The notes beneath the pieces were generated by a model that was given only the letters and a program-made list of their open reading frames with translations, was not told the origin of the DNA and did no database searches. DNA of 48,100 nucleotides from a virus. Shown here piece after piece: positions 1 to 48,100 of the stretch. Numbering within the stretch: the stretch's first letter is position 1; each line of letters opens with the position of its first letter. The DNA is taken from the IMG/VR virus record IMGVR_UViG_3300001102_000009, positions 1 through 48,100 of that record; one strand, written 5' to 3'. Position numbers and translations under genes: made by a program.

Positions 1-49
1 AACATTCTTTACCTCACGAAATGCTTTGTTGTTGTTATCGTCTACAGCG
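1..49. repeat. 49-bp terminal direct repeat, identical to 48052..48100 (circular-closure overlap of the contig)
   Basis: Bases 1-49 (aacattctttacctcacgaaatgc...gtctacagcg) recur exactly at 48052-48100. A minus-strand ORF is continuous across the junction. Confidence 0.95.
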
Positions 50-945
50 TTCAATACTGATGCGGTTTCTACACCAAGGTTACCAGTTCCTGGCAGTGGT
101 TGCCCGGCCGGTTGTCCACCTGGAATACCGTCGTATGCACCTGTTGCATTATGATCTAGTTGGAAGTCAATTACTGCCTGCTCAAACTCTGCGTTAAATA
201 CACCGTCGATTGGACCGGTGTAATAACCAAGAATGGTAAGAATGTTTTGTGCGTTGTCAATCTGTGTAATTACTTGGGTTTCGGGTCCGAGGATTCCATT
301 GATTGTACCAACCTCACCATTACGGTTACCAATCTGCATCTGCTGTGTGATTGGCAGGTAGGCGTCTAGTTCTCCTTGTGAATTAAATGATCCGCTTGAG
401 TCTGGTAGCTCTAGTCGGTGTACACGTTTTCCTGATAACACATATAGTCTTCCATCAATCGCCTTCTGAAAGAATGTGTTTTGTTCGTGGTCTTGGTCAG
501 CGGGTAAGCCCTCTAGTACACGGAAACCAGCTCCGAATGGAAAGATTGGCTTCATCCAAATGTCTAGGTTTTGATCTTGCCAAACAAGGTGGTTGTTATA
601 CATTACGGGGAGGGTTGACATCTGAACATCTGAGTCCAGTGTGAAATTAGCATTACCAACTCCAGTAGTCATTGTAAGAAGTTCAACATCTCCATTCTCT
701 TCTACAGAGAAAGATGTGTGCTGATTCATAAACCAATCCTCACCGGTTGTAATGAAGTCTGTTTCAAAGTCAACAATGTGTGCTTCGCCAGTAGATTCCC
801 TTCGTAGTCCACCATGCTGTACAGCTCGTGAAGTAGAGACGTCGAAATTCCAAAGTCGTGCAAACTTTGGTACTTCGTAATTTGTTCTTAACTCTGACGT
901 AATGCCGCCAGAGAAGTTGTCGAATACTTCGGAGCGTCTTTCCAT
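1..945 (-). CDS. Virion structural protein, N-terminal 315 codons of a wrap-around gene (continues 48051..47059, about 645 aa in total), carrying a PG_binding_1-like motif
   Basis: The ATG at 945-943 overlaps the TAA of the upstream gene (TAATG). I checked every codon from 945 to 1 and found no stop, and the frame joins the ORF that is open to 48100. LTILGYYTGPIDGVFNAEFEQAVIDFQ is encoded at about 150-240. The gene is missing from the ORF track because it runs off the window edge. Confidence 0.8.
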   Translation of the reverse strand, partial: MERRSEVFDNFSGGITSELRTNYEVPKFARLWNFDVSTSRAVQHGGLRRESTGEAHIVDFETDFITTGEDWFMNQHTSFSVEENGDVELLTMTTGVGNANFTLDSDVQMSTLPVMYNNHLVWQDQNLDIWMKPIFPFGAGFRVLEGLPADQDHEQNTFFQKAIDGRLYVLSGKRVHRLELPDSSGSFNSQGELDAYLPITQQMQIGNRNGEVGTINGILGPETQVITQIDNAQNILTILGYYTGPIDGVFNAEFEQAVIDFQLDHNATGAYDGIPGGQPAGQPLPGTGNLGVETASVLNAVDDNNNKAFREVKNV

Positions 946-1664
946 TACCTAATTAGTTTATATTCATACTGACGGCTGTACTTTTCTGGGTGCTTCATTG
1001 CACTTTTCATGCCCATCTGTATTACTCTTCCACCTTTTGCAATCCTCTTCTCAAACACTGCAAACTTTTCTGCATATTGTCGTTCAAGGAACTGGAGTGT
1101 GTTTGTATCATTAATGTCTCTATACATCAGCGCCGTCTTTAGTGCAAGTAGGTTGATCGGCACGTCTGGTAGAAGGATCTCATAATTATCGTTGTTCCAG
1201 TCGATTTCTGGTGTGTCTTTTACATATACCTTAACTTCTACTGGGTCATCAATCGGGAATACGTGAATACCCTGTGATGTCTGCATGAAGTATCGCGGGC
1301 AGTCGTAGTTAGTTGCTTCATCTAACTCATCAGTCAATGAGTTTTTACAACTTTCAAGGTGTGCAAGATACTCTGTTTTATTTGTACGTTGCATCTGCGT
1401 AAAGTAGTCGTGACCACTTACTTTTGCTTCAACCCGCTCAATCCACAAGTTGTGTGGAGTAATCTGGAAGTCGTCTGACATGTTGTATGTATAGACGGTG
1501 GGCGTTGCATTTTCTGTTTGTTCCAGGTGGTGGCCCTGAATAGATAGTTCGTATAGATAATCTGCTTCCGGATCTGCAAGGATTGCGATCTTATCATCAG
1601 GAAGATCCCGTGTGTTGGCACGGGTTAGTTCTCTTACGTAATCATAAAATTCTCCTACTTGCAT
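945..1664 (-). CDS. Hypothetical virion protein (head-tail adaptor / tail-tubular-A position, directly after the capsid gene)
   Basis: 239-aa ORF whose stop overlaps the next start. Function is inferred from gene order only. Confidence 0.6.
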   Translation of the reverse strand: MQVGEFYDYVRELTRANTRDLPDDKIAILADPEADYLYELSIQGHHLEQTENATPTVYTYNMSDDFQITPHNLWIERVEAKVSGHDYFTQMQRTNKTEYLAHLESCKNSLTDELDEATNYDCPRYFMQTSQGIHVFPIDDPVEVKVYVKDTPEIDWNNDNYEILLPDVPINLLALKTALMYRDINDTNTLQFLERQYAEKFAVFEKRIAKGGRVIQMGMKSAMKHPEKYSRQYEYKLIR

Positions 1665-1689
1665 ATGGCGATTGTGTTAATTACTCTTT

Positions 1690-1771
1690 ATGGCACTCTC
1701 ACTTGAAAGTGCCATAAGAACAAATAACTGGATGGGGATGGCCCCTGCATTTCTGTGTGCTAAAAAGCACA
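1690..1771 (-). terminator. Cluster of three hairpins in the 139-nt gap after the capsid gene (possible attenuator or RNA-stability element; no clear U-tract)
   Basis: The hairpins are atggcact/agtgccat (1690-1715), gggg-atgg-cccc (1734-1745) and tgtgct-aaaa-agcaca (1756-1771). Confidence 0.3.
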
Positions 1772-1803
1772 ATGTTTCCTAGTTCTGTTCATCGTTAGTT
1801 AAC

Positions 1804-2676
1804 CTATCCGGCAACAACGATACGTTCCTCTTTCTGACTCCAAACGATGAAGTCACCCTGTAGTTCCATCTGTCGAACCATGTTCTTGTTGATGATGAAT
1901 CCTGTTGGTGGGATAACACGATCTTCGTAAATGTCGAAGGTGTTTTTGTCGTAGTAGTAGTTAACTGGCTTTCCAGCGAAGAATACAACTTTAGTTGGGT
2001 CGTCAAGCTGTGCAGCGTCAACGATGTAAAGTGTGATTCCGTCGATAGTCTGGATTTCACCAGTAACGAATACTCGGTCACCAAATGCTGTGATTCGTGA
2101 TGCTCCAAGTTCTGTGAAGAAGTCAGACATCGTTGATGGAATAACAGCAACTAGTGGGTTCTGTACATTAGTCTTACCAATGAACAGGTTGCGTACTGCT
2201 GCAAGTGCTGCCTTAGCTGTAGCTGCGTCAGTAACTGCTGCGATAGTAGTTCCTGCTGCTGCGATAGCTGTAGCCATAGCAACTTTGTCTAGTGCGTAGT
2301 GCAAGTCTAGACGGATACGTCGGTCCATTTCTTCGATAACTCCTTGTACTTCAAGTCGTGAGTAATCCTCAGGACAGTACTCGTAGTTCTCGTAGATTCG
2401 GCTCTGGATAAGCAGAGTTTCTTGTGTAAGATTCCAAGAAGATGTCTTGGCGTATAGACAAGAGATGTGATCTTGAACCGGTGCTCCGACTTTGTCGAAT
2501 ACTGGTTGTTTGATAATCACGTTTTTGTCAGCTGACTGCATGTCTACGAATAGTGACATACCAGTCTTAGACTCCATCTCGATGATGAAAGTCTGTAGCG
2601 TCATGTCCTTGTACAGGTCGATGTCCGCTGCTGTGTTGGCGTTACCGCGGTTTGCGGCTGATAGTGGGAATGGCAT
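1804..2676 (-). CDS. Major capsid protein (putative HK97-fold)
   Basis: 290-aa ORF immediately downstream of an acidic scaffold-like ORF and the portal/terminase block, followed by a hairpin cluster. The call rests on position and size, not on a recognised motif. Confidence 0.6.
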   Translation of the reverse strand: MPFPLSAANRGNANTAADIDLYKDMTLQTFIIEMESKTGMSLFVDMQSADKNVIIKQPVFDKVGAPVQDHISCLYAKTSSWNLTQETLLIQSRIYENYEYCPEDYSRLEVQGVIEEMDRRIRLDLHYALDKVAMATAIAAAGTTIAAVTDAATAKAALAAVRNLFIGKTNVQNPLVAVIPSTMSDFFTELGASRITAFGDRVFVTGEIQTIDGITLYIVDAAQLDDPTKVVFFAGKPVNYYYDKNTFDIYEDRVIPPTGFIINKNMVRQMELQGDFIVWSQKEERIVVAG

Positions 2677-2742
2677 AATAATTTATTGTAATGAATATTG
2701 AAGTAACCTTCGATAAGCACACATTATTAGCATCCACGTGAG

Positions 2743-3321
2743 TTAGAAGCCTTTTGCTGCTTCTTGCTCGGCTTTAATCCCAATGTATTTCTCACGAGAT
2801 TTAGGGTCGTCTTGCAAATCAATTTTTCCTGACTCAACATCTTTAACAAAAGATTCCTTAGATTGGAATGTTTCGATCTCGATTGGAGAGTCGTCAATCA
2901 TATCATCTGATTTAGATAGCTCACGTTTTGCGTTAATGTGTGCTAGAAAACCAGGGTTAGCCGCAACTTCTTCCAGGGTTGTACCGAATGACGTACCAAT
3001 AAATGACTGTCCTTCCTTGATTTCTTCTAGCGAAAATTGCTTAGAAAGGTTTGCAATCACATACTGATCATCAAGCGATGCTGGTTCTGCTGCTGCTGGT
3101 TCTGGGGTGATAACTGGTTCTACAACTGGTTCTGCTGCCGGTTCAGGTTCTACTGGTGTGGGCTTACTTTTGAGCTTGCTCACTAGCTTCTTCTGATCTC
3201 CAAACGCCTTAGCGTTCTTTGCTGCGTACTCTTCCAATTCTTCACGGGTCATCGCTGTTAGATCGACCGGCTGGTCTTCATTTGCGCCGTCTAACACTTC
3301 GACGTTTTCTTCTTTTTCCAT
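2743..3321 (-). CDS. Scaffolding protein (putative)
   Basis: 192 aa, highly acidic and Pro/Ala/Glu-rich (PTPVEPEPAAEPVVEPVITPEPAAAEP), lying between the portal region and the capsid gene. It is preceded by a consensus promoter. Confidence 0.5.
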   Translation of the reverse strand: MEKEENVEVLDGANEDQPVDLTAMTREELEEYAAKNAKAFGDQKKLVSKLKSKPTPVEPEPAAEPVVEPVITPEPAAAEPASLDDQYVIANLSKQFSLEEIKEGQSFIGTSFGTTLEEVAANPGFLAHINAKRELSKSDDMIDDSPIEIETFQSKESFVKDVESGKIDLQDDPKSREKYIGIKAEQEAAKGF

Positions 3322-3372
3322 AACTTAAACTTATTTAAAGAGGATCTTTCCCTCTTGTTATTTATTAATTGA

Positions 3373-3401
3373 ATACTAACACATTTATGACTGTTTGTCA
3401 A
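3373..3401 (-). promoter_or_regulatory. Sigma70-like promoter, cacacTTGACA-N17-TAGTAT, upstream of scaffold and capsid
   Basis: On the minus strand the -35 TTGACA is at 3401..3396 and the -10 TAGTAT at 3378..3373, with a 17-nt spacer. Confidence 0.55.
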
Positions 3402-3852
3402 GTGTGTTTTGCTCATGTGGCATCGAAACTTGGATACCGATTCCTTCTGGGGTTGTAACCATGGCCGATGGTCGTTTAACTTCTAGGCTGGGGTTGTTCT
3501 CCACACCAGCTGCAACCGCCATTCCCTGTGTTTTTAGATCAGGTAGTGGTGCGGCCAATGGTTGTTGTGCTGCTTGTGGCTTCGTTGCGTTTAGTGCTGT
3601 TTGTGCTGCTTTTTGTGCAGGTGTGGTTCGTACTGGACAAACTCCACCCGGACATTCAGGGGACACGATCTCAACCGCATCTTTCAGCTTTCTTACCTTG
3701 ATATAGATAAGACCTTCTGATGCCCGTTCCCTTAGGATTTGTGACTTAAATTCTGTCTCATTTTGTGTCTTTAGAACAGGAACTGTATCAACCAGCCTGT
3801 GGTCAACATAAATGTCTAATAGTCGGTTTGTTTCTGTTGTTCGTGGTTGCAT
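3385..3852 (-). CDS. Hypothetical protein
   Basis: 155-aa ORF packed tightly in the head module. Confidence 0.55.
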   Translation of the reverse strand: MQPRTTETNRLLDIYVDHRLVDTVPVLKTQNETEFKSQILRERASEGLIYIKVRKLKDAVEIVSPECPGGVCPVRTTPAQKAAQTALNATKPQAAQQPLAAPLPDLKTQGMAVAAGVENNPSLEVKRPSAMVTTPEGIGIQVSMPHEQNTLDKQS

Positions 3853-3853
3853 A

Positions 3854-4180
3854 CTACTTAGGTGTCTTAGGTTTCGCCTCGTCCTTCTCTGGTTTTGGCG
3901 GGTTGATAAGCTGGTTGAATCGCATACGGATCAGTGTTTGTGAGAACTGACGCGCATAACGATCAAGTGAGTACATCTCGATTGATGAGTTTGTCAGACT
4001 TGGGCCATCCGCACCGAATGGCGTTAGTGACTCAACTCCGTTTTCCATTGTGATTTGTACGTCATCGTCAACATTGAAGAAGTCGTATAGTGCTCGAATA
4101 TCGTTGATATCGAGTTTAGACTTTATTACTTCGATGGCGTTATCACGCTTTGATTTAACTTCATCTTTGTATTGTTTCAT
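3854..4180 (-). CDS. Hypothetical protein
   Basis: 108-aa ORF separated from each neighbour by 1 nt. Confidence 0.55.
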   Translation of the reverse strand: MKQYKDEVKSKRDNAIEVIKSKLDINDIRALYDFFNVDDDVQITMENGVESLTPFGADGPSLTNSSIEMYSLDRYARQFSQTLIRMRFNQLINPPKPEKDEAKPKTPK

Positions 4181-4181
4181 A

Positions 4182-4409
4182 TTATTCTACATTTACCCAA
4201 TCTTCTGATAACATATCTGTTTGAGAAGCTAACCAGGGAACCAACTTACCGTCAACTGGTGACATGTAAATATAAGGCTGTTGCATTTTAGAATGTTCGT
4301 CGGGCACCTGCACCTCCAAATACATTCCTTGTCCATTCCAGCCCTCTCGAGCAACTCTTTCTCCTTGCTTCAATTTAATTAAAGCTACTTCAAATCCATA
4401 TTTCTCCAT
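4182..4409 (-). CDS. DUF2829-family protein (the family that contains the Thoeris anti-defence protein Tad2)
   Basis: 75 aa. The N-terminal FEVALIKLKQGERVAREGWNGQGMYL and C-terminal LVPWLASQTDMLSEDW match the DUF2829 pattern as I remember it (ALxxLKxGKKVARxGWNGKGM ... PWxxSQxDLLAEDW). Confidence 0.7.
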   Translation of the reverse strand: MEKYGFEVALIKLKQGERVAREGWNGQGMYLEVQVPDEHSKMQQPYIYMSPVDGKLVPWLASQTDMLSEDWVNVE

Positions 4410-4453
4410 AATTCATTTATTTTATTACACATGACATCCCTTCATGCCCTACA

Positions 4454-4482
4454 ACAATACCATTAAACTAATATGTTGTCAA
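4454..4482 (-). promoter_or_regulatory. Sigma70-like promoter, cacacTTGACA-N17-TATTGT, upstream of the DUF2829 gene
   Basis: The -35 is at 4482..4477 and the -10 at 4459..4454 on the minus strand. Confidence 0.5.
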
Positions 4483-4489
4483 GTGTGTT

Positions 4490-6274
4490 TTATTGTTGAC
4501 CAAGCCCATTAGTGTCAAGACCTTCGTTTGCAGCTACTTCTGGTCCTGTAGGAGTGGCTGCGATCTGACTTGATTGGTTTGACTTGATTGTAATGTTGCT
4601 AGCAGAAGCAATGTCTGTCAACTCCATAATCTCTAGCTGAATATCATTCAGACTAAAATCTGGGTATGCTTCCGGGTTTTGTGACACCACATCTCGTGTT
4701 CGCTCAAGGTAAGCAAGTCGGTTGGTAATAACACTATCATTCTCTGTATAAGAGATTCGTGATTTGTCAATGATATATGCTCGGTCAATCTCATCATCCT
4801 CAAATTCAATTGTGTATTTTGTATCACCGTCTTTCTTGAAGATAAACTCTGTTGCTTCACCAAGTCCGTCAATAAATACAAAGTCTTCATCTTCTTGTCG
4901 CTGTAGTTCGATATCTGCTTTCTTGCGTGCAACAAACTTTCGGAATCCACGTTGTTCGTATGGAGTGAGTAGTTTTTCAATATCTTTACCAGACTCGATG
5001 TAGTCAATAATCATGTCAAGGTATCCTCCACTTTTCTTAAATAGAGGTCGTCCAAGGTGGAACATCTTATCTCGAATAGATGAGTAAACACCGTCAGCTT
5101 CTTTCCCCGCTGCCTGAATAGCAGCGAATGAGGTGTTTGACTTAGGCCCCCGTCCGAGAGATGAGTCCTGGATTGCGGCTGACTCACGCCCCATAGAAAC
5201 GATGGTGTCCATGAAAGATGACATCGCAGCAAATCCTTGTGGGGAAGTTTGTACCTGTGTAATTGGCGAGTCTGATTCGTGGTTAATCAGAGTCAAGTTA
5301 TCAATCTCTTGTAGATCTTGTCCATCTAGTTCAGTGTCTGCGGTTTGGTAGATAACTTTAGATGTTGCTTCCACGTGCTCAAGCGTCATATTACCAAGTT
5401 TGTTGGTCATAATCTGTGATTCAAGCATGGCTTCCATTGGCCCATATCCCATAGTTCTTCCAAACATTGGGTTGAGCACCTCAATGTGGTAAGTCACGTT
5501 TGATGTGCGTCCTGTATAAAGAACAAATCGGTCAAGCTCTTCTGTTTCCATAAGGATAAACATTCCGTTGGTTGTCCCCTTTTCGTCCAGGCCAAACATT
5601 TTCTTTGGCATTTGTCCGTGCACCTCGTACAACTTTACATTGACACGTGCCGGATCGTAGTCCTCTTCGCTGCGTGCATATAGATAGTTGTTGATGCGTG
5701 TGATTGTTTCAGTCTCAAACCTTGGGTCTAGTGCAACCTTTTGCAGGGTGGAAGACTTAACTTCACCCGCGGGTAGATCCCGACCGTTAACGGGGTCACA
5801 TAAGAATGTTTCCCATGGCACAACTTTTACAATGTTATTACCCTTGCGGTGAACTGTCTTTGTTACGGCTGTACCAAACTTGGAGAATGAATCAGTCTTG
5901 TCAATTTGCTTCTGCTCCATATCATAATCATCAGTAAACTCAGCCTTTGCTGCCTTCATCAGGTAGTTAAATGCCTTATCTTCGATTTCAATGTTCTGTT
6001 CGGCAAAACTGATATGTGTCTTGCGTTCAAATGTCTCCTTAACCTTACGCATCTCGTTGAAAAAGCGTGTTTCAGAACTCTGTGATTCTGTGTATGTAGA
6101 CATCAAATAGGCGACAATCATTGTTACGATTGTGCCTTGGTTAAATTGGATCCCGTTGACAGTGGTGATTGTACTATTATATCGTTCAATCATGTTTGTA
6201 AACATGTCGATGACATAGAAGTCGTTTGGCCCGTATGTCCAGGGAATTGGTGTTCGTCCGGCTTCACTAAGCAT
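4490..6274 (-). CDS. Portal protein (putative)
   Basis: 594-aa ORF overlapping the 3' end of the large terminase gene by 8 nt. Size and position are typical of a portal. Confidence 0.65.
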   Translation of the reverse strand: MLSEAGRTPIPWTYGPNDFYVIDMFTNMIERYNSTITTVNGIQFNQGTIVTMIVAYLMSTYTESQSSETRFFNEMRKVKETFERKTHISFAEQNIEIEDKAFNYLMKAAKAEFTDDYDMEQKQIDKTDSFSKFGTAVTKTVHRKGNNIVKVVPWETFLCDPVNGRDLPAGEVKSSTLQKVALDPRFETETITRINNYLYARSEEDYDPARVNVKLYEVHGQMPKKMFGLDEKGTTNGMFILMETEELDRFVLYTGRTSNVTYHIEVLNPMFGRTMGYGPMEAMLESQIMTNKLGNMTLEHVEATSKVIYQTADTELDGQDLQEIDNLTLINHESDSPITQVQTSPQGFAAMSSFMDTIVSMGRESAAIQDSSLGRGPKSNTSFAAIQAAGKEADGVYSSIRDKMFHLGRPLFKKSGGYLDMIIDYIESGKDIEKLLTPYEQRGFRKFVARKKADIELQRQEDEDFVFIDGLGEATEFIFKKDGDTKYTIEFEDDEIDRAYIIDKSRISYTENDSVITNRLAYLERTRDVVSQNPEAYPDFSLNDIQLEIMELTDIASASNITIKSNQSSQIAATPTGPEVAANEGLDTNGLGQQ

Positions 6275-7832
6275 AATTATTTCTTATTCGTTTCTTTGTT
6301 GTAAATTTTCTTTCTTCTAGTGGTTTCGCTTTAATTATGCCGCGATCCAAGAGATATGGGTACATCAACATGATAAACAAGTCGCTTGTATCAGGTGATC
6401 GTTTTATGTTTGACCTTATGTCAATCTTTTTCGTTACTTCCATCGGTCTATCTGTTCCGAGGTTTACGTGTTCGTAAATAAGTAACTCCTGTTTTAGATA
6501 GTCTTTTAGTAGTTCGTTGTCAATGTTCGCACCAACCTTTCTGTCGTTTACTAGTTCAGATAATAGGTGTACACATTGGTCCTTAAGTGTTCGGTAGGTT
6601 GATTCTAGGCGGGTTGACATTCTGTTCTTCTTTTTCTTTGGATCCAACACCTTACCTGTTTCGTGCTTGACCGGTGAGTAGTGTGCCTTGAACCCAAGAC
6701 ATCCGTCCAGCCTTGAATCACTGGCCACATATGAACCAGAACCGTTGGCATCCACGACAATGTTTTCCATTGGGATAACACGATCAGCCTTCTCCTTCAA
6801 TATCTTCTTAATGAGATCATCTGAGTGCTTGTACTCAAAGTCTTCAATCCCTACACAGTGTGTACCAACGAAGTAACCGATGGTGGTCATGTCGTTCTGA
6901 CTTTCCACACCAGCATCGGCGACGTCGATAATCATGTATCTATCTGCCAAAAGTGTGGATTGTTCTGGTGGGATTTTAATATTAACCATTTCTTGTACTG
7001 CATCTGAGTCAAAGAGTGCCTTATCTGATGCGTTAAACTCAAATGATCCAAACAAGAGACGCTCTCGTGTAACTCGGTTACGCAGCTGCTTGAGGGATTT
7101 GACATATTGTGAATCTTTAGAATAGTTATCCCATGCGTAGGCACGGACAAATCTTGATGTGGTTTGTTTCTTGTTTTTGTATGGAAGCCAGAATTGTGAG
7201 TAGACATGGTTTTGGCTTGGGTTGAATGTCTGTAATATCTTGGTGGGTATAATAACTTTGTTGTAACCACCCTTGATTTCCCAATCTGGGTTTTCTTTCT
7301 TTTCCTCGTCAGTCATGTCCTTGTCCTTCACAAAGACTTCATTGTTGAATCGTCCGTTACGTGAGGTAAAGGTGTCAATGATACGACTGTCTACTGCGTT
7401 GGATTCGTCGATCCATGAACAGGTGAAGAGATATCCACCAAGCCATAGGTTGTTTGGGTCGGCTGGCTTATAAGTGAGTCCGAAAAGTTCAATCTCTGAG
7501 TTATTATTGAGGATGGTAAACGTGTGCCGTTTAACATTATATGAATAGTCCTTATCTTGCTCCATGCCAAGCATTTGGAACACTTCGATTAATGAGTGAT
7601 AGATCGAGTCCTCAGCCTTTTTAATGTCGTATGCACAACACGCATATCTAGTCTTGGGGTGGGTACGGGCCATGTGGATGATCCATGCGGCACCAAGGAT
7701 TGACTTACCGCCACCGGCGGATCCACCATATCCGATATCACGAATAGCAGCATACTTTGGGTTATTCAAATACTCCCAAGCAATCTTCTGCTTAGGTCTG
7801 AGTTCAATGATCTTTTCCTTAGGCTTGCTCAT
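6267..7832 (-). CDS. terL: Terminase large subunit
   Basis: It has a Walker A motif (GYGGSAGGGKS) and a Walker-B-like WIDESN. It is 521 aa and adjacent to the portal. Confidence 0.85.
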   Translation of the reverse strand: MSKPKEKIIELRPKQKIAWEYLNNPKYAAIRDIGYGGSAGGGKSILGAAWIIHMARTHPKTRYACCAYDIKKAEDSIYHSLIEVFQMLGMEQDKDYSYNVKRHTFTILNNNSEIELFGLTYKPADPNNLWLGGYLFTCSWIDESNAVDSRIIDTFTSRNGRFNNEVFVKDKDMTDEEKKENPDWEIKGGYNKVIIPTKILQTFNPSQNHVYSQFWLPYKNKKQTTSRFVRAYAWDNYSKDSQYVKSLKQLRNRVTRERLLFGSFEFNASDKALFDSDAVQEMVNIKIPPEQSTLLADRYMIIDVADAGVESQNDMTTIGYFVGTHCVGIEDFEYKHSDDLIKKILKEKADRVIPMENIVVDANGSGSYVASDSRLDGCLGFKAHYSPVKHETGKVLDPKKKKNRMSTRLESTYRTLKDQCVHLLSELVNDRKVGANIDNELLKDYLKQELLIYEHVNLGTDRPMEVTKKIDIRSNIKRSPDTSDLFIMLMYPYLLDRGIIKAKPLEERKFTTKKRIRNNYA

Positions 7833-8382
7833 CGCCCATGATTTCGTTAATGGTATTCATTGCCTCGTCGTCTTGCGCCATCAGGATTTGTTCCATTTGG
7901 TCTAAGCCTGACTCCTCATCATATTCAAAGTCATCACCCAAGATCTCACCAGAGATCTGGTCAAGATCAGTTATAACTTCAAATACCCCGGTAGTCGGGT
8001 TCTTTTCTGTTTCAATCATGTCAGGGTCCATCCACTTTGGATCGTATCTTTTTTCGTAGTGACGAGTCTTGTTAAGTAGGTAGCGAGTCATTTCGGCGTC
8101 ACCCCTCTTAACAGCATTAGATACGTTAACCAGCGCCTGGATCTTATCCTCTCCACCCAAACATGCTTCTACCTGAATCTTAAACTCGGGGTCATTCTTT
8201 ACATAGTTGTAGAATGTTTGTTCTGTGACATTTGCCATAGACGCGGCCCCCTTCTTGGTGACACCTTTTGCAAGGAAACCTAGGATAATTGACTTATTGA
8301 ATTTAACCTTTTGTTCCTGATTTTCATGATCACCGTCTTTAACAGACATCTTCTTTATTGCCGGTGTAGTTTCTTCACTCAT
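7819..8382 (-). CDS. Terminase small subunit (putative, HTH-containing)
   Basis: 187 aa, overlapping the terL start by 14 nt. It has an HTH-like segment (GVTKKGAASMANVTEQTFYNYVKNDPEF) and an acidic C-terminus. Confidence 0.5.
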   Translation of the reverse strand: MSEETTPAIKKMSVKDGDHENQEQKVKFNKSIILGFLAKGVTKKGAASMANVTEQTFYNYVKNDPEFKIQVEACLGGEDKIQALVNVSNAVKRGDAEMTRYLLNKTRHYEKRYDPKWMDPDMIETEKNPTTGVFEVITDLDQISGEILGDDFEYDEESGLDQMEQILMAQDDEAMNTINEIMGDEQA

Positions 8383-8383
8383 A

Positions 8384-8629
8384 CTATGGTAGGTTATTTA
8401 TCTGGTCTTGTAAATCATCTATCTGAGTTTGTTGAGCACTAGTTATGGTAGTTAACGTTATTACTGATTGTAGTAGTGTTTGAATCTGACCAGCGACATC
8501 ATCTTGGTATCGTTTGAAGGTGGTGTCAAATATATCTTTACACTTCTCAAGTGCTGCCACTCGTTTTTCTATCATTCCGTCTCCACGACGAACATCGCCG
8601 AGTTTACGTGGTGTTATTACTTGATTCAT
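8384..8629 (-). CDS. Hypothetical coiled-coil protein
   Basis: 81-aa ORF, tightly packed. Confidence 0.5.
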   Translation of the reverse strand: MNQVITPRKLGDVRRGDGMIEKRVAALEKCKDIFDTTFKRYQDDVAGQIQTLLQSVITLTTITSAQQTQIDDLQDQINNLP

Positions 8630-8631
8630 AT

Positions 8632-9099
8632 CTAATCAATTACATACTCATAAGGTTCTTCAATGTGGGTGATCTCAATCTCTATTCGTGGATCAGATCG
8701 TTGCAGGTAGAACTCTGATTCTGTCTTGTAGACGTATTTGTCGTTGTCAATCAGTCCCGCCTCTTCTATTCCGTCGAGTGCCATCTTTTCCATTGCGGAT
8801 CGTATGTTGTGCCCATCCGTTCCAAGTCGTCCGGCATAAACACGGTACTTAACATTGAATCCATGTCCGTGGTTGGGATCCCATCCAGGATTTTCTGATA
8901 GGATTCGTTCCTTACTATCGACAATTCGTTCATGTATTAGTTTCTTAATCTGGGCTACCCCTGTGGTGTGTTTACCACCTCTTTTAAAAACGTTAGATGC
9001 TGTCGTATACCAATTCAGACCCAGCAGTGCATCCTTACGGGTGCGGGGCATGTAGTCCTTTTTGTATATAGGCATTGTTATCTTGAGACAGTTTGACAT
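8632..9099 (-). CDS. RusA-like endodeoxyribonuclease (possible Holliday-junction resolvase)
   Basis: TDGHNIRSAMEKMALDGIEEAGLIDNDKYV resembles the RusA core [27 protein letters not shown]. The second catalytic Asp position is His here, so the assignment is tentative. Confidence 0.4.
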   Translation of the reverse strand: MSNCLKITMPIYKKDYMPRTRKDALLGLNWYTTASNVFKRGGKHTTGVAQIKKLIHERIVDSKERILSENPGWDPNHGHGFNVKYRVYAGRLGTDGHNIRSAMEKMALDGIEEAGLIDNDKYVYKTESEFYLQRSDPRIEIEITHIEEPYEYVID

Positions 9100-9525
9100 C
9101 TATTGTTTGTATTATTTAATATTTTGTCGTACCGACATGTACGTAAACCGAAGTTTACTTCCAGGTACAGCGCGGCCCATCCCTTAAAAGAAAGAAGAGA
9201 TGGTGCTTGTGAGACACGATTAAGTATATAGCTATCTTACTCAATCCTCTCAATATGATACATATAGGATAGTACTAACACTCAGACTCCCTCCTGATAA
9301 CACCACCTTCCGGCGTAAGATCTTAAGACATAGTTATCATTCTTTTTATCTGTTGCTTTCTCTACCTTTGGTCAACATACGGCGCAGATCTAATGGTTCA
9401 GTAGGATGGGCCAAACTATTTTCCTGAACGATTTCATCTGCGTCTTATGCGGGCCTTATTTGGAATTTCGAGGATGTTTTACATGTTTCCCCGCTATACA
9501 TGGTTTTATATGTATATATAACTAT
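9100..9525 (-). ncRNA. About 420-nt ORF-free leader or candidate structured RNA between a consensus promoter and the first gene of the minus-strand arm
   Basis: No ORF longer than about 18 codons lies on the transcribed strand. There is a UUCG-capped 6-bp hairpin (gtaaac-uucg-guuuac, 9158..9143) and a 10-bp long-range complement (9412..9403 with 9183..9174). Confidence 0.35.
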
Positions 9526-9530
9526 TAGCT

Positions 9531-9559
9531 ATACTATCATATTATTGACCCATTGTCAA
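9531..9559 (-). promoter_or_regulatory. Sigma70-like promoter, cacacTTGACA-N17-TAGTAT
   Basis: The -35 is at 9559..9554 and the -10 at 9536..9531 on the minus strand, the same architecture as at 3401, 13564 and 14206. Confidence 0.55.
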
Positions 9560-10250
9560 GTGTGATGTGTGCTAATATACCCTTGTTTTACGCACTATTT
9601 ATTTTAGTTGACTGGGATTTCCCACTTTCGGCGATTTATCCTTACTTTTATGGGGGATTTCCCACTTTCGGCGACCCACCTTTCAGGCGATTTTGACTCT
9701 AATTTGCAAACCATTTGCATTACTATTTTCTGTTACTTTTATTTTTTTCTCAAATTTTTGGGGCGGGGAAGTGGTAGCCACCACCTATATGTATACGACC
9801 CCCACATCGAGGATATCCCACCCCCTCCACACCACACAATCTCAGCAAGTCAAGTGGTATGCACCCCACCACGTTATTGTTTTGGTGTCAAGTTTGACGT
9901 CCCGTCAATTTCCCAATCATAGATTGCTCAAGTTTAACGACCACTTGGCTCCCCACCACATTGTAGCCCCATGTGTGGGTGATCCATGTGGTGGGTGGTC
10001 CAAATACGTACATTTATAGCCAATTGGTGAAATAACGAGGCTCTGTGGTCCATTCTAAGCGGTTTAAATAAGTGTTGCCTACCCAAAGTACCTGTAAAAT
10101 GGGGTTGGAGGGGAGGGGTGGGGAGGAAGACTTAGATTGCCCACCCACCACATACACAGCCCACATTGCATACCTATCTGCCACCCGCCACCATGTATAT
10201 AGAATCACGACATAATGTCACAGTTATACACAGGTATTGTCGTGATTCGG
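9560..10250. promoter_or_regulatory. Divergent control region and candidate replication origin (direct repeats, AT-rich tract, CCACAT/ATGTGG boxes, G4 motif, inverted repeat)
   Basis: This is about 0.7 kb with no credible ORF at the point where the two transcription arms diverge. Individual elements are listed in the findings. Confidence 0.4.
9614..9674 (+). repeat. Two perfect 21-bp direct repeats, gggatttcccactttcggcga, spaced 40 bp start to start
   Basis: The copies are at 9614-9634 and 9654-9674. A third partial copy, ctttcaggcgatttt, lies at about 9680-9694. Confidence 0.9.
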
Positions 10251-10278
10251 TTGCACATCCATGTGGTTGTGATAGTAT
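10251..10278 (+). promoter_or_regulatory. Early promoter, TTGCAC-N16-TAGTAT, with an ATGTGG box in the spacer
   Basis: The -35 is at 10251-10256 and the -10 at 10273-10278, about 30 nt upstream of the first plus-strand ORF. Confidence 0.5.
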
Positions 10279-10307
10279 ATAAGTGTAGGCAATAGTCTAC
10301 TTAATAG

Positions 10308-10640
10308 ATGCACATAAACAATAATCTTATGATCCCCAAAGTAGAGAACATGACTAGCCCACGTAGTGGTGCACCAGTCGCAAATCAATTCGTTATCAAG
10401 TACAGCGGTGGCGGTGCACTAGGAAACTTCAAGGCTGTGCACGTATTCCAATCGTATGATAGCATTATAGCAGAGGTAACGTACTGGGAAGACCGCACAG
10501 ACGTAGTACTAGATACAGCGTATTGGAACTATAGTACAACTACCAGCAAGTATCGTAACCTGTTCCTGGGTGATACCACTGCGGAAACAAAGGCAAAAAT
10601 TAAGAGTGGTGAATACAAGGTAGCAGATCTAAACAAGTAA
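10308..10640 (+). CDS. Hypothetical early protein
   Basis: 110-aa ORF, first gene of the plus arm. Confidence 0.6.
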   Translation: MHINNNLMIPKVENMTSPRSGAPVANQFVIKYSGGGALGNFKAVHVFQSYDSIIAEVTYWEDRTDVVLDTAYWNYSTTTSKYRNLFLGDTTAETKAKIKSGEYKVADLNK

Positions 10641-10642
10641 TT

Positions 10643-10900
10643 ATGAAACAAACCATCATAGACACAATCATGATCATTGTCACAATTGCCGTACTGTTTG
10701 CAGTAGCAGACATTGCAGTGAGCAAGGTACACGCCCATGAGTGTGCTACCCACCAACATTACTTAGCCACATTACCAGACTACTACCTAACCAACCCACA
10801 ATTTGATGCCTGCATTAAACTGATGGACTTGGCCGAGGATGATTTTCAGACCATTGACAATCAAGGAAGAATGTATCTTAACAACGTAACAACAAACTAA
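10643..10900 (+). CDS. Hypothetical membrane protein (N-terminal TM segment)
   Basis: 85-aa ORF with the hydrophobic segment IIDTIMIIVTIAVLFAVADIAV. Confidence 0.5.
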   Translation: MKQTIIDTIMIIVTIAVLFAVADIAVSKVHAHECATHQHYLATLPDYYLTNPQFDACIKLMDLAEDDFQTIDNQGRMYLNNVTTN

Positions 10901-10901
10901 C

Positions 10902-11135
10902 ATGTCAACAATTGAAATAAACATTTACGATAACGGTGGTGAAACAGCAGACCGTTACACCGTCACAATCACAGACCCCGCCGGAGAATTGGATGTATAC
11001 ACAATGAGTGAGGATGCCAACAGTGCGCAGGGTATTAACCAGTACAGTCACACCACCGAGGTTTACCACGGCACACCGCTGAAGGTAAGTGAAGTCCCTG
11101 AACAGGTGCTACAAGCAGCGATTAAAAGAATCTAA
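10902..11135 (+). CDS. Hypothetical protein
   Basis: 77-aa ORF, 1 nt after the previous stop. Confidence 0.5.
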   Translation: MSTIEINIYDNGGETADRYTVTITDPAGELDVYTMSEDANSAQGINQYSHTTEVYHGTPLKVSEVPEQVLQAAIKRI

Positions 11136-11144
11136 AACTAACCT

Positions 11145-11525
11145 ATGTACAACAAACTTAAGAGCAACGAAGTGGTACGCGGAATAGCCACCGCCTACCG
11201 ACACAAATGGATCGTAACCACACTAGCCCTTGCCATTGTGGTACTGTGGCAAGATATTGACCCACAAATGCCCGCAGTGTTTGCAGAAAATGAGGTATAT
11301 GTCGAGAATGTGAAGCCCTACGAAGCCGCCGACATGGAACTTGACGCATACATCGAGAAGCGAACAGCAGAGATATTTGAACACCGCCAGCACATCTATA
11401 AGGAAATGGCACGACAAGACGCGCTAAAGCAAGCAGCAAGCGAACTATTGAAACTTAATAGCCACAGCCCACATGTCGATTATCAGTACATGCAGAAGGT
11501 TGTGGATGAGGAATTAAATAACTAA
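11145..11525 (+). CDS. Hypothetical membrane-anchored protein
   Basis: 126-aa ORF with the TM-like segment WIVTTLALAIVVLW. Confidence 0.5.
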   Translation: MYNKLKSNEVVRGIATAYRHKWIVTTLALAIVVLWQDIDPQMPAVFAENEVYVENVKPYEAADMELDAYIEKRTAEIFEHRQHIYKEMARQDALKQAASELLKLNSHSPHVDYQYMQKVVDEELNN

Positions 11526-11529
11526 TAAC

Positions 11530-11706
11530 ATGATCTTCACCAAAACAATCAACAAAAACGACGCACGATACGTACTAGACTGTGACCTTGAGGAACTATC
11601 ACGTATTTACGCAGCCCTGTCGTACAGTGTCAAACAGTTTGGCGACTCACCACGGGCAGCAGATGAGGTGGTGGCACTTAATAAGATAATTGACGACATT
11701 AATTAA
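11530..11706 (+). CDS. Hypothetical small protein (58 aa, below the ORF-track cutoff)
   Basis: The ATG is 4 nt after the previous stop. I read it as MIFTKTINKNDARYVLDCDLEELSRIYAALSYSVKQFGDSPRAADEVVALNKIIDDIN. Confidence 0.35.
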   Translation: MIFTKTINKNDARYVLDCDLEELSRIYAALSYSVKQFGDSPRAADEVVALNKIIDDIN

Positions 11707-11714
11707 TATAACAT

Positions 11715-11855
11715 ATGAGATTCACACAAACAGACCACGACGAAAGACGAGACCCCGAAGACGTAATATACGGTGACTACTTACCAGATTGCAACGGAGA
11801 TGGTATCTCCCTATCATGGTGGGCAATGTTAAAACCATCTTTCTGTAAGGACTAG
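11715..11855 (+). CDS. Hypothetical small protein (46 aa)
   Basis: An ATG..TAG ORF fills the gap: MRFTQTDHDERRDPEDVIYGDYLPDCNGDGISLSWWAMLKPSFCKD. Confidence 0.3.
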   Translation: MRFTQTDHDERRDPEDVIYGDYLPDCNGDGISLSWWAMLKPSFCKD

Positions 11856-11870
11856 CATTATAAATCACAC

Positions 11871-11900
11871 TTGACATGTGCACCCGTTTGGGTGTATTAT
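11871..11900 (+). promoter_or_regulatory. Sigma70-like promoter, cacacTTGACA-N18-TATTAT
   Basis: The -35 is at 11871-11876 and the -10 at 11895-11900. It overlaps the 5' extension of the listed ORF 11878.., which argues for the downstream ATG at 11962. Confidence 0.5.
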
Positions 11901-11961
11901 GTTATATGCAGGACGTGAAGCGGCGGACTCAACTTGTTTGACGATGACGTGTCTTGCACTT

Positions 11962-12531
11962 ATGATAGACCCTATCAAAATCAAAACGTGTATCGCATTA
12001 ATACTTGGCATGCTAGTTATACCGCTGATCGCAGTGGCGCAACCATCAAAGCATGTCGAGGTCGAAACACCTCATAAAGTCCAAGAAGTAGCAGAGGAAT
12101 CACCACAAATAACAGAAAATAAACCGGAACCAGTCGAAGTTGTCAATCACGCACAAAGTAATACAGTAGGCGTCGCATACACTCCCGACATGAACCGGTA
12201 TAATCACCTATTTGTACAGGCAGCACAACAATATGGAGTAAGCTATCAGCTACTCAAAGCCATCTCACTTTGCGAGAATGTGCGCCAAGATCCAACACTA
12301 CAGAGTGGATTATACTATAACTTTAACCACCCGAGAATCGGAATTGTAAAAGGCGAACGAGAAGCAAGCTATGGGTTAGCCCAGATTAACTTGCACTACA
12401 ACCCGCACGTAACCTACGAACAGGCAACAAACCCCGAGTTTTCAATTAACTTCTTAGCATCTAACGTGGCCGCTGGCCGTGCTAGTATGTGGGCATGTTA
12501 TACCGGTGGTGGTTATATAAAATATACGTAA
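11962..12531 (+). CDS. Secreted lytic transglycosylase-like protein (SLT domain)
   Basis: The signal-peptide-like N-terminus is MIDPIKIKTCIALILGMLVIPLIAVAQP. SLT-like motifs are ISLCEN (catalytic Glu context) and YGLAQIN. The start was trimmed from 11878 to the ATG at 11962. Confidence 0.6.
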   Translation: MIDPIKIKTCIALILGMLVIPLIAVAQPSKHVEVETPHKVQEVAEESPQITENKPEPVEVVNHAQSNTVGVAYTPDMNRYNHLFVQAAQQYGVSYQLLKAISLCENVRQDPTLQSGLYYNFNHPRIGIVKGEREASYGLAQINLHYNPHVTYEQATNPEFSINFLASNVAAGRASMWACYTGGGYIKYT

Positions 12532-12553
12532 CCGTAGCAGGTGAAAAACCAAT

Positions 12554-12580
12554 GAAAAAGCCCCCATTTGGGGGTCTTTT
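12554..12580. terminator. Bidirectional rho-independent terminator
   Basis: The sequence is aaaaag-ccccc-attt-ggggg-tctttt, lying between convergent ORFs (12531 plus, 12590 minus). Confidence 0.6.
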
Positions 12581-12589
12581 CTATGTAAT

Positions 12590-12919
12590 TTATTCCTCGA
12601 TAGGACTTGGTAATTCCTCTAAGTACCTAACATCAATTGTTTTCTTCTCTAGGTACAGCGCTTTTGCTAGTCTATGTTTACCATCCATAACAAAACCACG
12701 GTAGATAAGTATAGGGTGTTTGAGGTCTGCGTTTAACACTCTCTTCATCTCCTCTACAAAGTCACTTAGGTCGCCATGCTCACCCATGAGATTGAAATGT
12801 CTATATATAGATTTGGGATCAACCTTTTCTGTTTTCACTTCCCTTGCAACATCTATTAGGGCACTCACGTGGTACAATTCACCCGCGTACCACTGTCTTT
12901 GTCTGTGTGTTTCTGGCAT
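12590..12919 (-). CDS. ParB-like nuclease-domain protein (putative)
   Basis: 109 aa. HPILIYRGFVMDGKHRLAKALYL resembles the ParB N-terminal / sulfiredoxin motif (I..DG.HR..A). Confidence 0.45.
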   Translation of the reverse strand: MPETHRQRQWYAGELYHVSALIDVAREVKTEKVDPKSIYRHFNLMGEHGDLSDFVEEMKRVLNADLKHPILIYRGFVMDGKHRLAKALYLEKKTIDVRYLEELPSPIEE

Positions 12920-12933
12920 GTTTATATAATTAT

Positions 12934-13029
12934 TGACAATGGCGGGACTCGAACCCGCGCAAGGACTACCATTTAAAGAAACGTGAGTTTCATGGATTTG
13001 ATACCACTTCGCATTACGCCAACATTGTC
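12934..13029 (-). ncRNA. tRNA-like element with canonical acceptor stem and T-arm but no recognisable anticodon arm (96 nt)
   Basis: On the minus strand it reads GACAATG...GCGGG-TTCGAGT-CCCGC-CATTGTC-A. There are 64 nt between the acceptor 5' strand and the T-stem, where about 41 is expected. No 5-bp stem with a 7-nt loop fits in any register. The internal hairpin GAAAC-TCAC-GTTTC is at 12991..12978. Confidence 0.5.
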
Positions 13030-13529
13030 ATGTTTAGATATTAACTGTTGGGGAGGATTCAGGTACTATTGGCGAGGTAAATTACTCCTCTTTCTGACCT
13101 GGCCAGTTGCCGCATAAGTTTAGACAACCCCATTGAACCGCATGACTTAACTTCGGAACCCATTGGAACCCCCCAACAAATAACATCCTATCGCCTGCAT
13201 TTCTTCTGCCATCTTCAAGTCCCGCTGCGGACGGGGTAGCACCCCATGGTCTTACATTTAATTTGCAGGCGGCAAGATACTATCTTACCCTTATCTCCCA
13301 CCACATATTCCACCCCCGATGGGTTGGCCCTCGCCGTTGGAGCCGCTAAACTCCTCCATCAATCCCTAGATATACACTGGTTATATTGTGTTAACTTTCG
13401 GGAAGCCGTGTCTTTACCGTTAGGTGAGGTAACTATCCTCGATCACGCACCTTATCGTCGGGTATATCAGCCTCTTAGATTATTCGGTCACGGGGCAGAA
13501 TATGTAGTGTGAGTTTTACCTCGCATCTG
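13030..13529 (-). ncRNA. Candidate large structured non-coding RNA (about 500 nt) transcribed from the 13564 promoter, contiguous with the tRNA-like element
   Basis: Stops are dense in all three minus-strand frames. Several 8-10-bp long-range complements and local hairpins are present (see findings). Confidence 0.4.
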
Positions 13530-13535
13530 TTCCCT

Positions 13536-13564
13536 ATATTACACTAGTGTCCATTTTATGTCAA
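13536..13564 (-). promoter_or_regulatory. Sigma70-like promoter, cacacTTGACA-N17-TAATAT
   Basis: The -35 is at 13564..13559 and the -10 at 13541..13536 on the minus strand. Confidence 0.55.
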
Positions 13565-13595
13565 GTGTGTTTTTTGTTATGACACAATTACATAT

Positions 13596-14171
13596 TTAAT
13601 CAACTGCGTATTCCCACTGGAAGCCTGCTGATGATTTTGTTTTTCCTTTTAGTGCACAACTGATACTAGAATTTGCGGCATTAACTGCCTTAGCAGCCGA
13701 CCCAATGCTTTCAAAAGAATTTATAATTATGCCATTACGTAATTGATTTACCTTTTTTCTTCTACTGACCGCTCCCTTTTTTCTGTTGTAATCCCAGGTA
13801 ACTAATTGTATATTACTGATACTATATCCAGTGGTGTCGTCTAGTCTGTCTGGTGAAGGGGTGTAATTCTTTTTGTAATCTGATTCAACCCATACATTAA
13901 AAAGGTGATCAAAGTTTGGCTGACTAAATAGCCAGTCTCGATACTCCTGTAACGTGAAGTCTGGGTCTGGGTGTCCGCGTTTACGGCTTGCGGCACGCAT
14001 GTGGGCATACATTCTGGTGGAAAGTCCGTATTTTGTTTTGTAAAATTGACGACGACCCTCATCTATTTCTTCTTTTTTTTCCTTATAGCGTTTGCTTGCT
14101 CTTTCCTTGATCTTTTGTTTGTTTGCTTGGTAGTACTCTGCTTTGTACTCCTTCATGGTTTGTTTGCTCAT
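13596..14171 (-). CDS. HNH-type homing endonuclease with a C-terminal NUMOD/IENR-like DNA-binding tail (putative)
   Basis: It has an N-terminal basic KEYKAEYYQANKQKIKERASKRYKEKK repeat, the core SPDRLDDTTGYSISNIQLVTWDYNRKKG, and the tail ESIGSAAKAVNAANSSISCALKGKTKSSAGFQWEY. The start was set at the ATG at 14171. Confidence 0.55.
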   Translation of the reverse strand: MSKQTMKEYKAEYYQANKQKIKERASKRYKEKKEEIDEGRRQFYKTKYGLSTRMYAHMRAASRKRGHPDPDFTLQEYRDWLFSQPNFDHLFNVWVESDYKKNYTPSPDRLDDTTGYSISNIQLVTWDYNRKKGAVSRRKKVNQLRNGIIINSFESIGSAAKAVNAANSSISCALKGKTKSSAGFQWEYAVD

Positions 14172-14177
14172 GACCAA

Positions 14178-14206
14178 ATACTATCATATTTTAGATTTTA
14201 TGTCAA
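14178..14206 (-). promoter_or_regulatory. Sigma70-like promoter, cacacTTGACA-N17-TAGTAT, whose -10 ends 6 nt before the HNH ATG (leaderless-type arrangement)
   Basis: The -35 is at 14206..14201 and the -10 at 14183..14178, with the ATG at 14171. Confidence 0.5.
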
Positions 14207-14237
14207 GTGTGGTTGGCTAAAAAATACCCTTATTTTA

Positions 14238-15212
14238 CTAGAACAAATCATCAGTAGTTACTGACTGCGATCGTTTATTGTAATTTACTGACCGCTTGTC
14301 GAAGAAGTCAACATGTGAACTAGCTATAACATTATTCTCAAACCACTCGGTTTCCTCCAATATTTCCTCGTCCACCACCCACATACTACCAAAACCACAT
14401 TGCATAATCGACTTGTCCATTCGACTTTTGATGAACTCCTTGATAACTGCCTTCGGTAAAAATTCCAGTTCACCATTTTCAAATATCCAGTCAAGTACTT
14501 CACACTCCGCGTTCCAGGCCTCTTCGCAAAACTCGTGGATTTCATCCTCAAACTCTTTTGTGAACCACTCCGGGTTTTCTTTTCGTATAATATTGACCAG
14601 GTCGATACCAAACAATCCGTGGATGTTTTCCTCCTTGCTTGTTGCCTCGACGGCATTACTTGTGCCCTTGAAAAGATTTTTGTGTTTGTTAAAGGACATC
14701 ATAATAAGGAACTGCGAAAACAGCGACACGTGTTCGATAAGAATTGAGAACAGTATAATTGCTTTTGTATAGTCCTGGGGGTTTTTTGTCTTAGACAGTT
14801 TTGACACGGTCGACAAGTAATCAAAGCGACGACCCATAGCGGGAACCTCTAGCAATGTCTCAAAGCGATGGTTTAGGTTTAGGGTCTCCAGTAGGTGAGC
14901 ATAAGCATCTGCGTGACGCACCTCAGATTCAGCAAAGGTCATGCCGACCGCTGCGATCTCTGGCTTTGGTAGGTGCTTGCCGACATCGCCCCAGAAGTTT
15001 TTTACTGCCACTTCAATTTGAGCAATAGCCAACATGGTGCGAGTCATAGCTTCGCGTTCTGCGTCGTTGATATCTACCTTAAAGTTTTGTACGTCACCGG
15101 TAAAGTTGAATTCGGTGTGCACCCAGTACGAGTGACGCACGGCGTCATTGTATTCGTATAGGTGTGGGTACTGGTAGGGGCGTAAGTTCTTTCGTTCTTC
15201 AAAGATTGACAT
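14238..15212 (-). CDS. Ribonucleotide reductase small (beta, R2) subunit, class I
   Basis: The di-iron and tyrosyl motif ESEVRHADAY (E-x-x-H-x-x-x-Y) is present, along with a ferritin-like second half and a C-terminal ...TTDDLF tail. The start was trimmed to the ATG at 15212 (MSIFEERKN) because the listed 5' extension overlaps the promoter. Confidence 0.8.
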   Translation of the reverse strand: MSIFEERKNLRPYQYPHLYEYNDAVRHSYWVHTEFNFTGDVQNFKVDINDAEREAMTRTMLAIAQIEVAVKNFWGDVGKHLPKPEIAAVGMTFAESEVRHADAYAHLLETLNLNHRFETLLEVPAMGRRFDYLSTVSKLSKTKNPQDYTKAIILFSILIEHVSLFSQFLIMMSFNKHKNLFKGTSNAVEATSKEENIHGLFGIDLVNIIRKENPEWFTKEFEDEIHEFCEEAWNAECEVLDWIFENGELEFLPKAVIKEFIKSRMDKSIMQCGFGSMWVVDEEILEETEWFENNVIASSHVDFFDKRSVNYNKRSQSVTTDDLF

Positions 15213-15285
15213 AAATGCGACTGTTAGTTGGGTTAAATAGAGTAAACTCTGGTTTACGTACCTGTCGGTACGACATAGGATATAC

Positions 15286-15314
15286 AGCTTATCATAGTCG
15301 TAACCTAAAGTCAA
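15286..15314 (-). promoter_or_regulatory. Promoter, aatcatacTTGACTt-N-tatgaTAAGCT (family 2), driving the RNR beta gene
   Basis: The -35 is at 15314..15309 and the -10 at 15291..15286. Its -35 and -10 flanks are near-identical to the plus-strand copy at 15610. Confidence 0.5.
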
Positions 15315-15414
15315 GTATGATTACCTCCAATATATCCTTATAAATAAGGCTATATTTAATTTTAGCTTACACTTGACTTATGGGAAAACATGTACTTGAT
15401 TGATACAATCCTAC

Positions 15415-15443
15415 TTGTGCTACTTGTAATAATGGTGTATAAT
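15415..15443 (+). promoter_or_regulatory. Possible promoter, TTGTGC-N17-TATAAT
   Basis: There is a perfect -10 at 15438-15443 and a weak -35 at 15415-15420. Confidence 0.3.
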
Positions 15444-15609
15444 CGAACGTAAGTGAGCTTCTCAACAACAAAAGTAAAAAGTTAATTCCCAGTTTGATTT
15501 TTCTGTAACGGAGTGAAAGAAATAATTAAACTAGAGCTTATGGAATAAGCGACTGATAGTTGACATAAACATTATTAGGTTTTTGGTGATAAAACTATCT
15601 AAATCATAC

Positions 15610-15638
15610 TTGACTTATTGGTCGTAATATGATAAGCT
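15610..15638 (+). promoter_or_regulatory. Promoter, aatcatacTTGACTt-N17-TAAGCT (family 2), driving the small-ORF and tRNA operon
   Basis: The -35 is at 15610-15615 and the -10 at 15633-15638. Confidence 0.5.
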
Positions 15639-15726
15639 TAATGTTAGTTGTTCTTAACGGGGATGGGTTGATCGACCGCTGAGGTAACGCTCGGGTTCCC
15701 GACCATATACAGAAGGAGGTGATAAG

Positions 15727-15861
15727 ATGAAACGTCTAACTAGAGGTCAACTTCTTATTCGTAAGAAGAGACGCTGGGCTAATCGGCCCGCTAAGATGTG
15801 GTGGCGAGTCCGCTGCAAACAGGAAGTCTACTTACATAACATAAGGAGTGCTGGACTATGA
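15727..15861 (+). CDS. Hypothetical highly basic 44-aa peptide
   Basis: It has a strong SD (aaggaggtgataagATG) and reads MKRLTRGQLLIRKKRRWANRPAKMWWRVRCKQEVYLHNIRSAGL. Its stop overlaps the next ATG. Confidence 0.4.
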   Translation: MKRLTRGQLLIRKKRRWANRPAKMWWRVRCKQEVYLHNIRSAGL

Positions 15862-16043
15862 ACGCAATTGAGTGTTCTTGGTGTGGAGAGATCCGCTGCC
15901 GAGATGACGTTCGTTTCGTAGACGATAAACCAATCTGCAATGGAGGAGATTGTCATGCAGAGTATCTTGAATCAACGCGCCCAGGTATCAACACTGATCG
16001 TGCTCAGCTCATGGCTTTTGGCCAGCGGGCCAGCACACGCTGA
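15858..16043 (+). CDS. Hypothetical Cys-rich (zinc-ribbon-like) 61-aa protein
   Basis: The SD is taaggag-N9-ATG. The Cys pattern is CSWCGEIRC...CNGGDCH. Confidence 0.4.
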   Translation: MNAIECSWCGEIRCRDDVRFVDDKPICNGGDCHAEYLESTRPGINTDRAQLMAFGQRASTR

Positions 16044-16305
16044 CGAGTTCGACGTGAACATGGGACCTGGTGCAATGATCTGCGATAAAGCAGAAAGTGT
16101 CGTGCTTACCATGAATGGTGAGCAACAAGCTGACTGTGGCATCTTGACCACTTCGACCGGTATGCCGGTGACAGTTACGATAATCGGAGAGCTACACGGT
16201 AAACCGTTGGCGCGATTCGACTTCCACAACCCCACACCGTGGGGCAACCAAATCCAATATGGTTGGTGGGCTGGAACAATCCCAGCATCAGGCGTCGAAG
16301 CATAA
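15955..16305 (+). CDS. Hypothetical secreted protein (signal peptide ending AHA)
   Basis: The SD is tggaggag-N6-ATG. The N-terminus is MQSILNQRAQVSTLIVLSSWLLASGPAHA followed by DE. It overlaps the previous ORF by 89 nt in another frame. Confidence 0.5.
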   Translation: MQSILNQRAQVSTLIVLSSWLLASGPAHADEFDVNMGPGAMICDKAESVVLTMNGEQQADCGILTTSTGMPVTVTIIGELHGKPLARFDFHNPTPWGNQIQYGWWAGTIPASGVEA

Positions 16306-16337
16306 CAACAAGGGGGAGATGGAACTCCCCCAACTAC

Positions 16338-16410
16338 ACATCCTTAGCTCAGTTGGTAGAGCACTCCCCTGATACGGGAGGGGTCCTGGGTTCAAGTCCT
16401 AGAGGGTGTA
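16338..16410 (+). tRNA. tRNA-Ile: tRNA-Ile (anticodon GAT)
   Basis: Hand-folded as acatcct ta gctc agttggta gagc a ctccc ctGATac gggag gggtc ctggg ttcaagt cctag agggtgt a. Confidence 0.85.
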
Positions 16411-16411
16411 C

Positions 16412-16482
16412 GGGCTATTAGTTAAATGGTAGAATATCCCCCTTGCACGGGGAAGATACGGGTTCGACTCCTGTATGGTCCA
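16412..16482 (+). tRNA. tRNA-Ala: tRNA-Ala (anticodon TGC), with G3:U70 present and a weak D-stem
   Basis: Hand-folded as gggctat ta gtta aatggta gaat a tcccc ctTGCac gggga agat acggg ttcgact cctgt atggtcc a. The third acceptor pair is G:T. Confidence 0.7.
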
Positions 16483-16581
16483 CATAGGTAAGTTGAAAGC
16501 CGTAAAAGCCAGCCAAGAAATTGGAAGTTCTAGACGAGAAATTGGCACGGTGGGGCGAAAGCCCTGTTCAACTAACCCTAT

Positions 16582-16654
16582 TTCACAGTAGCTCAGTTGG
16601 TAGAGCGCCTCGCTGTTAACGAGGATGTCCCAGGTTCGAGTCCTGGCTGTGGAG
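16582..16654 (+). tRNA. tRNA-Asn: tRNA-Asn (anticodon GTT)
   Basis: Hand-folded as ttcacag ta gctc agttggta gagc g cctcg ctGTTaa cgagg atgtc ccagg ttcgagt cctgg ctgtgga g. Confidence 0.85.
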
Positions 16655-16749
16655 CACGATCGGTGCGGGTCGCCAGACCCTCTCGGCAATGAAGCTGGGA
16701 GCCGAGAGTATAGTTTTGTGCCGCTGTTTCTATTCAAAAAACAGGTTCA

Positions 16750-16820
16750 GTCTAATTAGCACAAAGGTAATGCGCTCGGTTGAAACCCGAGAGAAGGGAG
16801 TTCAATACTCTCATTAGACA
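16750..16820 (+). tRNA. tRNA-Phe: tRNA-Phe (anticodon GAA)
   Basis: Hand-folded as gtctaat ta gca caaaggtaa tgc g ctcgg ttGAAac ccgag agaa gggag ttcaata ctctc attagac a. Confidence 0.75.
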
Positions 16821-16824
16821 CCAC

Positions 16825-16895
16825 GTGGGTGTGGACCAATGGTAGGTCGCCAGCCTCATAAGCTGGAGTAAGAGGTTCGATTCCTTTCACCCACA
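16825..16895 (+). tRNA. tRNA-Met: tRNA with anticodon CAT (elongator Met or Ile2; not initiator-like)
   Basis: Hand-folded as gtgggtg tg gacc aatggta ggtc g ccagc ctCATaa gctgg agta agagg ttcgatt ccttt cacccac a. Positions 1:72 are paired and the anticodon stem has no GGG/CCC. Confidence 0.8.
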
Positions 16896-16958
16896 CAAAC
16901 ACAGCCGCCAGGTTTGAATTACCCTAGCGATGTGCGATTAACAATTAGTTACATATAT

Positions 16959-17063
16959 ATGACAAAACGAATTAAGATGCACGAGCCAGCTCGAATGATG
17001 AAGAGCAAGCTCAAGGGCACAGACTCAACTGCAAAACTAGTAATGGCTAAGGGCCGAAAATAG
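16959..17063 (+). CDS. Possible 34-aa basic micro-ORF
   Basis: It reads MTKRIKMHEPARMMKSKLKGTDSTAKLVMAKGRK, with no SD. Confidence 0.2.
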   Translation: MTKRIKMHEPARMMKSKLKGTDSTAKLVMAKGRK

Positions 17064-17064
17064 T

Positions 17065-17154
17065 ATGACAGAAGACGGAAAAATTGAAGTAGAACTAGCA
17101 GACGAAGACGCAGTAGCAGTAGAAGAACCTACTTGTTTGGCCTGTGAGGGTTAG
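17065..17154 (+). CDS. Possible 29-aa acidic micro-ORF ending CLACEG
   Basis: It reads MTEDGKIEVELADEDAVAVEEPTCLACEG and starts 1 nt after the previous stop. Confidence 0.2.
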   Translation: MTEDGKIEVELADEDAVAVEEPTCLACEG

Positions 17155-17180
17155 TTAACTCGAATACATAAAATAAAAAA

Positions 17181-17209
17181 GTCAAGTGTAAAAACACTTG
17201 TCTTTTTTT
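17181..17209 (+). terminator. Rho-independent terminator closing the tRNA operon (A-tract upstream, T7 tract downstream)
   Basis: The hairpin is gtcaagtgt-aaaa-acacttgtc followed by ttttttt. It overlaps the -35 of the next promoter. Confidence 0.6.
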
Positions 17210-17226
17210 ATTGTCTATGATAGTAT
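17198..17226 (+). promoter_or_regulatory. Promoter, cacTTGTCT-N17-TAGTAT
   Basis: The -35 is at 17198-17203 and the -10 at 17221-17226. Confidence 0.45.
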
Positions 17227-17257
17227 GTGTGAGTTATAAATAAAACAAACAAATAAC

Positions 17258-17455
17258 ATGACAAAAAAGATTGCAGAAGTTAAGGAGGTGATGCCAGGTG
17301 TAGAAGTTAGCCCAGAACTTTATCAACGACTACAGGATAAGCACGCAGCAAAGAACGAGGACAAGATCTTGGAATGTCTGGAGAAGATTACTTATCACCA
17401 GGGAATGATCGAGAGCTTGAAGAAGGAGGTTAATGGGTACAGCAAGATCGCATAA
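17258..17455 (+). CDS. Hypothetical protein
   Basis: 65-aa ORF. Confidence 0.5.
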   Translation: MTKKIAEVKEVMPGVEVSPELYQRLQDKHAAKNEDKILECLEKITYHQGMIESLKKEVNGYSKIA

Positions 17456-17793
17456 TGAATGGTGTTTACTTACCAGGGAGGGGGTATGCGATAAATCTGG
17501 GTGATGCAAGTTTCAAGCCATTCTCCTCTGGCAAACTTACTTACGACATATTCCAGGATGTAATAGTATTCCCTGTTGGCTACAATTCTACAACAAAAGT
17601 AGTTTCAGCCCTGTGTTCAATTGAGTGGAGTGAGGAGGACCAGAGCACAAGGTTAGAGAACGATCCATATGGCTATGATAATACGGTTAAGTTTAACTTA
17701 TTAACTGAAACCGAATATCATACAAGACATCTAGCTTCGATCATTGAGTTCGACCAAGATGTATTTATTGAAAACGCAAAACTAATAGAATGA
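17455..17793 (+). CDS. Hypothetical protein
   Basis: 112-aa ORF with an ATGA-type start/stop overlap with its neighbours. Confidence 0.55.
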   Translation: MNGVYLPGRGYAINLGDASFKPFSSGKLTYDIFQDVIVFPVGYNSTTKVVSALCSIEWSEEDQSTRLENDPYGYDNTVKFNLLTETEYHTRHLASIIEFDQDVFIENAKLIE

Positions 17794-17885
17794 ACAAAAT
17801 CAAACAACTACTAAAAGACTTGATGGAGGCGATCAACAACTTATTAAATGGAGGAAGTAAACAAATAGCTTATGCGAACAGTTAA
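17790..17885 (+). CDS. Possible 31-aa ORF
   Basis: It has an ATGA overlap with the previous stop and reads MNKIKQLLKDLMEAINNLLNGGSKQIAYANS. Confidence 0.25.
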   Translation: MNKIKQLLKDLMEAINNLLNGGSKQIAYANS

Positions 17886-17895
17886 ATTTTTTGCA

Positions 17896-18036
17896 ATGAT
17901 TGATGGACGTGCAGTAATGGAGACACAGGCTTACCCACTTGCGGAAGCCCTCGAAGATGAGTTCATGGACATCAGTAACAACCTTTCTAGCCGACTCATG
18001 GAATCAGATGTAATGGAGCCACTAGACATAGAGTAA
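17896..18036 (+). CDS. Possible 46-aa acidic ORF
   Basis: It reads MIDGRAVMETQAYPLAEALEDEFMDISNNLSSRLMESDVMEPLDIE and fills the gap before 18041. Confidence 0.3.
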   Translation: MIDGRAVMETQAYPLAEALEDEFMDISNNLSSRLMESDVMEPLDIE

Positions 18037-18040
18037 TTAT

Positions 18041-18364
18041 ATGTACCACAAAATTTACATCGGCAATCGCCACGTAGTAGAGCCGGATGCAAAAGGTCGT
18101 ACATTTGGTAGGGATAAAAAGACGGCGGTTTATTATCGTGCCAAAAACGCGAGAAACTACGCACAGATTGACATTACGGAGGTTTATGACCGCCGCATTA
18201 TCAAGAAGCGCTTCAACAACAACGATTACCACATAGTTGGTTTGTTGCAGCAGAATACCGGACTACCAGATCAGAAACTTATAAAGGAGATTGAATACGA
18301 CGATGTGCCAAAATGTTGCCATCCTGTGTTTGATTTGTTGGAGGATTATTGGAATGATAGGTAA
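18041..18364 (+). CDS. Hypothetical protein
   Basis: 107-aa ORF. Confidence 0.55.
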   Translation: MYHKIYIGNRHVVEPDAKGRTFGRDKKTAVYYRAKNARNYAQIDITEVYDRRIIKKRFNNNDYHIVGLLQQNTGLPDQKLIKEIEYDDVPKCCHPVFDLLEDYWNDR

Positions 18365-18370
18365 ATAATA

Positions 18371-18907
18371 ATGGAAGCAACAATATCAAAAACCAACATA
18401 AACAAATACGAAGTTGACCACCACACAGCAGGTCTATACTTCTATGCACTACAGGCGCTACATGATGGTCGTGATATTGGTGAACATTCTATTGACAAGC
18501 TAACAAAGGCGGGACTATACAGTAATGGAAAGCTAAGGGTGTTCAATTATAAGCGGCCCAAGAGTGGTTATTCAGTATCTCCCGAGGTAAAGAATCTATT
18601 CATGCTTTGGGGGAAGAAGGAGTTGGCGGCAGCTACCTGGTACAAGAACAAGACGTTTGTGGAAGCTATGCAGATATTGGTTGATGCTCACGGACTGTCG
18701 AGGATGCAGAACACAATACATATACTTGTGCCGCTGGGAAACAAACATACATATATAAGTACGATTAGAAACCCACAACAGTTGCTTGCCAACTATGGAG
18801 AAGAGTATAAGGACCGGTTCACCAGTGAGGGTGTACTAAAGGAAAATCAAAACTTTATCAACACACGTAAGCGAGAACTTCAACTATGGAACGACCAAAG
18901 AACATAG
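18371..18907 (+). CDS. Hypothetical protein (position suggests a helicase loader or initiator; no motif recognised)
   Basis: 178-aa ORF overlapping the DnaB start by 22 nt. Confidence 0.55.
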   Translation: MEATISKTNINKYEVDHHTAGLYFYALQALHDGRDIGEHSIDKLTKAGLYSNGKLRVFNYKRPKSGYSVSPEVKNLFMLWGKKELAAATWYKNKTFVEAMQILVDAHGLSRMQNTIHILVPLGNKHTYISTIRNPQQLLANYGEEYKDRFTSEGVLKENQNFINTRKRELQLWNDQRT

Positions 18908-20268
18908 AGGCAGAACGCGCCCTCCTGGGTTCGATCATCCTCAGGCCAGACGTAATGTATGACATCTCTACACGTGTGTCGCCAGAAAGTTTCTTCACGC
19001 CTGGTCATAGGACAATATATGAGGCCCTGTCTGACACATTCAGTGCCGGTAATCCAATTGATATTGTTTCACTGACAACAAAGTTAAATGAATCAAATAG
19101 CCTAATGTCGGTTGGTGGCGCTTCGTATGTTACAGAATTAATTGAGACTGTGCCAGCAATGGGTAACGCATCGTATTATGCAGACCAGGTGATCGACAAG
19201 TATACACGCCGTAACATGATGGATGTGGCGGATAAGTTGCGGACAGGTGCGCTAGATGAAACTGTTGACACTTCTGTGGGTACTGCTGATGTGATTAGCA
19301 TCCTGACAAACCAAATGGGTTCGAGTAACATTGACCCGAGCGCAGACGCAGCCATTGATTCACTTAGGGACCAGATCAAGCAATTCAAGTTGAGAGAGGG
19401 GAAATACCTTGGACATGAGTCTGATATTGGTGCCCTTGATAAAAAGCTGGACGGTATCCGAAACGGACACTTTGGTGTCCTCACAGGATATACATCCTCA
19501 GGTAAGACAGCATTTGCACTTAACATCGCATGTGCATTTATCAAGAGGGGAAAGAAAGTTGTTTTCTTCTCACTAGAAATGAGTCCCGCACAACTGGTGT
19601 CACGCATGGCGGGGATCATAGCTGAGGTTGAGATATGGAAGATCTCCAAGGGGATGATGAACCCTTACGAAAGTGAGCGTGTTGCGGGGGCTATGAAGAT
19701 GATTAAAGATAGTGGGATGACCATATATGAAAATCCATCTATACAGTCGATTGAGATGACACTGCTTAAGGAGTCGGCAGACAAACGAACTTCTTTGTTT
19801 ATCTTGGATTACCTTGGTCTCGTACAATCAAACATGAAGAGTGACTATGAGGGATTGAAACACGTGGCACAGAAGTTCCAGAGCATCATGAAGTCATTCA
19901 ACATCCACCTACTCGCACTTTCACAGATTAACGACGCACAGATTAAGGATGACAACCCGTTTGTAATCTCAACCAAGGGTAGTGGTGACATCGGTGCATC
20001 AGCTGACTACGTGTTGCGTCTAAAGAACCGAGAGGCTGACTTAGATATCATCAATGGACTAAAGGAGTCTGGCATACCTCTACCTATTCAGCTGTACATT
20101 CAGAAGAACCGGCATGGGCCAACCGGTGTCATTAACCTGTACTTCAAAACAGAAACAAATCAGTTCTTAGATGAGAAGGCATACGACCCCAAGGTGTTTG
20201 AGAAGAGGTGGGAGATAGTTAGAGCTGCAAACAGGAGTCTACAGGAAGAGCTTGACAATGACTTTTAG
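18886..20268 (+). CDS. dnaB: DnaB-family replicative DNA helicase
   Basis: The N-terminal signature IEAERALLGSIILRPDVMYDI, the Walker A motif GYTSSGKTAFALNIA and the RecA-like C-terminal half (ILDYLGLV, ALSQINDAQ) are all present. Confidence 0.9.
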   Translation: MERPKNIEAERALLGSIILRPDVMYDISTRVSPESFFTPGHRTIYEALSDTFSAGNPIDIVSLTTKLNESNSLMSVGGASYVTELIETVPAMGNASYYADQVIDKYTRRNMMDVADKLRTGALDETVDTSVGTADVISILTNQMGSSNIDPSADAAIDSLRDQIKQFKLREGKYLGHESDIGALDKKLDGIRNGHFGVLTGYTSSGKTAFALNIACAFIKRGKKVVFFSLEMSPAQLVSRMAGIIAEVEIWKISKGMMNPYESERVAGAMKMIKDSGMTIYENPSIQSIEMTLLKESADKRTSLFILDYLGLVQSNMKSDYEGLKHVAQKFQSIMKSFNIHLLALSQINDAQIKDDNPFVISTKGSGDIGASADYVLRLKNREADLDIINGLKESGIPLPIQLYIQKNRHGPTGVINLYFKTETNQFLDEKAYDPKVFEKRWEIVRAANRSLQEELDNDF

Positions 20269-20291
20269 TTGTGTTTGAGTTTCAATCCCAC

Positions 20292-20320
20292 TTGCATTGC
20301 AATCCTTGATAGTGTATAGT
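20292..20320 (+). promoter_or_regulatory. Promoter, aatcccacTTGCAT-N17-TATAGT (family 3)
   Basis: The -35 is at 20292-20297 and the -10 at 20315-20320. Confidence 0.5.
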
Positions 20321-20361
20321 ATGGGGGTAGATAAATTATTAAAAAATAACTACACATATAT

Positions 20362-21057
20362 ATGGCAAAACTAAATGCGGCACGTGAGTCAAGAATTTTT
20401 TTGACAATCGGCCAAAATGGTCTTGGTAAAGTTTCACTTCGCCAAGATGTTGACGCAGGAACCATTGGAGCTGTCGCCCGTGACTGGGAGGTGAATGGTG
20501 ACAAGGGAACCAAACATGAAATCTTGCACGATTCAATTGAAGGTAAAATCACTGGAATTGAAATCAAGCAAGAGGAAGTGAAGGGGTATGGAGACAAGAT
20601 CGTTCTTACGTTCGATAATGAAGTCTCGGTATCAACATCAACGGCAGGTAAGTTCGGCTCATCAATCATGCGCCAACTACCGGGGGTTGATCTTAATCGT
20701 GAGGTTAAACTTTTCCCATATTCATACACTCCAAAAGGGAAGACCAAGGAATCAACCGGCGTCTCTCTAAAGCAGGGTGAAGAATTTGACGAGAAGATCA
20801 GCGACCACTTCTATGACTTTGAAAATAAGAAGTCGCAGAACGGAATCCCTGAGTCAGACTTTGACTGGGCAACCGTTGAAGAGTGGGAGTCTAAGAAGTT
20901 CTGGGCAGATGTAGATAAGTTCCTACAAAACTACACAATTGAAAATGTTATTCCAAACATTCCAGAGTTTGTGGCAGGGGAAGTTGTGGGTGATCCAGAA
21001 GCAGAGGCCAAGGAAGAGGGCGAGGAGAAAATTAATCCAGAAGATATTCCATTCTAA
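20362..21057 (+). CDS. ssb: Single-stranded DNA-binding protein (T7 gp2.5-like size and architecture, acidic tail ending DIPF)
   Basis: 231 aa. The C-terminus GDPEAEAKEEGEEKINPEDIPF mimics the bacterial SSB tip DDDIPF. It sits in the replication module. Confidence 0.55.
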   Translation: MAKLNAARESRIFLTIGQNGLGKVSLRQDVDAGTIGAVARDWEVNGDKGTKHEILHDSIEGKITGIEIKQEEVKGYGDKIVLTFDNEVSVSTSTAGKFGSSIMRQLPGVDLNREVKLFPYSYTPKGKTKESTGVSLKQGEEFDEKISDHFYDFENKKSQNGIPESDFDWATVEEWESKKFWADVDKFLQNYTIENVIPNIPEFVAGEVVGDPEAEAKEEGEEKINPEDIPF

Positions 21058-21059
21058 TT

Positions 21060-21287
21060 ATGTTCAATCAAAAAGTAACAACACAAGTGACAACAAAGCG
21101 GGCAAACATCCTGAGCATGTTTACCAAAACGCTTGAGGACTTGAAGGCTCTAAATGTAATGGCTCTCGGTCAGATCGAGGTAGAGCAGAAAACAGTCGCA
21201 GATGCAAACGCAGAGATTGTAGAATTGGAAGAAGTTGTAGCATCAAACAACAAAACAATCGAACAGATTGATAAATTCCTGGCTTAG
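21060..21287 (+). CDS. Hypothetical coiled-coil protein
   Basis: 75-aa ORF. Confidence 0.5.
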   Translation: MFNQKVTTQVTTKRANILSMFTKTLEDLKALNVMALGQIEVEQKTVADANAEIVELEEVVASNNKTIEQIDKFLA

Positions 21288-21288
21288 T

Positions 21289-22236
21289 ATGGCAAAAGCT
21301 TCGGATATAAAAGGAGCTTCTACCAACAAGTTCGACTACAACAAAGAGACAGACACAATTGTAACATCGTTTACAGAACCAGACTTGTTTATTTACTCAA
21401 GGCCAGGTTTTCATTCAAACATCCTAAACGGTAAGTTTGTAAGGGGTGGATCTTCATTTAAGAAACACTTCACACCACCGTTTGATATGGAGGCAAGAGC
21501 ATTTGGGTTAGCAAAGCACTGGGGAATTACCGGTGACGAAATCATGAGACTGTGGAAGGCCAAGGGCAAGTCAACAACTGAGTTCGGAACTGGGTTCCAC
21601 CGTATCTTGGAGTTAGATAGTCTAAATGAGGAATGGAGTGCTGACTTGGTGATTGAACCAATGAAGCTTACTCGCAAAAATTACATGGCATTGTTAGATC
21701 TTGGTGAACAGGTGATGAACAATAGTAAATCAGCTACTGAGAATTACGCAAGGCCAACACACAAAGATATCTGTGCGCTTATGAAGGCACAGCCAGAGGA
21801 AATCCGCGAACATGCAGAGAGGGTGGTTGAAGAATTTCACCACCTTAATCGAAAAATAGGTTACGCAACCTACGAAGTCATCCCAGAAGTCTATGTAACA
21901 TGCGAGAAGTATGGAATGGGCGGGGAGATTGACCGACTTATCTTAATTGATAAGGAAAAAAAGATCTGTCGTATTGGTGACTACAAGTTTAAGGATAAAG
22001 ACCTTGACGAAAAGTCATCAAACAATAAGATGCTCAACGAGTTAGAAGCAGCCAAAGCAAGTGAAAACGACATCATTAGAATACAGTTATCATTCTATGC
22101 GTATTGCTTGGAGGCAGCTGGTTGGACAGTAGATGGGGGAGATGTGTTTGGTAGGAACGGTGAGTGGACTCACTATCCTATTGATTTGATTCCATTCGAT
22201 GAAATGGATCAGTTATTACAAAAGTATTTAAACTAA
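21289..22236 (+). CDS. PD-(D/E)xK (RecB/Cas4-like) nuclease, probable recombination exonuclease
   Basis: The motif GGEIDRLILID...ICRIGDYKFK fits G.iDrl...(D/E)xK. The start was set to the ATG at 21289, just after the previous stop. Confidence 0.5.
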   Translation: MAKASDIKGASTNKFDYNKETDTIVTSFTEPDLFIYSRPGFHSNILNGKFVRGGSSFKKHFTPPFDMEARAFGLAKHWGITGDEIMRLWKAKGKSTTEFGTGFHRILELDSLNEEWSADLVIEPMKLTRKNYMALLDLGEQVMNNSKSATENYARPTHKDICALMKAQPEEIREHAERVVEEFHHLNRKIGYATYEVIPEVYVTCEKYGMGGEIDRLILIDKEKKICRIGDYKFKDKDLDEKSSNNKMLNELEAAKASENDIIRIQLSFYAYCLEAAGWTVDGGDVFGRNGEWTHYPIDLIPFDEMDQLLQKYLN

Positions 22237-22242
22237 TTAATT

Positions 22243-22641
22243 ATGACAATTGCAATTATCGCCATTGTGGCACTACTTGTGTTACTAGGTTTCTCAATGA
22301 ACGCAACCCGCACTCGCGATGCAGAAATTCAACGACTGAACAATATGCTGGAAGATGAGGTTATGTTTGGGGAATCAACCAGCGACCGGCTGGCAGATAC
22401 CCAAGAGGCTTTGCGAGCACAACGTGAACATTCTGAACGATGGTTCAATGAATCAATGGGGGTGTCAAATCTTTTGAACCTAACAGTTGATTCTATTCCA
22501 GTTTCTATGTTCAAAACTTTGAACAAAAAGTTGGCTAAGGGAGGTTACGAACTAACTCGTTACCGAAACGAAGAAGGGAAAATGGACACACGTCTTGCTC
22601 CTATCCCGGTGGAAGAAGAGGTGGTCGACGACGAGGCGTAG
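22243..22641 (+). CDS. Hypothetical membrane-anchored protein
   Basis: 132 aa, with the N-terminal TM segment MTIAIIAIVALLVLLGF. Confidence 0.55.
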   Translation: MTIAIIAIVALLVLLGFSMNATRTRDAEIQRLNNMLEDEVMFGESTSDRLADTQEALRAQREHSERWFNESMGVSNLLNLTVDSIPVSMFKTLNKKLAKGGYELTRYRNEEGKMDTRLAPIPVEEEVVDDEA

Positions 22642-22733
22642 TCACAGCACTAAACTTACTTACCCTTTGTGGGTAGGTAATAGTGGGGGAGTAGTTTTCT
22701 CCACTATTACTTGCCCACAAATAACATTACTTT

Positions 22734-23537
22734 ATGATAAACACAGACGCACGAGTTTTAATTTACGACATCGAAGTTAGTCCAGAAAGAGTTTGGGCGT
22801 ACCCAGGCAAACGAATCAATGAGGCGATTAAGTTGGAAACAATTTCAGATCAGTTTACTCTGAGTGTGGCATACTGCTGGCTCGATGAGTACCAGAAGAA
22901 AGGAAAGAAGGCAGTGCAGTATATTGACCTTAGTAGCTTCCCTGAGTATAAGAAAAATATGGAGGATGATAGGGCTTTGTCTTTGGCTATTTGGCACCTA
23001 TTTGACAAGGCAGACGTTCTTGTCGGCCATTACTCAATCAACTTTGACACACCGAAGATGGTGGCACGATTCATGTATCACGACCTCGGTATGCCGTCAT
23101 CATTTGAACAGATTGATACAAAAAGAATGTACTCAAAGGTTGGGCTGCCATCAAAGAAGCTAGATGAGATAGCTCGGTACTTTGACATGGACCGCAAAGA
23201 GGGTTCACATTCAGACTATTGGTTGCGATGTATTGGGGGAGATGAAAAAGCGTGGAAGCTGATGAAAAACTACAACATACAGGATGTGGCAATGACTGCC
23301 GACATTATGTTGAAAGTATTTCCTTACTATGCGCCGCCTGTGTCGCTGGCGAAATACAACAGTGCCGGCAAGTTATTGTCACCATGTGGTTCAGAAAACT
23401 ATCAGTCGCGGGGTGTTAGTGCAACCAATAAGGGATTCCGAAAGCGGTATCAGTGCCAAGTAACAGCAGGGTGGTTCCCAGGAACAAAATACTTTAAAAC
23501 AAGGGAGGAGGCATTAGCAGCACCTAAGGGAGATTAG
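22734..23537 (+). CDS. DnaQ-like (DEDD) 3'-5' exonuclease
   Basis: Exo I is LIYDIEV, Exo II is LVGHYSINFD, and Exo III is YNIQDVAMTAD. Confidence 0.6.
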   Translation: MINTDARVLIYDIEVSPERVWAYPGKRINEAIKLETISDQFTLSVAYCWLDEYQKKGKKAVQYIDLSSFPEYKKNMEDDRALSLAIWHLFDKADVLVGHYSINFDTPKMVARFMYHDLGMPSSFEQIDTKRMYSKVGLPSKKLDEIARYFDMDRKEGSHSDYWLRCIGGDEKAWKLMKNYNIQDVAMTADIMLKVFPYYAPPVSLAKYNSAGKLLSPCGSENYQSRGVSATNKGFRKRYQCQVTAGWFPGTKYFKTREEALAAPKGD

Positions 23538-23539
23538 TT

Positions 23540-23752
23540 ATGTGGGACGAAAAAAAGTTAGAAATAGAAGCAATGGAAGGAATCCGCACACAGCTTAAAA
23601 ACAGAATCACACAGGAAATCTGCGGTAATGCAACAGTAGAAATGAAACCAGAATCAATCGAGTTTGATGTTGGCGGGTGTAAGGGGCTGCGAAGAAATGG
23701 GTCGAAATATTGTCAGGATTGCAGCGATAAGTGGAACAATAAAGATGAATAA
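23540..23752 (+). CDS. Hypothetical Cys-containing small protein
   Basis: 70-aa ORF. Confidence 0.5.
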   Translation: MWDEKKLEIEAMEGIRTQLKNRITQEICGNATVEMKPESIEFDVGGCKGLRRNGSKYCQDCSDKWNNKDE

Positions 23753-24023
23753 AATTAGAACAGATTACGAGATTGTCCTGAAAGAGGGACAAAAGATCGA
23801 GGATGTATACCACGAGGTCGGACTACCAACCGGCCTCAGGGGTGAGGTAAATGTATTCCTGGAACTTCACACAACAGAATACCCACTACAGGAAAGCATG
23901 GCGATATTTGACGCTGTTGTCTACACCTTAATTGAGTGGGGTTTTTGCAAAAAGAGTCAGTTGAATATACGAAGAAGCGTTAGGGTTAGTGGTGAGGACA
24001 AGCTGGTAATATATACGGAATAG
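23745..24023 (+). CDS. Hypothetical protein
   Basis: 92 aa from the ATG at 23745 (ATGAATAA overlap with the previous stop). The listed ORF begins upstream at 23664. Confidence 0.5.
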   Translation: MNKIRTDYEIVLKEGQKIEDVYHEVGLPTGLRGEVNVFLELHTTEYPLQESMAIFDAVVYTLIEWGFCKKSQLNIRRSVRVSGEDKLVIYTE

Positions 24024-24024
24024 T

Positions 24025-24141
24025 ATGACATCAGAAGAAAAGGCAAAAAAAATTATAGAAATAATAGTTGATTGTTTCCATGGTTCTGGAAAAACTGTTA
24101 CAGAACTTAATGAGTTGATAATTAATGTAATCGAATCATGA
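24025..24141 (+). CDS. Possible 38-aa ORF
   Basis: It reads MTSEEKAKKIIEIIVDCFHGSGKTVTELNELIINVIES, with start and stop abutting or overlapping its neighbours. Confidence 0.3.
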   Translation: MTSEEKAKKIIEIIVDCFHGSGKTVTELNELIINVIES

Positions 24142-24374
24142 ACCTGCAAGATACAATGACTATGGTCACCAACAGACTTGCCGGCAAACAAGATCCAGAC
24201 ACGGTAACCGTAAAGAAGCAATGGGATGAAACGGCAACTCTAAAGGGATTCATGGTGTATTGTGATTGGAGTGGTGGTCAAAGATTTACTTTTGATTCAA
24301 CCCATCATTACTGCCGTGAGATAGGTGACTTCGATAAGTTGCCAGATTATATACAAGGTAAACATCAGAGATAA
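24138..24374 (+). CDS. Hypothetical protein
   Basis: 78-aa ORF. Confidence 0.5.
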   Translation: MNLQDTMTMVTNRLAGKQDPDTVTVKKQWDETATLKGFMVYCDWSGGQRFTFDSTHHYCREIGDFDKLPDYIQGKHQR

Positions 24375-24375
24375 T

Positions 24376-24906
24376 ATGCAACAAATAATCGGACTAGTAG
24401 GACTAAAACAGGTTGGCAAGAGCACAGTAGCCAGCCACCTAGAGGAAAAGCACGGATTCGTACGACATAACTTTAAGGATGCGTTAGTCGAGGAGATCAA
24501 ACAAAACTTCCCCGACTTACTTAAACTGCTTTCTGAGTTGTATGAACTGACCATAGACGAACTGTTCGAGGTTAAACCTCCCCTGATGCGTGCATTGATG
24601 CAAAATTACGGTACAGAAGTTCGGCGGGGTGATGATCCTCAATACTGGATCAAGCGATGGGAAGAAAAATTGGGAGACAGCAATACAGTTGTTGATGACG
24701 TGCGTTTTAAAAACGAAGCAGATGCGGTAAAGTCCAAATATGGAACTGTTGTCCGACTAACACGACCAGACATCATTCCTGGTGACGGGCATGACAGTGA
24801 GACGGAGGGGCTGAGCATTGAAGATGATTACGAGATCCACTCAAACAAGGGGTCTCACGACAGTCTGTACGAGATGGTTGATGATGTGTTAAATGATATC
24901 GAGTAA
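24376..24906 (+). CDS. Deoxynucleoside monophosphate kinase (T4 gp1-like)
   Basis: It has the P-loop IIGLVGLKQVGKST, plus RALMQNYGTEVRR..YW, DDVRFKNEADAV, VRLTRP and HDSE...NKGS, which parallels the T4 gp1 layout. Confidence 0.65.
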   Translation: MQQIIGLVGLKQVGKSTVASHLEEKHGFVRHNFKDALVEEIKQNFPDLLKLLSELYELTIDELFEVKPPLMRALMQNYGTEVRRGDDPQYWIKRWEEKLGDSNTVVDDVRFKNEADAVKSKYGTVVRLTRPDIIPGDGHDSETEGLSIEDDYEIHSNKGSHDSLYEMVDDVLNDIE

Positions 24907-24908
24907 TT

Positions 24909-25163
24909 ATGTTTTGGAAAAACAAAAAGCCAGTAAAAACATATCAAGATTTAGAGCGTGAAAACAAAGAATACTTCTTTGAATTGATGGGGGATAGCGA
25001 TCAAGACCTTGGGGGATTGTTTTGGATGATACACGAAAGAACTGTCCTGAAGTCAGATAATCCAATGGTTTTGTTTGGTGAAATTGTAACATGGTATAAA
25101 CCTGATCGTAATTTACACGATCAGTCGTATATGTTTTACGAAACAATCAGGGAATTGTTGTGA
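24909..25163 (+). CDS. Hypothetical protein
   Basis: 84-aa ORF. Confidence 0.5.
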   Translation: MFWKNKKPVKTYQDLERENKEYFFELMGDSDQDLGGLFWMIHERTVLKSDNPMVLFGEIVTWYKPDRNLHDQSYMFYETIRELL

Positions 25164-25210
25164 TTAAGGCGTTGACAAAACTAAACACGATTGCCTAATC
25201 AAAATCCCAC

Positions 25211-25238
25211 TTGCAACTAGTGTCAATTATGATATACT
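25211..25238 (+). promoter_or_regulatory. Promoter, aatcccacTTGCAA-N16-TATACT (family 3)
   Basis: The -35 is at 25211-25216 and the -10 at 25233-25238. Confidence 0.5.
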
Positions 25239-25259
25239 AAGTTAGTAATAAATTAAATT

Positions 25260-25472
25260 ATGTCAACAACAATAAAAGATCTAATTAACGAGGAGTACGC
25301 AGATATTGAGAGGGCTGTAGAAGATGGTGACGTAGAGTTCTTGAAAAAGAAGGCTTCGGAGTTTAAGGGGCGTGACGAAGATGAGAAGGCCGAGCATTTA
25401 CTAGAGCTTGCAAACCTTGCTGAGCGTGGTGAGTGGGCATATGACGAGTGGAAGGATAATAACTTAGATTAA
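25260..25472 (+). CDS. Hypothetical acidic protein
   Basis: 70-aa ORF. Confidence 0.5.
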   Translation: MSTTIKDLINEEYADIERAVEDGDVEFLKKKASEFKGRDEDEKAEHLLELANLAERGEWAYDEWKDNNLD

Positions 25473-25473
25473 C

Positions 25474-25659
25474 ATGCAAACTAAAACAACAATCAGCGGA
25501 CCAGGATTCTTTACTCTGCTAACCGTACTATTTATTGGATTGAAGCTAACCGACTACATCGACTGGTCATGGTGGTGGGTACTATCACCCCTGTGGATTC
25601 CTGTTGTAATCTTACTTATTATTATTTTGCTAGTAGCTGTCGCTTTCAAATGGCTGTAA
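25474..25659 (+). CDS. Small two-TM membrane protein
   Basis: 61 aa, with the hydrophobic segments FFTLLTVLFIGL and WWWVLSPLWIPVVILLIIILLVAVAF. Confidence 0.55.
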   Translation: MQTKTTISGPGFFTLLTVLFIGLKLTDYIDWSWWWVLSPLWIPVVILLIIILLVAVAFKWL

Positions 25660-25841
25660 ACATATACGAATCTGGCAAGTCAATCCACGACCCAGAGGGG
25701 AACGAGTGGATGATCGGGAATGTGTGGGATTACAAAGAATCTTTATGTATGTTCCTGGTTGGAGTCTCACAGAAGGTGGCGGGGCAGATGGGGGGATTTA
25801 AAGTAGATTATGAAGATGGTGGTGTAATGGTTGGTGTATGA
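25650..25841 (+). CDS. Hypothetical protein
   Basis: 63 aa from the ATG at 25650 (MAVNIYESGK...). Confidence 0.45.
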   Translation: MAVNIYESGKSIHDPEGNEWMIGNVWDYKESLCMFLVGVSQKVAGQMGGFKVDYEDGGVMVGV

Positions 25842-26092
25842 TATGCGACAAACTAGGCACAGAGATTAAGGAGGGTTCTATTATTGCTTATACAACCCGA
25901 AACAGTGAACAAATCAAGGTTGGTCGTGTCAAGGGTTTTGGTCGAGAGGAGTTTCGCTGGGGAGGTGTAGATAAGGTTCTTGTTCATGGCCTAAAAGACT
26001 CTAAGCCAGGTTACACCTACACAAAAAGAGTATTAGTTCTAATTGGAGATTATTATGTTCAAAAAGTATCCCAAGATTCACAGACTGGGTAA
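25838..26092 (+). CDS. Hypothetical protein
   Basis: 84-aa ORF with an ATGA overlap. Confidence 0.5.
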   Translation: MICDKLGTEIKEGSIIAYTTRNSEQIKVGRVKGFGREEFRWGGVDKVLVHGLKDSKPGYTYTKRVLVLIGDYYVQKVSQDSQTG

Positions 26093-27089
26093 AGAAGAAA
26101 CAGACGGCATCCTATTTGGTGAAGTACATGTTGAAGAAAAGATTGATGGGGCAAATGCTAGTATTTGGATGGAAGATGGAGCTATCTGTATTGGATCACG
26201 CAACAACAAACTGACGTCAGATGTTCTAAATCCAAAAGAGGGTGACAACTACTTTAATGGATTCCTTGAGTATGTAGCTGGACACGAAGGTATCCAGTCA
26301 TTGCTCAAAGATTCACCAGACCTTCGGTTGTGCGGTGAGTGGTTGGTTAAGCACTCAATCGCCTACGATTCAACCAAGATGAACAAGTTTTATTTGTTCG
26401 ATATCACAACCGCAACAGATGAAGAGGGGGAAGAAGAATATCTACCCAAGTTCATGGTTCACAAGGCGGGTCGTGCGTACGATATTGAAACACCTGAATA
26501 TCACGGAAGTTTTGAAAATCCAACACTTGAGCAAATCATGGAGTTTGTCGGTAAGTCAGCAATTGGTGACGAGGGGGAGGGTGTAGTGTTGAAGAATCCA
26601 AAGTTTGTTAATGTATTTGGTGACCACTGTTATGGCAAGATCGTTACTGAAAACTTTAAAGAAAAGAATGGTATTGTATTTGGCGGCAACAATAAACACA
26701 GTGATAGTTACTGTGAGATGTGGATTGCAAACAAGTATATTACACTAGCGAGGGTTGAGAAGGTAATGCAGAAGCTGCAACCAACACTTGATCGTCGGCT
26801 ACATCTGCAACACATTCCACTGGTTATCAAGGCGGTGTATCAGGACATGTTGACTGAGGAGATTTGGGAGATTGTTAACAACCTACCCGGCACACCAGCT
26901 ACCCCAAACCCAACGATTAAGATTAAGACCTTGAACCGGATCGTCAGCCGGAAGATTGTACAGATCTACAAAGATATATTAAATAACAGCATTAGCGTTG
27001 CTGACCAGTTTCAGCCGGGATTAAAACAAAATCAAAATGTCGAAACTAATAATGATGAAGGGGCTTCCAGCATCGGGGAAATCCACTAG
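26055..27089 (+). CDS. ATP-dependent RNA ligase, Rnl2-like nucleotidyltransferase
   Basis: The N-terminus MFKKYPKIH resembles T4 Rnl2 MFKKYSSLEN. Motif I is EEKIDGANASIW (KxDG) and motif IV-like is EGVVLKNP. Confidence 0.65.
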   Translation: MFKKYPKIHRLGKEETDGILFGEVHVEEKIDGANASIWMEDGAICIGSRNNKLTSDVLNPKEGDNYFNGFLEYVAGHEGIQSLLKDSPDLRLCGEWLVKHSIAYDSTKMNKFYLFDITTATDEEGEEEYLPKFMVHKAGRAYDIETPEYHGSFENPTLEQIMEFVGKSAIGDEGEGVVLKNPKFVNVFGDHCYGKIVTENFKEKNGIVFGGNNKHSDSYCEMWIANKYITLARVEKVMQKLQPTLDRRLHLQHIPLVIKAVYQDMLTEEIWEIVNNLPGTPATPNPTIKIKTLNRIVSRKIVQIYKDILNNSISVADQFQPGLKQNQNVETNNDEGASSIGEIH

Positions 27090-27894
27090 AGCCAAGGAAA
27101 TAGTTGATGGCGGAGGCAACTTCGTCCGTCTCAACCGTGATCTTTTGCGGAAGATGTTGCACTTTGATCGGTGGACAGGGAAGAATGAGGGGGTTACGAT
27201 TAAGACGCAGGAGTTAATGGCAGAACAACTGCTTAATAGTGGCAAGAATGTTATCATAGATGACACAAACATGAGTGAAGACCACGACGCAAGGTGGGCA
27301 TATGTTGCGGAAAGCCTTGGGGCAAGGTTTGAAATCGAACACATCGACACCCCAATGAACGATTGCATCCTCCGTGACCACGACCGTTGGGATTCTGTCG
27401 GAGAAGCTGTAATCAAAAACATGGCAATGCAATACAACATGTTCCCAGACCTGGAAAACATCGTAGTGGTTGACATAGACGGAACTGTAGCTGACTGTTC
27501 ACATCGGCAGCATCATGTAAGGGGTGATAAGAAAGATTGGAAAGCCTTCTTTGCTGGGATGAGTGACGACACACCGCGCCGGGATGTTTGGAGTGATGCC
27601 TACGGTCTTGCAGAAGAAAACAATGCTCGTATCATATTTGTATCAGCACGACCAGAAGACTACCGTGAGGTGACTGAGGAGTGGTTGGGTTGGATGCAAA
27701 TGCACCACGCCCACCTACTCATGCGCCGATCAGGTGATAAACGACCAGACACAGAAGTAAAGTCTGACATCTACGACAAGTACTTGTCACACTACAACAT
27801 TATCAAAGTCTTTGACGACCGACCATCTGTCATCCAAATGTGGCGTGACAAGGGGTTAGATGTGGAGGACGTGGGGGAGGGAATAGATTTCTAG
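27037..27894 (+). CDS. Polynucleotide 5'-kinase / 3'-phosphatase (T4 Pnkp-like)
   Basis: The N-terminal P-loop is MKGLPASGKSTRA. The C-terminal HAD phosphatase motif is VVVDIDGTV (DxDxT), with a later FDDRP. Confidence 0.8.
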   Translation: MSKLIMMKGLPASGKSTRAKEIVDGGGNFVRLNRDLLRKMLHFDRWTGKNEGVTIKTQELMAEQLLNSGKNVIIDDTNMSEDHDARWAYVAESLGARFEIEHIDTPMNDCILRDHDRWDSVGEAVIKNMAMQYNMFPDLENIVVVDIDGTVADCSHRQHHVRGDKKDWKAFFAGMSDDTPRRDVWSDAYGLAEENNARIIFVSARPEDYREVTEEWLGWMQMHHAHLLMRRSGDKRPDTEVKSDIYDKYLSHYNIIKVFDDRPSVIQMWRDKGLDVEDVGEGIDF

Positions 27895-27895
27895 T

Positions 27896-28303
27896 ATGAA
27901 CAAATTATTGTGGGAGAAAAAGTGGGATGATGGGAGGAGAATCATTTCTATAGACTTTGAGGATGAGATGGTGGTATTTGGTTTTGATAAGGGGCCACGT
28001 TTCTGCTTGAAAACTGAGCACGACCAAGACTGTTGTGAGCATGTTTATGGAGACTTTTCTGTGTTCAAATACCACAAAGAAGAGCTGCTTGCTAAACAGG
28101 TTCGAGGAGTAAGCATAAAAGCTGTAGAAGGAATGGGTTTCTTAGTTTGTTTTGATTCTTACTGGGAACACACAAAGGTATTTGTTGCTTGTTATAATTA
28201 CCAGAACGGTTACTATTCAAGTGATTTAGAATTACAAATAGAAGCAGACGAAGAACCGTTCCTATTAGACATAAGCGGTTGTGTAGAAGATCACATAGAT
28301 TAA
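27896..28303 (+). CDS. Hypothetical protein
   Basis: 135-aa ORF, last gene of the plus arm. Confidence 0.55.
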   Translation: MNKLLWEKKWDDGRRIISIDFEDEMVVFGFDKGPRFCLKTEHDQDCCEHVYGDFSVFKYHKEELLAKQVRGVSIKAVEGMGFLVCFDSYWEHTKVFVACYNYQNGYYSSDLELQIEADEEPFLLDISGCVEDHID

Positions 28304-28339
28304 GAAAAACCACCCAATTACGGGTGGTTTTCTGTTTTT
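28304..28339. terminator. Bidirectional rho-independent terminator between the convergent arms
   Basis: A 10-bp stem, aaaaccaccc (28306-28315) with gggtggtttt (28322-28331), has the loop aattac and is followed by ctgttttt. Confidence 0.7.
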
Positions 28340-28364
28340 GATTGCAACGCAAGTGAATGCGAAG

Positions 28365-28910
28365 CTATCCTTTCATTCTTTCTTTTGCCAGTAGAACCAT
28401 TAGAACCGAGATCAATTGCTCAATCTTTCTAATTAGTTCCCTGATCTTGTCGTCCTTACTTGGCTGATCTAGTAGGTCAGCGTAGTAGGTGTCAGACAAT
28501 AGTTTGCCATGACATGACTTGTTGGCGTAATTACGGTGTGGGAAGATGTCCCTTGTCGTAATGTTGGGGAATTGTTCCTGAATGTGTGGCCAGATCTCTT
28601 GTGTCCAAGCGTCTATCTGTGCCTGACTAGGAAGGTGGTTGTCACCATTGCCGATAAAGCATACACCAATTGATGAGAAGTTCTGCCCTCTGGCATGAAC
28701 ACCCTCTTGGTTGAATGGTCGAACAATGGTCCACTTTCCACTCCACTCCACAACAATGTGGTACCCGCCGTATCTAGTAACATCGGTATGTAGGGAAGAA
28801 GGGTTATATCCATTCCATCTATCATAATGTATTTGTCCGATATCCTTTGCCGTCCATGTGGTCGGGGTTACGGATGTGTGGGTGATTACCTTATCAGGTT
28901 TATTTTCCAC
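28365..28910 (-). CDS. N-acetylmuramoyl-L-alanine amidase (Amidase_2 / T7 lysozyme-like endolysin)
   Basis: VITHTSVT, GYHIVV, GVHARGQNFSSIGVCFIG and PHRNYANKSCHG parallel T7 gp3.5 IFVHCSAT, GYHFII, GSHAKGYNHNSIGVCLVG and HHEVAPKACP. Confidence 0.85.
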   Translation of the reverse strand: MENKPDKVITHTSVTPTTWTAKDIGQIHYDRWNGYNPSSLHTDVTRYGGYHIVVEWSGKWTIVRPFNQEGVHARGQNFSSIGVCFIGNGDNHLPSQAQIDAWTQEIWPHIQEQFPNITTRDIFPHRNYANKSCHGKLLSDTYYADLLDQPSKDDKIRELIRKIEQLISVLMVLLAKERMKG

Positions 28911-29100
28911 TTAGGTATCGTTTAGCCAAAACAATAAGTCCGTTTACAATTGGTAGGATAAACATGAACTCTGGATCTACTTCCAGTTCGCTCACGTATG
29001 TACCGAGGTATGTAAGTCCGGCTGTAGCTGCTGCATAGAATACACCCTTTGCAACCTTTACTACGTCATCGAAGTTTAATGTGTACTTTGCTGATTCCAT
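28900..29100 (-). CDS. Small membrane protein (holin or antiholin candidate)
   Basis: 66 aa with two hydrophobic segments, directly upstream of the endolysin. Confidence 0.5.
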   Translation of the reverse strand: MESAKYTLNFDDVVKVAKGVFYAAATAGLTYLGTYVSELEVDPEFMFILPIVNGLIVLAKRYLSGK

Positions 29101-29114
29101 ATATTGTTACTGTT

Positions 29115-29408
29115 TTATTTTGTTAAGAATTTTTCTTGTAGGTATTTTGCCAAGATTGACATTCCCTCTATACCAAGCCATCCACCAGTACCAGCTAGTG
29201 CTGTGGTAATGTATGGGTCGGCAGGGAAGTAGTGCAGTGACACAAGTCCAAACACCACACCGGTGAATGAAGACATGATTGTCAGTGCTGCGAAGTCAAC
29301 CATTGATTTGGTTTCTCCTCGTCGGTATGCACTTAGTGCGTGGGCTAGTGCCCCGAACATTGCCATTACTCCGTGGGCGATAACTGTTGGGTTAATTATT
29401 TCTGTCAT
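29115..29408 (-). CDS. Holin candidate (about 3 TM segments)
   Basis: 97 aa with hydrophobic segments VIAHGVMAMFGALAHAL, FAALTIMSSFTGVVFGLVSL and TTALAGTGGWLGIEGM, located in the lysis cassette. Confidence 0.5.
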   Translation of the reverse strand: MTEIINPTVIAHGVMAMFGALAHALSAYRRGETKSMVDFAALTIMSSFTGVVFGLVSLHYFPADPYITTALAGTGGWLGIEGMSILAKYLQEKFLTK

Positions 29409-29409
29409 A

Positions 29410-29973
29410 TTAGTTTACTCGAATAAAGTTGCCAATAGATCGACGCATACGCACACCAGCTCTGGTTCCGGCCCATGTGCCGACCTCTGTAATAGTTCTA
29501 AATCCTACCTTGGCACCATTGGGCACATCTACTGGTGCAGCAGTTAGGTCAACATACAAAAATGCGTTATTGTCCTGACCGTCACCAGCGGCAGTAATAT
29601 CTACAGTGGTAATTACGGTGTTTGAATTGTTTTGGAAGTCCATGATACCGGTACTAAGCGATTCTCCTACAGATCCTCCAGAATCTGCGTCAATCCAAAC
29701 ACCAATAATTTCCCAATCATTGTCGATTGGGGCACCGATGGTACCTACGTCACCATTACCCCATGAATACTGAGAGTTGTTACTAGAAACAGCTCCTGAT
29801 TCTTCTGCCCAAAGCTCTTTGTACTCATAAACGGTCTCAATTGTCTGAGAATCGTCTTGTGATTGCTCTGCGGCAAGTTCAGTCTGCCAGTTTGGGTTAG
29901 CTGCCGTAAGGACGGTAGTTATGTCTGGTTCAATCTGAATCATTGCGTTGATTAGGTCGTTTGTTACTGACAT
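29410..29973 (-). CDS. Hypothetical tail or fibre-associated protein
   Basis: 187-aa ORF, tightly coupled (TAAtATG-type junction). Confidence 0.55.
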   Translation of the reverse strand: MSVTNDLINAMIQIEPDITTVLTAANPNWQTELAAEQSQDDSQTIETVYEYKELWAEESGAVSSNNSQYSWGNGDVGTIGAPIDNDWEIIGVWIDADSGGSVGESLSTGIMDFQNNSNTVITTVDITAAGDGQDNNAFLYVDLTAAPVDVPNGAKVGFRTITEVGTWAGTRAGVRMRRSIGNFIRVN

Positions 29974-29974
29974 A

Positions 29975-30520
29975 TTATGGAAGAATGATGGCAGTTACTT
30001 TTTCAACTGCTTCGGCGGTGAAGTGACCAATTTCTGAGTTTACCACACCACCTTGAGTAGAATCTTGTTCAGTAGCAACGGTATATGTTGGGTTTGTCCC
30101 AGGGTTGTGGTCAACAATAGCGATAGTGTTACTGGATTCCTCATGATCAGTAGCGTCACGAATGTAACCAGTGGCACTGTTAGCAATTTCGTTACCCGCC
30201 GCAGCTCCGTTTTTGCGAAGTGATAGTACTGGTGCGGGTCGCTGGATATTCACACCATTGGCAATAGCCTGCTTGACCATAACCGTGATTCGCACGCTGT
30301 CTGGTGTTCCGGCATACGTTAGTACATTCCCGGCAATTGTCCAACCTGTGTCAGCACGCTCACTAGTAATGGCAAGTGTACCGTTATCGTTTACGTCTTG
30401 AATTGGTACAGATGCCGCAGCCAGGAACGTCGAATCCACCTCAGCAGTATTTGACCGTAGAGCGTTGAACTCGTCACGAATGCGCTGAATACAGGCTGTT
30501 ACTTGAGTTCGGAAAGACAT
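29975..30520 (-). CDS. Fibre / receptor-binding protein paralogue (N-terminal RIRDEFN motif)
   Basis: The start was set to the ATG at 30520 (MSFRTQVTACIQRIRDEFNALR), 1 nt after the upstream stop. Confidence 0.6.
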   Translation of the reverse strand: MSFRTQVTACIQRIRDEFNALRSNTAEVDSTFLAAASVPIQDVNDNGTLAITSERADTGWTIAGNVLTYAGTPDSVRITVMVKQAIANGVNIQRPAPVLSLRKNGAAAGNEIANSATGYIRDATDHEESSNTIAIVDHNPGTNPTYTVATEQDSTQGGVVNSEIGHFTAEAVEKVTAIILP

Positions 30521-30521
30521 A

Positions 30522-31277
30522 TTAGAGTAGGCCAGTAGTGAAGTCTGCAACGAAGTCGTGGTTCGTATCTCCAACAGCTGTGTCAAGTGCTAGGATGGCT
30601 GACTTGACTGTTCGGTTGTCAGTGATGTTTGGTGAAGACATCGCACCAAGGTTTACAGAGTTAACTGGTACACCCGATAGTGTTACTAGGTCATCGACAT
30701 CTGCTTGTGCGTCGTCAGCCGCCGTCTGTGCAGTTACAACATCTGCTGCGTTTGTAGCAATGTCTGCCTCCATGGCATCTAGATCAACTGCCTGTGTGAC
30801 AGTGATGTTGTCTGTCTTTGCAGTTACTGCTGCTAGGTCTGCTGCTCCGACCGCACCGATGTTTGTTCGTGCTTGTGCTTGCTGTGGCGCAGTAAATGAT
30901 TGTGCTGCTGCTGCTGACACAAGGTTTGCGTCTGCTGCCGCGTTGGCTGCAACTGCTGCTGCAAGGTCTGAAAGGTCTTCACCCTCAAGAGCTGCTGCGA
31001 TCTGTGCTGTTGCATCTGCTTGAGCTGTAGCCTCTGCCGCTGCCTGTGCTGCCGCAATGTCTGCTGCAATCTTTGTACCTGAGAAGGTGGTGGTAAGACT
31101 TGCTGCCGCATCGTTAATTGAAACACCTGCTGATGTAAGAACTTCGTTAATTGCAGCAACTAGACTTGATTTGTCTGTGGTGTTTAGGTTAGAAAGATCA
31201 CCACGAAGACCACGAATAGTGTTGAACTCATCGCGTACTCGTTGTAATGCTGCTGTAATATTTGTTGTTTGTGACAT
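30522..31277 (-). CDS. Ala-rich coiled fibre protein (N-terminal RVRDEFN motif, C-terminal DFVADFTTGLL motif)
   Basis: 251 aa. It has long Ala-rich heptad-like stretches and the module KTDNITVTQAVDLDAMEADIA, which is shared with the 620-aa fibre. Confidence 0.6.
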   Translation of the reverse strand: MSQTTNITAALQRVRDEFNTIRGLRGDLSNLNTTDKSSLVAAINEVLTSAGVSINDAAASLTTTFSGTKIAADIAAAQAAAEATAQADATAQIAAALEGEDLSDLAAAVAANAAADANLVSAAAAQSFTAPQQAQARTNIGAVGAADLAAVTAKTDNITVTQAVDLDAMEADIATNAADVVTAQTAADDAQADVDDLVTLSGVPVNSVNLGAMSSPNITDNRTVKSAILALDTAVGDTNHDFVADFTTGLL

Positions 31278-31281
31278 ATTG

Positions 31282-31491
31282 TTATTGTAATCCTGTTATA
31301 AAGTCGAGAACGAAGTCTCGGTTTGCTAATTCATCGTCTCTTGCATCCAACACCTCAATAGCATCTTGCAATTCTGCCGCACCTGTCTGTGCTACTGAGT
31401 CGTCGAATGGAACTTGTTGTGCGTCCGCCGGTTGTCCAGTATTAACTGGGACGAACACGTCTTGTGCTGAGTTGTTGTGATACTGTGGCAT
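31282..31491 (-). CDS. Small fibre-associated protein ending DFVLDFITGLQ
   Basis: 69-aa ORF whose C-terminal motif is shared with the next gene's product. Confidence 0.5.
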   Translation of the reverse strand: MPQYHNNSAQDVFVPVNTGQPADAQQVPFDDSVAQTGAAELQDAIEVLDARDDELANRDFVLDFITGLQ

Positions 31492-31492
31492 A

Positions 31493-32359
31493 TTAGAGTT
31501 TAGTTACTGAGAAGTTGACCCCCACGTACGACCAGATACCTGTCTCACTAGATTTAGTTGCTAGCTTAATGGTTTGGCCCGCAGAGATATTCAATTTCTT
31601 GTGCATAGACACATTAGACACCTCGTGTGCTGCCCCAGTAGTCACCGCGGCGTTGCTAAAGATAATGATGTCATTGAGTACTAGTTGGAATACGTAAGTC
31701 TCGTTGGCGCCCGGTCCCTTAAAGGATGCGTCAAACTGGATGTCGTATTCACCATCAGTGTTTACTAAGAATCCTTGGCGTTGCGTAGGTTGTCCTGCGA
31801 TGTCTACGGCGTCACCCACGGTGCTTAGGGTTGTGCTAGTTGACCATAACATAAGGGTACCCAGAGTCCCCATATTCACTCCGCCACCTCCAGCAACTGT
31901 CTGCACACCAAATGAGGTAGAGTTTGCGTCGATACCGCTGATGCCAAATATCTCTCCGTAGTTTACTTGGTCTACGTAATTCTTGGTTACAGCATCTGTC
32001 CCGTCAACTGGTTCGTTGACCTGCTTGATAACAGCTCCACCAGCATCGAATGTCTCGGCGTTGATGGTTACTGTCTCGGTAGTGTTGTCGATTGATAGTA
32101 GTGTACCGTTATTGTTTCCATCGTCGTCACCTAATACTAGGCGTCCGTCCACCTGTAACAATCCTTCATTGGCTGCGTCACTCAACTCTAGTCGAGTACC
32201 ACTTCCATTTTCGTTTACGTCACCAACTGCGAAGTTAAATCCTTCAGTATCAATCTGACGATTACCAAGCAATAGGTTGTCTTCTACAATTACTTCATCG
32301 AGTGTTGGAGTAGATCCTCCACCCGCAAAGTCTGTTATTTGTTTTAATAGGAATGACAT
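31493..32359 (-). CDS. Tail fibre protein with a C1q/TNF-like C-terminal head (putative)
   Basis: The motif VDGTDAVTKNYVD is typical of phage fibres. The C-terminus DGEYDIQFDASF...VFQLVLND...ISAGQTIKL fits the C1q-type pattern (G.Y.f ... L..GD.i.l). Confidence 0.55.
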   Translation of the reverse strand: MSFLLKQITDFAGGGSTPTLDEVIVEDNLLLGNRQIDTEGFNFAVGDVNENGSGTRLELSDAANEGLLQVDGRLVLGDDDGNNNGTLLSIDNTTETVTINAETFDAGGAVIKQVNEPVDGTDAVTKNYVDQVNYGEIFGISGIDANSTSFGVQTVAGGGGVNMGTLGTLMLWSTSTTLSTVGDAVDIAGQPTQRQGFLVNTDGEYDIQFDASFKGPGANETYVFQLVLNDIIIFSNAAVTTGAAHEVSNVSMHKKLNISAGQTIKLATKSSETGIWSYVGVNFSVTKL

Positions 32360-32368
32360 AATTATTTA

Positions 32369-35300
32369 TTAAGCTGGTACATATTGTGCTACAACACGGT
32401 CAGTAGTTTCGACGTTAAAGCCGATGTCTGCTGGTGTAAGTGCAAACTCACCCACGTTATCGACTGCTACACCTGAGTTGGCAAGTGTGTCGAATACTTG
32501 GCCGTTAATGAAGATGAGTACGTTGTTTGGATCAGCTGGTGCGTTAGCTAGGTCAGCAAAGACGTTTTGCGCTGATACAGTGATAAGTTCAGAGATAGCT
32601 GAGTTAGATGTTGCAGAACCTGGTACACCTGTAACTTCTAGGAAGTGCCATAGTGATGTTGAGCCACCACCTGACCATACTGAGAAGTAGTAAGTTTCAC
32701 CTGCCGTAAGTGTTACGTCTGTGTAGGTTTTGTCTGAGTCTGCTGCCAGCAATCGGTCTGCGTCGGTTGTGTATGCTACATCCACTGTTGGGTTGGCCTG
32801 TGTTGCGGGTGTAGTAGTGATTGAGAAAGCGTTTGTTCCTGTGTTGTTTCCAGCACTGTGCTTGATTGTATAATCGCCAGATACTAGTGGCACAAAGCTA
32901 CCTACATTGATGTACTGTGGGCCGACTGCGTTGGCTTGTGTAACGTCACCAAAGAATGATGGTTGGTTCGGGTCTTCTACTTGTCCAACTCGCACCCACG
33001 GCCATACGTTGTTATCGTCCGGTGTGTCTGCTTGGATGTATGACTGTAGCCAGCCAAGGTCTTCGTTGTAGAATGTATCACCATTACATAGTTCGCCGTC
33101 AATCTCTAGCTGTCGGATGTTTAGGTTTGGTAGTGATGGGAATGTTCCTTGCTTTTCAAAGCCTACATAGTCAACGGTTAGGTTGTGGTTTTGAGCCGAA
33201 GCGTTACCTCCACTGAATACACCCAAGTAGTATTTACCAGGCTGTAGTGTGACCTCGTAGCTTTTCTCTGGTGTTGTAGCTGTAATTCTGTCAGCTGTTG
33301 AGCTAAATATGTCTGCCGCTGCAACAGCTCCCGGGTCAACAAAGCCATTACCATCTAATGTGTAGGGGATAGTTGAAATACCCATGCCGGAAAATCCATC
33401 ACCGTTACCAGAAAGACCGATACCTTCGTGAGTTACAGTTATTGTCTGTGGGTATTCAATTTCAATAACCCCAGCAGTCCTTGCTCCGAGTCCAGGGCCA
33501 TTATTGTTAGTAAAGCCAATTCCTGCGATTCGTTTGGTTACTGGATGTACTTCCTTGTCACTATATGTGGTCCCGTCTGGAAGCTCAACATATTGTTCTC
33601 CGACTAGGATGTCCTTACCATTTGTTGTAGTGAGTGGTGCTGCCGCTGTGACTACAGTCCCGAATGTATCAACTGTTTCAGGGCACAATGTCCATGTTCC
33701 TGGGATAGAAGCAATTGGTGTTAGAGTGTTTGCTGTTCGGTCCACTTCAAGTAGACTGCCGTCTTCATTAGTACGAACGGTGTGTTCGATAGGTTCAGGA
33801 CTAAGATCTGCATTCACATCATACAGAACGAATCCTGTAGCTGGTCCTTGGTGTGTCCATTCAATTTGGGTAGCACCTAGGAATGTAAACTCGTTACGAT
33901 TATTACCATTACCTGAGTATGCTTGTGGTCCAACTCCCGCTTGGTTGAAGGCATCGCCAAGAACCATCGAGTCGATAGGGGTGATGAAGTTTACAATCTC
34001 ATTACCGTTTAGTCGTTGTACTCCAAGAGTAACATCTGTTGGTGAGTCAAATGTAAGTACGATTGTGCCATCTACATTAGTAGTAGTGGTTGTAACTCTG
34101 ACTGCATCGCCAGCTGGTAGTAAACCTCCGTCACCTGCTACACTCGCTGCCAATGTAAGTGGGCCGGTCAGAGCCACTGTTGATGTGACACCTGACGTTG
34201 TTGCTGAGTTATCGTCTGCATAGTCTGTACCAGTAAAGAGTGCTTGAACTGGTGCTTGAGGTTCTTCGTAGCATTCTTCTTTGATCCAGTTGCTGATCTC
34301 CTCACCCACAAACGGAATACAAGTTGCTTCGATAGAAACGGCGGTAACCCGAATGTCTGATGATGGTGCAGCTCCCGCTTGGTTTGTGTCGATGAATCGA
34401 ACGGTTACATCCTCAGTAGGATAGAAGTCAACGGTCTCAGTTACAGCTGTGGCACTGTTAGCTTCGTAGTCACCGGTCTTGATCACTTGACCACCCTGTA
34501 CAATTTCATATGCAAAGAATGTATCTTGACCTGGGTTGCCATTGAAGTAGTGGTCGAATGACAGTGTATGCTTCTTGCCAATGTTAGTTACCGGAAACGC
34601 ACGTTCTGCTGTACCACCAACTAATCCTCCACCTCCAAATACAATATCTCCGCCACCAATTACTGCGCCTGTTGTAACTGTAAACGTGGTTGGCAATAGT
34701 GTTTCAGTTGATTCAACACATGATTCACTTGCAATAAACCCTGGTCGACCTGTAGGTAAAATACCAACTACTTCACCTGCTTGTCCTACAATATTGTCAA
34801 TCTCAAACTCGAAGCCAGGAATATTACTTACCCAGCTATAGCCTTTTTCTGAAACTGATGTAATGTTCTCATCATCGTTTTGGTCAAAGATACGGTTTGT
34901 AGCTGTAACCCGTGGCGTGTCACCTGGCGGATTTGCAAGTACTGAAATGCCTTGAATACCAGTAGTGACGGGAGCACTAGCTTCTGTAGGTCGATATTCA
35001 TGTCGCCATCGTGAAGCACCAGAAGCGTCTGCATCGGTAGTTGTACCCTCATAACTCATCTCGTTGTAATTCTGGTGCTCCATATTGACACGACTCAATT
35101 CATGTTCAACACTTGTCACTCCAGACGGGAAGGTCTTTGCAGTACCATCGTAGATGTGATTTGGGGCGTCGTCTACCGGGCATGGTGTCCACCCTTCAGT
35201 GATTGCATCCGATACAGTCAGGACTGAGCTGTCTGACTCTTTCAGATATGTCCCGTCCATCTGTAGGAAAGCTCGTGGTGATGCTCCCGCCACTGGTGTA

Positions 35301-35920
35301 AATCCGTCACCTGTCGTAAGCCCTACAAAGTTGGCTGTGATAGCTGATGCTGTCGGTAAGTCGTTATATGCTGTTCCGCTGGCTTCATCGTCAAAGTAGC
35401 CAGTGTCTGATACAGCTCCTACTTGTACAGCAACCAAAGATCCGTTTGTCTTTGTCACTTCAAAATGGAAACCATACATTGTGTTCGGGTTTGTGGTTGC
35501 CCCCGTTACGGCTGTAGCTGGGAATCCAACAAGGTAGATGTCAATGGTTGCTCCCTCTGCTGGGTCAATTAAAGTTCCTGCAACACCGATAGTGTTTGGG
35601 TCAAGTGCTACGTTGAAAAATCCTGTACTGATGATATTCCCATCAGACAGTGTGGCGACCTCAACAGCTGAGTTTACTTCTGTAGCTACTGTAGTTGCTA
35701 TCGCTGTGCCGACAAGTTCGATACATGAAGGCACACCACCGTTTGTTACAGGAATCCACTGTGTACCATCCCACTCTTGTCGAGTGTCAGTGTCTCGTTG
35801 ATAAATCTCCAATCCTTTGTTGTCAACACCAAGAACAGCCGCAATCTGAGATAGTTCAGTTGCGTCTGCGACAGTTCCGTCGTTGTAGATATCAAGAATT
35901 GGTACGTTATTTGTATTCAT
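32369..35920 (-). CDS. Large tail fibre or spike protein (1183 aa) with internally duplicated beta-sandwich modules
   Basis: It is a long Thr/Gly/Val-rich ORF. The duplicated segments are EKSYEVTLQPGKYYLGVFSGGNASAQNHNLTVDYVG and DKTYTDVTLTAGETYYFSVWSGGGSTSLWHFLEVTG. Confidence 0.65.
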   Translation of the reverse strand: MNTNNVPILDIYNDGTVADATELSQIAAVLGVDNKGLEIYQRDTDTRQEWDGTQWIPVTNGGVPSCIELVGTAIATTVATEVNSAVEVATLSDGNIISTGFFNVALDPNTIGVAGTLIDPAEGATIDIYLVGFPATAVTGATTNPNTMYGFHFEVTKTNGSLVAVQVGAVSDTGYFDDEASGTAYNDLPTASAITANFVGLTTGDGFTPVAGASPRAFLQMDGTYLKESDSSVLTVSDAITEGWTPCPVDDAPNHIYDGTAKTFPSGVTSVEHELSRVNMEHQNYNEMSYEGTTTDADASGASRWRHEYRPTEASAPVTTGIQGISVLANPPGDTPRVTATNRIFDQNDDENITSVSEKGYSWVSNIPGFEFEIDNIVGQAGEVVGILPTGRPGFIASESCVESTETLLPTTFTVTTGAVIGGGDIVFGGGGLVGGTAERAFPVTNIGKKHTLSFDHYFNGNPGQDTFFAYEIVQGGQVIKTGDYEANSATAVTETVDFYPTEDVTVRFIDTNQAGAAPSSDIRVTAVSIEATCIPFVGEEISNWIKEECYEEPQAPVQALFTGTDYADDNSATTSGVTSTVALTGPLTLAASVAGDGGLLPAGDAVRVTTTTTNVDGTIVLTFDSPTDVTLGVQRLNGNEIVNFITPIDSMVLGDAFNQAGVGPQAYSGNGNNRNEFTFLGATQIEWTHQGPATGFVLYDVNADLSPEPIEHTVRTNEDGSLLEVDRTANTLTPIASIPGTWTLCPETVDTFGTVVTAAAPLTTTNGKDILVGEQYVELPDGTTYSDKEVHPVTKRIAGIGFTNNNGPGLGARTAGVIEIEYPQTITVTHEGIGLSGNGDGFSGMGISTIPYTLDGNGFVDPGAVAAADIFSSTADRITATTPEKSYEVTLQPGKYYLGVFSGGNASAQNHNLTVDYVGFEKQGTFPSLPNLNIRQLEIDGELCNGDTFYNEDLGWLQSYIQADTPDDNNVWPWVRVGQVEDPNQPSFFGDVTQANAVGPQYINVGSFVPLVSGDYTIKHSAGNNTGTNAFSITTTPATQANPTVDVAYTTDADRLLAADSDKTYTDVTLTAGETYYFSVWSGGGSTSLWHFLEVTGVPGSATSNSAISELITVSAQNVFADLANAPADPNNVLIFINGQVFDTLANSGVAVDNVGEFALTPADIGFNVETTDRVVAQYVPA

Positions 35921-35923
35921 ATG

Positions 35924-37012
35924 TTATTTTAATATGGTTACCGTGAATAAGTCACCAGCTGCAATCGTGGCAGTAGGTACAATGTCCTGGCCGACAATGG
36001 TGTAATCAACCAAGTGTGTTAGGTAGTCTCCGTTGTTGTGGACAATGATGTTGTTTGTGTCAGTTGGTAGTGTGTCAAGTGTGAATGTCAGTTGTGTCTG
36101 TCCAGCTGTACCAACAAAGTCTTCGCTAATAATTGAATTAACTGACTTAATCCAGTAAACTGTTACCACCTCTCCAACAGCTAATGGCTGTGTAAATGTA
36201 AAGTCTTGGCCAGCCTGTAGATAATCATTTAATAGTCCTTCTGTTTTGTAGTCACCGTTTCTTACCACAAACACCTTTACGTTATCTGGGATAGTTTCCG
36301 AAACAGTTACTGTTGTCTCGCCACCTGCGAATCCATTAAATGTTTCTACACAGACAAGATCTGGAGTAACGGTTGAGTCAATATATGGTTCAACGTCTAC
36401 TGTAATCTCGTCAGGGTTTACAACCGTAAATAGTTTCTGATATGGTTCTCCCGCAGCTAGTAGTGTCCGTGGAATTGCCTGTCCTATGTTGTTGGGATCA
36501 GATACATATTCCATACCTACAATTAGTCCGTGTCCTGGTAATTCAACCACTCCCTTCTCAATCGCCCTTCCTTCTGCGACCACAAGTGCTCGTGCTGCAA
36601 GGTCTACTGTTCCACCTGGTAGCCATGCACCTGTCGTGGTAACGTATGTGGGGGTGAGTGGTAACATTGCTGTCTCTAGTGTGTCGAAACAGTTGTCATC
36701 AAAGTAAGAAAGATCAAGTACTGTATCATTGCCCGTTCCATCGGTAATGACAAGCGCTTCGTTGTCTCTATCGAAAGTGACGCTTGCAATTGCTCCACTG
36801 CTAGCCCCACCACCACCTTGTATTGCGATACCGGCAATTCCTGCTGAAAGGTTTTCTATTGCTCTTTTAAATTCTTCTGTCTGAACCTGCATATCCTCAA
36901 CAACCTCGAATAGTTCTCCGTGGTTGTTTGCGTTAGTTTGTATGTAGCCCTTGAGGGTTGCTATGTGATTCTTTAGGAGTTCTATTTCTCCATTGTTATT
37001 ATTTTCTGGCAT
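35924..37012 (-). CDS. Tail fibre / structural protein
   Basis: 362 aa with an N-terminal coiled coil, then a Gly-rich segment and a beta-rich region. Confidence 0.55.
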   Translation of the reverse strand: MPENNNNGEIELLKNHIATLKGYIQTNANNHGELFEVVEDMQVQTEEFKRAIENLSAGIAGIAIQGGGGASSGAIASVTFDRDNEALVITDGTGNDTVLDLSYFDDNCFDTLETAMLPLTPTYVTTTGAWLPGGTVDLAARALVVAEGRAIEKGVVELPGHGLIVGMEYVSDPNNIGQAIPRTLLAAGEPYQKLFTVVNPDEITVDVEPYIDSTVTPDLVCVETFNGFAGGETTVTVSETIPDNVKVFVVRNGDYKTEGLLNDYLQAGQDFTFTQPLAVGEVVTVYWIKSVNSIISEDFVGTAGQTQLTFTLDTLPTDTNNIIVHNNGDYLTHLVDYTIVGQDIVPTATIAAGDLFTVTILK

Positions 37013-37099
37013 ATGCTTCGTTGCTTATTGCTCGTTTTGCTTATTGTTAAAAGAGGTAACATCCTCATCTTCACCCCCATTGGGGGCAAAGTGAAGAAA

Positions 37100-38329
37100 C
37101 TAAACCGTTTCGTCAAAGTCTGGTTCTGATGCTCGACAAGCCAGGTACTGGTTAAAGTCACCTGCCCCACAGCCTCCACAGTTATTACAGTCGTAATAGA
37201 AGTGGAATCCATATACCAAGTTGTTGGCTGGATCTGTGTATAGGTCGAAGTTGTTCGGGAAGTCTTGTAGCCCCGAGAAGTGTGAGGCTACTGCAACTAG
37301 TTTACAGTTCACACCATTGCCACGTAGAGCGGTGATGATCTCCTGCATCGCGAACGCCCAGCTTGCATGGTCAATTGTTACACCATACTGTGGTTCGTTA
37401 ACTGGATCACACATTTCTAGTGCTGGGTGGTTTTGCAACTGAGTTGCATTACCCGCAGCGTCCGGGAATGAGTGGGTCATCAATGCTGTTGCATAGTTGA
37501 TGTATTCGTTGAAACCAGGGCCAACAGCTGAGTTGGTGTCACTGATCTTTACACCCTCCATAGTAGCGTAGTTGTTACCATTACCGGGGTGTAGAATGTC
37601 GAGTACAACCTTAATACCGGCGTTCTGACATCTGTTCATTAGAGACTCAACATGACCCAGGAAGTTGGGACGTAGTGCTGTACCATCCCATAACCAATCT
37701 CCACCACTTCCTGGCTGACCAATTGGGTAACGGATAAGTGATAGTCCACGACCCGCTAGATCAATCAGTGTTTCTTGGCTCGGTTCACGTCCGTTAAGGC
37801 CTGAACCAAATGTTGGCGGGCTGTTAGCGGCATCAACATAGAACTCGTTACCAGCGTAGTTTAGTCCAACTGATGGACTATACACTGCTTCGTATGATGT
37901 GGCTGTGTTGTTTGCAACAACGGTCGGTGTAGCAGTTTCACCATTTGTGATACTGTACGGATTAAGGAAATAGTTCTGGAAACCTTCATGGGCTGTTGAC
38001 CAGCCTGTGAAGTAGTGCTTCCGTGACCCTGTCTCTTTTGCTGCCCAATATTCAACTGCCTTACGTGAGGCGTTATTGAACAAGGCCTGTTCAGCTGGTC
38101 CAAACTCGTTGTTGGGATTTGCTTCGCTTGAGTGTGGGAACCCAAACTCACCGATCAATAGTTCAATGTTGTTTGCGTCTGCAAAGTCTGCAACAGGCTT
38201 CATCCGGTTAAGGATGTATGCCTCCACCTTGTTGTCAGATACAAACTGTGTACCGACTGGTGGCGCCACAAAAGGCGTTCCCGGTGTTTGGTACGCTTGT
38301 TGTGTTAGTTTTCCTAGTATAAATGCCAT
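37100..38329 (-). CDS. Glycoside hydrolase family 5-like enzyme (virion-associated polysaccharide depolymerase candidate), apparently circularly permuted
   Basis: GH5 landmarks are LSLIRYPIG, KVVLDILHPG, CDPVNEPQYG (acid/base NEP) and VYGFHFYYD. The nucleophile motif IELLIGEFGFP lies near the N-terminus instead of after HFY. Confidence 0.6.
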   Translation of the reverse strand: MAFILGKLTQQAYQTPGTPFVAPPVGTQFVSDNKVEAYILNRMKPVADFADANNIELLIGEFGFPHSSEANPNNEFGPAEQALFNNASRKAVEYWAAKETGSRKHYFTGWSTAHEGFQNYFLNPYSITNGETATPTVVANNTATSYEAVYSPSVGLNYAGNEFYVDAANSPPTFGSGLNGREPSQETLIDLAGRGLSLIRYPIGQPGSGGDWLWDGTALRPNFLGHVESLMNRCQNAGIKVVLDILHPGNGNNYATMEGVKISDTNSAVGPGFNEYINYATALMTHSFPDAAGNATQLQNHPALEMCDPVNEPQYGVTIDHASWAFAMQEIITALRGNGVNCKLVAVASHFSGLQDFPNNFDLYTDPANNLVYGFHFYYDCNNCGGCGAGDFNQYLACRASEPDFDETV

Positions 38330-38332
38330 ATC

Positions 38333-38470
38333 TTAGTGAATTACCTTAATCTCTCCTGTCTCCTTATGACGCCAGACCTCCTTTGGGGCTGAGTCACGTA
38401 CTGTGATTGCTGATGGGTCACGTTCATCCTTTTGGATAAGATCCCACTCTTTTGTATCGAGTGTAGACAT
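38333..38470 (-). CDS. Possible 45-aa ORF
   Basis: It reads MSTLDTKEWDLIQKDERDPSAITVRDSAPKEVWRHKETGEIKVIH. It starts 1 nt after the upstream stop, and the next ATG follows 3 nt after its own stop. Confidence 0.35.
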   Translation of the reverse strand: MSTLDTKEWDLIQKDERDPSAITVRDSAPKEVWRHKETGEIKVIH

Positions 38471-38471
38471 A

Positions 38472-40334
38472 TTAAGCGATCTTAGTGATTTTCAGTGTTG
38501 TCGCCCAGTCACCTTCTGACTGTGCGTCTAGTGCTGCACCAGAGTCCTGGAATACAACTAGTCGGATAGTATCTCCAGCGGCTAGTACTTCTAGTGCTGA
38601 TGCTGAGTTGTAAGTCTCGAAACCTACAGCAGCGTTACGTCCGATACCGATTGTCTGAGAAAGGTTCTTCTCAATACTTGTGCTTCGGAGTCCGTTGCTG
38701 TTTGTTTGCCACTTCATCGTTGCCTTGATGTCGTAAAGTCCGTCTTCTTGGATGGTGTAGAACTCGTTGCTTACACCAGTGTCGAATCCGTTACCGACAT
38801 TTACAACTGCTGTGTCGAATGTGAATGGCGTGTTAGACCCTTGTGGAATAGAAGTGTTTACACCCTTAAAGATGTGAGCAACTTGCTGCGCACCCGGTGT
38901 TGATACCCAGCCTTTATTACCCGTACCATCTGTTCCGTAGAACATGTTGTTCCCCGGTGCGGCTGCGTCACCTACTAGTTGTAGATCACCACCGTCAACC
39001 TCAATTGAGTTCTTGACTGTGGTAGCTGCTGCTCCACCTCCAAGGTTATCAATACCAACCCATCCTGTTGTAGTGTAGGTTAGAAGAACTGCGTCACGTG
39101 CACCTGATAGTACGTATGCGTTGTCACCGTTTACGGCTTCTGCGAATGTTACGTCTTGGTCAGCGTCGTTGTGAGTGATAAGTAGTTTTCGTCCAAATAC
39201 TGCTGGTGTACCCAGTGTAATTTCAACTGATGCAGCAAGCCCGGCTGTGTTTACCTCAAGGTGCTCATCTGTGTTAGCGATTGAGTAGTTAGCAGTTACA
39301 ATGTTCCATGATCGGTTTTGTCCACGAAGCCATTGTAGTGGCATGCCGTCTGACTGTAATTGGAACTGGTTGTACTGTGGACCAGTATAATCTGCGTTTG
39401 CAAATGTAGAGTAAAGCAATGGTGCTCCAGCTCCCTGAATATCGTATACAAGTCCTGGTACGATTCGGTATGACTTATTTGTTCCGTCAACCAGTTCTAG
39501 TCGATCTGAAATAAGTGTTCCATTGTTTGCTTGACCCGCTCCAATTAGTTCGTACTGTCCGGCAGCAACAACTAGTGCTGTAACCGTAAATCCGATTGGT
39601 AGGGTTGTGTCTAGTGCGTCAATGTTAGCTCCTGGTGACTGAATGTCAAGAGTATCTGTTGCGTCTGATGCAAGTCGCATGTTAAATGCCTTACCGACTT
39701 CTGCTGCTGTTGGCACTGGTAGAGTAACAACTTCACCTGGTTGAGTTGTAGTCATTCGGTGGAGTGTTGGGGCCTCTTCTGTAGCAATGTCTGCAACCGC
39801 AAGAGTAACTGAGTCAGTTGTCTCTGCTAGTGGTACAAGTTCTGCTTCTGTAGCCGCCAATAGTGCTGCAACGTCTGTTTCAACCTGATCAAGATCGACC
39901 GGCTGTGTAACAGTTACGTTGTCTGTCTTTGCTTTTGATGCTGCAACGTCTGTCTCCACTGCGTCAAGGTCAACTGGTTGTGTGACTGTAACTAGGTCTG
40001 ACTTTGCTTTGTCAGCCGCTGATTGTACACCAGCGTCTGTTGCTGTAGCTGCTGGGATCACTGCGTTTGTTCCAGTAGATGAAGTTACTTCAACACTGGT
40101 TGCATCAACTGTTCCAACTGCAAGGTCAGCATTACCCGCTCCTCCGGTCTTCCAGTCTGTGTTGCCTAGTTCAGCATCAATTGCCGCCTCGATTCCTGCA
40201 CCGTCAGCTAAAACAAAGTTACGCAACTGGGTGGTTGTGATTTTTTCGTTAGTACCAAACTCTGCTGCTGCGATTTCTTCGTTTCCTGAAACCGCTGCTG
40301 CTGGGTTTAGTTCTGAGATTTTTAGATCTGCCAT
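38472..40334 (-). CDS. Tail fibre protein with tandem VTVTQPVDLD modules and a C1q/TNF-like C-terminal head (putative)
   Basis: 620 aa starting MADLKISELNP. It carries the repeats DLVTVTQPVDLDAVETDVAA and DNVTVTQPVDLDQVETDVAA. The C-terminus is EDGLYDIKATMKW...LEVLAAGDTIRLVVFQ. Confidence 0.65.
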   Translation of the reverse strand: MADLKISELNPAAAVSGNEEIAAAEFGTNEKITTTQLRNFVLADGAGIEAAIDAELGNTDWKTGGAGNADLAVGTVDATSVEVTSSTGTNAVIPAATATDAGVQSAADKAKSDLVTVTQPVDLDAVETDVAASKAKTDNVTVTQPVDLDQVETDVAALLAATEAELVPLAETTDSVTLAVADIATEEAPTLHRMTTTQPGEVVTLPVPTAAEVGKAFNMRLASDATDTLDIQSPGANIDALDTTLPIGFTVTALVVAAGQYELIGAGQANNGTLISDRLELVDGTNKSYRIVPGLVYDIQGAGAPLLYSTFANADYTGPQYNQFQLQSDGMPLQWLRGQNRSWNIVTANYSIANTDEHLEVNTAGLAASVEITLGTPAVFGRKLLITHNDADQDVTFAEAVNGDNAYVLSGARDAVLLTYTTTGWVGIDNLGGGAAATTVKNSIEVDGGDLQLVGDAAAPGNNMFYGTDGTGNKGWVSTPGAQQVAHIFKGVNTSIPQGSNTPFTFDTAVVNVGNGFDTGVSNEFYTIQEDGLYDIKATMKWQTNSNGLRSTSIEKNLSQTIGIGRNAAVGFETYNSASALEVLAAGDTIRLVVFQDSGAALDAQSEGDWATTLKITKIA

Positions 40335-40358
40335 ATTAATATGATTATTTATTTTTTA

Positions 40359-40742
40359 CTAAGGTGCAATTTCTTGCACGAATACGTCACCGTTTTCTGA
40401 TAAGATTTGGTCACCGTCTTGTTGGGTAATGTCAAATGATTGTGCAACCACCTGTGATAGTACCCATGTATTGTTTGCCTGATCCCAAATAATTGATTGT
40501 CCATCGAATGTCCCTGGATTTGTATTAAGTAGGGCGATGAGACTTGCTGGATCAAAGCATCCAATGAGTTCGTCTCTTAATTGTGTACAAACTGCCGCAG
40601 ATAAGTTCTGCAATATTGCTGCTTGTAGCTGTTCGACTGTTGCCTTGGTTGAAAGACCTGAGCTTGTATCAATGAGGTGAACAAGATCCGGCAACTGTAC
40701 GTCTGGTGCGGCTGGTAAGCCTGTTACTTTAATGTCTGCCAT
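40359..40742 (-). CDS. Small fibre or adaptor protein (N-terminus MADIKVTGLP is a paralogue of the 620-aa fibre N-terminus)
   Basis: 127-aa ORF. Confidence 0.55.
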   Translation of the reverse strand: MADIKVTGLPAAPDVQLPDLVHLIDTSSGLSTKATVEQLQAAILQNLSAAVCTQLRDELIGCFDPASLIALLNTNPGTFDGQSIIWDQANNTWVLSQVVAQSFDITQQDGDQILSENGDVFVQEIAP

Positions 40743-40761
40743 ATTTTTATTAATTAATTAA

Positions 40762-41751
40762 TTATTCACATCCTTGTTCTACACACAGTTCTTGGTCTTG
40801 CTCTGTGCAAATGATGTCTCCTTGTTCAGTTACATAGTGACAACACTTTTCAACAATTACTGTTAATGTGTCTGACTCGGTGTTTCCACTTGTATCAGTC
40901 ACAGTTGCTGTAATAACCTTCGCTCCTGGTTCAATGTCATTTGCATCCCACTCGAATGAGTAAGGTGCAACTGTGGATGTTCCAATTGTTACTCCATCAA
41001 TTTCGTAGGTTACTGATTGTACGTCTACGTCATCTGATGCGGTTACCTCAATGATATTGATTTCGTCACACAGTGTTTCTCCGGCTGTTGGAGCTGTGAT
41101 TGTAATCATTGGTAGGACTACATCTGCTGCTTTCGCAATTACTGTCCACAATCCACATATGAATTGATAGACATCTCCCGTGCTTCCATCTTTCCAAACG
41201 GATAGTGGGATGGCTGTGTCGGCAGCTGTCGGAGGTCGTGTCTCACAAATCTCTTGTGGTAAACACGGTGGTTGCTTCTGTATGATCTCGATTGCCTCAA
41301 TTCTGTCTTTAAACAGCCCTATCTCTTCGTACCCCTCGTGGAGATACCCCACGTTGTTGTTTATCTTTTGAAGGGCATTATCATGGTCAATTATTTTACC
41401 AATGATTTTCTTTCCCCCTCGGATGTCATCTATAAGAAGACGCTTGTCTCCTCTTACCGACCTGATCGTGTCAACCAGATGTTCGGGCAATATGTCTGTG
41501 AAGTTTGTTCCATCCTTACCGTTTTCTCCACGAATTGGATCGGGGATCATCGGTTCGATAAGTTTCATCAACTCATCTTTGGTTGGCCGCACCTCCTTGG
41601 CAATGCCGTCGATAATATCATCAGTTATGTAAGCACTATCCCCCTTATCTCCCTTGATCCCCTTCTGTTTCATGATTAGGGCCAAGAGCTTTTTCAGGTC
41701 TTCGTGAGTGACATACTGGGAGTTATCTTTTTTAGATAAATGTTTTAGCAT
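40762..41751 (-). CDS. Structural protein with short collagen-like G-X-Y runs and an Ig-like domain
   Basis: It has GIKGDKGDS and GENGKDGTN runs. The Ig-like segment is ITITAPTAGETL...VTASDDVDVQSVTYEIDGVTIGTSTVAPYSFEWD...ATVTDTSGNTESDTLTV. The tail is Cys-rich. Confidence 0.55.
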   Translation of the reverse strand: MLKHLSKKDNSQYVTHEDLKKLLALIMKQKGIKGDKGDSAYITDDIIDGIAKEVRPTKDELMKLIEPMIPDPIRGENGKDGTNFTDILPEHLVDTIRSVRGDKRLLIDDIRGGKKIIGKIIDHDNALQKINNNVGYLHEGYEEIGLFKDRIEAIEIIQKQPPCLPQEICETRPPTAADTAIPLSVWKDGSTGDVYQFICGLWTVIAKAADVVLPMITITAPTAGETLCDEINIIEVTASDDVDVQSVTYEIDGVTIGTSTVAPYSFEWDANDIEPGAKVITATVTDTSGNTESDTLTVIVEKCCHYVTEQGDIICTEQDQELCVEQGCE

Positions 41752-41759
41752 GATATTTC

Positions 41760-44700
41760 TTATTCCTTATAATACTTATCGTACACCTCCTTAGATATTT
41801 CTCCAGACTCTAGCAGTCTGTCTAATTCGGCATTGTCATTTTTTACTTTCAGCTGGTTTTCAGTAAGGAACTGATTCCCTATCTCATCAATATACTTATC
41901 GTGTATTTCCTGGGATATCTGGCCAGCCTCTAGTAGTTGTCCCAGCTGTTCGGTATCTCTCTGTGTTATCTCCTCTCTTTGTAACTTCAATACCTTTAGT
42001 TGGTGTGCTTCGATCTGCGCCTTGGTTGCTTTTCCTGGCTTACCCCCGATGCCAGCATTGTCCATTAGCTTACCTAATTCTGCTTTAGTTGCGTCGGGGT
42101 GTAGTTCTGCCAGCTCCCACTTAGTTAGTGCGGCAAAAGATGATTCAGACAGGTTGTCCATAAAGTCTTCCCTGTCCATCTGGTCCATCTCTTTTACCTT
42201 AAAGTAGTCTGTCTCTTCTTGGAATCTTACGCTTTCTATTTCGTATCTGTCCTTGATTACCTCTTGTCTACCGATCTTATCTCTGTTTGTGAACACGTTG
42301 TATCCCATCTCCCAGGATAAGTAACGTGACCAGTTTCCAGATTCAACACCAGCTAATGCCTCCTTGGCAATGTTGAGTGCTGACTCCTTCTTTGAGTTTC
42401 CAGTAATGTAACTTCCTGGAGCACCCATCGTTGTAATCATACTAAGCATTAGTAGCTGTTCTGCTGACTGTGGAACGCCGTACTCGTCGTCTTCATCATT
42501 TAGCAGTCCACGCATACCCTCTCCGATCTCCTGAACACCGAATGGAACTGGTAGGTTGTTGTCAATCACAGCGTTCAGAATCACGTTACCCTCTTCTTTT
42601 TGGAAGTAGTTCGGGAACAGGGACTGAATCACCGTTCCAGATATACCAGATTGTTTGTTTCTAAAGGTTTTACCTGTTTGGTTAATTAGCTTTAGTGAGT
42701 CAAACATTCTCCCCATAATATTGATGTAGTATGGGTTGCCTTGTTCATCTGTAATGAACGGGACTTGTAGGTCAAAGATTCTATCTGGGTCATCGTTCTC
42801 GAATGTTGTCTTACCATCATTCATAGACATGTTCAGTGCGGTCAATGCCCCAAACCCGTAAACCACCTTCTTGATCGCCCTCTCTCTAGCAAGTGATCCT
42901 TTTGCTCCACCCTTGAATAGGTTGGGAGAATTGGCAACCCGCTTGACTAGAGACATAAACAATGACGGGGCAAACAATAGTAATCGAAGTCCGGTCTGTA
43001 CTCCCTTCCCCATAATGTTAGGGTGTTTTGCCTCCAGTTTCTTGAAGTCAACCAAACCAATTTCCGCATCAATTATCTTACCAGCCTCAATGTATGCTTC
43101 TCGTTCTGAGATCCCATTCTTCCTCATAAGCTCCTTACCCTTCATCTCTAACACATCTAGTTTGATACCATCAACCAATGTGTCAAACTGTAGGCTCTCA
43201 AGTGCTGAGTGTGCTGTTTTGATCTTGTCGAAAGCACCCTTTACTCTTGCTTTCTCCGCAACGGTTGATGCAGATTCAAACAAACTGTCAACGATGTTTT
43301 GCTCTCTAGCGATGTCACCATTCAATCTTTTTTCAATTGCATCAATGTCTCCAATGTTCTGCTTTCCAGTTTTTATAAACTGTGACAGGAAGGCCCTTCG
43401 CTCCAACGGTATATCATTTGCTGACCCGCGTAGAGCATTGACAAATATGACAGACGCCCGGTATGGATTAGTTAGTGTTGCTGCGTTCCAGTATGCTGGT
43501 ACAGCCAGGAAGAAGTCAAGGGTGGCACGCATGAACTTAACGTAACTCTGTGCCTGATCCAGCACAAGGAATGGGTTGTTTTTGTTCATTATGATACCCT
43601 GATTGTAGATATAATCGTATGGAGAACTCTTTAGCGGGTTCTTGATCTTGTTATCTACTTTGAAGGCATACAGACCGCCGCTACCACGTATATGGCCAAC
43701 TCCTGTAATGTTCTTGAATCCTTGTTTTTCAAGATCGTCTGCCTCGTCTGCAAGTTTGGCGTATCGGTCAATTAGTTGATCCTTATAGTTTTGCCTCAGG
43801 GCTTCTATCTTTGTTGCAAACCCAGACTTTACATCTGACTGTGCGTTATCAACCTGTCGAATTATGTTGTCAAAGATTGAGTCTAGCTCTGCCGTATCTG
43901 AGGTCATCAAAGATAGTGGGTCATCTTTGTTTACATCAAACTTCTTTAAGTCTCGGAAAAGTAATTTAATAGATGACACTGAGTCTGCATTTAGAATCTT
44001 TTGTGCACGTGCCACATCTAGCACTTCGTCAACACTCTTCTTTGCAGCTGCCTGTAAGTCGGTTCTAAACTTCTGTAGATCCTTTGGGTTGTATAACTCA
44101 ACGATCTGATCTGCCCGCTTACCAGAAACAGCAACCTGTCTCAGGGTGTTAGATAGTACAAGTTTGTCAATTAGTTTCTTTGATTCAGCAATGTGGTTGA
44201 TTACTGTGACTTGTGGGTCTCGAACAGTGCGTAGACCATACTCAGCAAGAACAACATCACGATCATCTGCCGTAATGTATTTACGCTTATTCTTTAGCGC
44301 CTTATTAATATCTGATGGTCGGCTAAGCAGTTCTTTCAGTGAAGCATTGCCTGATCGCTGTGAATCAGCACGTAGTCGGTTTAGACTTTTTACATTGGCC
44401 GGTGTGCCGTCGATGTTTTGTAGCTGTGTACGGATATATGTATCTTCATCAAATCTTTCATCAAGAAGGTCAAAGTTTTCAAAGATGTCGTTCAGTCTTT
44501 TTGTGACCTCGGTGATTTCGTTGTTGATCCCCTCCATTTCGTCACCAGCCTTGATAAGTCCTTGTTCGCGACGGTTGTGCAGATCAACCAGCTGTGCTTT
44601 AGATAATGTCGAAAGTTTATCGTTAAGTGAGGTAAGTCGAAAAGACATTTCATTAGAGATCTCCTCAACCTTTGAAATAGAATATTCAAGCGCGGACTCC

Positions 44701-46166
44701 TTGTTGTACATGTCGTCAACCTCCGCATCAATTGTTTTTTCGTACTCAACAATGTTAGACTCGATATCATCGAGCTTATTCATTGAGTTAATGTTGATGT
44801 CATTAATCGCGTCAGTAATCTTTTCAACATCTTTAATACGACCATCACGAAATGCCTGGGCTTGCTCCAGTTTAAGGCGATCCACCAACATGTCTTTTTC
44901 AATACTTGTTTTATTGACAATGTTATCGTTGATGTATTTTTTGATATTGCCAGCAGGTAGTTGAGCAACGTCACGTACACGTTGTTCGGTAATCTTTTGT
45001 GTTTGTTTAACTAGACGTCCCTGTGCCGCCTCAAGCTGTCGCTCTAGTCCAGCAACACGAACCTGGCCAAATTCACTCTCAAATATCTTTTCACTGACCT
45101 TACTTTCAATGTCAATAATCTTATCTTGAATTTGCTCGATGTTGTCAACCGCCTTGGAAATGTTAACCTCAGAGGTTTCTACCTTTTTATTAAACTCACT
45201 AACAACCCGGCTGTCAGCGGATGTGTCTTTGATTATTTGTTTTTGTATCTTGGCGTCAAACTCAGCATCTAAGTTTTGTGTTTCTACAGAAGACTTCTTG
45301 TTTATCTCAAAAGCAATCTGATCCTTATCAGTATTGACTAGAGATACATTCTGTTGGGGTCGAGCCTTGTTTAGGTCGTCGCTGTCTACGATACCTCGTG
45401 TTACAATATCAGCAACTTCATCATTCGTCTTTGCTGTAACAGAATCCTTGACAACCTGTGCCTTAACTTCTGGGTTGTTTATTTCCGGAAACTCTTTGGT
45501 TATGACACGATCAATCTCAACCGGATCATCTAATCCAATAATATCTGAAATACCCTTCTTTTTACCTCTAGCCCTATCAAGAATAGAACCACCAAGAGCA
45601 ATACCTGTGAGTGCAAGTTTTGTGTTATATCTTTCAGACGGACTCATGTTGGCCATGTCCTTGTCTATCTGTTCTATCTCTTGACTAATCTGAAACTTTT
45701 CGTCTACAGTATCTGCAAACTTTGTCATTTTTTCTGAGATATACTCAGAACCCTGCTTACCAACAAATGCCTTACCAACACCTATGAAAGCGTCGGATAC
45801 CGTATCAAGTCCGAATAGCAATCCAGTACCAGCAGTAAATGCAAACCTTTGTCCAATGTTTGAGTCTGGTGCGTCATCACTGTACCAGGCATAACCAAGA
45901 CGGTCGGCCAGCTTATCTCTACTCTCACGAACAGCATCCGGGATACCGCTGATTGCTTCCGTACGGAACTGGAGGTCTTCTACCTGTTGACCTATTTTAG
46001 TCTGTGCCGGTGGAAGTGGTTCTGTTTGGGGAACAGGAACGTCTGCCGGAGAAACAGAAATACCCTCCGTATCAACGGGGTCTTGAACAACATCGGCTGC
46101 CTTCTGTCCTTGGACTCGTGCAAATGTGTCTAGTACTTCTTTTTCTTGTAATTCCTGTTCTGTCAT
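41760..46166 (-). CDS. Giant internal-virion / DNA-ejection-type protein (1468 aa), or a tape-measure-like protein
   Basis: It is the longest ORF, coiled-coil rich, with hydrophobic segments (GLRLLLFAPSLFMSLV). It occupies the position of T7 gp15/gp16-type genes. Confidence 0.6.
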   Translation of the reverse strand: MTEQELQEKEVLDTFARVQGQKAADVVQDPVDTEGISVSPADVPVPQTEPLPPAQTKIGQQVEDLQFRTEAISGIPDAVRESRDKLADRLGYAWYSDDAPDSNIGQRFAFTAGTGLLFGLDTVSDAFIGVGKAFVGKQGSEYISEKMTKFADTVDEKFQISQEIEQIDKDMANMSPSERYNTKLALTGIALGGSILDRARGKKKGISDIIGLDDPVEIDRVITKEFPEINNPEVKAQVVKDSVTAKTNDEVADIVTRGIVDSDDLNKARPQQNVSLVNTDKDQIAFEINKKSSVETQNLDAEFDAKIQKQIIKDTSADSRVVSEFNKKVETSEVNISKAVDNIEQIQDKIIDIESKVSEKIFESEFGQVRVAGLERQLEAAQGRLVKQTQKITEQRVRDVAQLPAGNIKKYINDNIVNKTSIEKDMLVDRLKLEQAQAFRDGRIKDVEKITDAINDININSMNKLDDIESNIVEYEKTIDAEVDDMYNKESALEYSISKVEEISNEMSFRLTSLNDKLSTLSKAQLVDLHNRREQGLIKAGDEMEGINNEITEVTKRLNDIFENFDLLDERFDEDTYIRTQLQNIDGTPANVKSLNRLRADSQRSGNASLKELLSRPSDINKALKNKRKYITADDRDVVLAEYGLRTVRDPQVTVINHIAESKKLIDKLVLSNTLRQVAVSGKRADQIVELYNPKDLQKFRTDLQAAAKKSVDEVLDVARAQKILNADSVSSIKLLFRDLKKFDVNKDDPLSLMTSDTAELDSIFDNIIRQVDNAQSDVKSGFATKIEALRQNYKDQLIDRYAKLADEADDLEKQGFKNITGVGHIRGSGGLYAFKVDNKIKNPLKSSPYDYIYNQGIIMNKNNPFLVLDQAQSYVKFMRATLDFFLAVPAYWNAATLTNPYRASVIFVNALRGSANDIPLERRAFLSQFIKTGKQNIGDIDAIEKRLNGDIAREQNIVDSLFESASTVAEKARVKGAFDKIKTAHSALESLQFDTLVDGIKLDVLEMKGKELMRKNGISEREAYIEAGKIIDAEIGLVDFKKLEAKHPNIMGKGVQTGLRLLLFAPSLFMSLVKRVANSPNLFKGGAKGSLARERAIKKVVYGFGALTALNMSMNDGKTTFENDDPDRIFDLQVPFITDEQGNPYYINIMGRMFDSLKLINQTGKTFRNKQSGISGTVIQSLFPNYFQKEEGNVILNAVIDNNLPVPFGVQEIGEGMRGLLNDEDDEYGVPQSAEQLLMLSMITTMGAPGSYITGNSKKESALNIAKEALAGVESGNWSRYLSWEMGYNVFTNRDKIGRQEVIKDRYEIESVRFQEETDYFKVKEMDQMDREDFMDNLSESSFAALTKWELAELHPDATKAELGKLMDNAGIGGKPGKATKAQIEAHQLKVLKLQREEITQRDTEQLGQLLEAGQISQEIHDKYIDEIGNQFLTENQLKVKNDNAELDRLLESGEISKEVYDKYYKE

Positions 46167-46176
46167 TTATTATATA

Positions 46177-47055
46177 TTAGTTACTCCTACCAGCTTCGTC
46201 AGCCAGTGCTTGTTCTGCGATTGAGAGTGTTCCTGAGTTGGCTGGTTCTTCGTCATCATCCCGCTCTGGCCGGAAGTCAACGATACCATCGAGTATGTTG
46301 TTTTGACCGAACACTGAGTTGACCCCAAACTTCTCAATGCCAGCTGTGGCAGGAAGTCCAGTTCGGTCATTAACGACCTGTGATTGATCTGGGTTTTGGT
46401 AGAAAGCGATTGTGTCCAATCCAGCCTCAACCTCTTTTCTAATCTCTGCAATCACCGGATTATCCCTCAAGTATTTCTCGTCACCGATCTTGATGCTCTT
46501 GTATCCAATATCAAGGATGCGCTTCTTTGCTGCTGCTGAGTTGTTACTATTGTTGACAGCCTGTTCAAACAATATCTCTTCGTCAGACAATCCGAGTATC
46601 CGGTCTCTATCCTCACTTGTTCTGGCAGATGCTGCTGCTGCCTCAGCACGCAGTCTTTGTGCCGTCTCCACGTTCCCTCGCAGGTCTTCAATCTGTGCCA
46701 ACTTTGTTTTTCGCTTAGAGTCTAGGATCCGTTGGTTTGTGATAAGATCATTTCTACGACCAAGTTGTGTGATACCACGACCCTGTGTTTCCCTAATTAG
46801 ATTCTCTTCTGCGTTTGCAAATTGTCGGTTAATTAGTGTGAAGTTATTCTTTAGGTCACCAAGTCGCTGAATACGAGTGTTCAAATCCCCGTCAAACAAT
46901 GCTCCGTCTTGACTAGTTACTGTGTCTTCAACACTTGTGTTGTTGATTATGTCATCTAGCTCATTAGCTGGTGTAACGAACTCTGTTGGTGATCGGTCGA
47001 TACGTGGTACATCCCTACGCCGCAGATCACTTAATTTCAATACTTCTTCTTCCAT
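46177..47055 (-). CDS. Internal virion protein candidate
   Basis: 292-aa charged, coiled-coil ORF between the nozzle-position gene and the giant ORF. Confidence 0.55.
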   Translation of the reverse strand: MEEEVLKLSDLRRRDVPRIDRSPTEFVTPANELDDIINNTSVEDTVTSQDGALFDGDLNTRIQRLGDLKNNFTLINRQFANAEENLIRETQGRGITQLGRRNDLITNQRILDSKRKTKLAQIEDLRGNVETAQRLRAEAAAASARTSEDRDRILGLSDEEILFEQAVNNSNNSAAAKKRILDIGYKSIKIGDEKYLRDNPVIAEIRKEVEAGLDTIAFYQNPDQSQVVNDRTGLPATAGIEKFGVNSVFGQNNILDGIVDFRPERDDDEEPANSGTLSIAEQALADEAGRSN

Positions 47056-47058
47056 ATA

Positions 47059-48100
47059 TTATTCGTTTATCGCTAACATGTTGTAGGTAACAGTTAGGTT
47101 ATTAAGTTCTGCTAATGTTCCAAATACTTTGACCATGACCTGCAACTCTTTGAATTGCCAGAACGGTTGTCCGTCTTCCATTCGGTTGATCTGTATGGAA
47201 TTGATGTCCTGCATGTTTCCCTCATAGGCAAGTTCCCAACCCGCGTCATTGTCATCAAAGTCTTCAACCTCTCTAATCCAAATCTCTACGTTGTCTACAT
47301 CGTCAGTGTGTAGCATCGACAGGAAAATGTTATCAACCTGTTTGCGTTCCCATGGCCGGTCTCCGTTAATGATCTTTGTGATAAGTCCTGATACGTTGTC
47401 GTTTTCCGTCACGTCAGTTACATACACTCCGTTGATGGTTGCGAGGATAAAGCCCGAGTCCAACATTCCGAATGATAGTGCCTGTTCGTAGGTAAAGTCA
47501 TCTCCGTTATCAGACTGTGCAACTTCCGTAAACAGATTGCCCGACGAATCAATTGACATGACTCCTGAGTATATCCCCTCTCCGTTGTTAGCTTCTTGCT
47601 GTTGCTGTAATGAAATGGTTCCAGTAAAGTAGATGCGTGAGTTTGCAACCTGACTCTTCTGGTTGATTATGTTGTGCCTGTAAACATTGTTAATATTACC
47701 GTCTGGTCCAACACGTAGTCTGTATTCTGCAATTGGGTTGGCAAATGATTCTGGTAAAATATCAAATCCAGCCTGGATGGCGTAGATAGACATGTTTACA
47801 TATTTATGTAGGGTGAGTGAGTCGGTGGCTGGTGAGGTGATTGCCATTAGCCGTCCGTTGAGTGGACGTAGTATTTGTACGATGCCTTTTCCCACTACAA
47901 CTGATGTGAGTAGTCCCTGATCTCCAATACCCTCTGCACTTAGTGTTTTGTCCCAGTAGTAGACTACAGCGTCTCCGTTTGAATCTTTTACTGCAATGTT
48001 TAGTACACCACCGTTTTGACAAACAGCCGTGATGATGTCCGGTAGAACCAGAACATTCTTTACCTCACGAAATGCTTTGTTGTTGTTATCGTCTACAGCG
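47059..48100 (-). CDS. C-terminal part (330 codons plus the duplicated 49 bp) of the wrap-around virion protein that starts at 945
   Basis: The reading frame is open from 48099 down to the stop at 47059. The M listed at 47895 is an internal GTG. I translated 48099..47896 and found no stop (AVDDNNNKAFREVKNVLVLPDIITAVCQNGGVLNIAVKDSNGDAVVYYWDK...). Confidence 0.8.
   Translation of the reverse strand, partial: AVDDNNNKAFREVKNVLVLPDIITAVCQNGGVLNIAVKDSNGDAVVYYWDKTLSAEGIGDQGLLTSVVVGKGIVQILRPLNGRLMAITSPATDSLTLHKYVNMSIYAIQAGFDILPESFANPIAEYRLRVGPDGNINNVYRHNIINQKSQVANSRIYFTGTISLQQQQEANNGEGIYSGVMSIDSSGNLFTEVAQSDNGDDFTYEQALSFGMLDSGFILATINGVYVTDVTENDNVSGLITKIINGDRPWERKQVDNIFLSMLHTDDVDNVEIWIREVEDFDDNDAGWELAYEGNMQDINSIQINRMEDGQPFWQFKELQVMVKVFGTLAELNNLTVTYNMLAINE
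48052..48100. repeat. Second copy of the 49-bp terminal direct repeat
   Basis: Identical to bases 1-49. Confidence 0.95.

Follow-up and report, generated by a model that had tools for sequence, protein, structure and literature searches.

The gene-free stretch and its transcription unit

The genome examined is that of a marine phage and is complete; its genes follow one another almost without gaps, except for 676 nt of the minus strand (12920-13595) that contain no gene. The source habitat is the macroalgal surface of Botany Bay (JGI 3300000970, SRR2835670). Within the window, by which we mean the whole 48,100-nt stretch of DNA that was analysed, this gene-free stretch lies in the following setting, given in the direction of the minus strand.

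13596..14177, minus strand: the upstream neighbour, a homing-endonuclease gene of HNH/NUMOD type that is free-standing and has its own promoter
13536..13564, minus strand: sigma-70-type promoter TTGACA-N17-TAATAT, agreeing with the consensus at 10 of 12 positions
12934..13029, minus strand: tRNA-like module of 96 nt, with acceptor stem 13029-13023 / 12941-12935, T-arm 12958-12942 and discriminator A12934
12920..12933, minus strand: 14-nt A/U-rich spacer before the start codon, a typical start region of this genome
12590..12919, minus strand: 109-aa ORF, possibly of ParB/sulfiredoxin fold (PHROG 17560, function unknown)
12560..12575, both strands: bidirectional intrinsic terminator, which closes the transcription unit

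Stop codons are frequent in all three minus-strand frames of 12920-13596 (18, 14 and 11 per 225 codons each) and the longest minus-strand ORF of the stretch measures 34 aa, in agreement with a preliminary description of this DNA that had seen no credible ORF here and had regarded a plus-strand ORF of 88 aa as spurious. The latter has neither a Pfam match nor a relative among 5.8 billion proteins, and six-frame translations of the stretch returned nothing at E<=1 from Pfam or PHROGs; on these results a protein-coding gene or pseudogene is rejected. The G+C content of the stretch (0.47-0.50, with G exceeding C on the minus strand) is higher than that of its flanks (about 0.38-0.42) and approaches the 0.50-0.54 of the tRNA cluster region of the same genome.

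The promoter at 13564..13536, which had also been claimed, withstood closer examination, and transcription is predicted to start near 13529. Motifs of the form TTGACA-N16-18-TANNAT occur 8 times in the 48,100-nt window compared with 0.57 expected, a count reached by none of 100 shuffles, and a twin promoter (14206..14178) is similarly placed ahead of the homing-endonuclease gene, with TTGACATAAAAT common to both. These data support a stretch that is noncoding and promoter-driven. The start regions of this phage's genes lack Shine-Dalgarno sequences and the relatives of its terminase belong to phages of Bacteroidota, and in a host of that group a sigma-70 consensus promoter would be unexpected.

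The 109-aa ORF begins 14 nt past the 3' end of the tRNA-like module, as first described. Its earlier label, ParB-like, finds weak backing in structure and none in sequence: no match was obtained from Pfam or PDB sequences, while Foldseek searches with a low-confidence AlphaFold model (pLDDT 54) gave sulfiredoxin (Srx) or ParB-N folds as 18 of the 19 best matches, at E = 0.06-2. Its one homologue among 5.8 billion proteins (54% identity) retains an invariant GFVMDGKHRLAK motif and is preceded by an ordinary ORF instead of an RNA, indicating that the RNA and the 109-aa ORF do not form a conserved pair.

Between the candidate RNA and the 109-aa ORF neither a terminator nor a second promoter was found, and therefore some processing or leader function is required. 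One possibility, which we consider rather unlikely, is that all 600 nt belong to the mRNA of the 109-aa ORF as a long structured leader at its 5' end, with a cis-regulatory or stabilising role; the module would then bind a protein or protect the 5' end and so control translation 14 nt downstream. The lack of a terminator ahead of the ORF and of a promoter of its own would suit a leader, as would the module adjoining the start region; 600 nt is, however, very long for an ORF of 109 aa in so compact a genome, and no leader of this kind precedes the homologous ORF elsewhere.

The neighbouring nrdB gene is full length relative to its homologues, which shows that no exon is interrupted and rules out a split nrdB or an intron. 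Elsewhere in this genome a strong hairpin of about 21-26 bp lies between genes at 22666-22721.

Anatomy of the tRNA-like module

The module has the composition first attributed to it. The acceptor stem GACAATG/CATTGTC forms a perfect 7 bp, and the T-arm (GCGGG-TTCGAGT-CCCGC) combines a 5-bp stem with a TTCRANY loop, so that acceptor stem, T-arm and discriminator A are each of the type that a tRNA requires; exactly 64 nt separate the acceptor from the T-stem. A D-loop-like AAGUGGUA is present, and neither a D-stem (3-4 bp) nor an anticodon arm (5-bp stem, 7-nt loop) occurs in any register of the module, the absence of the latter having been correctly recognised before. The position of the anticodon arm is occupied by a GAAAC-UCAC-GUUUC hairpin with a 4-nt loop. 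When the module is folded alone, its acceptor pairs reach probabilities of 0.92-1.0 and its T-stem pairs about 0.9.

ARAGORN at default settings called neither a tRNA nor a tmRNA at the module, likewise with introns allowed, and its mitochondrial mode and relaxed thresholds produced no credible call; at the 80% threshold its one offering was a contrived Val(cac) in which a 17-nt 'intron' interrupts a stem. This check, in the intron and tmRNA modes proposed earlier, does not resolve the module as an ordinary tRNA. The Rfam match of the module is confined to the T-arm (tmRNA model, positions 346-363, 16.3 bits, compared with a tRNA gathering score of 29 bits), and a covariance model of 60 phage tRNAs (R1, filters off) likewise matched the T-arm only, at 17.6 bits. 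As that model detected no further tRNA remnants in the 600-nt stretch, a decayed tRNA array is rejected. An ordinary tRNA is ruled out by the missing D-stem and anticodon arm, the lack of a full-length covariance-model match and the lack of a credible ARAGORN call, and a tmRNA by the local acceptor stem, a 3:70 pair that is C-G and not G-U, and the empty result of ARAGORN's tmRNA mode. The evidence thus supports the module as a real tRNA-like element that is not a tRNA.

Two further roles for the module can be weighed on this anatomy. It might be a working if aberrant adaptor, either an unusual tRNA or an aminoacylated tmRNA-like domain; the intact acceptor stem, T-arm and discriminator would fit such a role, as would the tmRNA T-arm being the only Rfam match, and the phage carries tRNAs as well as an RNA ligase and polynucleotide kinase-phosphatase pair, a combination known for tRNA repair. 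We nevertheless judge an adaptor very improbable, as a 5-bp stem with a 7-nt loop is absent and the lone candidate hairpin has a 4-nt loop, ARAGORN at default calls neither kind of molecule, the 3:70 pair is not the G-U that alanyl-tRNA synthetase requires of tmRNA, and the acceptor stem is not built from both ends of the transcript. Alternatively, the 3' part of the module could be an attachment site for integration, copied from the 3' terminus of a tRNA or tmRNA gene of the host, given that comparable T-arm and 3' acceptor fragments exist as partial copies in bacterial genomes. Against this, no integrase was present among the ORFs scanned, the 5' acceptor strand is also there although such a site has no need of it, and the T-arm plus 3' acceptor pattern was found at 5 loci in 185,579 species genomes with ARAGORN tRNA calls at 0/5, which leaves an attachment site extremely improbable.

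The anatomy also bears on whether the stretch is nonfunctional or decaying, a degraded tRNA gene accompanied by remnants of genes or of a mobile cassette and transcribed by read-through only. The adjoining homing-endonuclease gene is in keeping with this reading, which we hold to be unlikely. Decay should strike the acceptor stem and T-arm as readily as the remainder, yet their 31 nt are perfect and it is the intervening 64 nt that match no tRNA model, a pattern contrary to even decay; in addition, a dedicated consensus promoter has been retained, no frame holds a protein-family trace, no further tRNA remnants are found, and 676 nt of junk are rarely retained in lytic phage genomes.

Long-range helices and folding stability

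Upstream of the module, the predicted fold of the RNA body comprises the following elements, listed from the 5' end.

13515..13524, minus strand: GCGAGGUAAA, a segment of the 5' tail that supplies the 5' strand of a candidate 10-bp pseudoknot helix (P1), 100% complementary
13295..13513, minus strand: domain A, with closing helix 13513-13492 / 13316-13295 around about 175 nt that hold several hairpins
13271..13289, minus strand: hairpin B, GGUAAGAU-AGU-AUCUUGCC, 8 bp, probability 0.95
13193..13270, minus strand: domain C, with a 7-bp closing helix GCCUGCA/UGCAGGC, probability 0.71
13036..13188, minus strand: domain D, with an 8+11-bp helix 13188-13169 / 13055-13036 around about 113 nt that hold three hairpins
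13081-13072, minus strand: 3' strand of P1, UUUACCUCGC, inside domain D
13030..13035, minus strand: 6-nt linker AAACAU, in which U13030 would occupy position -1 of a predicted RNase P site

All four helices that the preliminary description had listed are present where it had placed them. The list was incomplete in that the strongest helix, 13513-13492 / 13316-13295 with 21 of its 22 positions paired, had been overlooked. This helix A consists of 18 Watson-Crick pairs, 3 G-U pairs and one A-G mismatch, with pair probabilities of 0.93-1.0. Its 18 contiguous pairs exceed those in all 60 shuffles (maximum 17), and its stem is the second-longest in the genome, with one longer hairpin across 318 genomic windows of 600 nt. 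Helix D has 19 pairs, including 4 G-U, and one bulge (probability 0.93-0.98), and domain C encloses the hairpins GGGGU-GCU-ACCCC (probability 0.95) and GUCC-GCAGCG-GGAC (0.71). The candidate helix P1, GCGAGGTAAA/TTTACCTCGC, has the perfect 10 bp that had been described, with a duplex energy of -14.4 kcal/mol, and crosses helix D; its length, by contrast, is unremarkable, since the longest stem in shuffled sequences averages 11.8.

A strand-blind search picked up helices A and D, and on the minus strand these contain 7 G-U and 0 A-C pairs (binomial about 0.008), a bias that favours RNA-level selection in the orientation of the promoter. We take this to favour long-range helices that reflect RNA-level structure on the transcribed strand, and it speaks against decaying sequence. 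If the 600 nt were a leader, such helices would serve in RNase III-type processing or in stability, and no separately functional RNA would be involved. Near-perfect helices of about 20 bp do typify RNase III sites more than ornate RNAs, and the intergenic hairpin at 22666-22721 shows that similar elements exist elsewhere in the genome; however, the helices here close multi-hairpin domains, unlike simple hairpins.

Folding energies were, on the whole, ordinary. The minimum free energy z-score is -1.85 for the whole RNA and -2.9 for domain A, whereas 200-nt windows across the stretch have z of about 0 against a genome background of -0.6 +/- 1.4, and many coding windows of the genome have lower z-scores than the RNA. 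Thermodynamically the stretch does not stand out, which fits decaying sequence. When the full transcript is modelled as a nested thermodynamic ensemble, pairing of the acceptor stem has a probability of just 0.01 unless the 5' tail is sequestered.

Relationship to known RNAs and a proposed mode of processing

Searches for known families and for relatives were carried out at several levels. At both the gathering score and E<=10, Rfam 15 gave no match to GOLLD, ROOL, tmRNA (beyond the T-arm), group I/II introns or RNase P, the families that had earlier been proposed for checking; when 12600-13900 was compared by cmscan with 4227 families at E<=10, the tmRNA T-arm and one chance lncRNA match were the sole results, with none to HEARO or other Rfam families. 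No homologue of the RNA was detected in 50,697 phage records (megablast, blastn) or in a metagenome scan, the exact T-arm plus acceptor pattern did not recur in IMG/VR, and nhmmer with the RNA, run on the window and on 162 fetched loci, recovered self matches alone. The RNA sequence was found in three copies, all identical. Relatives sought in IMG/VR by terminase, homing endonuclease, DnaB and the 109-aa ORF were likewise absent, the metagenome scan with the terminase gave one 29-aa match, and nrdB neighbourhoods at 59-76% identity lack the RNA. The phage is therefore an orphan, with no RNA homologue in any collection searched. No relative was seen to carry an intact ORF at this position, though there were no relatives carrying the region with which to compare it. 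A singleton sequence of this kind, for which conservation evidence is absent in all collections searched, is also what decay would leave.

Phage contigs of IMG/VR contain scattered tRNA-like elements of aberrant form, an observation that again suits decay. Several of them share with the module the type of T-arm, sometimes as an identical 20-mer, a 7-bp acceptor and the absence of an ARAGORN call (loci L113/L138/L130, L157/L159, L161 and L081, plus anticodon-less elements of 58-63 nt). None resembles the module beyond the T-arm and none follows a large gene-free stretch, and the 58-63-nt elements, unlike the module, possess a normal D-arm and reach 41-52 bits under the Rfam tRNA model. As these other elements occupy short gaps, a recurrent architecture of RNA plus tRNA-like element is not upheld.

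The preliminary description had placed the stretch beside the large phage RNAs. GOLLD and ROOL occur in phages and prophages, often beside tRNAs with which they may be co-transcribed, and ROOL averages 581 nt (PMC5737381). The candidate RNA resembles them in its similar size range, phage setting and several predicted domains, and differs from them in matching no Rfam model at E<=10, in its long, near-perfect helices, and in having as its neighbour an anticodon-less tRNA-like module and not a real tRNA. Of the suggestion of a new large RNA, the noncoding character, the promoter, the tRNA-like module and the strand-biased helices stand; neither a match to GOLLD or ROOL nor an unusual stability supports it. 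With no family match, no homologue and ordinary stability, an 'ornate large RNA' is therefore to be treated as a hypothesis and not as a finding; the stretch may well represent a new structured RNA.

Other known systems share parts of this arrangement. The tRNA-like domain of tmRNA and the phage module both have an acceptor, a T-arm, a D-loop without a D-stem and another helix in place of the anticodon arm; unlike tmRNA, the phage element has a local acceptor stem and C-G at 3:70, and no tag reading frame was detected by ARAGORN. Bacterial Y RNAs of the YrlA type are noncoding and carry a module that mimics tRNA (T-arm, D-loop) without an anticodon, features that the phage RNA shares; YrlA has its tRNA-like part in an internal position, paired with a Ro/Rsr-binding stem, and for the phage neither an Rfam match of the stretch nor an Rsr-like domain among the ORFs scanned extends the likeness. 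In mammalian MALAT1-mascRNA and in tRNA-mRNA co-transcripts such as that of the E. coli tufB operon, a tRNA-shaped element placed immediately 3' of a long RNA or 5' of an mRNA is cut by RNase P and RNase Z, which fixes the ends of the adjoining RNAs. The phage module keeps the acceptor/T-arm top half of such elements, and similar processing is predicted by analogy; mascRNA, in contrast, has a cloverleaf with an anticodon-like arm, which the module lacks. No example from bacteria or phages is known to us of a noncoding RNA of about 500 nt that ends in an anticodon-less module.

We tentatively favour, at somewhat less than an even chance, a phage noncoding RNA of about 500 nt that is freed from the downstream mRNA by RNase P/Z cutting at the tRNA-like module. 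Transcription would begin near 13529 at the TTGACA/TAATAT promoter, on a transcript that would also carry the 109-aa ORF, and 13529-13030 (about 500 nt) would fold into three domains, each closed by long-range helices, with the extreme 5' tail possibly pairing into domain D as a pseudoknot. The module appears to retain what end-processing enzymes recognise, namely a 12-bp coaxial acceptor/T-arm stack, a T-loop, a D-loop-like GG, U(-1) and discriminator A, sequence features that make it a putative RNase P/Z substrate. Because these features are kept and the decoding half is absent, the module is most likely a processing signal. RNase P would then cut between U13030 and G13029, and RNase Z or an equivalent enzyme after A12934. 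This would yield a stable RNA of about 500 nt whose 3' end is defined, a small tRNA-like RNA, and an mRNA that carries the ORF behind a short leader. CCA is likewise not encoded in any of the five tRNAs of the phage, so the host presumably makes 3' processing and CCA addition available.

Phages have few large structured RNAs of the kind of GOLLD and ROOL, for both of which multimers have been seen; what these RNAs do and why they recur beside tRNAs are unexplained. Should the RNA be real, a tRNA-shaped module acting purely as a processing signal, which fixes where a large RNA ends and also releases the mRNA downstream, would offer a testable reason for the link between such RNAs and tRNAs, and it would follow that orphan marine phages harbour RNA classes that are invisible to comparative methods for want of relatives; were it only a leader or decaying sequence, the interest would be local. 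We regard the candidate RNA as a reasonable lead for experiment. A bolder proposal, possible but doubtful, is that of a new class of phage structured RNA of about 500 nt, a counterpart of MALAT1-mascRNA whose 3' end would be set by an anticodon-less 'top-half' module through host RNase P and RNase Z and which would act as a scaffold, decoy or sponge. That the RNA body serves as a scaffold or decoy during infection is our guess, and the small tRNA-like product could be a decoy for tRNA-binding enzymes or toxins.

Organization and predicted transcription of the gene-free gap

The locus, a real, well-delimited, unusual and noncoding stretch, lies between a homing-endonuclease gene and a 109-aa ORF in the following arrangement:

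15314-14238, minus strand, nrdB
14177-13596, minus strand, endonuclease gene
13595-12920, minus strand, gap of 676 nt
12919-12590, minus strand, 109-aa ORF
12575-12560, bidirectional terminator

The gap behaves as noncoding sequence. Consistent with the ORF-free stretch proposed in the preliminary description, its minus-strand frames contain 18, 14 and 11 stops, each in 225 codons, and six-frame translations searched against Pfam and PHROGs returned nothing at E<=1. The plus-strand 88-aa ORF, already suspected of being spurious, has no Pfam match and no relative among 5.8 billion proteins. The promoter TTGACA-N17-TAATAT was located at 13564..13536 (minus) as described; the genome contains 8 copies of the motif TTGACA-N16-18-TANNAT where 0.57 would be expected, and the one upstream of the endonuclease gene (14206..14178) has TTGACATAAAAT in common with this promoter. 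Between 13536 and the 109-aa ORF neither a terminator nor a further promoter-like site was found. G+C content is 0.47-0.50 over 13000-13449 compared with about 0.38-0.42 in the flanks, with G exceeding C on the minus strand. At the endonuclease gene itself (14171-14206, minus), the message may be leaderless, since the promoter -10 box ends at 14178, abutting a TTG (14177) and lying 7 nt from an ATG (14171).

Long-range helices

All four helices listed in the preliminary description are present in the roughly 500 nt upstream of the tRNA-like module, although that list had overlooked the strongest one. Two long helices dominate:

13513-13492 with 13316-13295, minus strand, strongest helix, 22 positions (18 Watson-Crick pairs, 3 G-U pairs and one A-G mismatch), enclosing a 175-nt multi-hairpin domain
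13188-13169 with 13055-13036, minus strand, second long helix, 8+11 bp (4 G-U pairs), enclosing a 113-nt domain

Pair probabilities are 0.93-1.0 in both. The strongest helix has 18 contiguous pairs, a length that none of 60 dinucleotide shuffles reached (mean 11.8, maximum 17), and just one hairpin in the genome is longer than this stem; on these grounds we take this helix to be more than chance. Together the two long helices contain 7 G-U pairs and no A-C pair on the minus strand, and because the search that found them ignored strand, this is evidence that the helices may function as RNA structure of the transcribed strand. The 10-bp helix proposed earlier between the 5' tail of the RNA and 13081-13072 crosses the second long helix and is therefore possible only as a pseudoknot; its length is within the chance range. 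Folding energies speak against an exceptional structure. The RNA as a whole has an MFE z-score of -1.85; domain A, closed by the strongest helix and delimited post hoc, reaches -2.9. When the genome was scanned in 200-nt windows, the region came out at a z of about 0, the background being -0.6 +/- 1.4, and many coding windows lay far lower. Long-range RNA structure has modest intrinsic support, and some RNA-level function, in trans or in cis, is in our judgement probable rather than absent.

The tRNA-like module and readings of the locus

That the 96-nt module at 13029-12934 is aberrant is beyond doubt. As first described, it has a 7-bp acceptor stem that pairs perfectly, a canonical T-arm, a discriminator A and a 64-nt acceptor-to-T-stem interval with no 5-bp stem closing a 7-nt loop. 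The T-arm stacks directly on the acceptor stem, the interval has no D-stem either, and the module includes a D-loop-like AAGUGGUA. ARAGORN made no call at default settings, with introns allowed or in tmRNA mode, and at an 80% threshold returned Val(cac) with a 17-nt insertion within a stem, beside plainly spurious calls. The Rfam match was confined to 18 T-arm nucleotides, aligned to the tmRNA model at 16.3 bits. A covariance model built here from 60 phage tRNAs and run with filters off likewise matched the T-arm alone (17.6 bits) and found no other tRNA remnant in the gap. An aberrant adaptor RNA, which would account for the acceptor stem and T-arm and must contend with the missing 7-nt-loop stem, is unlikely.

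Folded alone, the module forms its acceptor stem and T-arm with probability of at least 0.9. Its 31-nt 'top half' is perfect and the remainder unrecognisable. This pattern speaks against a tRNA gene decaying evenly and for retention of those parts by which the CCA-adding enzyme and RNases P and Z are known to recognise tRNAs. Nucleotide -1 is U, and CCA is not encoded, as is also the case for the five true tRNAs of the phage. We tentatively favour a promoter-driven noncoding RNA of ~500 nt that would share a transcript with the downstream ORF and be cut away from it by processing at the module. The main rival is a long leader acting purely in cis, for which the uninterrupted run from promoter to ORF would also speak; we hold it doubtful. 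Decaying sequence ranks after the leader and is rather improbable, the unexceptional folding energies being set against the intact top half.

The region belongs to no RNA family tested. It is alike in concept to 3'-end formation of the MALAT1-mascRNA type, and to GOLLD and ROOL. The latter two are large phage-associated RNAs that adjoin tRNAs, with which they may share a transcript (PMC5737381).

The T-arm 20-mer is common to 57 IMG/VR loci, most of them true tRNAs and several aberrant. Elements of 58-63 nt in contigs L114, L118, L121, L124, L126, L129, L132, L141 and L144 lack an anticodon arm, have a normal acceptor stem (varying in sequence by locus with pairing kept), D-arm and T-arm, and are uncalled by ARAGORN; the five scanned with the Rfam tRNA model (L114, L118, L124, L126, L144) score 41-52 bits. 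A small uncalled family (L113 ~3010-3101; L138 ~11745-11820; L130, minus, near 1068-1087) starts 5' with GGGAGTGAAA or GGGGGTGAAA, has GCAACAGG/GCAACGGG in common, ends 3' in GAGCGCGGGTTCGAGTCCCGCCAC(T/C)CCC and carries 44-104 nt of non-tRNA sequence in its middle. Downstream of a 324-aa nrdB homologue, a 544-aa ORF and a 70-aa ORF, L081 holds an uncalled 110-nt tRNA-like element (12941-13050, plus) with an 8-bp acceptor stem, D-arm, T-arm and an extra arm about 40 nt long; its 5-bp stem closes the 8-nt loop CCTAGTAA, in which CTA occurs. A second scan found further uncalled elements (L157 500-590, L159 7786-7870, L161 13005-13100) with an acceptor stem, AAGTGGTAT, a T-arm and a non-canonical middle; TAATGCGA is common to L157, L159 and the module here, but in a different order. 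Apart from the T-arm, none of the aberrant elements resembles this module, nor is any of them preceded by a large gene-free stretch.

A search of 185,579 species genomes for the T-arm with the 3' acceptor strand gave five loci. At none of these did ARAGORN call a tRNA, leaving an attachment site or copied host tRNA unsupported; an attachment site is unlikely despite this shared sequence.

Relatives, phage background and other noncoding features

Three copies of the locus were found, all identical. DNA searches of 50,697 phage records, run for both near and distant similarity, returned no match; IMG/VR had none to the combined T-arm and acceptor pattern, and nhmmer against 162 loci and the window gave self hits only. 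No relatives of the terminase, endonuclease, helicase or 109-aa ORF were found in IMG/VR; the one match from a metagenome scan spanned just 29 residues. Among 5.8 billion proteins the 109-aa ORF has a single homologue, at 54% identity, whose gene follows an ordinary ORF. Its label as 'ParB-like' is tentative: an invariant GFVMDGKHRLAK motif is present, and a structural model of low confidence (pLDDT 54) finds its best matches consistently among sulfiredoxin and ParB-N folds, non-significant at E>=0.06. Sequence-level searches found no match. In phages with the closest nrdB (59-76% identity) the RNA is absent and gene order differs. Two contigs of about 48-50 kb with nrdB 67-70% identical, L090 (1429-4124) and L085 (3924-5044), contain 2.7-kb and 1.1-kb stretches, respectively, without a called gene, tRNA or Rfam match.

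The genome is complete at about 48,051 bp, the first 49 nt of the window being repeated at its end. It derives from a marine macroalgal-surface metagenome (JGI 3300000970, contig BBAY66_10000340), with a second source in Logan assembly SRR2835670, and encodes a portal, large terminase, SU10-type adaptor, DnaB-like helicase, nrdB (ribonucleotide reductase small subunit), HNH/NUMOD-type homing endonuclease, RNA ligase, polynucleotide kinase-phosphatase and five tRNAs. Identity of the terminase to its counterparts in Cellulophaga, Flavobacterium and Bacteroides phages is only about 25%, and a Shine-Dalgarno motif precedes only 2/45 genes (43/45 without). Host assignment is ambiguous because these Bacteroidota-phage kinships and scarce Shine-Dalgarno motifs are combined with 14-fold enriched sigma-70 consensus promoters (TTGACA-N17-TAnnAT). 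The RNA ligase and polynucleotide kinase-phosphatase genes are adjacent and overlapping (26043-27894, plus). Phage T4 repairs cleaved tRNAs with such a pair, and its relevance to a tRNA-mimicking RNA of the same genome is possible.

A second gene-poor stretch of about 1.2 kb (9093-10300) has divergent TTGACA promoters at 9093-9122 (plus) and 9559-9531 (minus). Its plus-strand transcript 9123-9560 has a folding z of -3.46 (0/100 shuffles as good), and 9335-9534 has the lowest z of any 200-nt segment in the genome (-7.3). Downstream, the 21-nt sequence GGGATTTCCCACTTTCGGCGA is repeated exactly in direct orientation (9614 and 9654), and there are CCCACCAC-type repeats as well. Candidate roles for this stretch are a further noncoding RNA, an origin of replication and a regulatory region. 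The longest hairpin of the genome, between two ORFs at 22666-22721 (plus), has 21-nt arms that are 90% complementary, 26 pairs counting G-U and a 14-nt loop (z = -4.6 for the surrounding 200-nt segment), and may be an RNase III site or terminator-like element.
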